A DNA stretch of 63,978 nucleotides, filler included, from Octopus bimaculoides (taxonomy: Eukaryota): assembly GCF_001194135.2 (NCBI RefSeq). It is 5 parts of 4 records of this genome, joined end to end, with 100 filler letters (N's around TTAATTAATTAA, not from the genome) between each part and the next. Parts side by side here need not be neighbours in the genome. Positions count along the whole stretch, not along the records: positions 30,313 to 50,247 come from NC_068990.1; 4 more parts are not named here. One strand, given 5' to 3'. A model generated the notes under the pieces. That model was not told where the DNA came from, did no database searches, and saw only the letters and a list, made by a program, of their open reading frames with translations. Positions 1-63,978 of this stretch are shown one piece after another. The position numbers were made by a program, and so were the translations under genes. Within the stretch, counting starts at the first letter, position 1; the number at the start of each line of letters is the position of its first letter.

Positions 1-41
<41 letters not shown>

Positions 42-290
42 TATATATATATATAGGCATAAGCATTGCTGTGTGGAAACATACTTGATTCCCAGCCAGG
101 TGGTTCCGGATTTAGTCACACTATGTGGCACCTATTCATGTGTCTACTATCATATTCTTTAGCCGACCAAAGTATTGAATTGTTAATGGAAACTGTAAGA
201 AGCCAGTATATATACACACAAAAAACACACACATACACACACACATACACATACGCGCACACACACACACACACATATATTTATATATAT
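1..290. repeat. (TA)n/(CA)n microsatellite tracts at 1-55 and ~210-290
   Basis: Direct dinucleotide runs. Confidence 0.9.
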
Positions 291-845
291 ACAAGGTGCG
301 ATATGCAAATTACCGCCATTTTATAATTTTAATTTCGTGCATGAGCATTTGTTGGTTTAAATTGTCTTGCCTACGCAGTATAATAGGGTCGGGTGCGAGA
401 AAAAGACACCATTACGCAATTCAGTTTGTCAGACAATACTAAGCGACATGATCAATTACTTGGCATTCACTTCGGAAGCTCCAATACCAATATTTCAAAG
501 TGCTTGTGTGTCAATCTGAGGACAGTGCAATCCGAGGACATATACTCATAGCGATAACAATCAAACATCTAGTGGACATCATGGTTTTAAAGTAATCACT
601 AGTGATGGCAAAGTTACGCTTTCATTCGTCTTTTTAAACGGCCTCAGACTAAACACAGAGGCCTACATCAACCGCCTGGAGGAAGTAGTGCGATCTGAGA
701 CAAGAGATTTGCTGCTGGATGACCCACTGTCTGGCAACTGGACTCTGCACCATGCCACACAAGTAGGAGAATCCAGTCATTGCTGTCAGACAATTTTTGC
801 GACCACTTCATCCGTAACATCTTGCCAGCTAACTCCCCAGACTAT
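290..845 (+). mobile_element. Tc1/mariner (maT/DD37D-like) transposon remnant, internally deleted
   Basis: TA+CAAGGTGCG terminus-like start at 290. Frameshifted translation of ~565-845 gives GLRLNTEAYINRLEEVV...WQLDSAPCHTSRRIQSLLSDNFCDHFIRNILPANSPDY, resembling the WQQDSAPxH...WPxNSPD DDD-domain motifs. No right TIR found. Confidence 0.7.
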
Positions 846-965
846 TATTATTTTTGTTGTTGTTGTTGTTATTGTTGTTGTTATTATTAGTATTATTATT
901 ATTATTATAAACATCATCATCACCATGACCACCGCTAATACTACTACCACTACTACTACTACTTT
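843..965. repeat. Compound trinucleotide repeat (ATT/GTT/ATC/ACT)
   Basis: Direct sequence. Confidence 0.9.
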
Positions 966-1657
966 ACTCCTTTCCGGAGTTGTTTTATCCCGCAGTCAAT
1001 GTTAAAACTTAAGTTACGTAAAGCTAAACATCGTTACCACGAATGAGACATCAAGCTACGTCTAACAGAGAAGAATGAATTATTGCAGATCACCGTCCGT
1101 TATGTGTCTAACCTACAGATTAATCTGCTCCCTGATTTTAGGTGAGTGAAGAGGTTAACTCTCTTTTGCATAGTATTGGTATAAGCTTTGCTATATTCGG
1201 AGAGGTGTATGTGACTGAAAACAACAGAATCTTTCAACGAGAATGACCACATTAATTATTTTTACATTTTCACTCGAAGCACAACTTAATAATAACGTGT
1301 AGCTGAAATTGCGACGATGAATATTAGTGGAAAATAGATGAAAGTTGTGAACATGGTGGCTGGCAATCATACGCCAGTTGTCGGAGAAATAATTGCAGAG
1401 GGTGGCCATTTTCCAGAGCTAGTCACAGTAAACCTAGACGTATGTGTCTTACAGAAATAACAGTCCTTTTCCAACTATATTTATAATATGCTGCTAAGTG
1501 AGCGAATCTTTCTTTTCCTGTTACTTCTCATTTATTTTCGTCTTAGTTCCACCATCTTTGTAAACTATCCAACTAATAATTTTTCTGCATTCAACAACAG
1601 ATACAAATGAAAACAAAATAAGCACCGTGGCTGATGCTCGTTTTCGGCGTTCTCATT

Positions 1658-1667
1658 TCTATTCCAG

Positions 1668-1729
<62 letters not shown>

Positions 1730-2030
1730 NNNNNNNNNNNNNNNNNNNNNNNNNNNNNNNNNNNNNNNNNNNNNNNNNNNNNNNNNNNNNNNNNNNNNNN
1801 NNNNNNNNNNNNNNNNNNNNNNNNNNNNNNNNNNNNNNNNNNNNNNNNNNNNNNNNNNNNNNNNNNNNNNNNNNNNNNNNNNNNNNNNNNNNNNNNNNNN
1901 NNNNNNNNNNNNNNNNNNNNNNNNNNNNNNNNNNNNNNCGGTGGTGGTGGTGGTGGCGGTGGTGGTGGTGGTGATGATGATCATGATATTGATGCTGCTG
2001 TTGCTGCTACTGACTGCTGCTGCTGCTTCC
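1658..2030. repeat. (CTA)n - gap - (GGT)n/(GAT)/(GCT) compound microsatellite
   Basis: Direct sequence flanking N-gap 1730-1938. Confidence 0.9.
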
Positions 2031-5000
2031 GCTATTAGCAAATAAAGAACACTTCGAATAGTATTTTAGTTTTGGAAATATACATTCAGGTAGTGGAACA
2101 CATTTTTCAAAATTTCTAACTGAAAATAATGTATTCTTCTGCTAGTAAAAGCAACACTGAAGAATGATGCGATATTTTAAACCAAGATGCTCATGCCACC
2201 ATACCCTGTTCTTCAGTTTCCGTTCAATCCTACTGAAGCAATAGAATCACCATTTGTCATAAAATGGCAAAATCTGTCCTCAATGTTAAAGTGCATGATC
2301 GTTATTATGCAGCAACAGAGAAAAGTGAGATGTAGAAACTAAAGGTTTGTAAAATAATCAATATTGACTGTCAGCTCAAAGGTAAACCAGTCGTGAGAGC
2401 GTTTAGCAAGAGTTTGGCAAATTGTAAGGTTGACTATTCGAGCGGAACACACAGTGAGGAAATGTTAAATGTGTAGGAACACTGCTTAACCGACTAAATT
2501 AAAGTAATCCATGGGAATTCTTAGCTTACAAACGCAATATCCGAAACAATGGAAAAGAATGGTAATTCAACTAGAGAGAAGATTCAACACCAAGACAAAT
2601 GGAGTTACAATGCAGACAGCTTTATGAAGAAAAGCAGAAAGAAATAGAAAAAAATGAAAAGGAAATAGAAAATGGCGTAAGAATGGAAAATGTGCTTTGT
2701 AATCTGACAATGTATGAAGCATTTTGTGGTAGCCTGTGGCAGAATTTCAGAAAAGGCAGTTTAATAATAATGTAGAGAGTCATGGAATATAATTTCCATG
2801 AAAGATACAACTAAACGAATGTAATCGAGGATAATTTATTGGATAAATTTAAAGACAAAATACGGAGAAATAAGATTTCAATGCTAAACTGCATTGGCTG
2901 TAGTGAAGTGCCACCTAAAATAGCTACAATGTCACTGAAGAGCTTCATAAATGTAGATATAAGAAAATGTAAAATAAAAGATGACTGTATTTGATGATAA
3001 ATTGGGAGAGTAAAACAGTTTAAACAAACTAAATACACCCTTCATTAATAAGGATGTTGTTGGAATATGTTTATCTTTTTATTTCTATTGGAAATCTAGT
3101 CTTGAACATCTATTAGCGTAGTATATGTTTCGTCTGTTTAATTCACTAGACATGACTAATATCTATGACGTATATGTGCTCATTATCTTATAATATCCAT
3201 CCGTTTGAGGATATCCTATAATAGCGACATGTCTGTCTATAAACTGGAGCTTGTATGGCTGTCAATTGCAATCAGTTACACCCAGATAGAAGACGATGGA
3301 TAATTAACATTTACATCCTTATTCGTTAAAATTCAATTTGAATAAATGATGCAGACGAAAATGTGAATGAATAGATGTGGTAGGAGACGAAATGAAACTT
3401 TTCGTTTCGAAAGTGCAGACATTTCTTAAGCAGACCTCTAAATCGCAAATACAAGATACGCATTCTATCAACTGATTGAAAGAGATTATATGTGTGTATT
3501 ATCTATATAAAAACGAATAAAACATTTTCACTCTAAGCGATTATGTATATAGCATACACATTATCGTAGAAATGTTAGCCACTATACTTTGTCAACCATG
3601 TTTAAGTTTGCTGACGACAACATTTCATAACTCTTTTACAGCTATTGTGCCATGAACCTATTAGTTACCTTACAAACTTCCCAATGTGATAAATCTAATT
3701 GTGCACAATGAGGTCTTAAATTGCTATTTTTATGTCCATGAAATGCTGATGTGTGTTTGCAGTAGAACAGTAGCGTAGCAAACAATACTAGGTATAAAGA
3801 AGACGTGAATGAGAAAATAATCATATAGGTACACACGTGCTGGTAATGTATTAGCCGTGTCTGTCTGATACTTATCTGCTTAAGATTATTTTGGATATCG
3901 TATACGACGATTATGTAGAGACAAGCATTCACTAACATCGTTTTAACGAGCATCACAAACTGATATGGATTAAAGAATTACTGGAAATAAAGAAGTATAA
4001 GCTTTAATATGCAGCCTACTTATTGTATGACACATTTAGAGAGACTCAAATATGCGGAAGACTAAAACTTATAGCTATTCGGAATATTGATTTGCATATT
4101 TACTGAAATATATAGATGTGTGTGTAAAACTAGAGGGTAAAAGAGGAGAAAATTAGGCTGTCATGTTCAAAAAATCGAGCTTCCAAATGATTGCATGACG
4201 GACAAATATAACTTTAATCATAAGCCACTGTCACACTGACGGCAGAATAAAGGAGATACGTCAGTCATATAAAGAGTATTCATTCACGGATGTGGAACAT
4301 CGTATGTATGCCCAAACTGTACAGCACTAACTCGTTGACGAACAACAGTTGCAACGCGCTTCGTGTAGGCCAATTTGAAAGTATTCTCCACACATTTATT
4401 CAAGGAAGAGGGAAAATCTTCCAAAATTTCAGTGACTAGCCTCTGATTGATATATGGGAAATAAATAATGCTTTTGGAATACATAAGGTTCCGTCTTTAG
4501 AGACATATTTTATGTTCAAATAAACACCTTAGCAACATTAATCTTTATACGAACCTGTGCAGTACATAAACATAAAGTAAGATTGATAGAGTTTACACTG
4601 AAGTGACTCACGTAAGGAAGCTCAGAAATCATAGACTGGGACTAGACACTTGGCACTTTAATACACACGAATGTCGATGTGTCATATAGTTGTCCAAAGT
4701 GTGCGCGTTTAGGACAATGTTTACGGATTGCAAGACTTGTAGATGTAAGTCCTCAAGTCATAGGAATAGCAAATGTGAAGTGACGTGCTCGAAACTATTT
4801 CCTAGAATGTTTTAAACTATTTGTCATTAAATATCAGCAATAATTGTAATTGATGAATGAAAAATTGTACAGAATAAATCGTACATTCGAGGAGAAAATT
4901 GGCATCTAGTAAAAAACAACGGATACATTTTAATCAATTAAGACTATATGTCAAATAAACATAACATACTATTATTTCAAAACAAGAGAGTATACCTACA

Positions 5001-6512
5001 TATTATAGAATTAGATATGTTATTTTGGCAACATAGGTCTCAAAAATACAGCAATATGCTACAACTCACTTATACAGAAATATACCAGATGAAAACATAT
5101 CAGCATTATATTTTTCATTTTTGTGCCAGTTGTTACAGAGATGATTCTGTGGGATAAACTACGTGATAATATATTAAATACTCTTTATCTCAATGTAATT
5201 CACATTTGTCGCTATTGCGGTATCAGTAGTCCCTCCAACAGATATTGTATTTATAAATAATAAAAAAACACATGTGAACGAATTTTCATTCACCAATCAA
5301 TCCTCCGTTGTTGCCTAACGTCCAATGACGGCATGGTATTAGATCTGAAGTCATGTGCTATGAGTATCGCACGATATTCTATTGCATCCATATATCAATA
5401 TGAAAGGACCAAATGTGATATGCATAATCAATTAAGGACGGCTTGAAATATTCGTGGTAGTATAAGATAATATTGAAGGGAACGAGTAGCAAGAAGTAAC
5501 ACATTTGATGCACAAAGTCATGGATGAGACAATAAATATTGCTGAAATCAATGAAAAATATCATCACAAATATATTACCAATATAGTGACTTTAAACTTA
5601 AAACAAAAGAATGGATTTATGAATATTTTTCTCGGTTTTATTTCACGTTACGTAGACTATCAGTCATATTTTATTATCTTCGACATCGTGTGTGCAGAGT
5701 TGAAAAATCAGATATAAATTGAAGCATATATTTTGTTAAAATATAGGAAAATATTTACACACATTTGTACGTTGAAACTTTATCGTAAAATGTTTCTTTC
5801 GTATACACTTATAATGCAAGCAGCTTTACATTATATATATTTATTATACGGTTTGCAAGATTATTTATGTGGATTCATGTATTGAAACATTTTTTTTTAA
5901 AATTTAGTGAGTGTCAATATGCCACTGGCTAAAATCCACTACTTTGTTATTAGTTAATTGTTTTTATATAGACCAAGTAATCGATTTTGGTTTAATTTGG
6001 TTAAACAGCAAATTATTTGTCTTATTTTTCTTTGTGAAAACTCTTTTGTTGCGGCTTACACACTTTTCAGTCACTTTCATCTTAGTTCGATGTCTACTAC
6101 TGCTGCTTAAACAATCAAAGACATGAATTCATACCAAATTAGCTGCTGCTAACTACCCTAGAACCTACAAGAAAAAAAAGAGACAGAGAGAGACAGAAAA
6201 GAAGAATGTCCTTTGCATTTGAAAGCTACGGAAATAGTTTTAAAAAAACATTTCATCTAAGTTTTCCACAACTTAATTTTTTTTCTATAAGTTGTAAAAT
6301 TCGCACAGACTGAAACCGGTACTAAAATGTTCTTCATGATAAAATTATTTTAGCATTTTCTACCTAGTCTTATTTTCTTTATATATATGGACATCAACTG
6401 AACGAAGCATCCACATCTCCTATATAGGTATATATTTCTATACCGGCGCAGGCATTTACATATATACATAGAAGTTTGCATAGACACTGATGCATATATG
6501 CGGAGTGAATTC

Positions 6513-6825
6513 GTTTATTGATGTGTAAATATCCATTTATGCCTTTACCGACANNNNNNNNNNNNNNNNNNNNNNNNNNNNNNNNNNNNNNNNNNNNNNN
6601 NNNNNNNNNNNNNNNNNNNNNNNNNNNNNNNNNNNNNNNNNNNNNNNNNNNNNNNNNNNNNNNNNNNNNNNNNNNNNNNNNNNNNNNNNNNNNNNNNNNN
6701 NNNNNNNNNNNNNNNNNNNNNNNNNNNNNNNNNNNNNNNNNNNNNNNNNNNNNNNNNNNNTATATATATATATATATATATATCTGTCGGTAAAGGCATT
6801 AATGGACATTTACACATCAATAAAC
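6513..6825. repeat. 41-bp inverted repeat pair flanking a gap and (TA)n (foldback/MITE-like)
   Basis: 6513-6553 is the reverse complement of 6785-6825 with 2 mismatches. Confidence 0.8.
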
Positions 6826-9274
6826 ATATGTGTAATCAAAATGTAGACATATGTGCGTATGCATGTGTATACGGATGTAGGTGAGTATACTTATGAGTGT
6901 ATATGTGTGTGAGCGTATGCTTTTGTACATGTGCATATATTTGCCTGGGGAGGTGGGGGCGCATGGCTGCATCGATGGCGGCATCTGCCCCCATGTGTGT
7001 GTGTCTATGGTGACATTTATATGGACTGAGTTTGTTCATATCCATGTATGTGGAGGGCGTGTGTTTCTGAAAACATGGTAGTTCAGTGTATTTTGTGCTA
7101 TTCTTGTTATAGTATTATATAGTAAGACAACAGCGTGATGAGAGGAGATAAACATGTGCTGTATATCATATATTATTTATTTTACTGAAACCTATAGGTG
7201 GCTTGTACACATCTGATCTCTATTGATGAATTTACGAGTAACGAAACAGTGTTTTACGGTCTAGTCTATATATATCACACAAGTGTTTTACATATCACAT
7301 TTTTAAATGATTATGGGAATGGATATTGTATTCCAAGATAAAGTTTGCGTAGGCCAAGAAACGAAATACATATGGCATCTTCTTGCTCAATAAAAGCCCA
7401 AAATTTGTTAAACGACAAAAAATAGTTAACATTTTCAACTCAGACATTATTAATGTAGTGATTGAACTTGTGAAGATTTGCTTATAAACATTATTTTTAT
7501 TGCCTTTATATTCAAAACCACACTAAGAGATGTATCCACACGACAACACTATAGAGAAAAGTGCAGTTACTGAAGATAGTTATAATATTTCATTACTTTG
7601 AATACATATTATAAAATATATATGACATTCGCTTCTTGTCTCATATTCTTGGTAACATAAATGTAACGCTTTTAAGCAGTATACTAGTTTCAGAAGAACA
7701 TATTTAATATATTAGATGTCTGCATTTCAGGTTTGGAAGCCTTGTGATTTTTGTCGAAATTGCATTCCATAAAAAAAAATATTTGGATTTAAAAATAATG
7801 TAGTAATATATACTTGCTATAATAGACATCAAAGATATTCCTAAATAGAATTAAAGAAACCTCTTATGGACTTCTTGAAACAGCGATTCTCACATCAAAT
7901 ATTTTATGTATATAAACCTACTTTGAAGTCCAATGCTCGTGTATATACCAACTGTATTTACAATCCTTCAAAGAATCACTTTATCTAAAATATCATAGCA
8001 AGCGAAAATCAGATGAGGTATTTTATTATCAAATATAATTCGCTTTATTTCCAAATGCACGTATAAAGTAATACTTTCTATAAAACCTACATTAAACATT
8101 CAGCTATAATAAATAAAACCACATGCTTGTGACTGAGTATAGATGCATTTCTAGTTAAGAGAATACTTAAAAGTAAAGCTATACAAAGTTAATTGTTAAA
8201 GGTTCTGGAATTTAGATATAAAGTAAATATCTGCATGGAATCATATTTAGATTTATGTGAATGTAGTCACACGGTTGTTTATATCTGTAATTATTTAATC
8301 GTGTAGTATTATATGTAATGTGTAGTGTAATTCAGCTTTAATAAGCATGTGTGTGAGAGAAAGTAGTTGTGTATATATCTCAATATTATAAAGCTTCCAT
8401 GTGGATTCAATTTAATGTAAATATATGGCTTTCATATTGTTATTGTTCGGAAAGAAAAAGACAGAAGCTAATGGTCTCCTAACATACTGTTTCGCGGTTA
8501 ATTCAGAATTCGTTTAGGACTACTAATTTACCTTCCCAAATCAACAGCACATATAAGCTGCATATAAAACAGTAATTAGTTAAGCTAGCACAGTATTGGT
8601 TTATGTTTCAAGTTACTGTACAGTTGTACATGTTTTGTCGACTCGTCATACAGTATATAATATAGATTTGAGCACATTTTTATTTCTTGTTGTTATAGTT
8701 TCTGTTATTTAATATTTTCCGTTATCTGCTGTTTTCAAAATACATTTTCTGTATTATTTGTATTCAGCCTATGAACGTTGCTGATTCTTACAATGAGTCA
8801 TTTTAATCAAATAAATATCCTGTCCTGTCTACCTATTCATAACATTTAGCCAAATTTAGGAATAATACGCTGGAAGAGAAATGTATTATTTATGTATATA
8901 TAGATTGTGCATTACAAGACTGCAGTGATAGATATGCTGATCACGATTAGCTGCATAATTACTATCATATTTTACATAAATTCCATATATTAAATATCAG
9001 AATATCATATACTATATTTGGAAATAATGTTGAAGGCTGGAAAAAAGATTACGAACGATTAGTGAGAAATCTGTCAAAAATCAAATTGTGATGCAGCATT
9101 CTTAAATCGTCACTTGATATTGCAAGTATCAACTATTGTATATTTGTACATAGAAGGTCTATGTATTAGTTAACAAAAGACCATAAATGAAAAGAATAAT
9201 GCATGTCCAGGATAAAACCTCCAAGCTAATTCCTATTCTTTACAGTCTCATCTTCGTTGAGAATTACATAAGTT

Positions 9275-9510
9275 TCTTATTTCTTTATTGCCCACAACGG
9301 GCTAAACATAGAGGGGACAGACAAGGACAGACAAAGGGATTAAGTCGATTTTATCGACCCCAGTGCGTAACTGATACTTATTTAATCAACCCCGAAAGGT
9401 TGAAAAGCAAAGTCGACCTCGGCGGAATTTGAACTCAGAACGTAGCGGCAAACGAAATACCGCTAAGCATTTCGACCGACAAGCTAACGTTTCTGCCAGC
9501 TCATCGCCTT
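9275..9510 (-). mobile_element. SINE-1 (tRNA-derived), near full length, probable TSD
   Basis: Minus strand AAGGCGATGAGCTGGCAGAAACGTTAGC (A-box), GAGTTCAAATTCCGCC (B-box), GGGGTTGATTAAATAAGTA middle. GAGAATTAC(A/C)TAAGTT repeated at 9259-9274 and 9521-9536. Confidence 0.9.
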
Positions 9511-9654
9511 AATCACAGAAGAGAATTACCTAAGTTATACACTTATTTCTCATCTCTGTGTTGAGAAGAAATATTCGAAACTAATACATGAAGTAGGTAT
9601 ATGTCAGTGACTAAACAGGATAGATTCTTATTGATTCGTGGGGGGGGAGCGAAC

Positions 9655-9780
9655 AGGCAGAAGCGTTAGCTCGGGGCTAGCATGCTTAGCTCTATTTTGT
9701 CAGTCTCTATGTAGTGTATTAAAATTCCGCAGAGGGCGCCTTTGCCTTTCATTCTTCCAGTCTAACTCAAATTTTGTTTT
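9655..9780 (+). mobile_element. SINE-1 degenerate 5' fragment
   Basis: GGCAGAAGCGTTAGC...ATGCTTAGC...AAATTCCGCAGAGGGCGCCTTTGCCTTTCATTC aligns to other SINE-1 copies. Confidence 0.6.
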
Positions 9781-10174
9781 GACTTCCACTCTAATCTTTG
9801 ACTGTAATCGCGCGTGATATGTAGATGCATTCAGATCTGTTTTAGAAACATCACAGGAACAAACTTTAACATTCCAGAACAGTAAATAACAATGTTACTT
9901 GTATTTTAATGGATTTTCTTCAGATATGGTTTACAAAAGAACAAGTGTTTATGAATCATTAAGTTACATCTATCACTGAGAAATCTTCAAATACTATTAA
10001 AATCCCCTTCTGCATGCCTTGACAACTAAACTGTCAAAATCGATGACGTGTATTTTAATCTCTTTTCTGTATAACATTATATTAAACACGATCGTTAAAT
10101 TTCACTGTTAGAGCATATGAATTTTTTATATTGATATTTTGGGATCTACAAATGGTGTTCTGTAAAAGTGCCAT

Positions 10175-10270
10175 ACAGCTACACACGGGAAGACGTATGC
10201 TTCCAAACCACATGGTTCAAGATTCCATCCGATTGCGCGGATTTCTGAGCAAGCATCATCGACTATAATC
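10175..10270 (+). mobile_element. SINE-2 head, highly degenerate
   Basis: TGCTTCCAAACCACATGGTTC...CTGAGCAAGCATCATCGACTATA resembles the head at 42480-42590. Confidence 0.5.
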
Positions 10271-10642
10271 TAGATTGTAAGTGGATTTGATACACAGAAT
10301 CTTTACTTGGATAATAGAATTGCAAATATTACATCCTAGATATATATTTTTTTAATTTTTACTTTTATCTCCTTATTTCCTTGTATACTTCTTATTTTCA
10401 TCATTTTCCAAATACAGTCCTTATATATATCTCTACTATTTCCCTCTACTTAACCATTTCACATCGTCTCTGATAAAGAGATATCCCTTATACCCCAGAA
10501 ACAAACGTAAGATTAACTTTCGCTTTATAAATGTCCTGTAAATACCACACAGCCTTGGGTTTATTTTCACATTTCATTTAACGCAAACACACACATACAT
10601 ATATGGGTGTATATATATATGTACAGATATGTGTGCGTGTGC

Positions 10643-10676
<34 letters not shown>

Positions 10677-10763
10677 TTGTGTATGCATGTATGTATAAGA
10701 TATAAACATAAGTTTGCAAAATAACGATTATGAATATCACTGAATGTGAGTTGTTTGTTAAGA

Positions 10764-10887
10764 AACACCGACATTGCTAGAAATAAGAATTAAATCCTCT
10801 GATTTTAACGCACATAAAATTAACACACATGTACGTTAACTACTGCATCAGAGCATTTTAGCACTTATTTCTAGCAATGTAGGTGTT
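10764..10887. repeat. 24-bp inverted repeat pair with 76-bp spacer
   Basis: AACACCGACATTGCTAGAAATAAG (10764-10787) vs CTTATTTCTAGCAATGTAGGTGTT (10864-10887), 1 mismatch. Right arm recurs near 46305-46340. Confidence 0.8.
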
Positions 10888-10920
10888 ACTTAGCACCCTA
10901 GTAATATTTAGTGACAGTCA

Positions 10921-11180
10921 TATGTGTGTGTGTGTGTGTGTCTGTGTGCGTGTGTGTGTGTGTGTGTGCGTTTGTGGCTGTGTGTAGCCCCATCCACCGA
11001 AGGACGACCGGTTTTGGTGTGTTTACATCCCAATAACCTAGGAGGACATAACCAGTAAGAAAGCTATCAACAGAATAAGCACACGGATTTTTAAAATATG
11101 TAAGTACTAGAGGTCGAAATATTCGTCTACAAATCTAGAAGATGAGGTTCCAGCATGGTTCCAGTCAATCCAATCCAAAA
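10921..11180 (+). mobile_element. SINE-2 3' half, degenerate, preceded by (TG)n
   Basis: GGTGTGTTTACATCCC...AGAATAAGCAC...TTCCAGCATGGTTCCAGTCAA aligns to 42670-42860. Confidence 0.65.
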
Positions 11181-11577
11181 CAGAATACCTTGCTCTTCAT
11201 TTTCATGATAAAACATTAGATGACAGAATAAATATAAGAATTCATATTATTGCCCAGGACAAACACTTCGGTAAATATATATTGATATACGGTAAAAATA
11301 TAAAGAACTTGATTTTACTGGATGTAGTATAAGAGAATTATTATATTTGTACATTCTCTATGTTTCACTTGTTCTTTTGTCATATTTTTTAGCGTCTTCA
11401 AGAGTTTAGTATAATAAATTCATCCCAGTTCTTATGGCTAGAATCCAGAACATCTCTCTGTCTCTTACGATGAAACGTTAACATACAGCACTGTTTTGAA
11501 GCAGTAGCCAGGGAAACACAACGAAAACACATCTCTTCGCCTGTGCGAACGCGCACACACAAATACACGTATAAATA

Positions 11578-11735
11578 TATTACGGGTTTCCTTAAAGTTT
11601 CTTCCTATCAAATCCATTGATAAATTATTGGTCAATCAGCGGCTACAATAAAAGACACTTTATCAAGTGTTGTACTGTAAGAATGAATGCCACACCAAGT
11701 GATTGCAAAACGAACTTCTAGCCATCACAGCCATA
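11578..11735 (-). mobile_element. SINE-2 head, degenerate
   Basis: ACGGGTTTCCTTAAAGTTTC...CAAATCCA...GGCTACAATAAAAGACACTT...CACAGCCA matches the reverse of the SINE-2 head. Confidence 0.5.
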
Positions 11736-12644
11736 TACTTCATGCGATGTGTATATAATACTTCAATATTATTTCAATATTTATTTCTATGTATGATATA
11801 TTTGTATTGGCGTTCAGTATATATTGTTAACAGGAGGTCCATTTAGATTTCCTCCACCAGATTTAGCTAAAACAATCTCAACATTACAATGTTGATTCTA
11901 TTATCAGTTACTATCTTAACTGGGCTACTGCAGCAAACATAATAATACATACGCATAAATAGACATGATTTACACATTCAGAAGAAACATTTACAGTAAA
12001 TTGTTTTGAACTTGGATAACTTGTTGGACATTAAAAACCAATGGTGTATGGTGAACATAATACTTATAAATATGTAGTTACATAGAGTAATAGATTCTGC
12101 TATAAGCTAAGAAACCATTCCATGTAATTTTAACAAATATCCACAGTAGGCTTACATTTTCCGAGACAATGTACTTAATAATCACAGGAAAATCGTTTTC
12201 GTTACGCAATATATTGTTCCTAAAGAATCGTGTGAACAAAGTCTGAACACTTACATGGCATCTCTCTTCTGCAAGAGATATTCTATGTCTCTGAGCGAAG
12301 GTGTTTTCTTTACACATACACCAAAATTATAATGCATACGTATCTAAAAGTATCTCAATGACATGTAATAATCCTAAGCACAAGGCAAAGTAATATTCCG
12401 GTGTAATTTTGTTTTTCTCCTTTAATATACACAAAGAATATTCAACTCTGTAACACGTGATAGAAATAGAAGATTTCAGATAATTGAAATAGATATGGCC
12501 ACGTAAGCAAAGCAACTTAGAACTAGGTTAACTGTATAATATATTTATAAATTCGATATACACTAAACGTTGAACACTAATTTTTCAATTATTTAGAGCT
12601 TCGCACTTATGTTTTAAATATATCTTCTGATAAATTTTGTGGCT

Positions 12645-12819
12645 CTTGTTGTTGTTGTTGTTCTTCTTCTTCTTCTTCTTCTTCNNNNNNNNNNNNNNNN
12701 NNNNNNNNNNNNNNNNNNNNNNNNNNNNNNNNNNNNNNNNNNNNNNNNNNNNNNNNNNNNNNNNNNNNNNNNNNNNCCTCCTTCTTTTCTGATTATTATT
12801 ATTATTTTTATTATTATTA

Positions 12820-12873
<54 letters not shown>
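12645..12873. repeat. (GTT)(CTT)n - gap - (ATT)n compound microsatellite
   Basis: Direct sequence. Confidence 0.9.
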
Positions 12874-13112
12874 GTTCCCGTCTTTCAATTTTCTTACCAT
12901 TTTTTGCCGAGTGTTTTCCCAATTCGTTGGGCAACGGAACACTGGTAGGCCATTAAACTAAACACTCCATATTGTCCATTTTTTAAATAAGAAATAAATG
13001 TGAGCGAAAAATAGATACATGACAATATAGGGGTTGTAATCGTTCAGGCATCGAAAGTGCTTTCCTCAATACATGTGAGGTAATAGTTAAGACAATGTTG
13101 TGCACCTCTAAT

Positions 13113-13322
13113 GCGGCGAGCTGTCAGAATCGTTAGCACACCGGGTTAAATGCTTAGCGGTATTTCGTCTGTATTTATGTTCGGAGTTCAAATTCCGCCA
13201 ATGTTGATTTGCCTTTCATCCTTTCGGGGTCGATAAATTAAGTACCAGTTGCGTACTGATCAAATCGACTTGACCCTTCCCCCAAAATTTCGGGCCTTGT
13301 GCCTAGAGAATAAAAGAATGAT
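13113..13322 (+). mobile_element. SINE-1, near full length, alternative 3' tail
   Basis: GCGGCGAGCTGTCAGAATCGTTAGC, GGAGTTCAAATTCCGCC, CCTTTCATCCTTTCGGGGTCGATAAATTAAGTACCAG, tail GGGCCTTGTGCCTAGAGAATAAAAGAAT. Confidence 0.9.
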
Positions 13323-13862
13323 TTGCATTTCTTGCAGCGATCAATCAAAAATAATTTTCAGTTCCACGTGTAAGAATTCCTCGTGTTTCTACAATCAATG
13401 GTATTGTAACTGCAACGAGATCCCACATTTTACTTTTCACTTAAAGGATCAAATGTTTCTGCTTTCTGATCATGTCAAATACATTGGCGAGATATAATCA
13501 CAAGCAATACTCACGCTGATCAATAAATAAACTTCATTGCTTTGGTCTTTTAAAATACCGAGGCTATGTGATTTGATACTTTAATCTGTATGTACATCAT
13601 AATTATTATTATTATTGGTGCATGTTATTTTCAAGTTGTTTGGAATTTAATTTGGTTAATATTTCTTAGTACTTTCAAGATATTGAACAATTTTTTTCCA
13701 TAATCTCTATTTTTTTGTTTATTTCTGTCTCTGCAAATGTCACACCGAATGCAATAATTCTTGTACGTAATGGACAATTGAAATCCTTTAAAAATATTAT
13801 ATAAAATTAGTATCGTGTCTGTGATAAACAATAGCATATCTACAAACGAGATATGATTTTAA

Positions 13863-13933
<71 letters not shown>

Positions 13934-13968
13934 TAATAATAATAATAATGATAATGATAATAATAATG

Positions 13969-14066
<98 letters not shown>
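13863..14066. repeat. (AAT)n microsatellite
   Basis: Direct sequence. Confidence 0.95.
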
Positions 14067-14137
14067 NNNNNNNNNNNNNNNNNNNNNNNNNNNNNNNNNN
14101 NNNNNNNNNNNNNNNNNNNNNNNNNNNNNNNNNNNNN

Positions 14138-14436
14138 CTGGAAATAGAGATAACTCGAATGTGGAGTCTAAAAACAGAAACAATTCCTATCATAGTAGGT
14201 GCCTTAGGTATAATAAAAAAAATACTCAGACAAATACATAACAAAAATACCAGGACTTACAAATATATGTAACATACAGAAAATTGCACTACTGGGTACT
14301 GCACACATTCTACGCAAAACACTTTCAATACAGTAAACATAAAAGCACCACAGCAAACCACAGCACATACCCAAGGCGCACAGAGCTGCGCTCGGTAGTG
14401 AAGTGAAAGCACGTTATAAAAATAAAACTACTGAAC

Positions 14437-14440
<4 letters not shown>
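14138..14440 (+). mobile_element. R4/Dong-clade (RLE) non-LTR retrotransposon 3' end, copy 1
   Basis: Translation LEIEITRMWSLKTETIPIIVGALGII(fs)KYSDKYITKIPGLTNICNIQKIALLGTAHILRKTLSIQ* resembles the C-terminal RLE tail. Short 3' UTR, then (AAT)n. Confidence 0.8.
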
Positions 14441-14477
<37 letters not shown>

Positions 14478-14502
14478 AATAATGATAATAACACATAATG
14501 AA

Positions 14503-14905
<403 letters not shown>

Positions 14906-15199
14906 TCAATGTTGAAGAGAACTACATAAGTACTATTATGTCTTATAATTTTCTTTTTTATCATATGCTTGGTTTTAGTATTTTCATCGATAATTATATT
15001 AGAGAGACCTCGATAAATTACGGTTGAGAACCAGTAATTGAATGTAAAATATATATAATACGTTACAGTGCCTGTTGTATTTGACGGCGTAGACATGCTA
15101 AACATAATCGCCAGTCATAAGGTTACTGCAGGTACAGACAGCCAATTATGTAACTGAAAGCATCGTAGAACTGTAAGAGAAATGAATAATTGTTTTAGT

Positions 15200-15415
15200 C
15201 TTTTACTCTTTTACTTGTTTCAGTCTTTTTGACTGTGGCCATGCTGGAGCACCGCCTTTAGTCGAGCAAATCGACCCCAGGATTTATTCTTTAGAAGCCT
15301 GGTACTTATTCTATCGGTCTCTATTGCCGAACCGCTAGATTACGGGGACATAAACATACCAGCATCGGTTGTCAAGCGATGTTGGGGGGACAAACACAGA
15401 CACACAAACACACAT
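15200..15415 (-). mobile_element. SINE-2 3' half; gap begins in its internal microsatellite
   Basis: TTTCAGTCTTTTTGACTGTGGCCATGCTGGAGCACCGCC...GGGGGACAAACACAGACACAC. Confidence 0.9.
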
Positions 15416-16011
15416 NNNNNNNNNNNNNNNNNNNNNNNNNNNNNNNNNNNNNNNNNNNNNNNNNNNNNNNNNNNNNNNNNNNNNNNNNNNNNNNNNNNNN
15501 NNNNNNNNNNNNNNNNNNNNNNNNNNNNNNNNNNNNNNNNNNNNNNNNNNNNNNNNNNNNNNNNNNNNNNNNNNNNNNNNNNNNNNNNNNNNNNNNNNNN
15601 NNNNNNNNNNNNNNNNNNNNNNNNNNNNNNNNNNNNNNNNNNNNNNNNNNNNNNNNNNNNNNNNNNNNNNNNNNNNNNNNNNNNNNNNNNNNNNNNNNNN
15701 NNNNNNNNNNNNNNNNNNNNNNNNNNNNNNNNNNNNNNNNNNNNNNNNNNNNNNNNNNNNNNNNNNNNNNNNNNNNNNNNNNNNNNNNNNNNNNNNNNNN
15801 NNNNNNNNNNNNNNNNNNNNNNNNNNNNNNNNNNNNNNNNNNNNNNNNNNNNNNNNNNNNNNNNNNNNNNNNNNNNNNNNNNNNNNNNNNNNNNNNNNNN
15901 NNNNNNNNNNNNNNNNNNNNNNNNNNNNNNNNNNNNNNNNNNNNNNNNNNNNNNNNNNNNNNNNNNNNNNNNNNNNNNNNNNNNNNNNNNNNNNNNNNNN
16001 NNNNNNNNNNN

Positions 16012-16043
<32 letters not shown>

Positions 16044-19000
16044 TATGTGTGTGCATGTATATATATATATATATGCATATATATATACATCCACATATAT
16101 ATGTGTGTGTATGTATATATGTATATATTTCATATATCAATGTCTCCGGCAATCATCCGAAATCTACTATTGATAACTATGTTATTGACATTCCCATCAG
16201 AATATCTAACTTGGCCGCGGACTAGGAGATTCCTGACCAACATGCACTAGTATATAACACTGCTCTGAAAATTAAAATCTCATATATACCTAACACGAGA
16301 CCTTAGAACAAACTGGATGGTCTACCACCTGGCCATGTCGCAGAAAGTTTCGCGAGCGCAATGCATTAACTGATTGCAACCAATGCAAGCAATGCGTTAG
16401 ATACGAAGAGATTTTAGGGATAGATATATTGGTAGCAAAATAGTACCTGTGAGGAGATATGTAAAATCAAGAACTCACGCTCGAGAAAGCGGGAAGATAT
16501 CTGTTTACCCCGACATTTATATTAAGAAATTTTCTTATGTTGTGTTTTAAGATTCTGAGAAAGAATTTCCCAAAGAATCGTAAGTACTAAACCATCTGCA
16601 ACAAATATCCATTAAATTATCTTACTCCGTAATTCCGTATTTGGCTCCCATTATTGCATCTGTAACCTATAGAACTCCTTTATCAAATAATCATTGCGAT
16701 GTGGAATATGTAAAATCCGTCAACTGGACGAAACAGTAATAATCATAAATAGAAACACGGGTAAAATTAAATGCTTCTTCTAACCATTTATGTTCCTTTT
16801 AGAAACGCTAGTTCTGAACATCGTTGATTTTCATATTTTTTCATTCAATACCATGGGTTCTGTTTTGAATATCGGAGTTCAACATCTACGCACAATTGCG
16901 GACTACTCTTGCATCCATAGCACTTACCAGTTCAACGGAAAACCAACCAACATATATCTTCACTAAGCATATATACTGCCATTATGCAGGGTGCAAATTT
17001 CTTTAATAAATATTGAACTATGCATCATAGATTTACATCTACCAATAATTTATGTTACCCCATTTTCTCAAGCATCACAACACGCTGATATTTATGTGTT
17101 AAAAATCTGCGTTGGAAATTGATATAAATGACTTCAGCTGCGAGTTTATTTTGTATTATATTTAGGTAAAATTTTCTCCTCTCTGCACATTATACACCAC
17201 CAAATTTAAATCGAAATAAACGTGTCTCAGTATTTTGCAATTCATTTCTTATAATTATTTGCAAATATGTACGTTCCGTATTACAGAGAGGAAATTACAT
17301 ACGTACATACACACACACACACACACACACACACCCACACCCCCCCACACACACGCACACACACACATATATNNNNNNNNNNNNNNNNNNNNNNNNNNNN
17401 NNNNNNNNNNNNNNNNNNNNNNNNNNNNNNNNNNNNNNNNNNNNNNNNNNNNNNNNNNNNNNNNNNNNNNATATATATATATATATATATACGAAGCAGT
17501 TAAATTATTTGCAATGAACATAATTTAATTGCATTATTCTTACGTTTCAGTAAGTTCAAAGAAAAACTAATTACCAGGAATGCTTTTATTCAATAAAATG
17601 TAAATGTTGCACGCTGATTTTAAAGTACATAAAGCATTCAATTAGTTCACTTAATTTCAAGAAATATGGCATCTAGAATTACAATGTGATTACAGACATA
17701 CACAAATAAACACGCACATACTCAAGCACGCAAAAAATATATATTTAAGCATGTTGGCTTTTGTGTATGTATGTATGTATTCGTACGTGCTTCTCTATTT
17801 GCATGTATTTGCCTGGAGATATTTGAATGCGAGGCTCAATAAAGAAGTATGAATAATATGTTCGTGTACTTATTAGAAACACAAATAACTGCGGTTGTCC
17901 ACGTTAATACAAATATGAATCATATGACAACAAGGATGCTGGAGGATCTTTTGTGCTGATTATTTAAACACTAGTTTAAGGTGGAAAATTCTTCAGAAAT
18001 GTACAAAAACGTTTACTAATTCCATTATATCCTTCCTTTCAAAATGCTTAGAAATCTCACAATTTTAGATTGAATTCCTTTGCTTAAAAAATGCGTGCCG
18101 AGACTTTGCTTGCCATTATTGACTCCTGTAGAAATATCTCATCAAATATGCCACTAATGTATTAATTCTAAAACCCTAAATTGTTTGCAATGTGTGTTTC
18201 TGCTCACATTTTCTTATCAGGATTCTTGATTATTCATTTCAGTCAACTTAACACATTTAATGAATTATTATAAAAGTAGTGGTCAGCATGGTTGTGTAAC
18301 ATTGCTTGCCTGTGCATAATTCAGTGCAGCTAACATTCTCTTAGATTAACGAATTCTGATAAACATTTCAAAGACAAATGCATGAACTATACCATTTCAA
18401 ACCCGAATAGAAACTGAAAACCGACGACATTAAATATTCTCATAGAGATGATTTCACTCTGCCTAACTTCATGAGCACCATACCGATGACCGTGTAAAAT
18501 ATGAAAATATTTTCTGCTGCACCCAGTATTTAATATTATTTCCTCACATGGTCACTATGATGGACATAAAACATCTATATCAACATTATGATGAACACAA
18601 TGTTGATAAAGAGGATAATCCTAATGAAAGTTTATTGTGTTTTTCTCTTTAAATTTATTGATTGTCGCATAATAAAATATTTATCATTTTACTATTTTCT
18701 ACGTTTATTTACCTTGCTATTTTACTTGACAAATTACTTGCAAATGAAATGTGTGGGAATAATGTGTGAAATGTCTTACGTTGATAATAAATGTTTGGTA
18801 TTAAACTGTTGTTCAAATATTGTTGTTGTCTCGTGCAATATTACCCTATTTTCTTCTGTAGGGTCTCTCCGAGAATCTTCCTAGTGCAATAACAGTCGTT
18901 AGCTAACTTGAGGAAATGTAGCGTCTAATGTAATTTTCAACATCGATATGACAATATGGTGAACGTTCCTTCTAGAATTATTACGGGAAAACTTGTAGTC

Positions 19001-19145
19001 CGATCCCTTACCCTACTTAACTTATTCTAAATGAATTGAGATAATCGTTCTGCTTTGGCTTTGATTTTCCTTCTAAAATGATATATTTAAAAGTATGTAT
19101 GCATGTATGAATGTTTAGATATATGCATAAAACGAGATAAAGGAA

Positions 19146-19180
19146 GAGACACAGGAAGACGAATTGAGAGAGAGAGAGAG

Positions 19181-19226
<46 letters not shown>

Positions 19227-19228
19227 TG
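19146..19228. repeat. (GA)n microsatellite
   Basis: Direct sequence. Confidence 0.9.
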
Positions 19229-19251
19229 AAAAGATTACATAGACAAATTTA

Positions 19252-19555
19252 CTCCGTCGGTTACGATGATGACGGTCCCAGGTGATACATAGCTTGCTCC
19301 TGTAATTAACGTGAAAATGACTTAGCATTACACAGACACGTGTACCTTTAACGCAGTTCTTAGGGCGATTCAGCGTGACACAGAGTGTGCCAAGGCTGGT
19401 CCTTTCAAATACAGGTACTACTCATTTTGTCAGATGAGTGAACTGGAGCAACGTGAAATAAAGTGCCTTGCTCAAGGACACAACGCGTCGCCAGGAATTG
19501 AACTCATGACCTTACAATCGTGAGCCGAATGCCCTAACCTCTAAGCCACGCACCT
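19252..19555 (-). mobile_element. SINE-3 (tRNA-derived)
   Basis: Minus strand AGGTGCGTGGCTTAGAGGTTAGGGC (A-box), GAGTTCAATTCC (B-box), TGTGTCCTTGAGCAAGGCAC. Homologous to 39270-39588. Confidence 0.85.
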
Positions 19556-20374
19556 GAACGCATAATCAAATACATAAGTACGCATATATGTATTTTTGTA
19601 TATATGCAAGTAAGTATTCATGTACGTATACCTACATGTGTTCTGTTGTGTATGTATATATATATATATATGTGTGTTGTGTACAGCAATGCCATGTTAA
19701 TAAACTAGAAGTGATACAATAATTCACATTTCCTCGTTACATTCCCATGTTATATTTAAGACCGTTAAACAATTCTTATTTTAACGACAATAAATTTTTC
19801 TTACCAATCATATTTATTGCCTCCTCCGAATATATTCGCCATATCTATTGATTACATCTAATCTCTCTAGAGGTATTTCAGCTGAATTTATTTGTATCAT
19901 TACATGGTAACTGATTATTGTATACTGCACGTTGATTTTGGGAAATATCATAAAATTTCGTAATATATTCCTGATTTATGTCTTTGACAATTTTAATAAA
20001 TATACCAATTTATCTAATTTTCACTTTCGTTTTTATGTTGCGCGCGAATGCTACATATAGTTCGAACACAGCTAGCAAAACATTATGTCTTACATATTAT
20101 TCGTTCTCTTTATCTGCATGTTTAATCTAATTGTAATTAGCTTCCACAGTACTTTTCTGTACATGTAATAGGTGTGATACAATTGGTAATACTACGCAGT
20201 AATGATGAAGATCATGATGATCATGATGAAGACGGCGATAACGATGATGTTGATGATGATTAAAATGATGATCATTTTTATAATAATAATAGTTGCAGTG
20301 CCAGGCAATGACTCGCATGGCTTCTAATCATATATGATTGCAAGTGTTATCATGTATATGCTTTATATTCGTAT

Positions 20375-20700
20375 GCAATTAGGGCAATTAGTACCAGAGG
20401 TTTGATTGTCAGTTGCTTGACCTTAACCATCTGAGTATCTCTCCTGGTGTGTTTGATCATGTGTATGTTTTATCACGCGCAAGCGTAGTGGGGGGGGGGC
20501 TCAGTGTCATGGGTTGAGACAAATTCTTTGGTTTTTGAAAAATTCACCTCTGGAAACATGCTCGTTTTGTTCCAAACACTTAAACACCAGTTATTGACAG
20601 ATATTTTGAGCGGGTGGGGCTACTTAACCTAAAGAAAATTCTAACTGGGCCCCACCCGCAAACTCATCTATTGTTTATTTTGATATAAGATCAACATATC
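20375..20700. repeat. Unclassified interspersed-repeat-like segment with an 11-bp perfect GC stem
   Basis: GCGGGTGGGGC (20610-20620) pairs with GCCCCACCCGC (20649-20659). Repeat status rests on recollection of octopus repeats only. Confidence 0.4.
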
Positions 20701-20793
20701 ACGCACAAGTAGTTCCGATGCATGTGCCTGCTGTATATCTTCGTATATGTGCACCTCAGTGTCATTTTGATTACATGAATTTCTCTCTCACTC

Positions 20794-20833
<40 letters not shown>

Positions 20834-20896
20834 TTTTAACATGAGAAGGCCGACGTCTTAAAACTGATAATTCTTAGAGGAAAAAACACAACAACA

Positions 20897-21215
20897 TGGA
20901 AAGAGAAAACAATGTACGGTCAGATTCGATGAGATACGAACTCCAAGACAGATACAGATGACCGGTGGTTATGGATGAGATAGAGTGACCTGAAGATAGA
21001 GACATACGCGCTTTTATGCGCAGCTCAAGATCAAGCGTTAGGGAATAACAATATGAAGTGCAGATTCGGCAACGCTACCGACAGCGACAAATACAGAATG
21101 TTTGAAAAGAGGTGCGAAACGATATGGCTCATCGTTAGCGATTGTAAAAGACACCATGACAGTGTGACAAGAATGATCCATTGAGAGCTCCGTAGAAATG
21201 ATGACCTACAAAAAA
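20897..21215 (+). mobile_element. R4/Dong-clade ORF fragment (post-RT region, decayed CCHC knuckle)
   Basis: WKEKTMYGQIR*DTNSKTDTDDRWLWMR*SDLKIETYALLCAAQDQALGNNNMKCRFGNATDSDKYRMFEKRCETIWLIVSDCKRHHDSVTRMIH*EL. Preceded by (AAT)n at ~20793-20833. Confidence 0.8.
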
Positions 21216-22590
21216 TAAATATGTGGAAAATCCCGTTATTAAAATGCGAATGTTTGCTAAGCATGGAATACGAGACACCCAAGTCGGTGATCCAAATAGC
21301 GACGTTGAGTACTTCTCCATCTTCATATCCACCCACCCGGACTGGTGAAAATCACCTTAACGAGGACATCACATCTTTATTTTGGCTCTAAAATTGGTCA
21401 AACACCTATTTCCGAACCTTCTACACTGTTACTGAAGTTCGTATATTTGTTGAATTAAAACCAAACGATTTATTAATATTTATATCATTATTGTGCTACA
21501 TTTTGCTACATGTATTCATTCATTAACATATTCAACACTCTTATTCGACTCTCATTTTTGTGGAATTCCTCTATTTTTATCAATAATTTCGGCTGATCGG
21601 TCTCACTTCATAAATTTAAAAGTTCTTTCACAGTTTAACATTGAGTAATATTTTATTTCTTTAAAGGGGGTCAACACTTCGCTCCTGCAGACAAATGCAT
21701 TTGTGCGTGAGGATAATAGCGATGACCTATCTATTTATAAATTTCTATAGATTTTTGAGAAAAGGCATAAGAGTATTTTAAGTCCTTCTTTAAAAGTGTT
21801 AAGTAAAAATGCCTCAGTTACATCTATTTACCTGTTTAGCATGCGTTACGTCTATTTAAGAGTCAAGTTCTGTGATTTTGTTTGTTGGACAATCTCCACG
21901 AAAGCAGTTCAGCACCTATGATATAGTATGGTCCATTGAAGTAAACTCGATATTCGGTCAAGAAGGCTTTCTCCATTCCAATATTAACAGAGCAAACTTT
22001 TTCTTTTCCATTTTCCCATGTATATCTAATGCGTTTCAGAATATCATTTCAAAATATCCAAATTCTACATAGCATTTTCTAGCATTTATTGTTTACATAA
22101 TGTATTTTGCAATGCTATCGGAGATCAATATCAAATATCCCTATACACCAATCAATACAGTATAATTGTACCAATTTTATAGAATAGGTCTAGCAATAAC
22201 TTATAAACAACTGGTCTTTGTCTGAGAATATTCATTTTCAATAGCATATTGCAATCCCAGTCGGTGTCAGAGAGTCGTTAATCATTCTGTATAATTCAGA
22301 AAGTGAAATAATGCTGTTTCCATTGCAAGGCACGTGATTCGACTGATTCATAGCTGTATTCGATACGTTTCATTACACTAACAGTTCAAATGATGGTCAT
22401 AGTCGCCAGGAAGTCAGTTCTAACAGTACAAACCATACACACATTTCAAAATACATAAAACGTATACATCAACATATACGTAAACACACACACACGTATA
22501 AAGCTATGTGTATATGCGTGTATATGTATATTCACGTATATACACGTATTATATACGTTCTATATATATATATCAGATATAATATGTGTT

Positions 22591-22631
<41 letters not shown>

Positions 22632-22641
22632 NNNNNNNNNN

Positions 22642-22678
<37 letters not shown>

Positions 22679-22734
22679 TGTGTGTAAGTATAATATATAT
22701 ATATGCATGTATGTATGCATGTATATATATACTC

Positions 22735-23345
22735 GGTGTTGAACATTTGCGAGCCCTTGAAACCCACACTATTGCAGTACTGTGTCCATATTTTAGATGA
22801 GGAAGACGGCATCTTTAGTATGATGCAATGCCATCCAGTTCAAGAATTGGTGTTGCTGTGAATTCCAAAATTGGGAGCTAAACGATTCATGATTTTCTAA
22901 CTAAATATCATCGCATATCTCTCTCGTCTACTCTCCAGGAAATAGAGACTCACCTTCTTTAGCATCTCCCAGTAGCCCACTTTTTGCATCGAGTCAATCT
23001 TCCGTTTGAATTGGCACTGGCTACTTCCAGTTCTACAGTTTGTTCCACACTCTCTGGGGACCGTAGTTGGGAGCAATAGTCCAAGCGGCAGAGACCGAAA
23101 ATCTTCCATAGGAGTAGCTGGGCTTCGCTTTTCCTGGTTCATAAAGTCCTCAGAATTCATCCAGCCACTCACGTACACGGTGTTGCCATCTTGGTGATAT
23201 ACTCATGAAACGTTGCATCGTTGGTCATGTGAACCCCCAGGTCACGCACCGACTCTGACTCTGGGATTATAATACCTTGCGTTCCAGTGTATTCCTATTT
23301 TAGACTGGCATTGGAGCTATACTGTCCACGTCAGGTTTTACAGCA
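22735..23345 (-). mobile_element. CR1-like LINE, RT C-terminal fragment (stops and frameshifts)
   Basis: IIPESESVRDLGVHMTNDATFHEYI...GWILRT...RLDYCSQL...YWEMLKKVSLYFLESRRERYAMIF...TQYCNSVGFKGSQMFN. Confidence 0.85.
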
Positions 23346-23539
23346 TATGTAACGTTAATAGAGAATTGAGCAGCAGTCATGGTGTCGGCAATTTGATATA
23401 TTGTCGGGAATCATGACTATACAGATAACTCTTTTCCAACATTCAGATGAATTCCAGTTTTTCATGTCAGCGAAATTTTCCCACCTGTAACCTTCAATTG
23501 CTCACCTGTACATCTATCTCTTCTAGATAAAAAGAAACA

Positions 23540-24404
23540 TACGTGATCTGATCAATAAGTATCAGGTCTGTTCTCACAGTAACAAAGCTAAAGCACAGAG
23601 AGTGACGCGACTTGGCACAGACTGAACGTGAACTCTGTTGTGCATGCACACTAAGTTTTAACTTACTACTGCTGTTTACCACAGTGCTTGGAAGTAACGA
23701 ATGTAGCGTGTGTTCGTTGCATTGACCATTGCAGAGAAAGTTGAGCTGCGTATATTCATCAAATTTGCCAAAATCTTGGTGATACCTGCTCAGAGACCTA
23801 CACAATGTTTTCAAAAACTTTTAATCGTTCTCGACACTATCAAGGACATTTTGTGCAACTGACACCCGAGTGTCTCCTTGGTCAGCTGAAAGCAGTTTTG
23901 TCACAAACTTGGCAGACACACGTCACATACCTAAATCATCAGTGATAATGGACTCACAGCTGCTGCACGAACATCCGCAATGTTTTTCTCAGTTATGCTG
24001 GTTGCAGGTGTACCAGACGGTTTGCCACTATCGACATCGTTTCGGCCATGGTGGAAACGTCTGAACTACTCGTATATTTGTGTGCGGCTCATAAACCTCT
24101 CTCCATACACTTTCTCCGACTTTGCGTAGGCCTCTGAGAAGGTATCGGTATGACAACGTTCTCTGTCATAGTCAATGCGACGATCACACATTACACATGT
24201 TAAGTCGATGCACTGATGCAAGCAACAGAAGTGAGTTACAACCTTAAGACTTAATGCATGTGCACGGCAGGGTTGAAGGTTGTTTACTAAGAGGCTTTAA
24301 TCTGCGTGCTTTAATCTGCGTGCTTTAATTTGCGTGCTTTAATCTGCGTGATTTAGCTTCGTTACTATGCCAACAGTCCGGATACGTATTGATCAGACCG
24401 CGTA
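23540..24404. mobile_element. Mariner-derived non-autonomous element made of two inverted 5' halves, TA TSD
   Basis: 31-bp TIRs 23542-23572 and 24372-24402 (26/31 identical), flanked by TA. Both arms carry mariner N-terminal coding remnants reading inward. Confidence 0.85.
24294..24349. repeat. 14-bp tandem repeat x4 (GCTTTAATCTGCGT) inside the mariner right arm
   Basis: Direct sequence, one substitution in unit 3. Confidence 0.9.
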
Positions 24405-26529
24405 AAAATCATCAAGTTTTGACCGAGCACCCTACATTTCCGTTTCCCTTATGTCCTCCAGCTTATGTATTGAAGGTTCATTTCGGTAAGACAAGATATA
24501 TTTGATCATATTGTATATGCGTTCATTAAGCTGTGCTTTAACACATTTAAATATTGAATACTGTGATCATGGAAGAAAATCAAGTTTCAGCTAAACTTTT
24601 CTTTGCAGGAAATCAAGATATCGTTTCAAGTATTTTTCGATTAAGGTATTCTGCAATATCTTTCCATTCGCATTGCATGCTATAATTTGTCTCCGATCAT
24701 ATTGCCGAGATAATTTATTTTGTATGATATAACATAATTTGCATATTTAAATGTAAACCTTCTATACATGTGGGAATATTTTCATGGTTATACAGATTCA
24801 GTTCTATTCGTACAGTTATCTGCGAAGGCTTTGTCATCGCCCTTATTTCATTAAAACTTTGGTTTTTATTACATCAATCGTGATGTGAAATAGTAAATGT
24901 CCTCTTAGTATATCCGCGAATTCTAAATGGCTAACACGTTGTTTCAAATTGTCATTTACACGTTCACTTTGGACATTGGCTGTAATTTTCTGGGCACACA
25001 CTGATCCAAACGTACACAGGTTTGCTAAAATACGACAGAGGAACTGTACTGGTCAATTTGATTATTGTTTCATGGGAAAGATTTTAAAAAATGATTGAAA
25101 TGATGTACGCAATTGATTAATTCCGATGAAGATTGATATGGAAAGTTAGTATTTATTGTTTTTTGAGGGAACCCAAAGTAGTCAGGCTATTGAGCTCATG
25201 GTTAGCGTTATTTTCAATGAAGAAACACAACATACAAAGAACCAGTAGAGCTGTACGTGACTTGCTTTAAATGAAATAGGAAGATGCGAACATTTTAGTT
25301 TCATGTTAGAATGATAGAGGACGAAACGAAATATAAGACAAGACGAGAATAATTGAAGTGGTTTAGAATAAAACGCAATTTTTCGGGAATATGTGACAGA
25401 GAATGGTACATAGTAGGAAGGGAAATGCAGAGAGAATAATCGAAGCTAGAGTATATCAGAGGGAATGAGGACGAGGAAGAGAGGAAGGAAAATAGAGATG
25501 ACGAAATGTTAAGTCTCAAAGAGAATATTCTAAACATTCTTGAAAATAAGTTACTTACTTTACAAGCAATATTTAAAATGGATGGCAAGGACTAACAGAA
25601 TAGACAGAGATACACAAGCGGATGTAAATATGTGTGTGTGCGCGCGTGCGTGCATGCGTGTGTGAGTGTCTGTGTGCATCGCAGTCACATGACTGAAACA
25701 ACAAAAATAATATGCACGTGCCTATACGGGTGACTCTCCTTATATGTCAATGTTCCCTTTTACCCCGACCAAATGAGAACAAATGTCGTACGTGACCAGT
25801 TCTGTTTCTATTACACTAAAGCACATTTGATATACACTATATCCTTCAGTTTTTCACAATTCTGTAGCCTAAAACTTACCCAATACAACAATCATGAGTT
25901 CACCTGAACGGCAGATCATTGTTGAGTCGGATATTGCTAAAACACCATACGATATGATATTTATAAGAAGAAATTATGTAGCACAAAAAGACTGTTATAT
26001 TATATTTTATGCTTACAAATGTTCTTAATGTTCTCGTTAAACCAATTAAATGCTAGATTCCAATTTTGGTTGACACAAATTTTTGCTTTATTTGAGAAAA
26101 TATTGTTATTTTATTCATGTGTTGTGAGCATTATTCTTATTGCTTCAACGATGTGTAGTTTAATGGAGGAAATTTAATGTTTTAATATGTGTTTCGATTG
26201 TTTTCTTATTACGAATAACTTTTCTACGAATGACGTGTCCTGCAGACAATATGTCTACGGAAAACTGTGTGGTATTTAATTGAATTTCGTTCACTTCCGA
26301 TTGTTATGACTAGACACTCATATAATCGAAAAGCAGAATACATTTTAATGATATATGCGTGCCATAACTACATATAGGAAATGTCGTGGAAATAATTATA
26401 TACATTGTAAATTGAGGCAGGTAAAAAAACAAAAAAATCATAAACGGCTGACTATCTTACTAAGAATAGAAATTTGTGTATATTTGAAACTGCCGATAAA
26501 AGTTCTGAGACAATATGGAAAAGGCTATG

Positions 26530-26565
26530 TAGATGAGGTCCAATATGAACCGAAACACGTACGCT
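26530..26565 (+). ncRNA. Degenerate minimal type I hammerhead-ribozyme-like motif
   Basis: TAGATGA-GGTCC-AATAT-GAACC-GAAA-CACG-TA. Core 5' bases mutated, stem I weak. Confidence 0.35.
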
Positions 26566-28200
26566 TGTTTTTCGAAGGCTTCAAACGGAGACCAGATATT
26601 TGTTTTCTAAATCATGATAATTGTATACTTAAATGTTAAAAATATCTTCTTTAGTAGCCGTTTTGATATACTGAGCTCCAAGGGAAGGTTTAAAGAAGAG
26701 ATCATATTTATGTATCTCGAGAGTGACACTCGTTAAAAATTTAACAACATTTATTGAACAAAATTATCTATTATGTATTAACTTTTCATTGATTTAGGTG
26801 GCCATGTACAACTTTCTTTTGTCGCATGAATAAATTACCCATCTTATTTGATAAATTGCCAATATTTCCCGGTAGGACAAAAGTAAAATACTATGGAAAT
26901 TAAACAAATGAATTATAAAACGTATATCCATAGAATTCTCGCCTCCCAAAAACTAATGAATTTTGTCGTCGCATATGGCAAGTAAATAAGACTTGATATT
27001 ATTTCTAATATATTGTAATATGATAAATTTCTAATTTAATCTTTCTAGAAATTTGAGCTAATGATATCGCACTGATATTTACCGAAACACCGAAAATTTG
27101 ATAACTAAAATAAATTTCGTGTACAACATTGAGTAGCATTTATCCCGCTTTTTCCAACGAAACAGCTTAGTCAATTCATGTACAGTTTTGGCGTCACAGT
27201 TTGGTGAGCACATCAAACATCCTTTAATTTGACCGCCCCTAGAGGAATAATTGTTTAACTATATTTAACATTACTATTTTATTTGAATTGTATTGTTATA
27301 ATTAACAAGGAAATCAATGTTGATATGGTTAACGCTACTACCATCTTCAGTATCACCTTTCTTTCTTCTGTTGTTAGTAGTAGCGGTGGTGGTAGTTGTA
27401 ACAGCAGTAGTACATGCCCTCATTAATATGATCATCATTGGAACTACTACCGTTACGATAAATATTAATAATGTTCATTTAAAAAGTGCTTCAATTTATT
27501 AATAACATTCTCTTCTCTGACTTTTCTCTCGTCTTCAGTTGAATTGTGTAGTTTGGAAATTTGGAATATTATAAACATATTTCTGTCTTACTAGAAGTAA
27601 TAGCTTGTCCTATACGTTTCCAGGTGTAATACCTTGTCCTGTATCTTTCTAGGTTTATAATCTTTGGAATATTAATTTTCATGCTCGCATTTTTACACGT
27701 AACCCATGATTTTTCCAGGCATTCCTCTTATAAGATAATTAATAATGTGTCAATTAATAATTCAAGATTTTAACTTATAAAATACTGAAATATAATATTT
27801 CAATGTTTCTGTGTATGTGATGATAATATTTCAATTTTTTTCATGTTTAATTTAATTATATGTCGTGATCGAATTATTTGATATTACTCATCTACACCAA
27901 ATTAATGGCAGCGATCTTTACCATCTTGTTGGTTAAACCACGTCTCACCAAAAGTTAGAAACAACAAAACCCCAAAACCATTAATTCTCGATTTTGAGTT
28001 GTAGATAATAGCATTGACTGTTGCTAATCTAGATCTCTCAATAATTATTCAATACAAGGAAATTATAAAAGCATATCAGATATACACAAATTAAAATTAC
28101 CTACATCTAATTTACAATTATCTAAATTACCTACACCTAAAATTAACATTAATATTAATTTGATTTATGAAAAAATTCCCTTTTAATTAATTTTGAAATC

Positions 28201-28290
28201 TGAAAAGTAAAACTATATAAGTACTGAAATAGTAAAACTATATAAGTACTATAAAAGAATATAAGTACTATAAAAGAATATAAGTACTTT
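28201..28290. repeat. AT-rich minisatellite (24/25-bp unit x2 then 19-bp unit x2, shared ATAAGTAC)
   Basis: Direct sequence. Confidence 0.8.
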
Positions 28291-28589
28291 TAACCAATGC
28301 CTTTTTCTGGACAGCCTCACTACATAACTTCAGGTCTGCCGATAGAGACACAGCCAAAACTAACTGTATTCTTGCCCCAATAAATTTAGATGCATATATC
28401 TGAAGTATCTAACACATTAATGAATTATCTTGATTAAATAATTAACTAAAAAGAAAAGGAAAGCAACTAAAAAGGAAAAGCAAAAAAAAAAGCAGAAAGC
28501 AAGTTAATTAAAGCTGAAAGAGAAAATTAAGCTTAACCTAATTCAACAGCAGATTAAAAATAACTTTATTAAAAAAGTAAAATATACGA

Positions 28590-28832
28590 AAGGCAAAGTG
28601 GATCTTGGTAAAATTTGAAAAGGCAGACAAAATACCGATTTCGTTATTTAAGCAAAGTGGAACTCGGCTGATCTTGAACTCAGAACACGAAGACAGACGA
28701 AATATCGGTAAGCATTTCACCCGGTGTGCTAACGATTCTGCCAGCTCGCCGCGTTAACGTTTCTACCAGCTCGTCGCGTTAAAATATCTGCCAGCTCTTC
28801 GTCGCGTTAACATTTTTGCCAGCTCGTCGCCT
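28590..28832 (-). mobile_element. SINE-1 5' portion with four tandem copies of the A-box head
   Basis: Units at 28731-28755, 28756-28780, 28781-28808 and 28809-28832; B-box GAGTTCAAGAT near 28672-28682 on the minus strand. Confidence 0.85.
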
Positions 28833-30123
28833 AAGTAAGCAAGCATTCATTTTAGAATTATATTCTTATATTAACATTATTGTTTGGAGCGTTACTTCTT
28901 ACTCCCACACTTACTGACATGAAATTTCATAACATTTCACCTCATAACTTTTTTCTACTAATGTTTGTTCAATGCGACTAATGATTCTGAATTCCTCATG
29001 CATTTTTCTATCATTTAAGCCTAAAACAATTATACATTTATATATTTAAAAAAATGCATTTATAGTTAATACCCTAACATATAATTCACCATTTTCGCGG
29101 TAACTTTTAAGCAGGAAGATGACTAGGCCCGTAAGATTTCAAACATCGACCATAGATAATCCTCCTCGGTTGGAGCGCCATTTACCTAAACACGTAGTGC
29201 TGACATTTTACACTTTTGAAATGATGGTGGATTAAATCATATGATGTAATCAATAAATGATGTAATCAATAAGTGCATCAATTAAATTCTACCGAAACAA
29301 CTGTAATGAATTCTAAACACCATGTGTGCTACCTTTTTATATATACGTCACATGTAGAACATGTGCCGGATCTGGTACTTACATGTCCGCAGTCATTTAC
29401 CAAAATTTGGTAACGACAAGGCTCTTTACCTTTCTGTGAAACAGGTTATCGTGCCTAGCCATTTCTAGCGTCCTTCGTATTGGTGCTTCTAAGATAACTA
29501 ATATATCTCTATACATCTGTGTGTGTGTGTGTGTGCGTGTGTGTGTGTATGCGTGTGTGTGTGCGTGTGTATGTGTGCGTGTGTGTCTGTGTGTGTGTGT
29601 GTGTGTGTGTAAATATATCTATATTTGAACCTGTGTATGCATAAAATATTGGAAAATATCTATTGCTGAAACGTGCAGATATGTTTTTTTTTCTTGGAAA
29701 AGATTGAATTTATCGGGAAGTTAATAAGTTCGCAGCTAAATTATTACCATCGACAAAAGTTTACCTGGTGCATAACAAGTTTGTACTTGCGGTCATTGAC
29801 GATGTTTTTTATCCATGTCTTTATTGTCAATTTATAGTCGCTATGTTATGAAAGGTTTTTAAAAATAGTATCTCCTCATTTATAAAGTTGTTTGTTATTT
29901 GTTATATTGTTTATTATTCCTGGCGAGGATATTAATTTCCATTGCGTGTGATATAACTTCTATGTTTTAAAGAAAAATAATTACGTGTTAATTCCGCATC
30001 TTCATAACAAAATAATCAAATGCATATAGAAACAAGAATTTTAAATAAACCATATGTGTGTGTGTGTGTGTGTATGTGTGTGTGTATACTCATATATATA
30101 TATATGCATATATACACACACAT

Positions 30124-30155
<32 letters not shown>

Positions 30156-30159
30156 GCAC

Positions 30160-30201
<42 letters not shown>

Positions 30202-30212
30202 GTATATATATA

Positions 30213-30312
30213 NNNNNNNNNNNNNNNNNNNNNNNNNNNNNNNNNNNNNNNNNNNNTTAATTAATTAANNNNNNNNNNNNNNNNNNNNNNNNNNNNNNNN
30301 NNNNNNNNNNNN
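30213..30312. other. Artificial scaffold join (44 N + TTAATTAATTAA + 44 N)
   Basis: Exactly 100 nt; the linker gives stops in all six frames; four identical joins in the window. Confidence 0.9.
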
Positions 30313-30425
30313 TATATATATATATATATATATGCACTCACACACAACTAACCAGCTTTACATACTTAACTACCTACTTACCTACCTACCTATCTACCTA
30401 CCTATCTACCTACTTAAATACATAC

Positions 30426-30456
<31 letters not shown>

Positions 30457-31946
30457 CACACATACATACATACATAACAGCATAATATTTGCACGAGACA
30501 ACGGCAGGAGCAGCGTTTGTTATTCTCGTGAGATTGGAATGCCGTCTAAATATCCGTTGTCCACGATCTTTGCTCGCCGAAGAGATTTCCCTCCGAATGT
30601 ACCCATTTAGCATCTGACTCCTTATTAAGGAGAAACGCTTCCGGATAATTATTACGGGTGCATAAACATGTGTATAAACACATTAATAAAGACTATCACC
30701 TATTTTCATTGGAATATATCCTCCATGTTTCCACTCTCTATTTCCGTTCATTATGTTTTCTCACTGCATATATTTTTTAATATATATTTATTTATTATTA
30801 TGTATTAAAGGAGTTTGGTAGTTTGTGTTTGTGGTTTTGTCTTATTACTTCGTGTTTTCAGAATTTTTATTTTATTTATATTGTAAGAGCTGCTTTCTTT
30901 TATATTTAAGTATACTGCTGTTGTACGTTCGTGTACAATCATGCACAAACAGGGAATAATACACATATACGCTCAGGCACAATGAAATAGAGCCCAAATA
31001 TGCACAATCGCACTGCTGTACACACAACACAAACACATATACATACATGTATATATATATATATATATNNNNNNNNNNNNNNNNNNNNNNNNNNNNNNNN
31101 NNNNNNNNNNNNNNNNNNNNNNNNNNNNNNNNNNNNNNNNNNNNNNNNNNNNNNNNNNNNNNNNNNNNNNNNNNNNNNNNNNNNNNNNNNNNNNNNNNNN
31201 NNNNNNNNNNNNNNNNNNNNNNNNNNNNNNNNNNNNNNNNNNNNNNNNNNNNNNNNNNNNNNNNNNNNNNNNNNNNNNNNNNNNNNNNNNNNNNNNNNNN
31301 NNNNNNNNNNNNNNNNNNNNNNNNNNNNNNNNNNNNNNNNNNNNNNNNNNNNNNNNNNNNNNNNNNNNNNNNNNNNNNNNNNNNNNNNNNNNNNNNNNNN
31401 NNNNNNNNNNNNNNNNNNNNNNNNNNNNNNNNNNNNNNNNNNNNNNNNNNNNNNNNNNNNNNNNNNNNNNNNNNNNNNNNNNNNNNNNNNNNNNNNNNNN
31501 NNNNNNNNNNNNNNNNNNNNNNNNNNNNNNNNNNNNNNNNNNNNNNNNNNNNNNNNNNNNNNNNNNNNNNNNNNNNNNNNNNNNNNNNNNNNNNNNNNNN
31601 NNNNNNNNNNNNNNNNNNNNNNNNNNNNNNNNNNNNNNNNNNNNNNNNNNNNNNNNNNNNNNNNNNNNNNNNNNNNNNNNNNNNNNNNNNNNNNNNNNNN
31701 NNNNNNNNNNNNNNNNNNNNNNNNNNNNNNNNNNNNNNNNNNNNNNNNNNNNNNNNNNNNNNNNNNNNNNNNNNNNNNNNNNNNNNNNNNNNNNNNNNNN
31801 NNNNNNNNNNNNNNNNNNNNNNNNNNNNNNNNNNNNNNNNNNNNNNNNNNNNNNNNNNNNNNNNNNNNNNNNNNNNNNNNNNNNNNNNNNNNNNNNNNNN
31901 NNNNNNNNNNNNNNNNNNNNNNNNNNNNNNNNNNNNNNNNNNNNNN

Positions 31947-32003
<57 letters not shown>

Positions 32004-32749
32004 CCTCTCTCTCTCACACACACACAAATGCACAAACGCAACTCATACACTGTCACATACACACTCTCACGCACCCATCTTGTGTTTCGGCCGTCTTCTT
32101 TAGCAATAAAAGGAAAGGAAAGACAAATAATTGTACTTCCTGAATCATAACAACATCCAATCGAATGACTTTTACTCACGACGAAATAATTGCCATACTA
32201 TACTTAGGTCATCAGGTTTGTATTTTATTTCTGTATATTTGCTAATTCTATTTCGACACATTTTTCATAATTCTGTGTGGGTTTGGCCGTTTATATTCCC
32301 TCTGTTTCGACTAAGACCTCGACAAATATATCGTTTGCTCTTTCCTTCCCATCAACTTGATATGCTTTATCCAACGTATTGAGCAATAAAAATAACCATA
32401 AGAAAACCACTAAAACATTAATAACATATCGGTGGTTATAGTTTCGCAATTCAGTTTCATCATATCTTACTGTTTTCTAAGACGTATCACACATATTATT
32501 CATTCTAGAATGTTGCTAATATTTTTTCATTTTTTCTTCTGATTTTTGGTTTGCTTTTTTTTTTATTCTCTCGCTGTTTCACCTTCATATTTACCCTACA
32601 ACATTTGATCTTTTTTTCACAACCTGTGTATTGCTTAGCTTCGAACACTTACCAATCAATTTTTACAAGTGGTTTTACAAATTTCTTACCACGATAAGTA
32701 TGTAATCGTGTTCGTTCAGGACACTGTGCAAACGTTAATATATAATATA

Positions 32750-33015
<266 letters not shown>

Positions 33016-33149
33016 ATATATATGTATACGCATGTGTGTACGTGTTTAAATATGTCTGTGATTATGTGTGTGTTTATGTGGGTGTCACTAGATAGATAGA
33101 CAGACAGATATGTACGTATGTATTATATGTATGTATGTATGCATGCATG

Positions 33150-33194
<45 letters not shown>

Positions 33195-33399
33195 GCACAT
33201 GCTTACGAAAACAGAATCATTAGCATACACAGATACACAAGCGCGCGTGCACACTCGCACACAAGTTTGTCTGCAGCTAAAGAGCTCGTTTCCAGGCATT
33301 GTAGTAGTTGTGATGTCCATCTAACTGCTTAGCGTACGAATAAGCATGCTCTTCAATATTTTCAGATTGGTCTTTGTCTTGAGGGTGGACATCAGTCAA

Positions 33400-34000
33400 C
33401 AGAGATCATATGAAATTTCGTCGCCACAGGTATTAGGACCCAAAACTACTAGATTCCTAAGGGATGGTATGAAGACATCTAAGAAAACAGCAGCTCTGAA
33501 GAGGGCCCTTTTTCTATTATGTTTTGAGCCCTTGACTTGAGGATACAAATAGACTTGAAAAATAGAGTTATTTTTCCGGACGATATGACATTGTCATTGC
33601 CACACCCAGTTCTGTTATAATCTAACCAGGAATAGAAAAATATTTGAGTTAGTTGTACTCAAAGTGCTCTTCAAAGCAGTTTGAGTACAACTGGCATATC
33701 TCACAGATTGTAGAAAAAAAATAGGATATACTCAAAGATGGCATGCAGTCTGGCTTGATGTTCAATGAAAAGGCAAGGTTTTTCAACCAGTTTAGTCTGT
33801 TATTTCCTGCAGAGAAATAGCAACTAAAGGAAGCTACCAGGATATAACCACGACAAGCAAAACCAGTTCAATGTGGATGTGATTAACAGGAAATCGCAGA
33901 TGGAACAATGATTTTCAACAAAGGAGAATTCGCCCCCGCCCTCGTCCATCCTGACGAAGAGTACAGACTGAAGGAGTCGAGGCTTGGCACTTTGATATAC
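33400..34000 (+). mobile_element. Highly decayed non-LTR retrotransposon RT remnant (R2/NeSL-like?)
   Basis: Ordered motif ghosts LFLLCFEPL (RT4-like), VIFPDDMTL (RT5-like), GLMFNEK (RT6-like), PALVHPDEEYR (RT7-like), in different frames. Confidence 0.35.
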
Positions 34001-34221
34001 ACGTTGAAGATTGAGAAGGGTCTCCAACACTACGAGAACTTTAGGCACCAACACGAGAAAAGCTTCAAAGTACTTGAGATCTATGTTCCGGCATACAGAC
34101 ACACACACACACGCACGCACACACGCACGCACACATATTGCTAAGAGTAACAACAGACGTGTAACCACTAGTAATTTTGTGATCGCCATAACCAACGCCT
34201 ATATCAAATACATACATATAC

Positions 34222-34560
<339 letters not shown>

Positions 34561-34609
34561 GTATATATATACACACATACAACATGACACCTCCATTTGC
34601 ATATATATT

Positions 34610-35045
34610 CTTTTATTTTTTTCAATTGTTTCAGTGTTGTTTACTGCGGCCATGCTGGATCACCATTATTCTTTTATTCTTTTATTTGCTTCAGTCTATA
34701 GGCAGCGGTCATGGGGTCGGATAAGCAGAAAGTAGTACTTAAAACTTTTACTAAGCCTGGAACTTATGTTATCGGTTTCTTTTGCCGGAACGGGGACATA
34801 AATACGCCAACGCCGGTTGTCAAACTGTGGTAGTGGACGAACACAGACACAAAGACATACACACACACATACACACACACGCACACACATACACACATAC
34901 TCACACATATACATATATGCGACGGGCTTCTTTCAATTTCTGTCTCACAAATCAACTCACAATGCTTTGGCTTTGCCTAAGATGCCATGCAGTGGGACTG
35001 AATCCGGGAAATTGTGGCTGGGAAGCAACCTTCATGCTACACACC
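34610..35045 (-). mobile_element. SINE-2, older rearranged copy with both halves and internal (CA)n
   Basis: Tail at 34625-34660, middle at 34750-34860, head GACGGGCTTCTTTCAA...TGCCATGCAGTGGGACTGAATCCGGG. Confidence 0.75.
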
Positions 35046-35477
35046 CACACTTACGCACACTTACGCACACGCATAAACACATACATATACCTACTAAATG
35101 TATGCAGACAGTGGGAGAGCGGAAGATAAAACAAGAGGGCTTTATATATAAAACTCCATGTATTAATACATGAATTCATGTTTATATGTAGCTGGGTTTG
35201 ATTGAATAACACAACACATTCTCTTGTTTATACACCGGATTTCCCAAATTTAAGAATAGAATCAAAGATATCACCAAAGCTGTTATAATACGTAGAAAGT
35301 TATGTCTATTGTGACAACTAGACTTAATGTCTGTTCACGTGAGTAACTTAGACTCAGACCAGTGAATACGTAAATGTATATGTGTGTATGTATGTATGTA
35401 TGTATGTATGTATGTATGTATGTTCCTTTTTCTTACTTTATCGGGTTTTCTATGTATACATATATATATATATATAT

Positions 35478-35504
35478 ACTAGCAGAGATACCCGGCGTTG
35501 CCCG

Positions 35505-35505
<1 letters not shown>
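35478..35505 (+). mobile_element. Possible Helitron-type 5' terminal stub within (TA)n
   Basis: ACTAGCAGAGATACCCGGCGTTGCCCGA resembles the ACTAG...CCCGGC...GCCCG starts of non-autonomous Helitron families (recalled, not verified). Confidence 0.35.
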
Positions 35506-35536
<31 letters not shown>

Positions 35537-35549
35537 ATATATATATATA

Positions 35550-35687
35550 CTCTTTTACTCTTTTACTTGTTTCAGTCTTTTGACTGTGGCCATGCTGGAG
35601 CACCGCCTTTAGTCGAGCAAATCGACCCCAAGACTTATTCTTTGGAAGCCTATTACTTATTCTTTCGGTCTCTTTTGCCGAACCGCT
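35550..35687 (-). mobile_element. SINE-2 3' half truncated by a gap
   Basis: Same tail motif; gap 35688-36193 follows. Confidence 0.9.
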
Positions 35688-36193
35688 NNNNNNNNNNNNN
35701 NNNNNNNNNNNNNNNNNNNNNNNNNNNNNNNNNNNNNNNNNNNNNNNNNNNNNNNNNNNNNNNNNNNNNNNNNNNNNNNNNNNNNNNNNNNNNNNNNNNN
35801 NNNNNNNNNNNNNNNNNNNNNNNNNNNNNNNNNNNNNNNNNNNNNNNNNNNNNNNNNNNNNNNNNNNNNNNNNNNNNNNNNNNNNNNNNNNNNNNNNNNN
35901 NNNNNNNNNNNNNNNNNNNNNNNNNNNNNNNNNNNNNNNNNNNNNNNNNNNNNNNNNNNNNNNNNNNNNNNNNNNNNNNNNNNNNNNNNNNNNNNNNNNN
36001 NNNNNNNNNNNNNNNNNNNNNNNNNNNNNNNNNNNNNNNNNNNNNNNNNNNNNNNNNNNNNNNNNNNNNNNNNNNNNNNNNNNNNNNNNNNNNNNNNNNN
36101 NNNNNNNNNNNNNNNNNNNNNNNNNNNNNNNNNNNNNNNNNNNNNNNNNNNNNNNNNNNNNNNNNNNNNNNNNNNNNNNNNNNNNNNNNNNNN

Positions 36194-36238
<45 letters not shown>

Positions 36239-36543
36239 ATACATATATGTAAATGCACACTCATACAAGTGTATACTCATGTATACTGGATTGTAAGTAA
36301 ATATATTTATATGTGTGTGTGTAAATGTATGCTTATATGTATGTATGTATCTATGTATGTGTGTGTGTGTATGTATGTAACACTAACGTCATCACTAATG
36401 CAAGTAATCTAATACTCATCCACGAAGCCACACTTAGAAATTACTACCCGAAAATCATCCAGATACTTGGATATGTGTTTATGATTTTATATGTGACCTT
36501 GTGTACAACCACACACACACACATACACACACACGCACACACA

Positions 36544-36583
<40 letters not shown>

Positions 36584-36718
36584 TACGCACTCACACACAC
36601 ACATATACAGGCATGAAATATATTTATGTGACGTACAGCACTTAACAAGCAGGAAAACCAAGCTGGCAAAATGGCAGGTCAATCGACTTTATCGGCCTCT
36701 TCTGTCTTACTGGCGGCG

Positions 36719-36915
36719 CACATATTTAACCCGTAGCTGCAACGGTTAGCCTCATCAGAATATGATTCCTCTTGTTTCCTGGCATTCAACCTCCAATTTT
36801 ACTTCTAATAATAACAATCACGTTTTCAGTATATGCCATTCTGTTACACCAAAGATGGTTTTAGAATTGCGCATACATCTGATTAATATTATTAATATTG
36901 TGTTGTAGAATATAC
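36719..36915. repeat. ~200-bp dispersed direct repeat, copy 1, with hammerhead-like end on the minus strand
   Basis: Aligns end to end with 38100-38296. Confidence 0.85.
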
Positions 36916-36935
36916 TTATATTCTTGTTGCCGGTT

Positions 36936-36978
<43 letters not shown>

Positions 36979-37086
36979 AACTATAATTATTGATAATTGT
37001 GTAGGTTTATGCGGAAAGGCAATTCAGTTATAAATTTAGTTTTGTTTTCTAGACAATAGTTTACGCGCGCGCGCACACACGCATAC

Positions 37087-37130
<44 letters not shown>

Positions 37131-37169
37131 GCTTACACATAAACACAGCCCACACGTCCCAATGTATAT

Positions 37170-37178
37170 ATATATATG

Positions 37179-37220
<42 letters not shown>

Positions 37221-37227
37221 CACATGG

Positions 37228-37269
<42 letters not shown>

Positions 37270-37370
37270 TGCACACACATATATACATATACACACATGC
37301 AAACACACACAAATATAAATATGTATATTTATATATATATATTTTTGTACATATATCTATATATACGTAC

Positions 37371-37448
<78 letters not shown>

Positions 37449-37477
37449 AGAGAGAGAGAGAGAGAGAGAGAGTTAGG

Positions 37478-37509
<32 letters not shown>

Positions 37510-37510
37510 A
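37170..37510. repeat. Compound (TA)n/(TG)n/(GA)n/(GATA)n microsatellite
   Basis: Direct sequence. Confidence 0.9.
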
Positions 37511-38099
37511 AAATAGGTAGTAGGCATCGAGTATATAAATCCTGGTGTATTTTGAAAGAGTAGCGTGTGTGTGATTCGAGGGAGATTCGACTCCTTTTTA
37601 GCGGGTTCAGTCTGTAATTGCTAAGGTGAATATGATGTACATATTCAGAAAAATTCATAGATATGATGAGTACTAAAACACATAACTCTGCGCTATGTCC
37701 GTATGTTAAAGTCACGTGACATAATTTCACCGAAGGTGAAGGCTTTTTAATGTAGTAACTGTGTCATGGGACACATATGAAAGACAGGTTTTGAAAAAAA
37801 AACTATAAGCAGAGAATTAGCTTAGTAGTATACGTGCATGGTTGTCTATGCGTTTGTGAGAATGTGAACTGCAACTGTGATTTTTCACTTTAAAATATTG
37901 TTATTCCTTATTTAGTCAAGGATTCTTTTGTTTTTAATAAACATATCTGTTTCACTTATTCGTATTTGTTATAGGATTTTTGTCTGGATAAAATTGAACT
38001 GGGGAGACTACGCATTTTGGTTATTTACTTGTTGCAAATGATTGTAAATCTTCGTTTAACGAATCTGTTTGGTATAAATAGCCTGTATTATTAGTGGTT

Positions 38100-38296
38100 C
38101 ACATATTTAACCCGTAGCTACAATAGTTAGCTTCATCAGAATATGATTCCTCTTGTTTCTTGGCATTCAACTTCCAATTTTATTTCCAATAAACACAATC
38201 ACGTTTTCAGTACATGTCATCCTGTTACACCAAAGATGATTGCAGCATTGAGACTACAACTGATTCGTATTATTAATATTGTGTTATAGAATATAC
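38100..38296. repeat. ~200-bp dispersed direct repeat, copy 2
   Basis: Aligns to 36719-36915. Confidence 0.85.
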
Positions 38297-39269
38297 GTAT
38301 AGTCAAAGCTAGAAACAATTCTCTCCCCTTCAGTAGCAGCCAACCACGATGTGTTTTACAAACTACTTCTCAAGCTAAGTTTCGTTTGATCCGTGCAATT
38401 TTCGTAACATACATTACAGTTCATTATACAAATATTTTGACGAACGTGTGACGTATTTTTATTACAGGAAGATATGTGTTTTTTATAAAATAGATGCAGG
38501 TTCAATAGTAATGACAGCCACATTTTCTGGCTATTGCTGCTATGCGCGTAGTGAGTAATTTGCTGCTGGTGAATACTTTTTATGGAATTTGGTCATCCTT
38601 TGCTAATTATTTTGAGTATTTCGAAATTTTGTTTTCATTCTTGTGTCTTCCTTCAATTACAGAATGTATTGATGGATAATTCTGAGTGGTTCTGTATTTC
38701 TTGGGTTCTATATTGTCATCTAATATAAAGTATTTGGAATGTTTGAATTGTTTTCGTAATTCTTGAATGTCTGATACAATGACAGACTTTAATTTGTTAT
38801 TAGTTATTTTATTGGGTACCTTCGTTCAAGTGGAACTTGGTTTAATTCTCTCAGTCTTTTATTTCTAGCTTCAAAATTCAAAACAAATGGACATACCCTT
38901 CGTGACACTCATGTTAATTTTGGTATGATTTCTAAAAACATGATGTGGTTTGCACCAGTGACTTGAAGAACTTAATCACATGGAAATAAAAAACTAAAAC
39001 TAAAATCTAAAAATAAAAGAATTATGTGTACGCTATTCACTGTATAATATAAATTCTTCAACATGCTCAAAGCTGGAAACGATTCTCTCTCCTTCAGAAG
39101 CAGTCAACTACGATGTGCTATTAATTTATTACGAAAAAACAAAACCTGTGCACTGTGCTAGCATACTTATATCGGCTGGCAAAGTCTTCCAAAAACAAAG
39201 AACACCAATAAAAAATAGTAGCTGATGTTGTAGAAGAGAACGACTGTTGGATCATATCTAAGATTATAT

Positions 39270-39588
39270 AACTGTCGCTCCGTCGGTTACGACAATGAGG
39301 GTTGTAGGTTATACGATCAACGAAACAGCCTGCTTGTGAAATTAACGTGTAAGTGGCTGAGCACTTTACAGACACGCGTTCCCTTAACGTAGTTCTCAAG
39401 GAGATTCAGCGTGACAGAATGTAACAAAGCTGGCCATTTGAATTATAGGTAAAACTATTTTTTAACAGCTGAATGGACTGGTGCGACATGAAATAAAGTA
39501 TTTCACTCGTGGACACAACGTGCCGCCGGTGATCAAACTCACCACTTTACGATCGTCAGCCGAATACTCTAACCCCTAATCCACGCTC
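39270..39588 (-). mobile_element. SINE-3 full length with 12-bp TSD
   Basis: CTAAGATTATAT at 39258-39269 and 39589-39600; tRNA-like head on the minus strand; homologous to 19252-19555. Confidence 0.9.
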
Positions 39589-40076
39589 CTAAGATTATAT
39601 TATGTTCAGCTGGTTGTTGGAAATAAATGATATGTTGCTAATAGCCATGTAAAGTATATTGACATTATAAAATCCAATTTACATAATCGAAAGCTATGAA
39701 CGCAGGGTGACGGATGTTGAAAGTAATTACTAAATACATTATAAATACTAATCGTTTATTGCATGAAAGCTTATCGTCGCCCCAGCAGATGATACAAGAG
39801 TTTATTCAGTATTCCCTTTTGTCACTTATCTGTGAGTATTTGTTTTTCTGTTTTGTTTTGTGAATGTTTCCTTTGACAGAGTAGTGTCCTAAAAAGCGGG
39901 AAACATGTCATCCATTTTACGTTGCTAAAAGCAGGATACATAAATGGCCGTTGGATTCGATTTAATTAATAAACATATAGCCAAATGATGATCACGCAGG
40001 AGAGGCTACTATATTAATTAACTATAAACAACATATGTCTATATATGTATACATGCATATAGGCTTACGTGTATAA

Positions 40077-40139
<63 letters not shown>

Positions 40140-41032
40140 CTGATATATTGTATACTAAGGCTTATTCTTCATTCTTAATATTCATCATAATATATCTTGG
40201 ATAAATTCCATATCGATCAATGAAGCCACCAAAAAAATATCACGAGCCGAGGAAAAAGAATCTTTGGAAGTCTTGTAATGCAGTTAGCTTTGACTGAATA
40301 AATTTCTTTAAACCGCTTACTGAAGTCTTTCTTCTTTAAAAGAAAAAGCATTTCTTTCCGTCGCCATTCTCTTTTCTATATCCATTCTCTTTTTTTTCTT
40401 TCTATCTAAGAAATTCTTTTACACTCTGTTCTTTAGCAAAGTATTTTATCTTCCTAACATTGGCCATCTTCCAAACATCATTCAAGAAAAAAAAAAGATG
40501 TCTTTTTAGTCAACGCTTTTTAACTAGTTTCATGGCACTTTCTCTTGCAACATTTTCCACATATCTTCTTTCTTATACACTTCTATAAATGAGAAAAAAA
40601 AAGTGTCCTGTTCTTTGTGGTTCCTTTTTGACAGCAAAGGGACTGTTTTTGAGTCCATTTTAACCTACAGCAAAAGAAGATTTGCATGACATGTGCTTCA
40701 AAAACTTGTGTAAAAGAAACAGAGAAACAGAATGTAAAACTTCTAGCTTTTTTTTTTAAATTCTATCAACTCTGAAGGGTCACCCAAACCACCACCACCA
40801 CCACTACCACCACCACTACCACCACTACCACCACTACGACCACCACCAACACCAATACCCCTTTCAAAAAGGAAGAATCGTGTATTTAGTAAAAAAGAAA
40901 TATGGACAGTAATTCTTTCATATTAGATAGAATTCATGATATTCTGCTTTTGGAAAGCATGGAAGAAAAGAAAAGTATTGAAAATTGAAACTATTAAAAG
41001 TTTGAGTTAATCAAAGCAATGATTGAAGTTCG

Positions 41033-41119
41033 CTAGATATATAGATATCTAAATATATAGATATCTAAATATATATAGATATATAAATATCTAGATATAT
41101 AGATATATAAATAGATATA
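41033..41119. repeat. AT-rich minisatellite of self-complementary AGATATCT/TAGATATATA units
   Basis: Direct sequence. Confidence 0.7.
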
Positions 41120-41292
41120 TGGAACAAACCGATTCTCTCCATGCATACATACATAGATACGTACATACATATAGATATATTTATATACTTATATATATAT
41201 ATGTGTGTGCGTGTGTGTATGTGTGTGTGTGTGTGTGCGTGTGCGTTTACCAATACGTATATGTATGTACATTAATACATATCTATGTAATA

Positions 41293-41407
<115 letters not shown>

Positions 41408-41704
41408 TTTTATATACAACTTTTCATTCCTACATAACTACAATAATCTTAAGATTTATTGATTATTTAAATTCCACTATTATTTCTGTTTTGATAACTT
41501 TCTCCTTCCTCTGTTTATACTTTATCTAATAAGAATAATATAATACACCTAATAATAATAATAATAAATTATTCTTTTGTATGTATATACATATAAATAT
41601 ATATATATGTGTTTATGTATATTTATGTATATGTATGTATATGTAAACTTGTGTATATTTGTATGTACTTATATTTATAACTTAACCTTATGAACTTTCT
41701 AAAC

Positions 41705-41830
41705 TCTCTGACGAAGCCCAGAGACACACCCAAGTTCCTTTATCTTATCTACCATATACCTCAGTTCACTGAAGGGATGGCAGTAGAGTGTGGTACTATG
41801 GCCTCTTCCTAGAAACAGCTGTAAGATACT
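41705..41830 (+). ncRNA. Degenerate hammerhead-like motif(s)
   Basis: TCT-CTGACGA (41705-41714); second core CTGAAGG (41769-41775); GAAAC-AGCT-GTA-AGA (41812-41826) with palindromic stem III; TCT/AGA could form stem I. Confidence 0.4.
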
Positions 41831-42204
41831 ATACGACTTTCTATGCTCTACGTTACATATTTTAATAATTACTGGTATTTCTATATATTATATATGTAAA
41901 CCATAATATGTTATACATGTATGTATATTATAATTGTTTGTGTAAAAAATAAATAAATAGACAAAATACAATGTCTAAAAGTTGATTAATACCACCTCTT
42001 GATCCCCTCCGTTTTATTATCGTTCTGTCGCTGTTGAGTGGAAAATCCTATGGATAGTGACATTTTCCCTTCAAGGACTGTCTCAGGATGATGTTCATAC
42101 CAGTAAGCATGAGTGTTGATTGTGTAGTGTTTACATATTTTCTAATGTAAATAGTGTCCTGTGACGATTTTAAATTCGTTTGGGGTCAGCACAGGACATC
42201 CCGG

Positions 42205-42400
42205 GATGAGATGGTCAATTGTTTCATTCCGTCCGTCTTTATGTTCTGAATTCAAATTCCGCCGAGGTCGACTTTGAATTTCATCCTTTCGGGGTCGATT
42301 AATTAAGTATAATTGAAACATTGAAGCCGTTGTAGTTGGCTAAAACTCTCCACCACCAGCACCAGACATATTTTAGGCCTTTTGCCTTTATTTATTTAAA
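42205..42400 (+). mobile_element. SINE-1, 5'-degenerate copy
   Basis: GAATTCAAATTCCGCCGAGGTCGACTTTG...TCATCCTTTCGGGGTCGATTAATTAAGTA. Confidence 0.8.
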
Positions 42401-42479
42401 GTATAATAATTCAGTTCCTGGGAATGTTTTTACTTAGCGGAGCCAATCATCTCCTATGTTTAATAAGTGAATAAGTATA

Positions 42480-42870
42480 GACGCAGGAGTGGCTGTGTGG
42501 TAAGTTGCTTGCTTACCAACCACATGGTTCTGGGTTCAGTTCCACTGCATGGCACCTTGGGCAAGTATCTTCTACTATAGCCTCGGGCCGACCAAAGCCT
42601 TGTGGGTGGATTTGGTAGACGGAAACTGAAAGAAGTCCATCGTATATATATGTGTGTGATTGTGTCTTTGTTTGTCCCCACACCTACTATCGCTTGACAA
42701 ACGATGTTGGTGTGTTTCTGTCCATGTAACTTAGCGGTTCGGCAAAAAGACAACCGATAGAATACGCACTAGGCTTACAAAGAATAAGTCCTGGGGTCGA
42801 TTTGCTCGGCTAAAAGGCGGTTCTCCAGCATCACCGCAGTCAAATGACTGAAACAAGTAAAAGAAGAAAA
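42480..42870 (+). mobile_element. SINE-2 full-length, gap-free reference copy (~390 bp)
   Basis: tRNA-like head GGAGTGGCTGTGTGGTAAG...GGGTTCAGTTCC, CACCTTGGGCAAGTATCTTC, short (TA)(TG) core, middle, tail GGCGGTTCTCCAGCATCACCGCAGTCAAATGACTGAAACAAGTAAAAGA. Confidence 0.9.
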
Positions 42871-43769
42871 GAACAAGTACAAAATTATATGTATTTATTT
42901 GTCGCATGTACACGATGCGTAAACAAAACAATGAAAGAAAGAAAGAAAGAAAAAAGAAAGAAAGAAAGAAAGGAAAAAGAAAGAAAGAAAGAAAGAACGA
43001 AAGAAAGAAAGAAAGGAGTGAAAGGGTAATTGTAGCAGCTGCAAATTGCTACAACACTTCGAAAATACTTAGCATTGTATAAGAAACATATAAAGTAAGT
43101 TTACGACAATGGGTTTACAAAAGTGAAACATATGTATTACATGATAAGTTTAAAACAGCTAGAACAATGCCATTTGTATACAAACAAAACGTGCTACACA
43201 TTTCACGGGAATTCAACGTGGAACAGATTTCAGTACTATATTAAAAATAAAAAAAAATTCACAGACACGCAGAGATATATAAGTATACTGGCACATACAC
43301 ATACAAAAAAAAAAAAAAGAAAGGGAAAAGAGAAAAAGGAGAAATAATATGATTTGTGAAATGACCACCCACTAGCCAAGACAAAAAGAATTACGAATCA
43401 CCAACATATCAGAAAGAATGGTGCATTATAAGTTACACCCTGAGAGCGAGAGGAGACGTAAAGAGAATATAATGCAGGAGCGATGTGACAAACGTTACTC
43501 TATTATGCTTTGTATTATGTTAGTAAAATGGGGTGAAAAGGTATGTATACCACTCATAGTTGCGCTCGTATTGATGTAGAGAAACATGTATTATACACGT
43601 ATTTATGAACGTGTGTATGTATGTATGCATGTATGTATGTATGTGTGTATGTATGTATGTATGTGTGTATATAGAAGCACACACGTATTAATTTATATAT
43701 GTTTTTATTGTTATATATTTATTGTTATAAATGTGTATGTATATCGACATCTATCTATCTATCTATTTA

Positions 43770-43859
<90 letters not shown>

Positions 43860-43923
43860 AGATAGATAGATAGATAGATAGATAGAAAGATATGTATACG
43901 TGAATTTGTATATATAATCGTAA

Positions 43924-43959
<36 letters not shown>

Positions 43960-44142
43960 TCATTTATATATCTATACATAGGATTGTGTTTATTTACGAG
44001 TAGATACATGTTTTTAAGTATAGTTTACTGTCACTAATATATACAGAGATAGCAAGAGAGAAGATACATACATACATACAGACAGACATGCATAAATGTA
44101 TATATATATATCGATATATATGTGCGTGTGTGTGAGTGTGTG

Positions 44143-44198
<56 letters not shown>

Positions 44199-44199
44199 T

Positions 44200-44350
44200 G
44201 TGTCTGTCACACCACCGCTTGACAAAAGGGACCTATAAAATAGGTACCACTTGATAGAAAATATGTTTGTTCATTCAACTAAAAATTCTTCAATGCGGTG
44301 CCCCAGCATGGCAGCAGTCAAATAACTGAAACAACCAAAAGATAAAAGAT
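44200..44350 (+). mobile_element. SINE-2 3' portion, internally deleted
   Basis: GCGGTGCCCCAGCATGGCAGCAGTCAAATAACTGAAAC after (TG)n. Confidence 0.8.
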
Positions 44351-44366
44351 AACATATTATTTGTGT

Positions 44367-44525
44367 TAAGGCGGCGAGCTGGCAGAGACGTCAGCACGCC
44401 GATTAAGATACGTAGCAGTATTTTCGCCAGTTTTTACGTTCCGAGTTCAAATTCCGCCACAGTCAACTTTGCCTTTCATCCATTCGTGGTCAATAAAACA
44501 AGCGCCAATTGAAAATTGGAGTCGA
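44367..44525 (+). mobile_element. SINE-1 copy
   Basis: AAGGCGGCGAGCTGGCAGAGACG...CCGAGTTCAAATTCCGCC...TTTGCCTTTCATCC. Confidence 0.85.
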
Positions 44526-44577
44526 CGTATTCTACCGACACCACTTCCCTCTTGTGGCAAAATATTAAACCGAAATA

Positions 44578-44670
44578 TTATTCTTTTACTTGTTTCAGTC
44601 ATTTGACTGCAACCATGCTGGAGCACCGCCTGGTAATTATTCTATCGGTTACTTTTGCCGAACCGCATGG
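44578..44670 (-). mobile_element. SINE-2 tail fragment with internal deletion
   Basis: TTTCAGTCATTTGACTGCAACCATGCTGGAGCACCGCC joined to TTATTCTATCGGTTACTTTTGCCGAACCGC. Confidence 0.85.
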
Positions 44671-44689
44671 TTACTCTGAAACCTTGTTG

Positions 44690-44979
44690 CTATCTTCTTC
44701 TTCTTCTTCACTTCGTCGTCGTCCTCGTCCACCTCCTCCTCCTCCTCCTCCTTCTTCTTTCCCTTCTTCTTCGTCTCTTCGTCGTCGTCGTCCTCCCCCT
44801 TCTTCTTCTACTTCTTCTTCTTCGTCGACATAGTCGCCGTTCTGTTCCTCCTCCTTCTTCCCCTTTTTCTTCCTCTTCGTCGTCGTCCTCCTCCACTTCC
44901 CCTTCCCCTCCTACTCCCTCTTCTTCTTCTTCTTCTTCTTCTTCTTCTTCTTCTTCTTCTTCTTCTTCTTCTTTTTCTT

Positions 44980-45010
<31 letters not shown>

Positions 45011-45060
45011 TTATTATTATTATTATTATTATTGTTTCTATCATTATTATTGTTATTATA
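44690..45060. repeat. Compound trinucleotide array (CTT/CGT/CCT/ATT)
   Basis: Direct sequence. Confidence 0.9.
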
Positions 45061-45378
45061 AACACTATTCACCACTTCTTCCTTTATAACAATGTTCGTT
45101 CTTGAAATTCTTGTAATATGACAATAAAAGGAAATAAAAACATATTGAATTGAATTCAAAATATCAGTCATACAACACATTTCACATGCATTCTTATAAA
45201 GAAATAATCCCTTGTTATCAATACAATCGATATGAGAAAGTTTTATACACTATAAGAATGATTCGTCTCCATACAGGCGTCTCCGTGCATGTCTGCGCGT
45301 ACACTGAACCGGTGACAGGTGTATATAACGTTTGTTCCTGCCTTTATATGGAGGTGTACATATATACATGTATGTATG

Positions 45379-45419
<41 letters not shown>

Positions 45420-45701
45420 NNNNNNNNNNNNNNNNNNNNNNNNNNNNNNNNNNNNNNNNNNNNNNNNNNNNNNNNNNNNNNNNNNNNNNNNNNNNNNNNN
45501 NNNNNNNNNNNNNNNNNNNNNNNNNNNNNNNNNNNNNNNNNNNNNNNNNNNNNNNNNNNNNNNNNNNNNNNNNNNNNNNNNNNNNNNNNNNNNNNNNNNN
45601 NNNNNTTAATTAATATCGATTTATTACCAGGAAGCTAGCACATTTAAAGAATTAGAGAGATTCAGAAAAATATCTGAGATCTTAGGGGATTAAAGTATAT
45701 T

Positions 45702-45799
45702 TTTATATATAACGTTGACTACTAAAGTGGACAATTTAGGTCTTAGTAGACACGTGGTCTATTACTAGCACATTAAATGTCCACTTTAGTGGTCAACGG

Positions 45800-45809
<10 letters not shown>
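45702..45809. mobile_element. ~108-bp TA-flanked foldback (MITE-like)
   Basis: 32-bp arms 45702-45733 / 45778-45809 with 1 mismatch and 1 G-T pair, plus an inner stem TAGTA-GAC...GTC-TAT-TACTA. Confidence 0.7.
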
Positions 45810-45848
<39 letters not shown>

Positions 45849-45889
45849 TATATATATATATATTCCTTTTTATGTATACATATGTTATT

Positions 45890-46146
45890 ATTTTAGTTTC
45901 AGCTCAGAGCTGTGGCCATGCTGGGGCACCGCCCTTTTGCTACACTGTTATTAGTTAGAGCCTCCTCTAAAAGGTGGCATTTGGTGAATCAGGGACTTTG
46001 ATTTTGCTACCCTCATTTGCATCTCTTGCCGCGAGGTAGGTTCATTTTGGACTATCGACACGAGGAGTTCCAGTTTTCATTTGAAAACATTTACATCCAC
46101 TTTGTGTTGGTCTCTCAGGCTCTTTGGGAGAATATTAAAAAGCCGG
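45890..46146 (-). mobile_element. CR1-like LINE 3' terminus (ORF end plus short 3' UTR)
   Basis: RLFNILPKSLRDQHKVDVNVFK*KLELLVSIVQNEPTSRQEMQMRVAKSKSLIHQMPPFRGGSN*, then GGCGGTGCCCCAGCATGGCCACAGCTCTGAGCTGAAACTAAAA. Starts at the motif where the 22735-23345 fragment ends. Confidence 0.85.
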
Positions 46147-46170
46147 AATCGGCCGAGGGAACGGTCCTCA

Positions 46171-46208
46171 TTGAAGAGGCGACCGAAATAGCCGAAACTG
46201 AACGTTCA
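46171..46208 (+). ncRNA. Degenerate hammerhead-like motif
   Basis: TTGAAGA-GGC-GACCGAAATA-GCC-GAAAC-TGAACGTTCA (perfect 10-nt palindrome). Confidence 0.35.
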
Positions 46209-46521
46209 AGATAATGAATTTTTGATCGGTGGTATTAGCCAATTACAGTCCCTGTTCGCATATATATATATATATACAATTATAAGCGTCTCCTACAGCA
46301 TTAAAGCATTTTCGCTCTTATTTCTAGCAATGTAGGTTCTCTGACACCCTTCGTCGTATTTAGTCCTATATGTATGTATATATACATGTGTGTGTGTGTG
46401 TGTATACATACATATACATGTACATACACATACATATATATATACATTTCTATATGTGGATGCTTGTACGAATACACGTAAGTATATATATGTGTATGTA
46501 TGTAGGTTTGAGTATGTGTGG

Positions 46522-46566
<45 letters not shown>

Positions 46567-47877
46567 TGTAATATATCAATAGAAGCATATATAATTTGGC
46601 GGGGGAGCAAGAAATCTCGAAGCAGATAAACTTATTAATAACGACGTATAAATGTATAAAAGACGCCGTATGCTATCTGTGGAATGGAAGCCCACGTGCC
46701 CTGTGAACGTGGCAAGCCTTCTCCCATGGACGAAAGCAATCTTTCAAATTCACCTATATTGTTATGGCGTCTACATCATATACTTATATCGAAAGTCAAC
46801 AATTATATTCTACTAAATTTAGATGTATTGTTAGAGCCGAATACTGCAGTATTAGACTTGAGCGGTCCTTTTATTGAAAAATAAATATTAGCAACGGAAG
46901 TAGTATTATTACTGAGAGACAATCTTTATATGCTAATAAACATGGGTGCATATTATTAGAGCTTCGAATTCTGTTGTATTCGACTTGAGAGGTCCTTTCA
47001 TATAGACGTGCAGCTATTTCCAACATCAGTTTAGAAATAGGAATCGTTTTAATCCCTTTGATTTCTTTACTGACATTTATATACTATGATAGTAACCTTG
47101 CTGTATGTATGGTATACTTGTTAGTCCATAATATTTAAAGTGCTTTTATTTGCTAGTTCTGGAAGTTGTATTCTTCGTACATAATCTTTATGTTGAATAC
47201 AGAATTTCACATGTCAACGTCTTTCGTTGCTTGATGTTTCAACTTGCTTTCCGATAAAACAGGAAAGCTGTAAGCATATTTCGATAGGTAAAAAAGGAAC
47301 TAAGATAAACATGGAGTGGCTTACGTAGATAGATACATAAGTGTCACGTTGTTGTGTGTTTATCAGAAGCTTATGTCAGAAACCTGAGTGAGTAAATCTG
47401 TGTGAAATTACATTTAAGTATAGCGAAAAATGAGAAAGAATGAGATAGAAAATGTATGAGCAATCATTCATAACAAAGGATGGATCAAACCAGATCCTTT
47501 CCCTGTCTTCGTAGATGTCATTTACTACGAATTAAATGGGCTTTCTCAAAGTAAACGAGCCCCTCATTGAAACTTATACTACGTAATACGTAGTTATATT
47601 CAATGGCCTTACAAAAGAATTTCCGACCCAAGATAAATGGGATTTTCACCACTGAATCACATGAAACATTCGATTCGTGAAATTTAAGCCATACGAGTTA
47701 TGAGGAGTAATCATTCTCGTTATTGACACCATGGCCTAGAACTGCGTTGCACTGAGAGAATCGTTACTTCGCCGGACAAAATACTTATTCATAGTCAAGT
47801 GCTAGTTATTGCATGGCAATCTCGCAATTGAGCATTATATATGGGCAGGGGTTAAAGAATGATTTATCCATGGTTTG

Positions 47878-47944
47878 TACGGCAGATAAGAAAACAGAGA
47901 GGATCTGTCGATTCTGTATCCTCTCCGTTTTCTTATCTGCCGTA
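47878..47944. other. 67-nt near-perfect hairpin (27-bp stem, 13-nt loop), TA at both ends
   Basis: 47878-47904 pairs with 47918-47944; only mismatch is A47896:C47926. Confidence 0.9.
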
Positions 47945-48469
47945 TATACTATATATATATATATAATGTGCGAGTGTGAGTGCGTGCGTGTGTGTGTGTG
48001 CGTGTGTGCATGCGTGTCTGAGTCTGCATGGCTTTGTACGTGTATGCGTAAATGATGAATGCACACGTTACAACAAATATATCATGATGAATACTTTATC
48101 AGAAAGCCAAATGAAAACAGAAAAGAAGGCCAAATAATAAAAATGGAATTAATTTGAAATAAAAGTAAAAGAACGAACTGCTTGCAGCAGTTATGGTATT
48201 GTATTGTATTTTATTGTGTTCAAATAAAATTCTTCTTCGTCACGAAATAATAGAATACAAGTGTTAATGGTGAGTGTGAAAGGCAAAAAGGCCTACGTTC
48301 GGTCCTATAGAAAATAGAAATGCAACACACTTTATTTAGAAAGAATTTACACAATACCAATAAAAGACGCCGCTTGCCTTGTTGAAGATTAGAAGTGTAT
48401 TATATTTCTGCAAACGTTGTTTCTTAGCACACACACACACATATCTCTGCCACTCTGTCTCCCTCCGTA

Positions 48470-48512
<43 letters not shown>

Positions 48513-49392
48513 NNNNNNNNNNNNNNNNNNNNNNNNNNNNNNNNNNNNNNNNNNNNNNNNNNNNNNNNNNNNNNNNNNNNNNNNNNNNNNNNNNNNNNNN
48601 NNNNNNNNNNNNNNNNNNNNNNNNNNNNNNNNNNNNNNNNNNNNNNNNNNNNNNNNNNNNNNNNNNNNTATATGTATGTATGTATGTCCATCTCTTTCTC
48701 ACTCTCTCTCGCTTTCTCACTCTCACACAGCATATATATATATATATATATATATATCGAAACGCCGGTGTTTTAATGGTGGCAGCTGATGAAGGATATG
48801 TTCTCTATGTGGCCTGCTTGTTTGTTGTACCTTGTTTATCATTTTGTCCATATTCTTTTGCAACGTCATGTACCCAGATATGTAACAATATGTACATGTA
48901 TAGTTACCGCAGGTCAGCTCTTGCAATCGTCTATTGCAGACCTGTAAATCGGATTATATGCAATGTTGCCGGGAAACATCGAGTTCAATATGTAAGTGCG
49001 CCGTGCTGGTATTATATATAATATATAGTCCTTTATTTCAACTGTTTTGAGGTCAACTTCTTTCGGTGTTACAGACGTGGTTTCAATTCTGTGATCGGAA
49101 ATGGGGTCATTCGCTCGTGTTGGCTTTTGCACACGTAAAACTCCTATCTCATTCACGATGTTATTGTTAAAATCAATTTTTGACAGTTCTCCGATAAATA
49201 AGTTGTATTTTAAGGTATCTACCAACCAGAATCACTCGACAGGTTTCCAGCCATAACTCTGTGATGCCCTCTCCACTATTCACCCTTGCACAGACTAACC
49301 ATAAAGGAGATAATGTCAGAGAGTAAAAAGGAGAAATAGAATAAATGTTAAAAACAGCTTTATTTAAGGCTTCCTCACTCTTAGAGATGTTT

Positions 49393-49669
49393 GTCTAGGG
49401 CATTGGGACTCAACTGAGGTCCATAAGCTTTTGCGGTCCATACGGCCCCGGGAGTCCTTATAAACTTTTGTTAAAATTTATATGCAATATACTAGTTATG
49501 CATTTACAATACACAACGTTATTTAATATTTATATAATTCCTAATAATATTTCCTTATAAAAATATAATATGATTTTGAAAATATCGAGTGACTGGATGG
49601 GTCCCTTTGAGCAAAAACGGAATGAAAGTGGTCCATACGTAAAAACGATTGAGAAACACTAGTCTAGAG
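49393..49669. mobile_element. hAT-type MITE (49401-49661) with 8-bp TSD
   Basis: Degenerate TIRs CATTGGGACTCAAC / GATTGAGAAACACTA (cf. CAGTGGTTCTCAAC); TSD GTCTAGGG / GTCTAGAG (7/8). Confidence 0.7.
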
Positions 49670-50247
49670 AGACTGAAAAAGATACCTCTACACCAGCCTA
49701 GTATATTGGGGGAAACAGGAACATGATTCCCTGTAAAATTTACACATATTTATTCATCGCTATTTTTTTTTATTACTACTATTTTTACGGTTGAATGATA
49801 ATTCCGCAACTTTCCCTTATTTAACTGTCTCATTTCACAATTTTTCTCAACACGTCTCCACAACACACGAACACAAACACCGACACAAAAACACACAAAC
49901 ATACGCATACACGCTCATAAACCTATATGTATTCACATGTATGTACAAGTGTACACATATATGCACACATAACTGCATGCGCACGTATATATTGTTTATT
50001 TAAATAACGTTTTTTCTTTTAAATTATCAGATTTTAGCAATTCTTTTCCTCCGAAAATGTAAAATTTTTTATTACATGCAATTGTACATTTTATAACTAT
50101 TATTATTTTTGTTTTCATTTAAATAATTATTACATGAAAATTAAGTGTCAAAAATTCCATGCAATACAGCTTCCTAAAAAATGTTAAAGTACCACATAAC
50201 TATACACCCACACACACAGAGGTGTATATATATATATATATATATAT

Positions 50248-50347
50248 NNNNNNNNNNNNNNNNNNNNNNNNNNNNNNNNNNNNNNNNNNNNTTAATTAAT
50301 TAANNNNNNNNNNNNNNNNNNNNNNNNNNNNNNNNNNNNNNNNNNNN
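50248..50347. other. Artificial scaffold join with TTAATTAATTAA linker
   Basis: 44 N + linker + 44 N. Confidence 0.9.
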
Positions 50348-50434
50348 TATATATATATATGTGCGTGAGTGTGTGTGTGTGTGTGCGTGCGTGCATGTAG
50401 ATGTGTGTATGTAGATGTATGTTCATGTATGTCT

Positions 50435-50468
<34 letters not shown>

Positions 50469-50774
50469 TCTGTATATCTATATGCGTTTGTAAACGTAAA
50501 TGTGTAGGTATCCTTATGTATATGTATGTATGTATGTATGTATTATGTATGTATGTATGTATGTATATACATGTATATCTACGTGTAAGCAAACGCATAT
50601 GTGTCTGTGTGTATGTATATGTATGTGTCTATGTCTGAGAATGTGTGTGTGTGCATTAACCGAAAGTAATTAGAAGGCGGAGATATATAATTACGTAATA
50701 AAGACTTAATCCCTGCGTGTATATATGAATTCATATATATGTAAGTATGAGTATGTATGTAAGTACATGCCTTA

Positions 50775-50922
50775 TATGATTCAGTCATTAGACTGCGGCC
50801 ATCCTGGTGGCTTACTACTTATTCTATCTGAGTCTTTTGCCGAACTGCCTAGTTACATGAACGTAAACACACCAACACCGGTGGTCAGGCGGTGACGGGG
50901 AACAAACATTGACACAAAAATT

Positions 50923-50973
<51 letters not shown>

Positions 50974-50983
50974 GCGCACACAC
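50775..50983 (-). mobile_element. SINE-2 3' half, deleted, running into (CGCA)n and a gap
   Basis: TTCAGTCATTAGACTGCGGCCATCCTGG...TTTTGCCGAAC...ACACACCAACACCGG. Confidence 0.8.
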
Positions 50984-51511
50984 NNNNNNNNNNNNNNNNN
51001 NNNNNNNNNNNNNNNNNNNNNNNNNNNNNNNNNNNNNNNNNNNNNNNNNNNNNNNNNNNNNNNNNNNNNNNNNNNNNNNNNNNNNNNNNNNNNNNNNNNN
51101 NNNNNNNNNNNNNNNNNNNNNNNNNNNNNNNNNNNNNNNNNNNNNNNNNNNNNNNNNNNNNNNNNNNNNNNNNNNNNNNNNNNNNNNNNNNNNNNNNNNN
51201 NNNNNNNNNNNNNNNNNNNNNNNNNNNNNNNNNNNNNNNNNNNNNNNNNNNNNNNNNNNNNNNNNNNNNNNNNNNNNNNNNNNNNNNNNNNNNNNNNNNN
51301 NNNNNNNNNNNNNNNNNNNNNNNNNNNNNNNNNNNNNNNNNNNNNNNNNNNNNNNNNNNNNNNNNNNNNNNNNNNNNNNNNNNNNNNNNNNNNNNNNNNN
51401 NNNNNNNNNNNNNNNNNNNNNNNNNNNNNNNNNNNNNNNNNNNNNNNNNNNNNNNNNNNNNNNNNNNNNNNNNNNNNNNNNNNNNNNNNNNNNNNNNNNN
51501 NNNNNNNNNNN

Positions 51512-51579
<68 letters not shown>

Positions 51580-52109
51580 GGAAATATGTTGCAAATAAAT
51601 GAGAGAAGAAAAATATTCATATTAATTGATTGTAATGCCTCATTATCTTCATCGTAACAATTTAAGTTACAGCTACTTTGAATTGTGGTAAACAAATTAT
51701 TTTTAGCTCTGTAGTCCATCTTGTAGACAGTAAACTTCGTACGTAAGTGACTACTAGAGGGAGAAAGAGTAGGAGAGTCTAGACGAGTAGTGAGGGTTGT
51801 AGTAAGTTGACAGGCCACACTTGAAGTGAGAAACATGTTCTTTGACCAAGGGCAGAGTGACCAAAGGAAAACTGATTTGGGGTTGTATAGTTATATTTTG
51901 CCAAACTAAATTAGGTCAGATTAGACAAAGTATTTTCTGTCTCTGATCTGCCTGAACACTATTTAACACAAGAATGCTAATTTAAACAATAGAACCTAAC
52001 TGTGATGGTTGACCTCATAAATTTCCTAGTGCAAAAGACGACAACAAATTGAAAGAGAACTTGTAAGAAAATGTAGATTCGGCTTCGAATCCTGGCTAAG
52101 TGTTGGTTT

Positions 52110-53500
52110 AGTGGCTATTACCAGTGATAATGGTGAACCCATAGCTAAACCCTCCTCTTGTCGATATATATCAGTGTCCATACTGAAGTAGGTAGTTTCT
52201 ACACAAAAGGGCAACATTTCCATCAAGTTTCTTGTTGGTATTCAAGTGCGTTCTTTTAGATGGGTGTCTGTCACTAGTTTTTCTTGTATCACCGATAGTG
52301 CTTCACCAGTTGGGACTTTGGTGAATAGACTTATCACATCTAGACTCACCGTCTGGTTGGATTCAATGGCGGATCCTTGATCAATTCTGTGAAGTGGGTG
52401 GAATTCTTCACATACGATGTTGATTTTCCTGCTAATGGACTGATTATAACCACAAAGAAGCGGCTCAGTGGATGACATGCTGAACCTCTACAGCTCACTA
52501 TAGGTCTTAATGGAATACCATCCTTGTGAATCTTAGGGAGACCGTACATGTGTCGTAGTTTATTGTGGTGTTGAATCAGTTGTCTGTACTTCATTGGTGT
52601 AAAGTGATCCTTGTTCTTGATCAAGATCTGTGACAACTTCCTCTCTGTTTTCAGAGTTGGGTCTTTCTTTACTTTGCTGTAGCTACCATCACTTATAAGA
52701 CTTGTCAATTTTTCAGAGTAGTCAGACTTGTTCATCACCACTGTAGCATTTCCCTTGTCTGCTGGAAGTATTATGATGGAATTGTCACTCTGTAGTCTTC
52801 TGTTAGCGAACTTTTCTTCCTTAGTGATGTTTGGTTTAGGAGGTTTCACTTTTTCTAGTACCTGTCTCACTTTCCACCTCTCATTGAGCTTTTGGTATCT
52901 TTATGGCTATCTCTTCAACAGGGGCTATTATGTCCAAGTATGGAATACGCTTGATGGTTGTCGCAAAGTTGAGACCTTTGTTCAGTACTGCTTCTTCAGA
53001 GCTTTCTAGATGTCGGCTACTTACATTAATTATTGCTTTCACAGGTGGGTGACGGATTTCAGTCTTCATTCTCTGACCTTTGAGCTTCATAAACTTCTTA
53101 ATCTGGCGTGTCTTCACCATTTGAAATTCTTTCATGCACGACTTTTCCAGATCTTGTTGGATTCTCTTTATATCATCATCTCTGGTTATTTTCCTAAGTA
53201 ATGAAGATAACCTCTCTTTGATTTCGTTATCTAGTTGATGTTTTTTCCAACGGTTGTAATGGATCCTCTCATGGATGAGGGCATGTCCTGCTCTTTCCAC
53301 TACTCTTTTAGCTTTATGTGAATCGACTGGTGTCATTATATTCAGGCCAGGTGGTACTAGCTTTGAGTCTCTACATCTACATAAGAAAGTAAGATGGTTT
53401 GAAAGACGAGCTAGTTTCTCTATATGTCTTCATTGAAGTCTAATGTCGACTCCGTACCGATTAGATAATACAGTTCTATATTTAAGAGATGAAGAATTAT
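52110..53500 (-). mobile_element. Penelope-like element (PLE): ORF N-terminus to RT motif B, frameshifted, 3' part missing
   Basis: KLARLSNHLTFLCRCRD, VLNKGLNFA, ILPADKGNATVVM, MYGLPKIHKDGIPLRPIVS, SLDVISLFTKVP, QEEGLAMGSPLS. No YxDD or GIY-YIG seen. Confidence 0.9.
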
Positions 53501-53563
53501 GTACATTATTTACATTCGACGGATAAGCTAAGTTTGTCTGAACATGGGGTTGATAGTGGGTTC

Positions 53564-53609
53564 TTGCCACTGATGACGTTCATGGAAGCAGAAAATATCG
53601 ATTTAGCAA
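53564..53609 (+). ncRNA. Degenerate hammerhead-like motif at the PLE 5' end, antisense to its ORF
   Basis: TTGCCA-CTGATGA-CGTTCATGGAAGCA-GAAA-ATATCGATT-TAGCAA; stem I 5/6 bp; ATCGAT palindrome at the stem III position. Confidence 0.45.
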
Positions 53610-53741
53610 TTTTCCCGCCGCTGCAGCACACTTTCCGTCTGCTACTGATAACCTTTATAGCCCTATACGTCTATACGATATGCTGTCTCGAGACAAAGGC
53701 TGGAGTTCTTTTATGGCTTTCTCCAATGTATCCACGTTAAG

Positions 53742-56700
53742 TACTCTGGGATCTTGAATAATCGTCTCCCANNNNNNNNNNNNNNNNNNNNNNNNNNNNN
53801 NNNNNNNNNNNNNNNNNNNNNNNNNNNNNNNNNNNNNNNNNNNNNNNNNNNNNNNNNNNNNNNNNNNNNNNNNNNNNNNNNNNNNNNNNNGTCTCGTGCG
53901 AAATTTTATTGTAAGCTATTCATATCGATACAACAGCTGGAGAATCTAATAGTAATTTTATTTTACGTTAAAAACATATATATGTGACAAAAAAAAAAAG
54001 AACATTACAAGTAATACCATATGTTACAAAATAATTAGGATATATAAACTAAATAACTAATTCTAGTTTTGGAAAATAATCAAGGGTGACAGCCTAGAAA
54101 ATTTTAAATAATGATTTCTCATTTAGCCACAAGGCTAACAATTTGTGGGGAGGGACAAGTGGATTAAAATGCTTTATTTTATCGATCCGTAGGTATGAAA
54201 GGTAAAGCTAACCTCAGCGGGATTGAACTCAGAACGTAATGGGCCATAACTCTATGCTGCAAGGCACGTTGCCTGACTCTTAGGCACAAGGCCAGTAATT
54301 TAAAGGGAAGTGTAAGTCGATTAAACCGACTCCCGTTACCAGTACAAAACAACAAACTCTAGGGAATTCCTTTGTCAGCATGACACCCCACTCCCACCAC
54401 AAAAAAAAAAGATGACAGGAATGGGGAAGAATACTTGGAGTGCTCTATTTGTTTTCATAATGAATGGAAGAAAAATATTTATCCACAGTTGCCAACGTTC
54501 ATGCGGGTGAGCCTTCAACATTTTAGGGCATTGATAACCTTCAGCCCTTAGAAGATCAATCATTTCGTGACACAACACATCTGCTTCAGGACACATAGAG
54601 AACAAGGAAATGTTAGATGTTAGAACAACGCTGCATGCGAGATTGCCACAAGCTGTTTCCCTATTACAGGCTGAGAAATTTTATGAGAAATAGATTTGCC
54701 AAAACACCCAGACACACCAACTGAGGAAAAGCTTTGTTTTTAAAAAACAAAAAAACTGGATAAAAGGTTGGCAAAATGAGTATGGGGAATCAATGAAATT
54801 TCCAAACAAACGCAGTTCAATCTCCAAAGAGCAATGTGTTGAGCTCATTCAGAAATAATTGAAAAACATATGGTGTGTGCGTCGTTATTTTCTTGACAAA
54901 TATGGCGTAGTTCCTCCTAATTATCAATGGAGATCAAATGCCCTTGCATTTTATGACAGAAATCAAGATACGTTCGTCATAGAAAACCACCATCTGTCTA
55001 GGGAACGTATCACAGTGGTCATCCAGGTTAGCAATGATAACAAAATCAATCTTACCCCAGAGTTTGTATTTAAAGGAACTGGGAAAAAACTACCACTACT
55101 GAATGCCCTGCCTACAATGAAATATCAATGGTCTCCTAAAGGTTCTTATAGATTAGAACAGCTACTCTGTGCTATTGAAAACCTTCCAGACCGATTCAAT
55201 ATGTTTTCACAGGCAAACGTTGCCATTTATGTGTTCGGTGATTACATGGTGCATTTGATGCCAGAAGTGAGAGACACCCTCTGAAAAAGGGGTTATGTGC
55301 TAGTCATCATCGGCGGTGGTGTCCCCGGATTTGCTTAAATTAACGACTCGCACTTGCACAAACAACTGAAAGCAAAATATCGCGAAATAGAGAAGGCAAA
55401 TATGTTAGAAAAGTTAGCTCAGACTCCGAATAAAATACCCACGCCCAATTGATCGGAGATGATGCAGATGTTGCATCAAGCACATGCAAATTGCAAGCTG
55501 CTTTCAAGTCCACGTGGGCCACAAACGCTTTCGATGGCTCTGAAGATTACAAGGTGCCAGACCGAATCATGCACCTCGTCGTTCCGTTGATGTGATAGTT
55601 TCGTCTAGAGATAATGTAAAAACCCTACCCAAATACTATTCAGAGAGTCATTAAGAACTTAATTCCATCGAAAGGGGTCAAGCGTGCAAACAATATTGAA
55701 GGCTCAGAACCGTTTGATGGCATTGAGGAAAAAGTTGCCGAAAGTGAGTCGGAAGATAAAAGCGAGCCATCTGGGAATTTTTTGGAGGTGATTGACCCGT
55801 CTAAAGAAATCCCCATGGAGGTTTTGTAGGAGCCAAAGCACAGTCAGCCAAACATGATGACGGGAAGCTCTATCTCTATTGTAGGAAGCAGCAGTGATGA
55901 TCAGGTTCATAAAGATGCCCTGTTCCTTGAAAAAATGTAGAGATGTTGGATGAGAACAACACCTCTACATTTTTCTTGCCATATCAAAGCAAATTCATGT
56001 CAACTGTCAGTGAAGCTCAGCGATCCGTAAAAGAGCGAATATCGAAACCGAGAAGCCTGCAGAAGGACAATGACGAGAAATCATGAGTCAATCATTTATA
56101 CCTATTTACGAACTGCTATATTTTCTTATGTATAGTATAATAAATACAAGTTCACGAAACGGTAATTATACTCTTTTCATTTTATTTTACTCGACTTTCT
56201 TTTTATGACGTGTTGCTTGTATCGAAATCTGTTTAGTCCACAGCATATTTAAAAAAATCCCATAATTATCATAATTAACAAATGTCTTATCTTTATTATC
56301 CAAATATATATCTTAACTAAATTGTACGTTTGAAGCACACGTATGTGCTAATTTCACTTGCCTCTTGTTAAATTATTTTGCCACGTATCGTTATATGTGC
56401 TTTAAGGTGCTTTTTTCCTAATTTTCGAACATACACCATTCAGTCATTGATTCCCACCCACCCCCGTTTATTCCAACCCACCCGCTTTTGTGAATTTAAG
56501 CAAATGTCCAACTCACCCGTTTATTCCAGACTCTCCCTATTATTTGAGACCCGAGAGTAAATAACTGGTTTAAAAAAATATCAAGCAAGACAATCTACAA
56601 AATTTTAAAATTTTATACTGTTATCACTATACAATTACCGATTTTCCACCCCACCCCCGTTTATTCCAAACCATCTGCTTATAAGAATTTAAGCAAATGT

Positions 56701-56751
56701 CCAACCCACCTACTTATTCCACCATCCACTGTTATTTGGGACCCGAGAGTA
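53742..56751 (+). mobile_element. pogo-like (DDE_1) DNA transposon, decayed, with duplicated right end
   Basis: Transposase remnant ~54780-55560 (INGDQMPL, PEFVFKGTG, QWSPKGSY, VLVIIGGGVPGFA*INDSHLHKQLKAKYRE). Left terminus TACTCTGGGATCTTGAATAATCG matches the reverse of right termini ending 56559 and 56751 (18/23 for the first). Confidence 0.75.
54140..54345 (-). mobile_element. SINE-1 degenerate fragments nested in the pogo-like element
   Basis: ATGAAAGGTAAAGCTAACCTCAGCGGGATTGAACTCAGAACGTAA and TAGGCACAAGGCC. Confidence 0.65.
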
Positions 56752-57177
56752 AGATATGTAGAATGCAATTCATTGTTATTTTTATCTTAATACAACCATA
56801 TTTAATTTCCTACAAGCTAATTAAGATGCGTAAATGAAATATCTCAAGTTCTATAAGTAGCACAAATTTGGTATTATGCTAATGTTTGCATTAAGCTGAC
56901 TCGTTTATAAAAAACGAGCTCAATATCTAATTAAAATGCAAATTAGCTAATTATGCATTCAAATCTCAAATATGCAAATTAGGCACAATCGTGCTTCAAA
57001 ATTTCAACTGGGTAACATTTCTCAATAAATCTGTTGCATGTTCTACCGAGTTTGAAATGAATTCTATTGTATCCGCAAATAGTAACGTTTTGTTGTAATA
57101 AAAGATGTACAAAAAGTACTGCAGCTAACTTCTTTCTGCCATTTCTGTGGGTGTTATACGAATTGTATACAAAATAT

Positions 57178-57676
57178 GGCTATGTCGTTAAGAAGTTCGT
57201 TTTGCAAACCCGTTGTCTCAGGTTCAGTCTCAATGCAAGTCAACTTGGGCAAGTGTCTTCTACTATAGCTCTGGGTTTCAGTCTCAAATCACCTCGTTCC
57301 TCCGGGTTCAGGCAATTCCTATAAGCAAACACTTGACAGTCCGCATCCCCTCAATCACACCTCTCAATCTTCGATAACGATGCCGATTACGACGTCAGGC
57401 CTCGAACGTTAGCAACAGCAGACTTCTCGCTGCAGGAAAAATTTATGTTTTTCCACGTTTCATGGCGCTGACTAAGTATTTCAAGCAGTTTATCTGGGTG
57501 AGCTGGTCTTTCACACGCTGACCTCCATTCCTTGGCTATCATCGAACACTGTAATTGCTCACCTACCGCAAGGGAGTCCCTTGGGCCCCCTTTGTCGACC
57601 CCTGGACTAAATCCTTCAAAGTGAGTGCCCCAGGATGGCCGCAGTCAAATGACTGAAATAAGTAAACGATAAAAGA
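57178..57676 (+). mobile_element. SINE-2 head (57178-57275) and tail (57603-57676) bracketing ~325 bp of unrelated sequence
   Basis: CTTGGGCAAGTGTCTTCTACTATAGC and GTGCCCCAGGATGGCCGCAGTCAAATGACTGAAATAAGTAAA, same orientation. Confidence 0.7.
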
Positions 57677-58177
57677 TATAACATAGAAAGACACTATTCG
57701 GCCCGTTACCGTAACTCAGGAACATTGCATGTCGCATAGCGGATAATTTGCAGTCTTGGGTGTGTTTTTCAGTATGGAAAATTAGGTACATTTTGTTTCT
57801 GGGATCACTCAAAAACTGACCAAAAGAACGAAGTTGTAACGGTTAGATGTAACAAGAAGGGTCACCAAATGTAACAGTATAAGGGTAGTTGCTGATGGTG
57901 GCATAAGCAAGATGAGTTGCAAGTCAGAGAAGACGTTGCGTGTTGCGTTGTTAAAGAAACAATTAAGTTGAGAGATGTGTGACGTGTAAAAAATTTTATT
58001 GAACCGTTACGATGTTTTGCAACTGTTACAAGTTCTTAGTTTTGACAGAGAATTTCTCATCAGTGCTTGTAGAGGTCTGTTACTTTGTTGAGAGTGTGTG
58101 TGTGTGGGAGGGAAGTAAAGCATGCAAAACTCGTGCGAAGTTGCCAGTGTGTATGTGATAATAAATAAATGCGCCCT

Positions 58178-58414
58178 TTTAAAGCCTAGCTAGGCTCATG
58201 GGCCCGGTTTCCCGGTCTCAATGGCGTATGTGTTCCCCAGCTGGACGGGACGCCAGTCCATCGCAGCGTTACTCATTTTTGCCAGCTGGAGTGGACTGGA
58301 GCAACGTGAAATGAAGTGTTTTGCTCAAGAACACAACGCATCGCCCGGTCCAGGAATCGAAACCACAATCTTACGATCATGATGCTGACACCCTAACCAC
58401 TAAGCCACACGTCT
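58178..58414 (-). mobile_element. SINE-3-type head with a different 3' half
   Basis: Minus GTGTGGCTTAGTGGTTAGGGTG...GGTTTCGATTCC...TTGAGCAAAACACTTCATTTCACGTTGCTCCAGTCCAC, then GGACTGGCGTCCCGTCCAG...GGGCCCATGAGCC, absent from the other SINE-3 copies. Confidence 0.85.
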
Positions 58415-58514
58415 NNNNNNNNNNNNNNNNNNNNNNNNNNNNNNNNNNNNNNNNNNNNTTAATTAATTAANNNNNNNNNNNNNNNNNNNNNNNNNNNNNN
58501 NNNNNNNNNNNNNN
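58415..58514. other. Artificial scaffold join with TTAATTAATTAA linker
   Basis: 44 N + linker + 44 N. Confidence 0.9.
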
Positions 58515-58563
<49 letters not shown>

Positions 58564-58940
58564 TCAACCAGAATAAGAGAAAGCGATGACAAAACTTAAA
58601 GAGCTTGACGTTTCCTAAATCTGACCTCCATTTTCTGGTCAAATAACGACATAGGCACAAGGCCACTAAAAGTGGGCTCAGGGAACCCACCAAGTGCTTC
58701 TTCACTGCTGCTTTAGTAATTCTAACTCAATAAATAATAAATAGCTGATTACGGAGAGATTGCCACCTTAAACATCGTAATTTTCCCTCTTTCATAATCA
58801 TTCTATCTTTCTTAGTGTTTTACCAATGATAACAGCATATAATCAGAATTGAACACCAACCAAGAAGAATCAGGCAATGAAAATAAAAGGAAAAACCATA
58901 TAAAAATTAAAATCTAATTTCCAAATCTATAATCAGCGAA

Positions 58941-59007
<67 letters not shown>

Positions 59008-59676
59008 TTATTAATGCATTATAGGAATCTCTATATTTTAANNNNNNNNNNNNNNNNNNNNNNNNNNNNNNNNNNNNNNNNNNNNNNNNNNNNNNNNNNN
59101 NNNNNNNNNNNNNNNNNNNNNNNNNNNNNNNNNNNNNNNNNNNNNNNNNNNNNNNNNNNNNNNNNNNNNNNNNNNNNNNNNNNNNNNNNNNNNNNNNNNN
59201 NNNNNNNNNNNNNNNNNNNNNNNNNNNNNNNNNNNNNNNNNNNNNNNNNNNNNNNNNNNNNNNNNNNNNNNNNNNNNNNNNNNNNNNNNNNNNNNNNNNN
59301 NNNNNNNNNNNNNNNNNNNNNNNNNNNNNNNNNNNNNNNNNNNNNNNNNNNNNNNNNNNNNNNNNNNNNNNNNNNNNNNNNNNNNNNNNNNNNNNNNNNN
59401 NNNNNNNNNNNNNNNNNNNNNNNNNNNNNNNNNNNNNNNNNNNNNNNNNNNNNNNNNNNNNNNNNNNNNNNNNNNNNNNNNNNNNNNNNNNNNNNNNNNN
59501 NNNNNNNNNNNNNNNNNNNNNNNNNNNNNNNNNNNNNNNNNNNNNNNNNNNNNNNNNNNNNNNNNNNNNNNNNNNNNNNNNNNNNNNNNNNNNNNNNNNN
59601 NNNNNNNNNNNNNNNNNNNNNNNNNNNNNNNNNNNNNNNNNNNNNNNNNNNNNNNNNNNNNNNNNNNNNNNNNNNN

Positions 59677-59713
<37 letters not shown>

Positions 59714-59730
59714 TGTGTGTGTGTGTATAG

Positions 59731-60007
59731 AAGCTGAAGGAAGGCACCATATGTCCTATCCATAAAGGTGGAAGTAGAGCAGAGGCTGGGAACTACAGGC
59801 CCATCTCTCTGACTTCCCATATTAGCAAAGTCATGGAACGAATTATCAGAAGGAGGTTGATTGCGTTCCTAGAAGAAAATAACTTTCTGAATGAGACCTA
59901 GCATGGCTTCCGTCCAGGTAGAAGCTGCCTCACGCAGCTCCTGCAGCATTATGACTGGGTCCTGAAGCAGCTACCTGACCATTCAAATGTTGATGTGATA
60001 TATCTCT
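59731..60007 (+). mobile_element. CR1-like LINE RT N-terminal fragment
   Basis: KLKEGTICPIHKGGSRAEAGNYRPISLTSHISKVMERII...NET*HGFRPGRSCLTQLLQHYD...NVDVIYL. Confidence 0.9.
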
Positions 60008-60513
60008 AAATGGTGAAACCTGTTTAGTAGTCCTGCAGATTACCTTGAGGATTATGCCATAATTCAACAAATAAACTTTTCCCAGCAGCATGCAGCTCCA
60101 GCACACTTTGCTAATTGCGTAACTGCTTAAAGCACATCTTTCCTAACACATGGATTGGATGGAGTGGTTCTCTGCAGTGGCCACTCCGATCCCCAAATCA
60201 TACTGACCTTCACTATTTCCTTTGGGGACATCTCAAATCTGGTGTGTACCAAAATCATCCACGCAGTCTCAAAGATTTGAAGGATGCCATAACAAATGAA
60301 TGCCAAAATCTCACCCCTTCCACTCTCGGGAGTGTGAAGGACAGTTTCATAAAGACAATTGGTGCATGATATCTTGCAAAGGGTGGACAATTTGAGCATT
60401 TGTGACAAATTTCACTGAATTTGTTGTGACAAATTTCACCAAAGTGTTTTTGAAATCATAAAAAGTGTATTTTTTAAAAAACCAGAATGGTGCAAGATGT
60501 CTTGGACACTGTA
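60008..60513 (+). mobile_element. Tc1/mariner transposase C-terminal fragment with right terminus
   Basis: QQHAAPAHF (FQQDGAPAH-like), WIGWSGSLQWPLRSPNHTDLHYFLWGHLKSGVY; ends ...GGACACTG-TA. Confidence 0.8.
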
Positions 60514-60789
60514 CGCGCGTGCGTGCGTGCGTGCGTGTAAGAAGTTAAAGAAGGAGAGTGAACACACTTTATGTAGTTTTAATATAATTTTTTATATATT
60601 TGTATTGTGTTTGTCAACCGGTTTCACTTTTGCCATTCATGACATGAAAATTTATTTAAATACGTATTTTCTTATGAAATCTTTTGGCCCACATTGTGCG
60701 TGAAATTTATAAGTGAATGAGTAGGAAACTAAGGGGAGGTAATCGATTGTTATTGTGGGCGGAAGATAACTATTCAGCTTTTGGTAGGG

Positions 60790-60833
<44 letters not shown>

Positions 60834-61689
60834 NNNNNNNNNNNNNNNNNNNNNNNNNNNNNNNNNNNNNNNNNNNNNNNNNNNNNNNNNNNNNNNNNNN
60901 NNNNNNNNNNNNNNNNNNNNNNNNNNNNNNNNNNNNNNNNNNNNNNNNNNNNNNNNNNNNNNNNNNNNNNNNNNNNNNNNNNNNNNNNNNNNNNNNNNNN
61001 NNNNNNNNNNNNNNNNNNNNNNNNNNNNNNNNNNNNNNNNNNNNNNNNNNNNNNNNNNNNNNNNNNNNNNNNNNNNNNNNNNNNNNNNNNNNNNNNNNNN
61101 NNNNNNNNNNNNNNNNNNNNNNNNNNNNNNNNNNNNNNNNNNNNNNNNNNNNNNNNNNNNNNNNNNNNNNNNNNNNNNNNNNNNNNNNNNNNNNNNNNNN
61201 NNNNNNNNNNNNNNNNNNNNNNNNNNNNNNNNNNNNNNNNNNNNNNNNNNNNNNNNNNNNNNNNNNNNNNNNNNNNNNNNNNNNNNNNNNNNNNNNNNNN
61301 NNNNNNNNNNNNNNNNNNNNNNNNNNNNNNNNNNNNNNNNNNNNNNNNNNNNNNNNNNNNNNNNNNNNNNNNNNNNNNNNNNNNNNNNNNNNNNNNNNNN
61401 NNNNNNNNNNNNNNNNNNNNNNNNNNNNNNNNNNNNNNNNNNNNNNNNNNNNNNNNNNNNNNNNNNNNNNNNNNNNNNNNNNNNNNNNNNNNNNATGTAT
61501 GTGTATGCGTGTATGTGTATATGTGCATGCGTATATGTGCATGCATGTGTATGTATGTGTGCGTATGTGTATGTATGTATTATGTGTGTATGTGAAGGTA
61601 TGTCAATGTATATGTATGTGGATGTATGTGTGTGGATGTATGTGTGTGGGCATCTATGACATTTGTAATGTCAAGTCCTTTCTTGGATC

Positions 61690-62637
61690 AGAATGCTACA
61701 GTCTGGTGCAAGCAAAGTTCTGGATAAGGATTAGAGTGAAAAGAGAGAAGAGGGCCAGTCAGCACACCTCAGCATCTGAATGTCCACAAAATATCTGATG
61801 CTGTGTTGAGGAAAGAGCTTCAGACTCGCTTGTCCAGCATTGAAAATACTACAGCATGGGAAGATTTTCGAGACCAGGCTCTTCTAAGTGCTGCTGAAAC
61901 ACTGGGATAGGCTACTGCCAGACACAGATAACTGGTTTGATGAAAATGATGGTTCAGCGACAATTGGTGGTAAAGCGCCATGCCCACAATGTATTACTAC
62001 ACAGAGGACTTTCAGCTGTGCAGCGAAATCTAGCACTTACCCACTATAGCAGTGTAAAAATCACTACTGCAGCGATCTCTCAGGAAGATGCAGAACACTT
62101 GGTAGGAGGATCTTGCTCATGATGTTCAGGCTGCTGCTGATGCAGATGACAGCAAGAAGCTTTACTATCTTATGAAGCAAGTTTATGGGCCTAAGAGCTC
62201 TACATCAGCTCCTTTGCTTTCCAAGGAGTCTTCTGCTCTGTTTACTAAATCAACAGAAATCACAGGTCGCCGGATCGAACACTTTTCTGAACTCCTAAAC
62301 CATGTGTCAGTTGTGGATGAAATAGTGATTGATATTATGCAACAAAGACCTATCATAGGCTCCTTAGACTCTTCGCCCTCAATAGATGAAGTAATGACAT
62401 CAATAAGTAAATTGAATCTTGGTAAGGCTCCTGGGAAGGATGGAATTTGTGCTGAGGTCTTGCAATTTGGTGGTAATTACATCACACAGTCCCTTCATGA
62501 ACTTATTAGTGCAGTCTGGAGGGATGGTGCAATCCCTAAGGACTGGAAGGATGCAATTATTCTTCCTCTATATAAAGGAAAAAAGCTAGAACAATGTGCG
62601 GTAACTACAGAGGCATTGCTCTACTATCAGCTGCTGG
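61690..62637 (+). mobile_element. RTE-clade (BovB-like) LINE fragment: EN-RT linker and RT start
   Basis: NWFDEND, YGPKSSTSAPLLS, EHFSELLN, KAPGKDGICAEVLQFGG, IPKDWKDAIILPLYKG, NYRGIALLSAA; truncated at a scaffold join. Confidence 0.85.
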
Positions 62638-62737
62638 NNNNNNNNNNNNNNNNNNNNNNNNNNNNNNNNNNNNNNNNNNNNTTAATTAATTAANNNNNNN
62701 NNNNNNNNNNNNNNNNNNNNNNNNNNNNNNNNNNNNN
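62638..62737. other. Artificial scaffold join with TTAATTAATTAA linker
   Basis: 44 N + linker + 44 N. Confidence 0.9.
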
Positions 62738-62749
62738 AAGAAGAGAAGA

Positions 62750-63006
62750 AGATATTGACTGCGGCCATGCTGGAGCACCGCCTTTAGCAGAACAAATCGG
62801 CCTGAGGACTTATTTTTTGTAAGCTTGGTAATCATTCTCTGGGTCACTTTTGCCGAACCACTAAGTTTACGGCGACTTAAACACACCAGCATCGGTTGTC
62901 AACCGNNNNNNNNNNNNNNNNNNNNNNNNNNNNNNNNNNNNNNNNNNNNNNNNNNNNNNNNNNNNNNNNNNNNNNNNNNNNNNNNNNNNNNNNNNNNNNN
63001 NNNNNN

Positions 63007-63037
<31 letters not shown>

Positions 63038-63200
63038 GACGGGTTTCTTTCAGTTTACGTGTACCAAATTCACTCACGAAGATTTGGTCGGCCCGAGGCT
63101 ATAGCAGAATACAATTGCTCAAGGTGCCACGCAGTGGGACTGGAACCAGAATCATGTTGTTGGTAAGCAAGCTACTTACGACACAGCCACTCCTACGCTT
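62750..63200 (-). mobile_element. SINE-2 near full length with a gap across its internal microsatellite
   Basis: Tail/middle 62750-62905, gap 62906-63006, (TA)n, head 63036-63200. Confidence 0.9.
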
Positions 63201-63404
63201 GTCTATATAATTGTTATTCATCAGAAAGTAGGAGGTTCATTCTAACACAATGTCAAAGAGAATTTTGTTCTTCACACCGAGCAAGGGGATGACTCGAAAT
63301 AGTTTGATAAACTCGTCCCTCTCCTCCTAGGAAGGTGTGTTAGACTGATCTTTTCAATCACTTCCGCTTCCTTGGACTATTTCCTGATTTCTAACATAAG
63401 CACG

Positions 63405-63650
63405 TGGAGGGGCATAATCGATTATATCGACTTTGGAATGCGACTGAGGTGTTATTTTATAATCTGTAGATGGATGAAAGATGAAACAAACTTGAGCAGG
63501 TTTAAATTCAAAATTTTATGTCAACAGCGAAAAGATGAAATGTGGAGGTGACCCCGGGAGAATTTGAACTCCGGAAGTACAGACAGATTAAATGATGTTA
63601 AGCATTTTGTCCGGCGTGTTAACGATTCTGCTAGTTGACCGCCTTTCTGA
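63405..63650 (-). mobile_element. SINE-1 degenerate copy with internal duplication
   Basis: GAATTTGAACTCCGGAAGT...AAGCATTTTGTCCGGCGTGTTAACGATTCTGCTAGTTGACCGCCT. Confidence 0.7.
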
Positions 63651-63947
63651 GGTAATTANNNNNNNNNNNNNNNNNNNNNNNNNNNNNNNNNNNNNNNNNN
63701 NNNNNNNNNNNNNNNNNNNNNNNNNNNNNNNNNNNNNNNAAAGAAAGAAAGAAAGGAAGAAAGGCTACGTGATTCTGTAATAGAGGATGAGATGAGAGAG
63801 GGAGTAAAAGGGAGAAGGAGAAAAAACTAGAGGAGAAGAAGAGAGAGAGAGAGAGGGCAAATTAGAACAATACGTTCTTAGTAATGAGGGAAAGTATGAG
63901 TTGAGAGACAAAGAGAAAAAAGAGAAGTGTTAATATATAATGGGGGA

Positions 63948-63978
<31 letters not shown>

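What the first reader, a model, noticed from the sequence alone, without database searches (positions are those of the whole stretch)
45890..46146. CR1-like LINE and SINE-2 share a 3' end with a compensatorily mutated stem-loop
Seen: just after the LINE stop codon comes GGCGGTGCCCCAGCATGGCCA-CAGCT-CTG-AGCTG-AAAC. SINE-2 ends GGCGGTGCTCCAGCATGGCCG-CAGTC-AAAT-GACTG-AAAC. Stem positions 4 and 5 switch from C-G/T-A to T-A/C-G, so pairing is kept while sequence changes. Across SINE-2 copies (15216, 34241, 35570, 42838, 44595, 50781, 57640) the stem is constant and the loop varies. Established: stringent CR1/L2-type LINEs recognise a 3' stem-loop that partner SINEs borrow. Inference: this identifies the mobilising LINE of an abundant SINE and its recognition structure. 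Whether this pair is already described is unknown to me.
Basis: partly seen in the sequence, partly recalled or inferred. Interest (0 to 1): 0.72.

Follow-up and report, generated by a model that had tools for sequence, protein, structure and literature searches.

The report
Octopus SINE shares CR1-like LINE tail
A broken copy of a long jumping gene (a CR1-like LINE) and an abundant short one (a tRNA-type SINE) in this octopus-type genome end in the same ~40-base, two-hairpin RNA tail, the classic sign that the short element borrows the long one's copying enzyme; it is real, but it is an ordinary example of a well-known relationship.

Summary
On the minus strand at 45896-45933, 14 nt after the double stop of a decayed, 5'-truncated LINE ORF2 remnant (about 45948-46260), lies GGCGGTGCCCCAGCATGGCCA-CAGCT-CTG-AGCTG-AAAC. 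Six SINE tails in the piece carry the same motif with CAGTC...GACTG.

Eight other independent LINE copies, fetched through the LINE's C-terminal peptide, carry the same tail within about 60 nt of the ORF2 stop, followed by a short microsatellite. They include an intact 984-aa endonuclease plus reverse-transcriptase ORF and a copy on an Octopus vulgaris chromosome.

Both show compensatory changes. Stem-2 pair 4 is C-G in all 9 LINE tails and U-A in all 9 SINE tails, never unpaired. These changes amount to only a few evolutionary events.

The window's LINE copy is not the best-matching lineage. Another lineage (L045) matches the SINE's first hairpin and microsatellite better, and no sampled LINE has the SINE's exact second stem.

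This is a new member of a well-known kind: stringent SINE/LINE pairs with a shared 3' tail, already shown with compensatory stems for bivalve CR1. I found no open paper describing the octopus pair. Repbase and Dfam could not be checked.

The parts
45948..46260 (-). Decayed, 5'-truncated remnant of LINE ORF2 C-terminus (about 103 codons, one frame, two internal stops, ends in TAA TAA at 45953-45948)
   Evidence: Translation. BLASTP to the intact 984-aa ORF2 P0004: 56% identity over 57 aa, E 1e-17. HMMER hits to cephalopod LINE C-termini. DNA alignment to other copies.
45914..45933 (-). LINE tail hairpin 1: GGC-G-GUGC(CCCA)GCAU-G-GCC
   Evidence: Predicted in single-sequence folds and independently by RNAalifold. 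About 92% of cells are paired across 18 tails, with C-G to U-G to U-A changes at one pair.
45900..45912 (-).
   Evidence: Sequence read directly. Covariation with the SINE and with other LINE lineages.
45884..45899 (-). Conserved GAAAC followed by a short A/T-rich terminal repeat (UAAAAUAAUAAC), the 3' end of the LINE copy
   Evidence: GAAAC is nearly invariant in 18 tails. Other LINE copies continue with lineage-specific 5-9 nt microsatellites.
42480..42875 (+). Full-length SINE-2 copy (396 nt): tRNA-like head with A/B boxes, CORE-like middle, internal TG/TA run, LINE-type tail at 42816-42854, (AAGWAAAAG)n end, no TTTT inside
   Evidence: Sequence. BLAST to other copies. Covariance-model hit of 60.6 bits. 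No internal T4 run.
34222..34439 (-). SINE-2 copy (3' 220 nt) with the reference tail GGCGGUGCUCCAGCAUGGCCG-CAGUC-AAAU-GACUG-AAAC at 34240-34278
   Evidence: (71.4 bits).
35551..35687 (-). SINE-2 copy cut by an assembly gap; tail at 35569-35607, loop AAAA
   Evidence: (70.2 bits).
44578..44680 (-). 5'-truncated SINE-2 copy; tail at 44592-44630 (first hairpin GGUU for GGCC)
   Evidence: (61.5 bits).
44220..44355 (+). Older SINE-2 subfamily copy; tail at 44295-44332 with the LINE-like CCCA loop in hairpin 1, stem 2 CAGUC/AACUG, (AAAAGAUA)n end
   Evidence: 57.7 bits. Resembles three O. vulgaris copies.
34623..35010 (-). Old SINE-2-like copy with two tails in tandem (decayed tail plus (AATAAAAG)n at 34674-34727, then a second tail at 34623-34673 with stem CAGU/ACUG)
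   Evidence: 50.9 bits; family D14.

Best explanation
The window holds a dead, 5'-truncated copy of a CR1-like LINE (apurinic-type endonuclease plus reverse transcriptase) and several copies of a tRNA-headed SINE. The SINE's last ~45-60 nt were taken from the 3' untranslated end of that LINE family.

The shared module has four parts: hairpin 1, whose sequence is almost invariant (GGYGGUGC-NCCA-GCAUGRCC); hairpin 2, a 5-bp stem whose distal two pairs vary with compensation and whose loop is free; GAAAC; and a short 5-9 nt microsatellite.

By analogy with tested stringent-type LINEs, the likely mechanism is as follows. The LINE's ORF2 protein binds this 3' module on its own RNA. The terminal repeats anneal to the nicked target and prime reverse transcription. 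The Pol III transcript of the SINE, which carries the same module and has no internal T4 terminator, is accepted in trans.

Shown: the anatomy, the homology, that the tail is the genuine LINE end in nine independent copies of several lineages, and base-pair covariation.

Inferred: protein binding, priming by the repeats, trans-mobilisation, and which LINE lineage was the actual partner.
For: The tail is at the LINE end in the window.

The same tail follows the ORF2 stop in independent copies:
- L034: intact 984-aa ORF with Exo_endo_phos and RVT_1 domains
- L035-37 and L039
- L038/L048: O. vulgaris chromosome OX597824.1
- L044 and L045
- L046 and L047

The covariance model finds only these tails and the SINE tails, at 37-71 bits. 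Chance pattern matches in bacteria score at most 24 bits.

Covariation: 92% of cells are paired, against 22-41% when partners are slid. Stem-2 pair 4 is CG:9 / UA:9 with none unpaired. Pair 5 is CG:11 / UA:3. A hairpin-1 pair is CG:9 / UG:5 / UA:2. RNAalifold recovers hairpin 1 exactly and hairpin 2 in the same register (4 of its 5 pairs).

The SINE tail matches L045 over 61 nt, including the microsatellite. The SINE has no internal TTTT.

The tandem tail at 34623-34727 fits re-insertion into a like microsatellite.

Precedent: bivalve SINEs and CR1-14_CGi share 3' stem-loops with compensatory changes (PMC4824008; PMC4758252).
Against: There is no functional test.

None of the 9 LINE tails has the SINE's CAGTC/GACTG stem, so the true partner lineage is unsampled or extinct, or the enzyme tolerates the change.

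The covariation reflects few independent events, and sequences were partly aligned to a model built from them.

Some sister LINE copies have different or strongly diverged 3' ends (L032, L040), so tail identity is not uniform in the family.

ARAGORN and Rfam do not call the SINE head a tRNA.

The host species of the window and of the ENA/Logan contigs is inferred, not given.
Confidence: 0.8

Rival explanations
1. The SINE's different second stem was not produced by compensatory evolution within the pair. It was inherited from a separate LINE lineage (unsampled here or extinct) that already carried CAGTC/GACTG. On this view the LINE in the window is only a cousin of the true mobiliser.
For: LINE lineages already differ among themselves in stem 2: CAGCU/AGCUG in the window and in L035/L039 (the latter two with A at position 3, CAACU), against CAGCC/GGCUG in L044/L045/L046. 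They also differ in microsatellite unit. L045 matches the SINE better than the window copy does. The old SINE-2 subfamily in O. vulgaris already has CAGTC/GACTG, so the difference is ancient.
Against: Nine LINE tails from at least four lineages were sampled and none has U-A at pair 4. The sample is small and was not chosen at random.
Confidence: 0.4
2. The tail next to the LINE remnant is a chance juxtaposition: a short SINE tail fragment inserted beside an unrelated LINE fragment.
For: Very short 5'-truncated tail insertions do occur in this piece (34623-34673). The window has only one LINE copy.
Against: Eight other independent LINE copies carry the tail at the same place, after the stop of a homologous ORF, with LINE-specific stem-2 variants never seen in the SINE.
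Confidence: 0.02
3. The shared tail is a historical relic only. The SINE was founded on this LINE's tail, but its large expansion was driven by another enzyme (for example the RTE or Dong-R4 LINEs that dominate octopus genomes), or recognition depends only on the terminal microsatellite and not on the hairpins.
For: RTE and Dong-R4 cover more of the O. vulgaris genome than CR1, in both the total and the recently active sets (PMC13282606). No functional data were obtained here.
Against: Hairpin 1 and the stem of hairpin 2 are kept in diverged SINE subfamilies, with compensatory changes, while loops and flanks drift. That pattern argues for continued selection on the structure in active master copies. 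CR1 is among the recently active O. vulgaris LINEs (13 families, 787 insertions).
Confidence: 0.1

Closest known systems
Bivalve CR1-14_CGi / CR1-1_CGi with BivaV-SINE2, BivaCORE-SINE1 and Vhc_1 SINEs (Nishihara et al. 2016, PMC4824008; Matetovici et al. 2016, PMC4758252)
   Same: A mollusc CR1-type LINE and tRNA-derived SINEs share the 3' tail. The tails fold into conserved stem-loops. Compensatory mutations between SINE and LINE stems were used as support, and partner assignment was by tail homology only.
   Different: The host class differs (cephalopod, not bivalve). I could not compare the actual tail sequences, because the figures and supplements are not held. Homology of the tail itself to CR1-14_CGi is therefore untested.
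Eel UnaL2 / UnaSINE1 and zebrafish ZfL2, the stringent-type L2-clade LINEs (Kajikawa and Okada 2002; cited from my own knowledge and via PMC4824008)
   Same: The LINE enzyme recognises a 3' stem-loop, terminal short repeats are needed for priming, and the SINE with the same tail is mobilised in trans. This is the tested model that the mechanism here is borrowed from.
   Different: Those are vertebrate L2-clade elements with one conserved stem-loop and (TGTAA)n-type repeats. Here there are two adjacent hairpins, GAAAC, and lineage-specific 5-9 nt repeats. Nothing here is experimentally tested.
Amniote CR1 3' end (hairpin plus 8-nt microsatellite) and CR1-mobilised SINEs such as tortoise Pol III/SINE (Ohshima et al. 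1996; from my own knowledge)
   Same: The architecture is an ORF2 stop, a short UTR with hairpin(s), then an octamer-like microsatellite. 5'-truncated copies are typical.
   Different: There is no sequence similarity that I could test. Clade membership of the octopus LINE is not established by phylogeny.
Octopus SINEs OR1, OR2 and OK (Ohshima and Okada 1994), one of which is a CORE-SINE
   Same: These are tRNA-derived octopus SINEs. SINE-2 has a tRNA-like head followed by a segment that looks like the CORE domain (CTTGGGCAAGT...GCCTCGGG), so it may be the same as, or a descendant of, one of these families.
   Different: Identity is untested. The latest O. vulgaris annotation still lists most SINEs as unclassified.

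Membership tests
Non-LTR retrotransposon (LINE) with APE-type endonuclease and reverse transcriptase | ORF2 with an Exo_endo_phos endonuclease domain followed by an RVT_1 reverse transcriptase domain | tested here: met
   The intact relative P0004 (984 aa) matches PF03372, PF14529 and PF00078 above their cut-offs. The window remnant aligns to its C-terminus at 56% identity, E 1e-17. The window copy itself retains only the last ~103 codons.
CR1 clade (in the strict sense) of LINEs | Placement of the reverse transcriptase domain within the CR1 clade in a phylogeny with reference elements (as opposed to L2, Rex1, Daphne and others) | not tested
   No reference LINE library (Repbase/Dfam) is available. 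The C-terminal 'LFNxLPxxxR...FKxxLDxxL' motif resembles CR1 from memory only. Sources give the relatives no clade names.
CR1/L2-type 'stringent' LINE 3' end | Short 3' UTR with conserved stem-loop(s), followed by a short tandem repeat instead of poly(A) | tested here: met
   Nine LINE copies have two hairpins, GAAAC, then (AATTA)5, (ATTTAAAG)3, (AATAAAAG)2, (AATTAAAG)2 and similar.
SINE/LINE pair with a common tail | The SINE 3' end is homologous to the 3' end of the LINE | tested here: met
   29/39 identity to the window copy, and 61 nt at 79% to L045 including the microsatellite. One covariance model captures both.
SINE/LINE pair with a common tail | The LINE protein mobilises the SINE RNA in trans, dependent on the tail | not testable with these tools
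   Needs a retrotransposition assay.
Conserved RNA structure | Base pairs maintained through compensatory (two-sided) changes | tested here: met
   6 of 12 pairs have two-sided changes and 92.5% of cells are paired. No shuffle in 500 reaches the observed covariation score, and slid controls give 22-41% paired. Caveat: few independent events, and the alignment was fitted to the model.
tRNA-derived SINE | 5' head derived from a tRNA, with internal Pol III A and B boxes | tested here: inconclusive
   A-box-like TGGCTGTGTGG and B-box-like GGTTCAGTTCC are seen by eye at 42490-42545. ARAGORN finds no tRNA and Rfam gives no tRNA hit at E<=1.
CORE-SINE superfamily / octopus OR1-OR2 | Central ~60-nt CORE domain homologous to that of MIR and other CORE-SINEs | not tested
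   The resemblance of 42555-42600 to the CORE motif is recalled from memory. No reference sequence was available.

The most novel reading that the evidence does not exclude
The two-hairpin tail may be the previously unassigned recognition module that links the very large, still 'unclassified' octopus SINE expansion to one CR1-like LINE family. Hairpin 1 is nearly invariant in sequence across LINE lineages whose proteins are only 45-66% identical. Hairpin 2 is kept only as structure. On this reading hairpin 1 would be read by sequence and hairpin 2 by shape. That would give an invertebrate model for how a stringent LINE enzyme recognises its template, and a handle to date and explain the octopus-specific SINE burst.
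Probability: 0.35. Interest if true: 0.45.

Novelty: new member of a known kind. Interest (0 to 1): 0.33.

Why it matters
Octopus genomes are unusual among cephalopods for a huge SINE load, about 12% of O. vulgaris, and most of it is still listed as unclassified in a 2026 annotation. Assigning an abundant SINE family to a CR1-like partner through a defined two-hairpin tail would improve repeat annotation. It would also allow SINE and LINE activity to be dated together, and it would give a concrete RNA element to test. It does not change the understanding of how SINEs are mobilised, because the same logic is established in eel and zebrafish and has been described for bivalve CR1 elements.

Tried and rejected
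- **Word-indexed protein search** with the decayed window peptide found nothing. The HMMER library search rescued it.
- **Collection scans with GGCGGTGCYCCAGCATGGCC** found nothing in viral contigs and 31 hits in metagenome contigs. All 31 are GC-rich bacterial chance matches.
- **Collection scans with the gapped tail pattern** gave 34 hits in genome contigs and 4 in viral contigs. All score at most 24 bits with the covariance model, against at least 37 bits for real tails. These DNA collections therefore do not hold the host genome, and a genome-wide census was not possible.
- **Rfam at E<=1** gave only sub-threshold microRNA hits on microsatellites and nothing for the tail or the SINE head. 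ARAGORN found no tRNA.
- **Full-text search for the tail sequences** gave 0 papers. Searches for an octopus SINE/LINE partner description found none. Supplements of the two mollusc SINE papers are not held. Albertin et al. 2015 is not held.
- **Target-site duplications** around the LINE remnant and the full-length SINE are not assessable, because the flanks are (TA)n or A-rich low-complexity sequence.
- **L032/33 and L040/41** are LINE relatives whose 3' ends are strongly diverged or different. They were left out of the structural alignment. L042/43 is too decayed to be detected.
- **'Chance SINE tail insertion'** was considered and rejected (see rival explanations).

Full report
**What is there.** The piece (30313-50247) is AT-rich, microsatellite-rich animal DNA with four assembly gaps.

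Upstream of it on that strand, one reading frame with two internal stops runs from about 46260 to a double stop TAA TAA at 45953-45948. Its translation carries a CR1/L2-type ORF2 C-terminus (...RLFNILPKSLRDQHKVDVNVFKxKLELLVSIVQNEPTSRQEMQMRVAKSKSLIHQMP...). There is no longer ORF further upstream.

The SINE tail GGCGGTGCTCCAGCATGGCCG-CAGTC-AAAT-GACTG-AAAC is exact at 34240-34278 (-). Close copies are at 35569 (-), 42816-42854 (+) and 44592 (-). A degenerate core motif occurs 7 times, against 0.03 expected from shuffles.

The DNA collections on offer do not contain the host genome. Scans returned only GC-rich bacterial chance matches. I therefore went through the protein. The word-indexed search failed, but the HMMER search of representatives found cephalopod-type LINE C-termini. 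Among them is P0004, an intact 984-aa ORF2 with Exo_endo_phos and RVT_1 domains, 56% identical to the window remnant.

Looking up the contigs that encode these and related proteins gave independent LINE 3' ends:

| Locus | Note | Tail | Terminal repeat |
|---|---|---|---|
| L034 | Intact ORF; tail starts 7 nt after the stop | GGTGGTGCCCCAGCATGGCCG-CAGCC-CTA-G(C)GCTG-AAAC | (AATTA)5 |
| L035-37 | | GTTGATGCTCCAGCATGGCAG-CAACT-ATGA-AGCTG-AAGC | (ATTTAAAG)3 |
| L039 | | GGCGGTGCC-CAGCATGGCTA-CAACT-CGTG-AGCTG-AAAC | |
| L038/L048 | Octopus vulgaris chromosome OX597824.1 | GGCAGTGCTCTAGTATG-CCA-CAGCC-TTTG-GGGTG-AAAT | |
| L044 | | GGTGGTGCACCAGCATGGCCA-CAGCC-AACTC-GGCTG-AAAC | |
| L045 | Tail directly after the stop | GGGCGGTGCTCCAGCATGGCCT-CAGCC-ACT-GGCTG-AAAC | GGTTAAAAGAATAAAAGAAT |
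| L046 | | GGTGGTGCTCCAGCATGACCA-CAGCC-ATAT-GGCTG-AAAC | CAATTAAAGAATTAAA... |
| L047 | | GGTAGGGCTCAAGCATGACCG-CAGCG-GCAT-GGCTG-AAAC | |

Other copies of this LINE family therefore end the same way, and the 'chance SINE tail insertion' reading is rejected. Two relatives have strongly diverged or different 3' ends (L032, L040), so tails are not uniform across the whole family.

**Structure.** Single-sequence folds show two adjacent hairpins, not one:
- Hairpin 1 is GGC-G-GUGC(NCCA)GCAU-G-GCC.

RNAalifold on a MAFFT alignment of 9 LINE and 6 SINE tails recovers hairpin 1 exactly and hairpin 2 in the same register.

Counting pairs on that alignment gives 91.6% of cells paired. On an 18-tail alignment that adds three O. 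vulgaris SINE copies, 92.5% are paired. When the partners are slid, only 22-41% are paired, and no shuffle in 500 reaches the observed covariation score.

| Pair | Counts across 18 tails |
|---|---|
| Stem-2 pair 4 | C-G in all 9 LINE tails, U-A in all 9 SINE tails, never unpaired |
| Stem-2 pair 5 | C-G 11, U-A 3 (window, L035, L039), unpaired 4 |
| One hairpin-1 pair | C-G 9, U-G 5, U-A 2 (the stepwise compensatory path) |

Three caveats apply. These counts trace back to perhaps three to five evolutionary events. The sequences are related. The 18-tail alignment was fitted to a model built from 15 of them.

Hairpin 1 is strikingly conserved in sequence across lineages whose C-terminal proteins are only 45-66% identical. 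Hairpin 2 keeps only its shape, and its loop is free: CUG, ACU, AUAU, AACUC, AAAU, UAAU, UGAU.

**The SINE.** The full-length copy at 42480-42875 (396 nt) has these features:
- a head with A- and B-box-like motifs;
- a middle segment that resembles the CORE domain (from memory);
- an internal TG/TA run;
- the LINE-type tail, ending in (AAGWAAAAG)n;
- no internal TTTT, so a Pol III transcript could run through the tail.

ARAGORN and Rfam do not recognise the head as a tRNA.

An older subfamily is represented by 44220-44355 in the window and by three copies in the O. vulgaris locus that are 67-70% identical to the window's full-length copy. It has the LINE-like CCCA loop in hairpin 1 but already carries CAGTC/GACTG. 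The difference from the LINE stems is therefore ancient.

Inside the piece, 'stem constant, loop varies' is only weakly true: AAAT in four copies and AAAA in one. The O. vulgaris copies, with loops TAAT or TGAT and the same stem, support it better.

**Which LINE is the partner?** The window copy is dead. Its lineage (CAGCU/AGCUG, end UAAAAUAAUAAC) is not the closest to the SINE.

L045 shares the SINE's hairpin-1 loop (UCCA). Its (AATAAAAG)n-type microsatellite is also seen on SINE copies at 34623-34727. BLAST aligns 61 nt of the L045 tail to the SINE end.

No sampled LINE has the SINE's exact stem 2. Two readings remain open:
- The enzyme reads stem 2 as shape and tolerates the change.
- The true partner lineage is unsampled or extinct.

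**Host.** P0007 lies on O. vulgaris chromosome OX597824.1, and that locus carries SINE-2-like copies. A second SINE family in the window (about 42190-42335 and 44370-44530) also flanks the LINE copies in L034 and L046. The window is therefore octopod DNA. The species is not determined.

**Mechanism (inferred).** As in the tested stringent-type LINEs (UnaL2/ZfL2; my own knowledge, cited in PMC4824008), the proposed steps are:
1. ORF2 protein binds the 3' module of its own RNA.
2. The terminal repeats pair with the nicked target and prime reverse transcription.
3. SINE RNA with the same module is used in trans.

The tandem tail at 34623-34727 looks like a ~50-nt 5'-truncated insertion into the microsatellite of an older copy, which fits repeat-guided priming.

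**Comparison with what is known.** The kind is well established. In molluscs, bivalve SINEs share 3' stem-loops with CR1-14_CGi and CR1-1_CGi, and compensatory mutations were noted there (PMC4824008; PMC4758252).

For octopus I found no open paper that assigns a LINE partner to a SINE. The RTE-2_OV paper does not address it. The 2026 O. vulgaris annotation lists CR1 among recently active LINEs and leaves most SINEs unclassified. Repbase, Dfam and SINEBase could not be consulted, so prior description there cannot be excluded. Strict CR1-clade membership was not tested.

**Verdict.** The finding is a new member of a known kind, of moderate to low interest. It is useful for octopus repeat annotation and as a defined RNA element for testing.

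Noticed in passing
window 34623-34727 (minus strand): Two LINE-type tails lie in tandem. A decayed tail followed by (AATAAAAG)n is at 34674-34727, and a second, better-preserved tail is at 34623-34673. It looks like a ~50-nt 5'-truncated retro-insertion into the terminal microsatellite of an older SINE copy.
   Followed up: partly
window 45708-45806: A ~95-nt near-perfect palindrome flanked by TATATA lies directly 3' of the LINE tail. As DNA it folds at -31.6 kcal/mol, z-score -11.4. It resembles a MITE. Rfam gives only sub-threshold plant microRNA hits.
   Followed up: partly
window about 42190-42335 and 44370-44530 (minus strand); also L034 3240-3291 and L046 about 680-707: A second, unrelated SINE family is present (the two window copies are 72% identical). 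Its 5' end (TTTCTTTACTACCCACAAGGGGCT...) abuts the LINE copies in two metagenome contigs, which ties those contigs to the same host group as the window.
   Followed up: partly
L040/L041 864-1000; L032 1050-1140: Sister LINE copies have a different 3' UTR. L040/L041 carries a perfect 10-bp hairpin (GATTACAATG...CATTGTAATC). L032 carries a strongly diverged version of the tail. 3' modules therefore differ between lineages of one LINE family.
   Followed up: no
L048 2951-3377, 15348-15699, 15987-16349 (O. vulgaris OX597824.1): Three old SINE-2-like copies are 67-70% identical to the window's full-length copy. They have stem 2 CAGTC/GACTG and loops TGAT or TAAT. One has compensatory changes in hairpin 1 (GUGU...ACAU).
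   Followed up: partly
window 36702-36923 and 38083-38304: A 222-nt direct repeat, 86% identical and 1.4 kb apart (family D13). It is probably another interspersed repeat.
   Followed up: no
window 44640-45090: A long purine-rich (GAA/GAG/GAC)n tract lies immediately 5' of the truncated SINE-2 copy at 44578-44680 (minus-strand sense).
   Followed up: no
window 30313-50247: All 137 Rfam matches at E<=1 are microRNA or snoRNA models hitting TA/TG/CA microsatellites, far below their gathering scores. They are artefacts of low-complexity sequence.
   Followed up: yes
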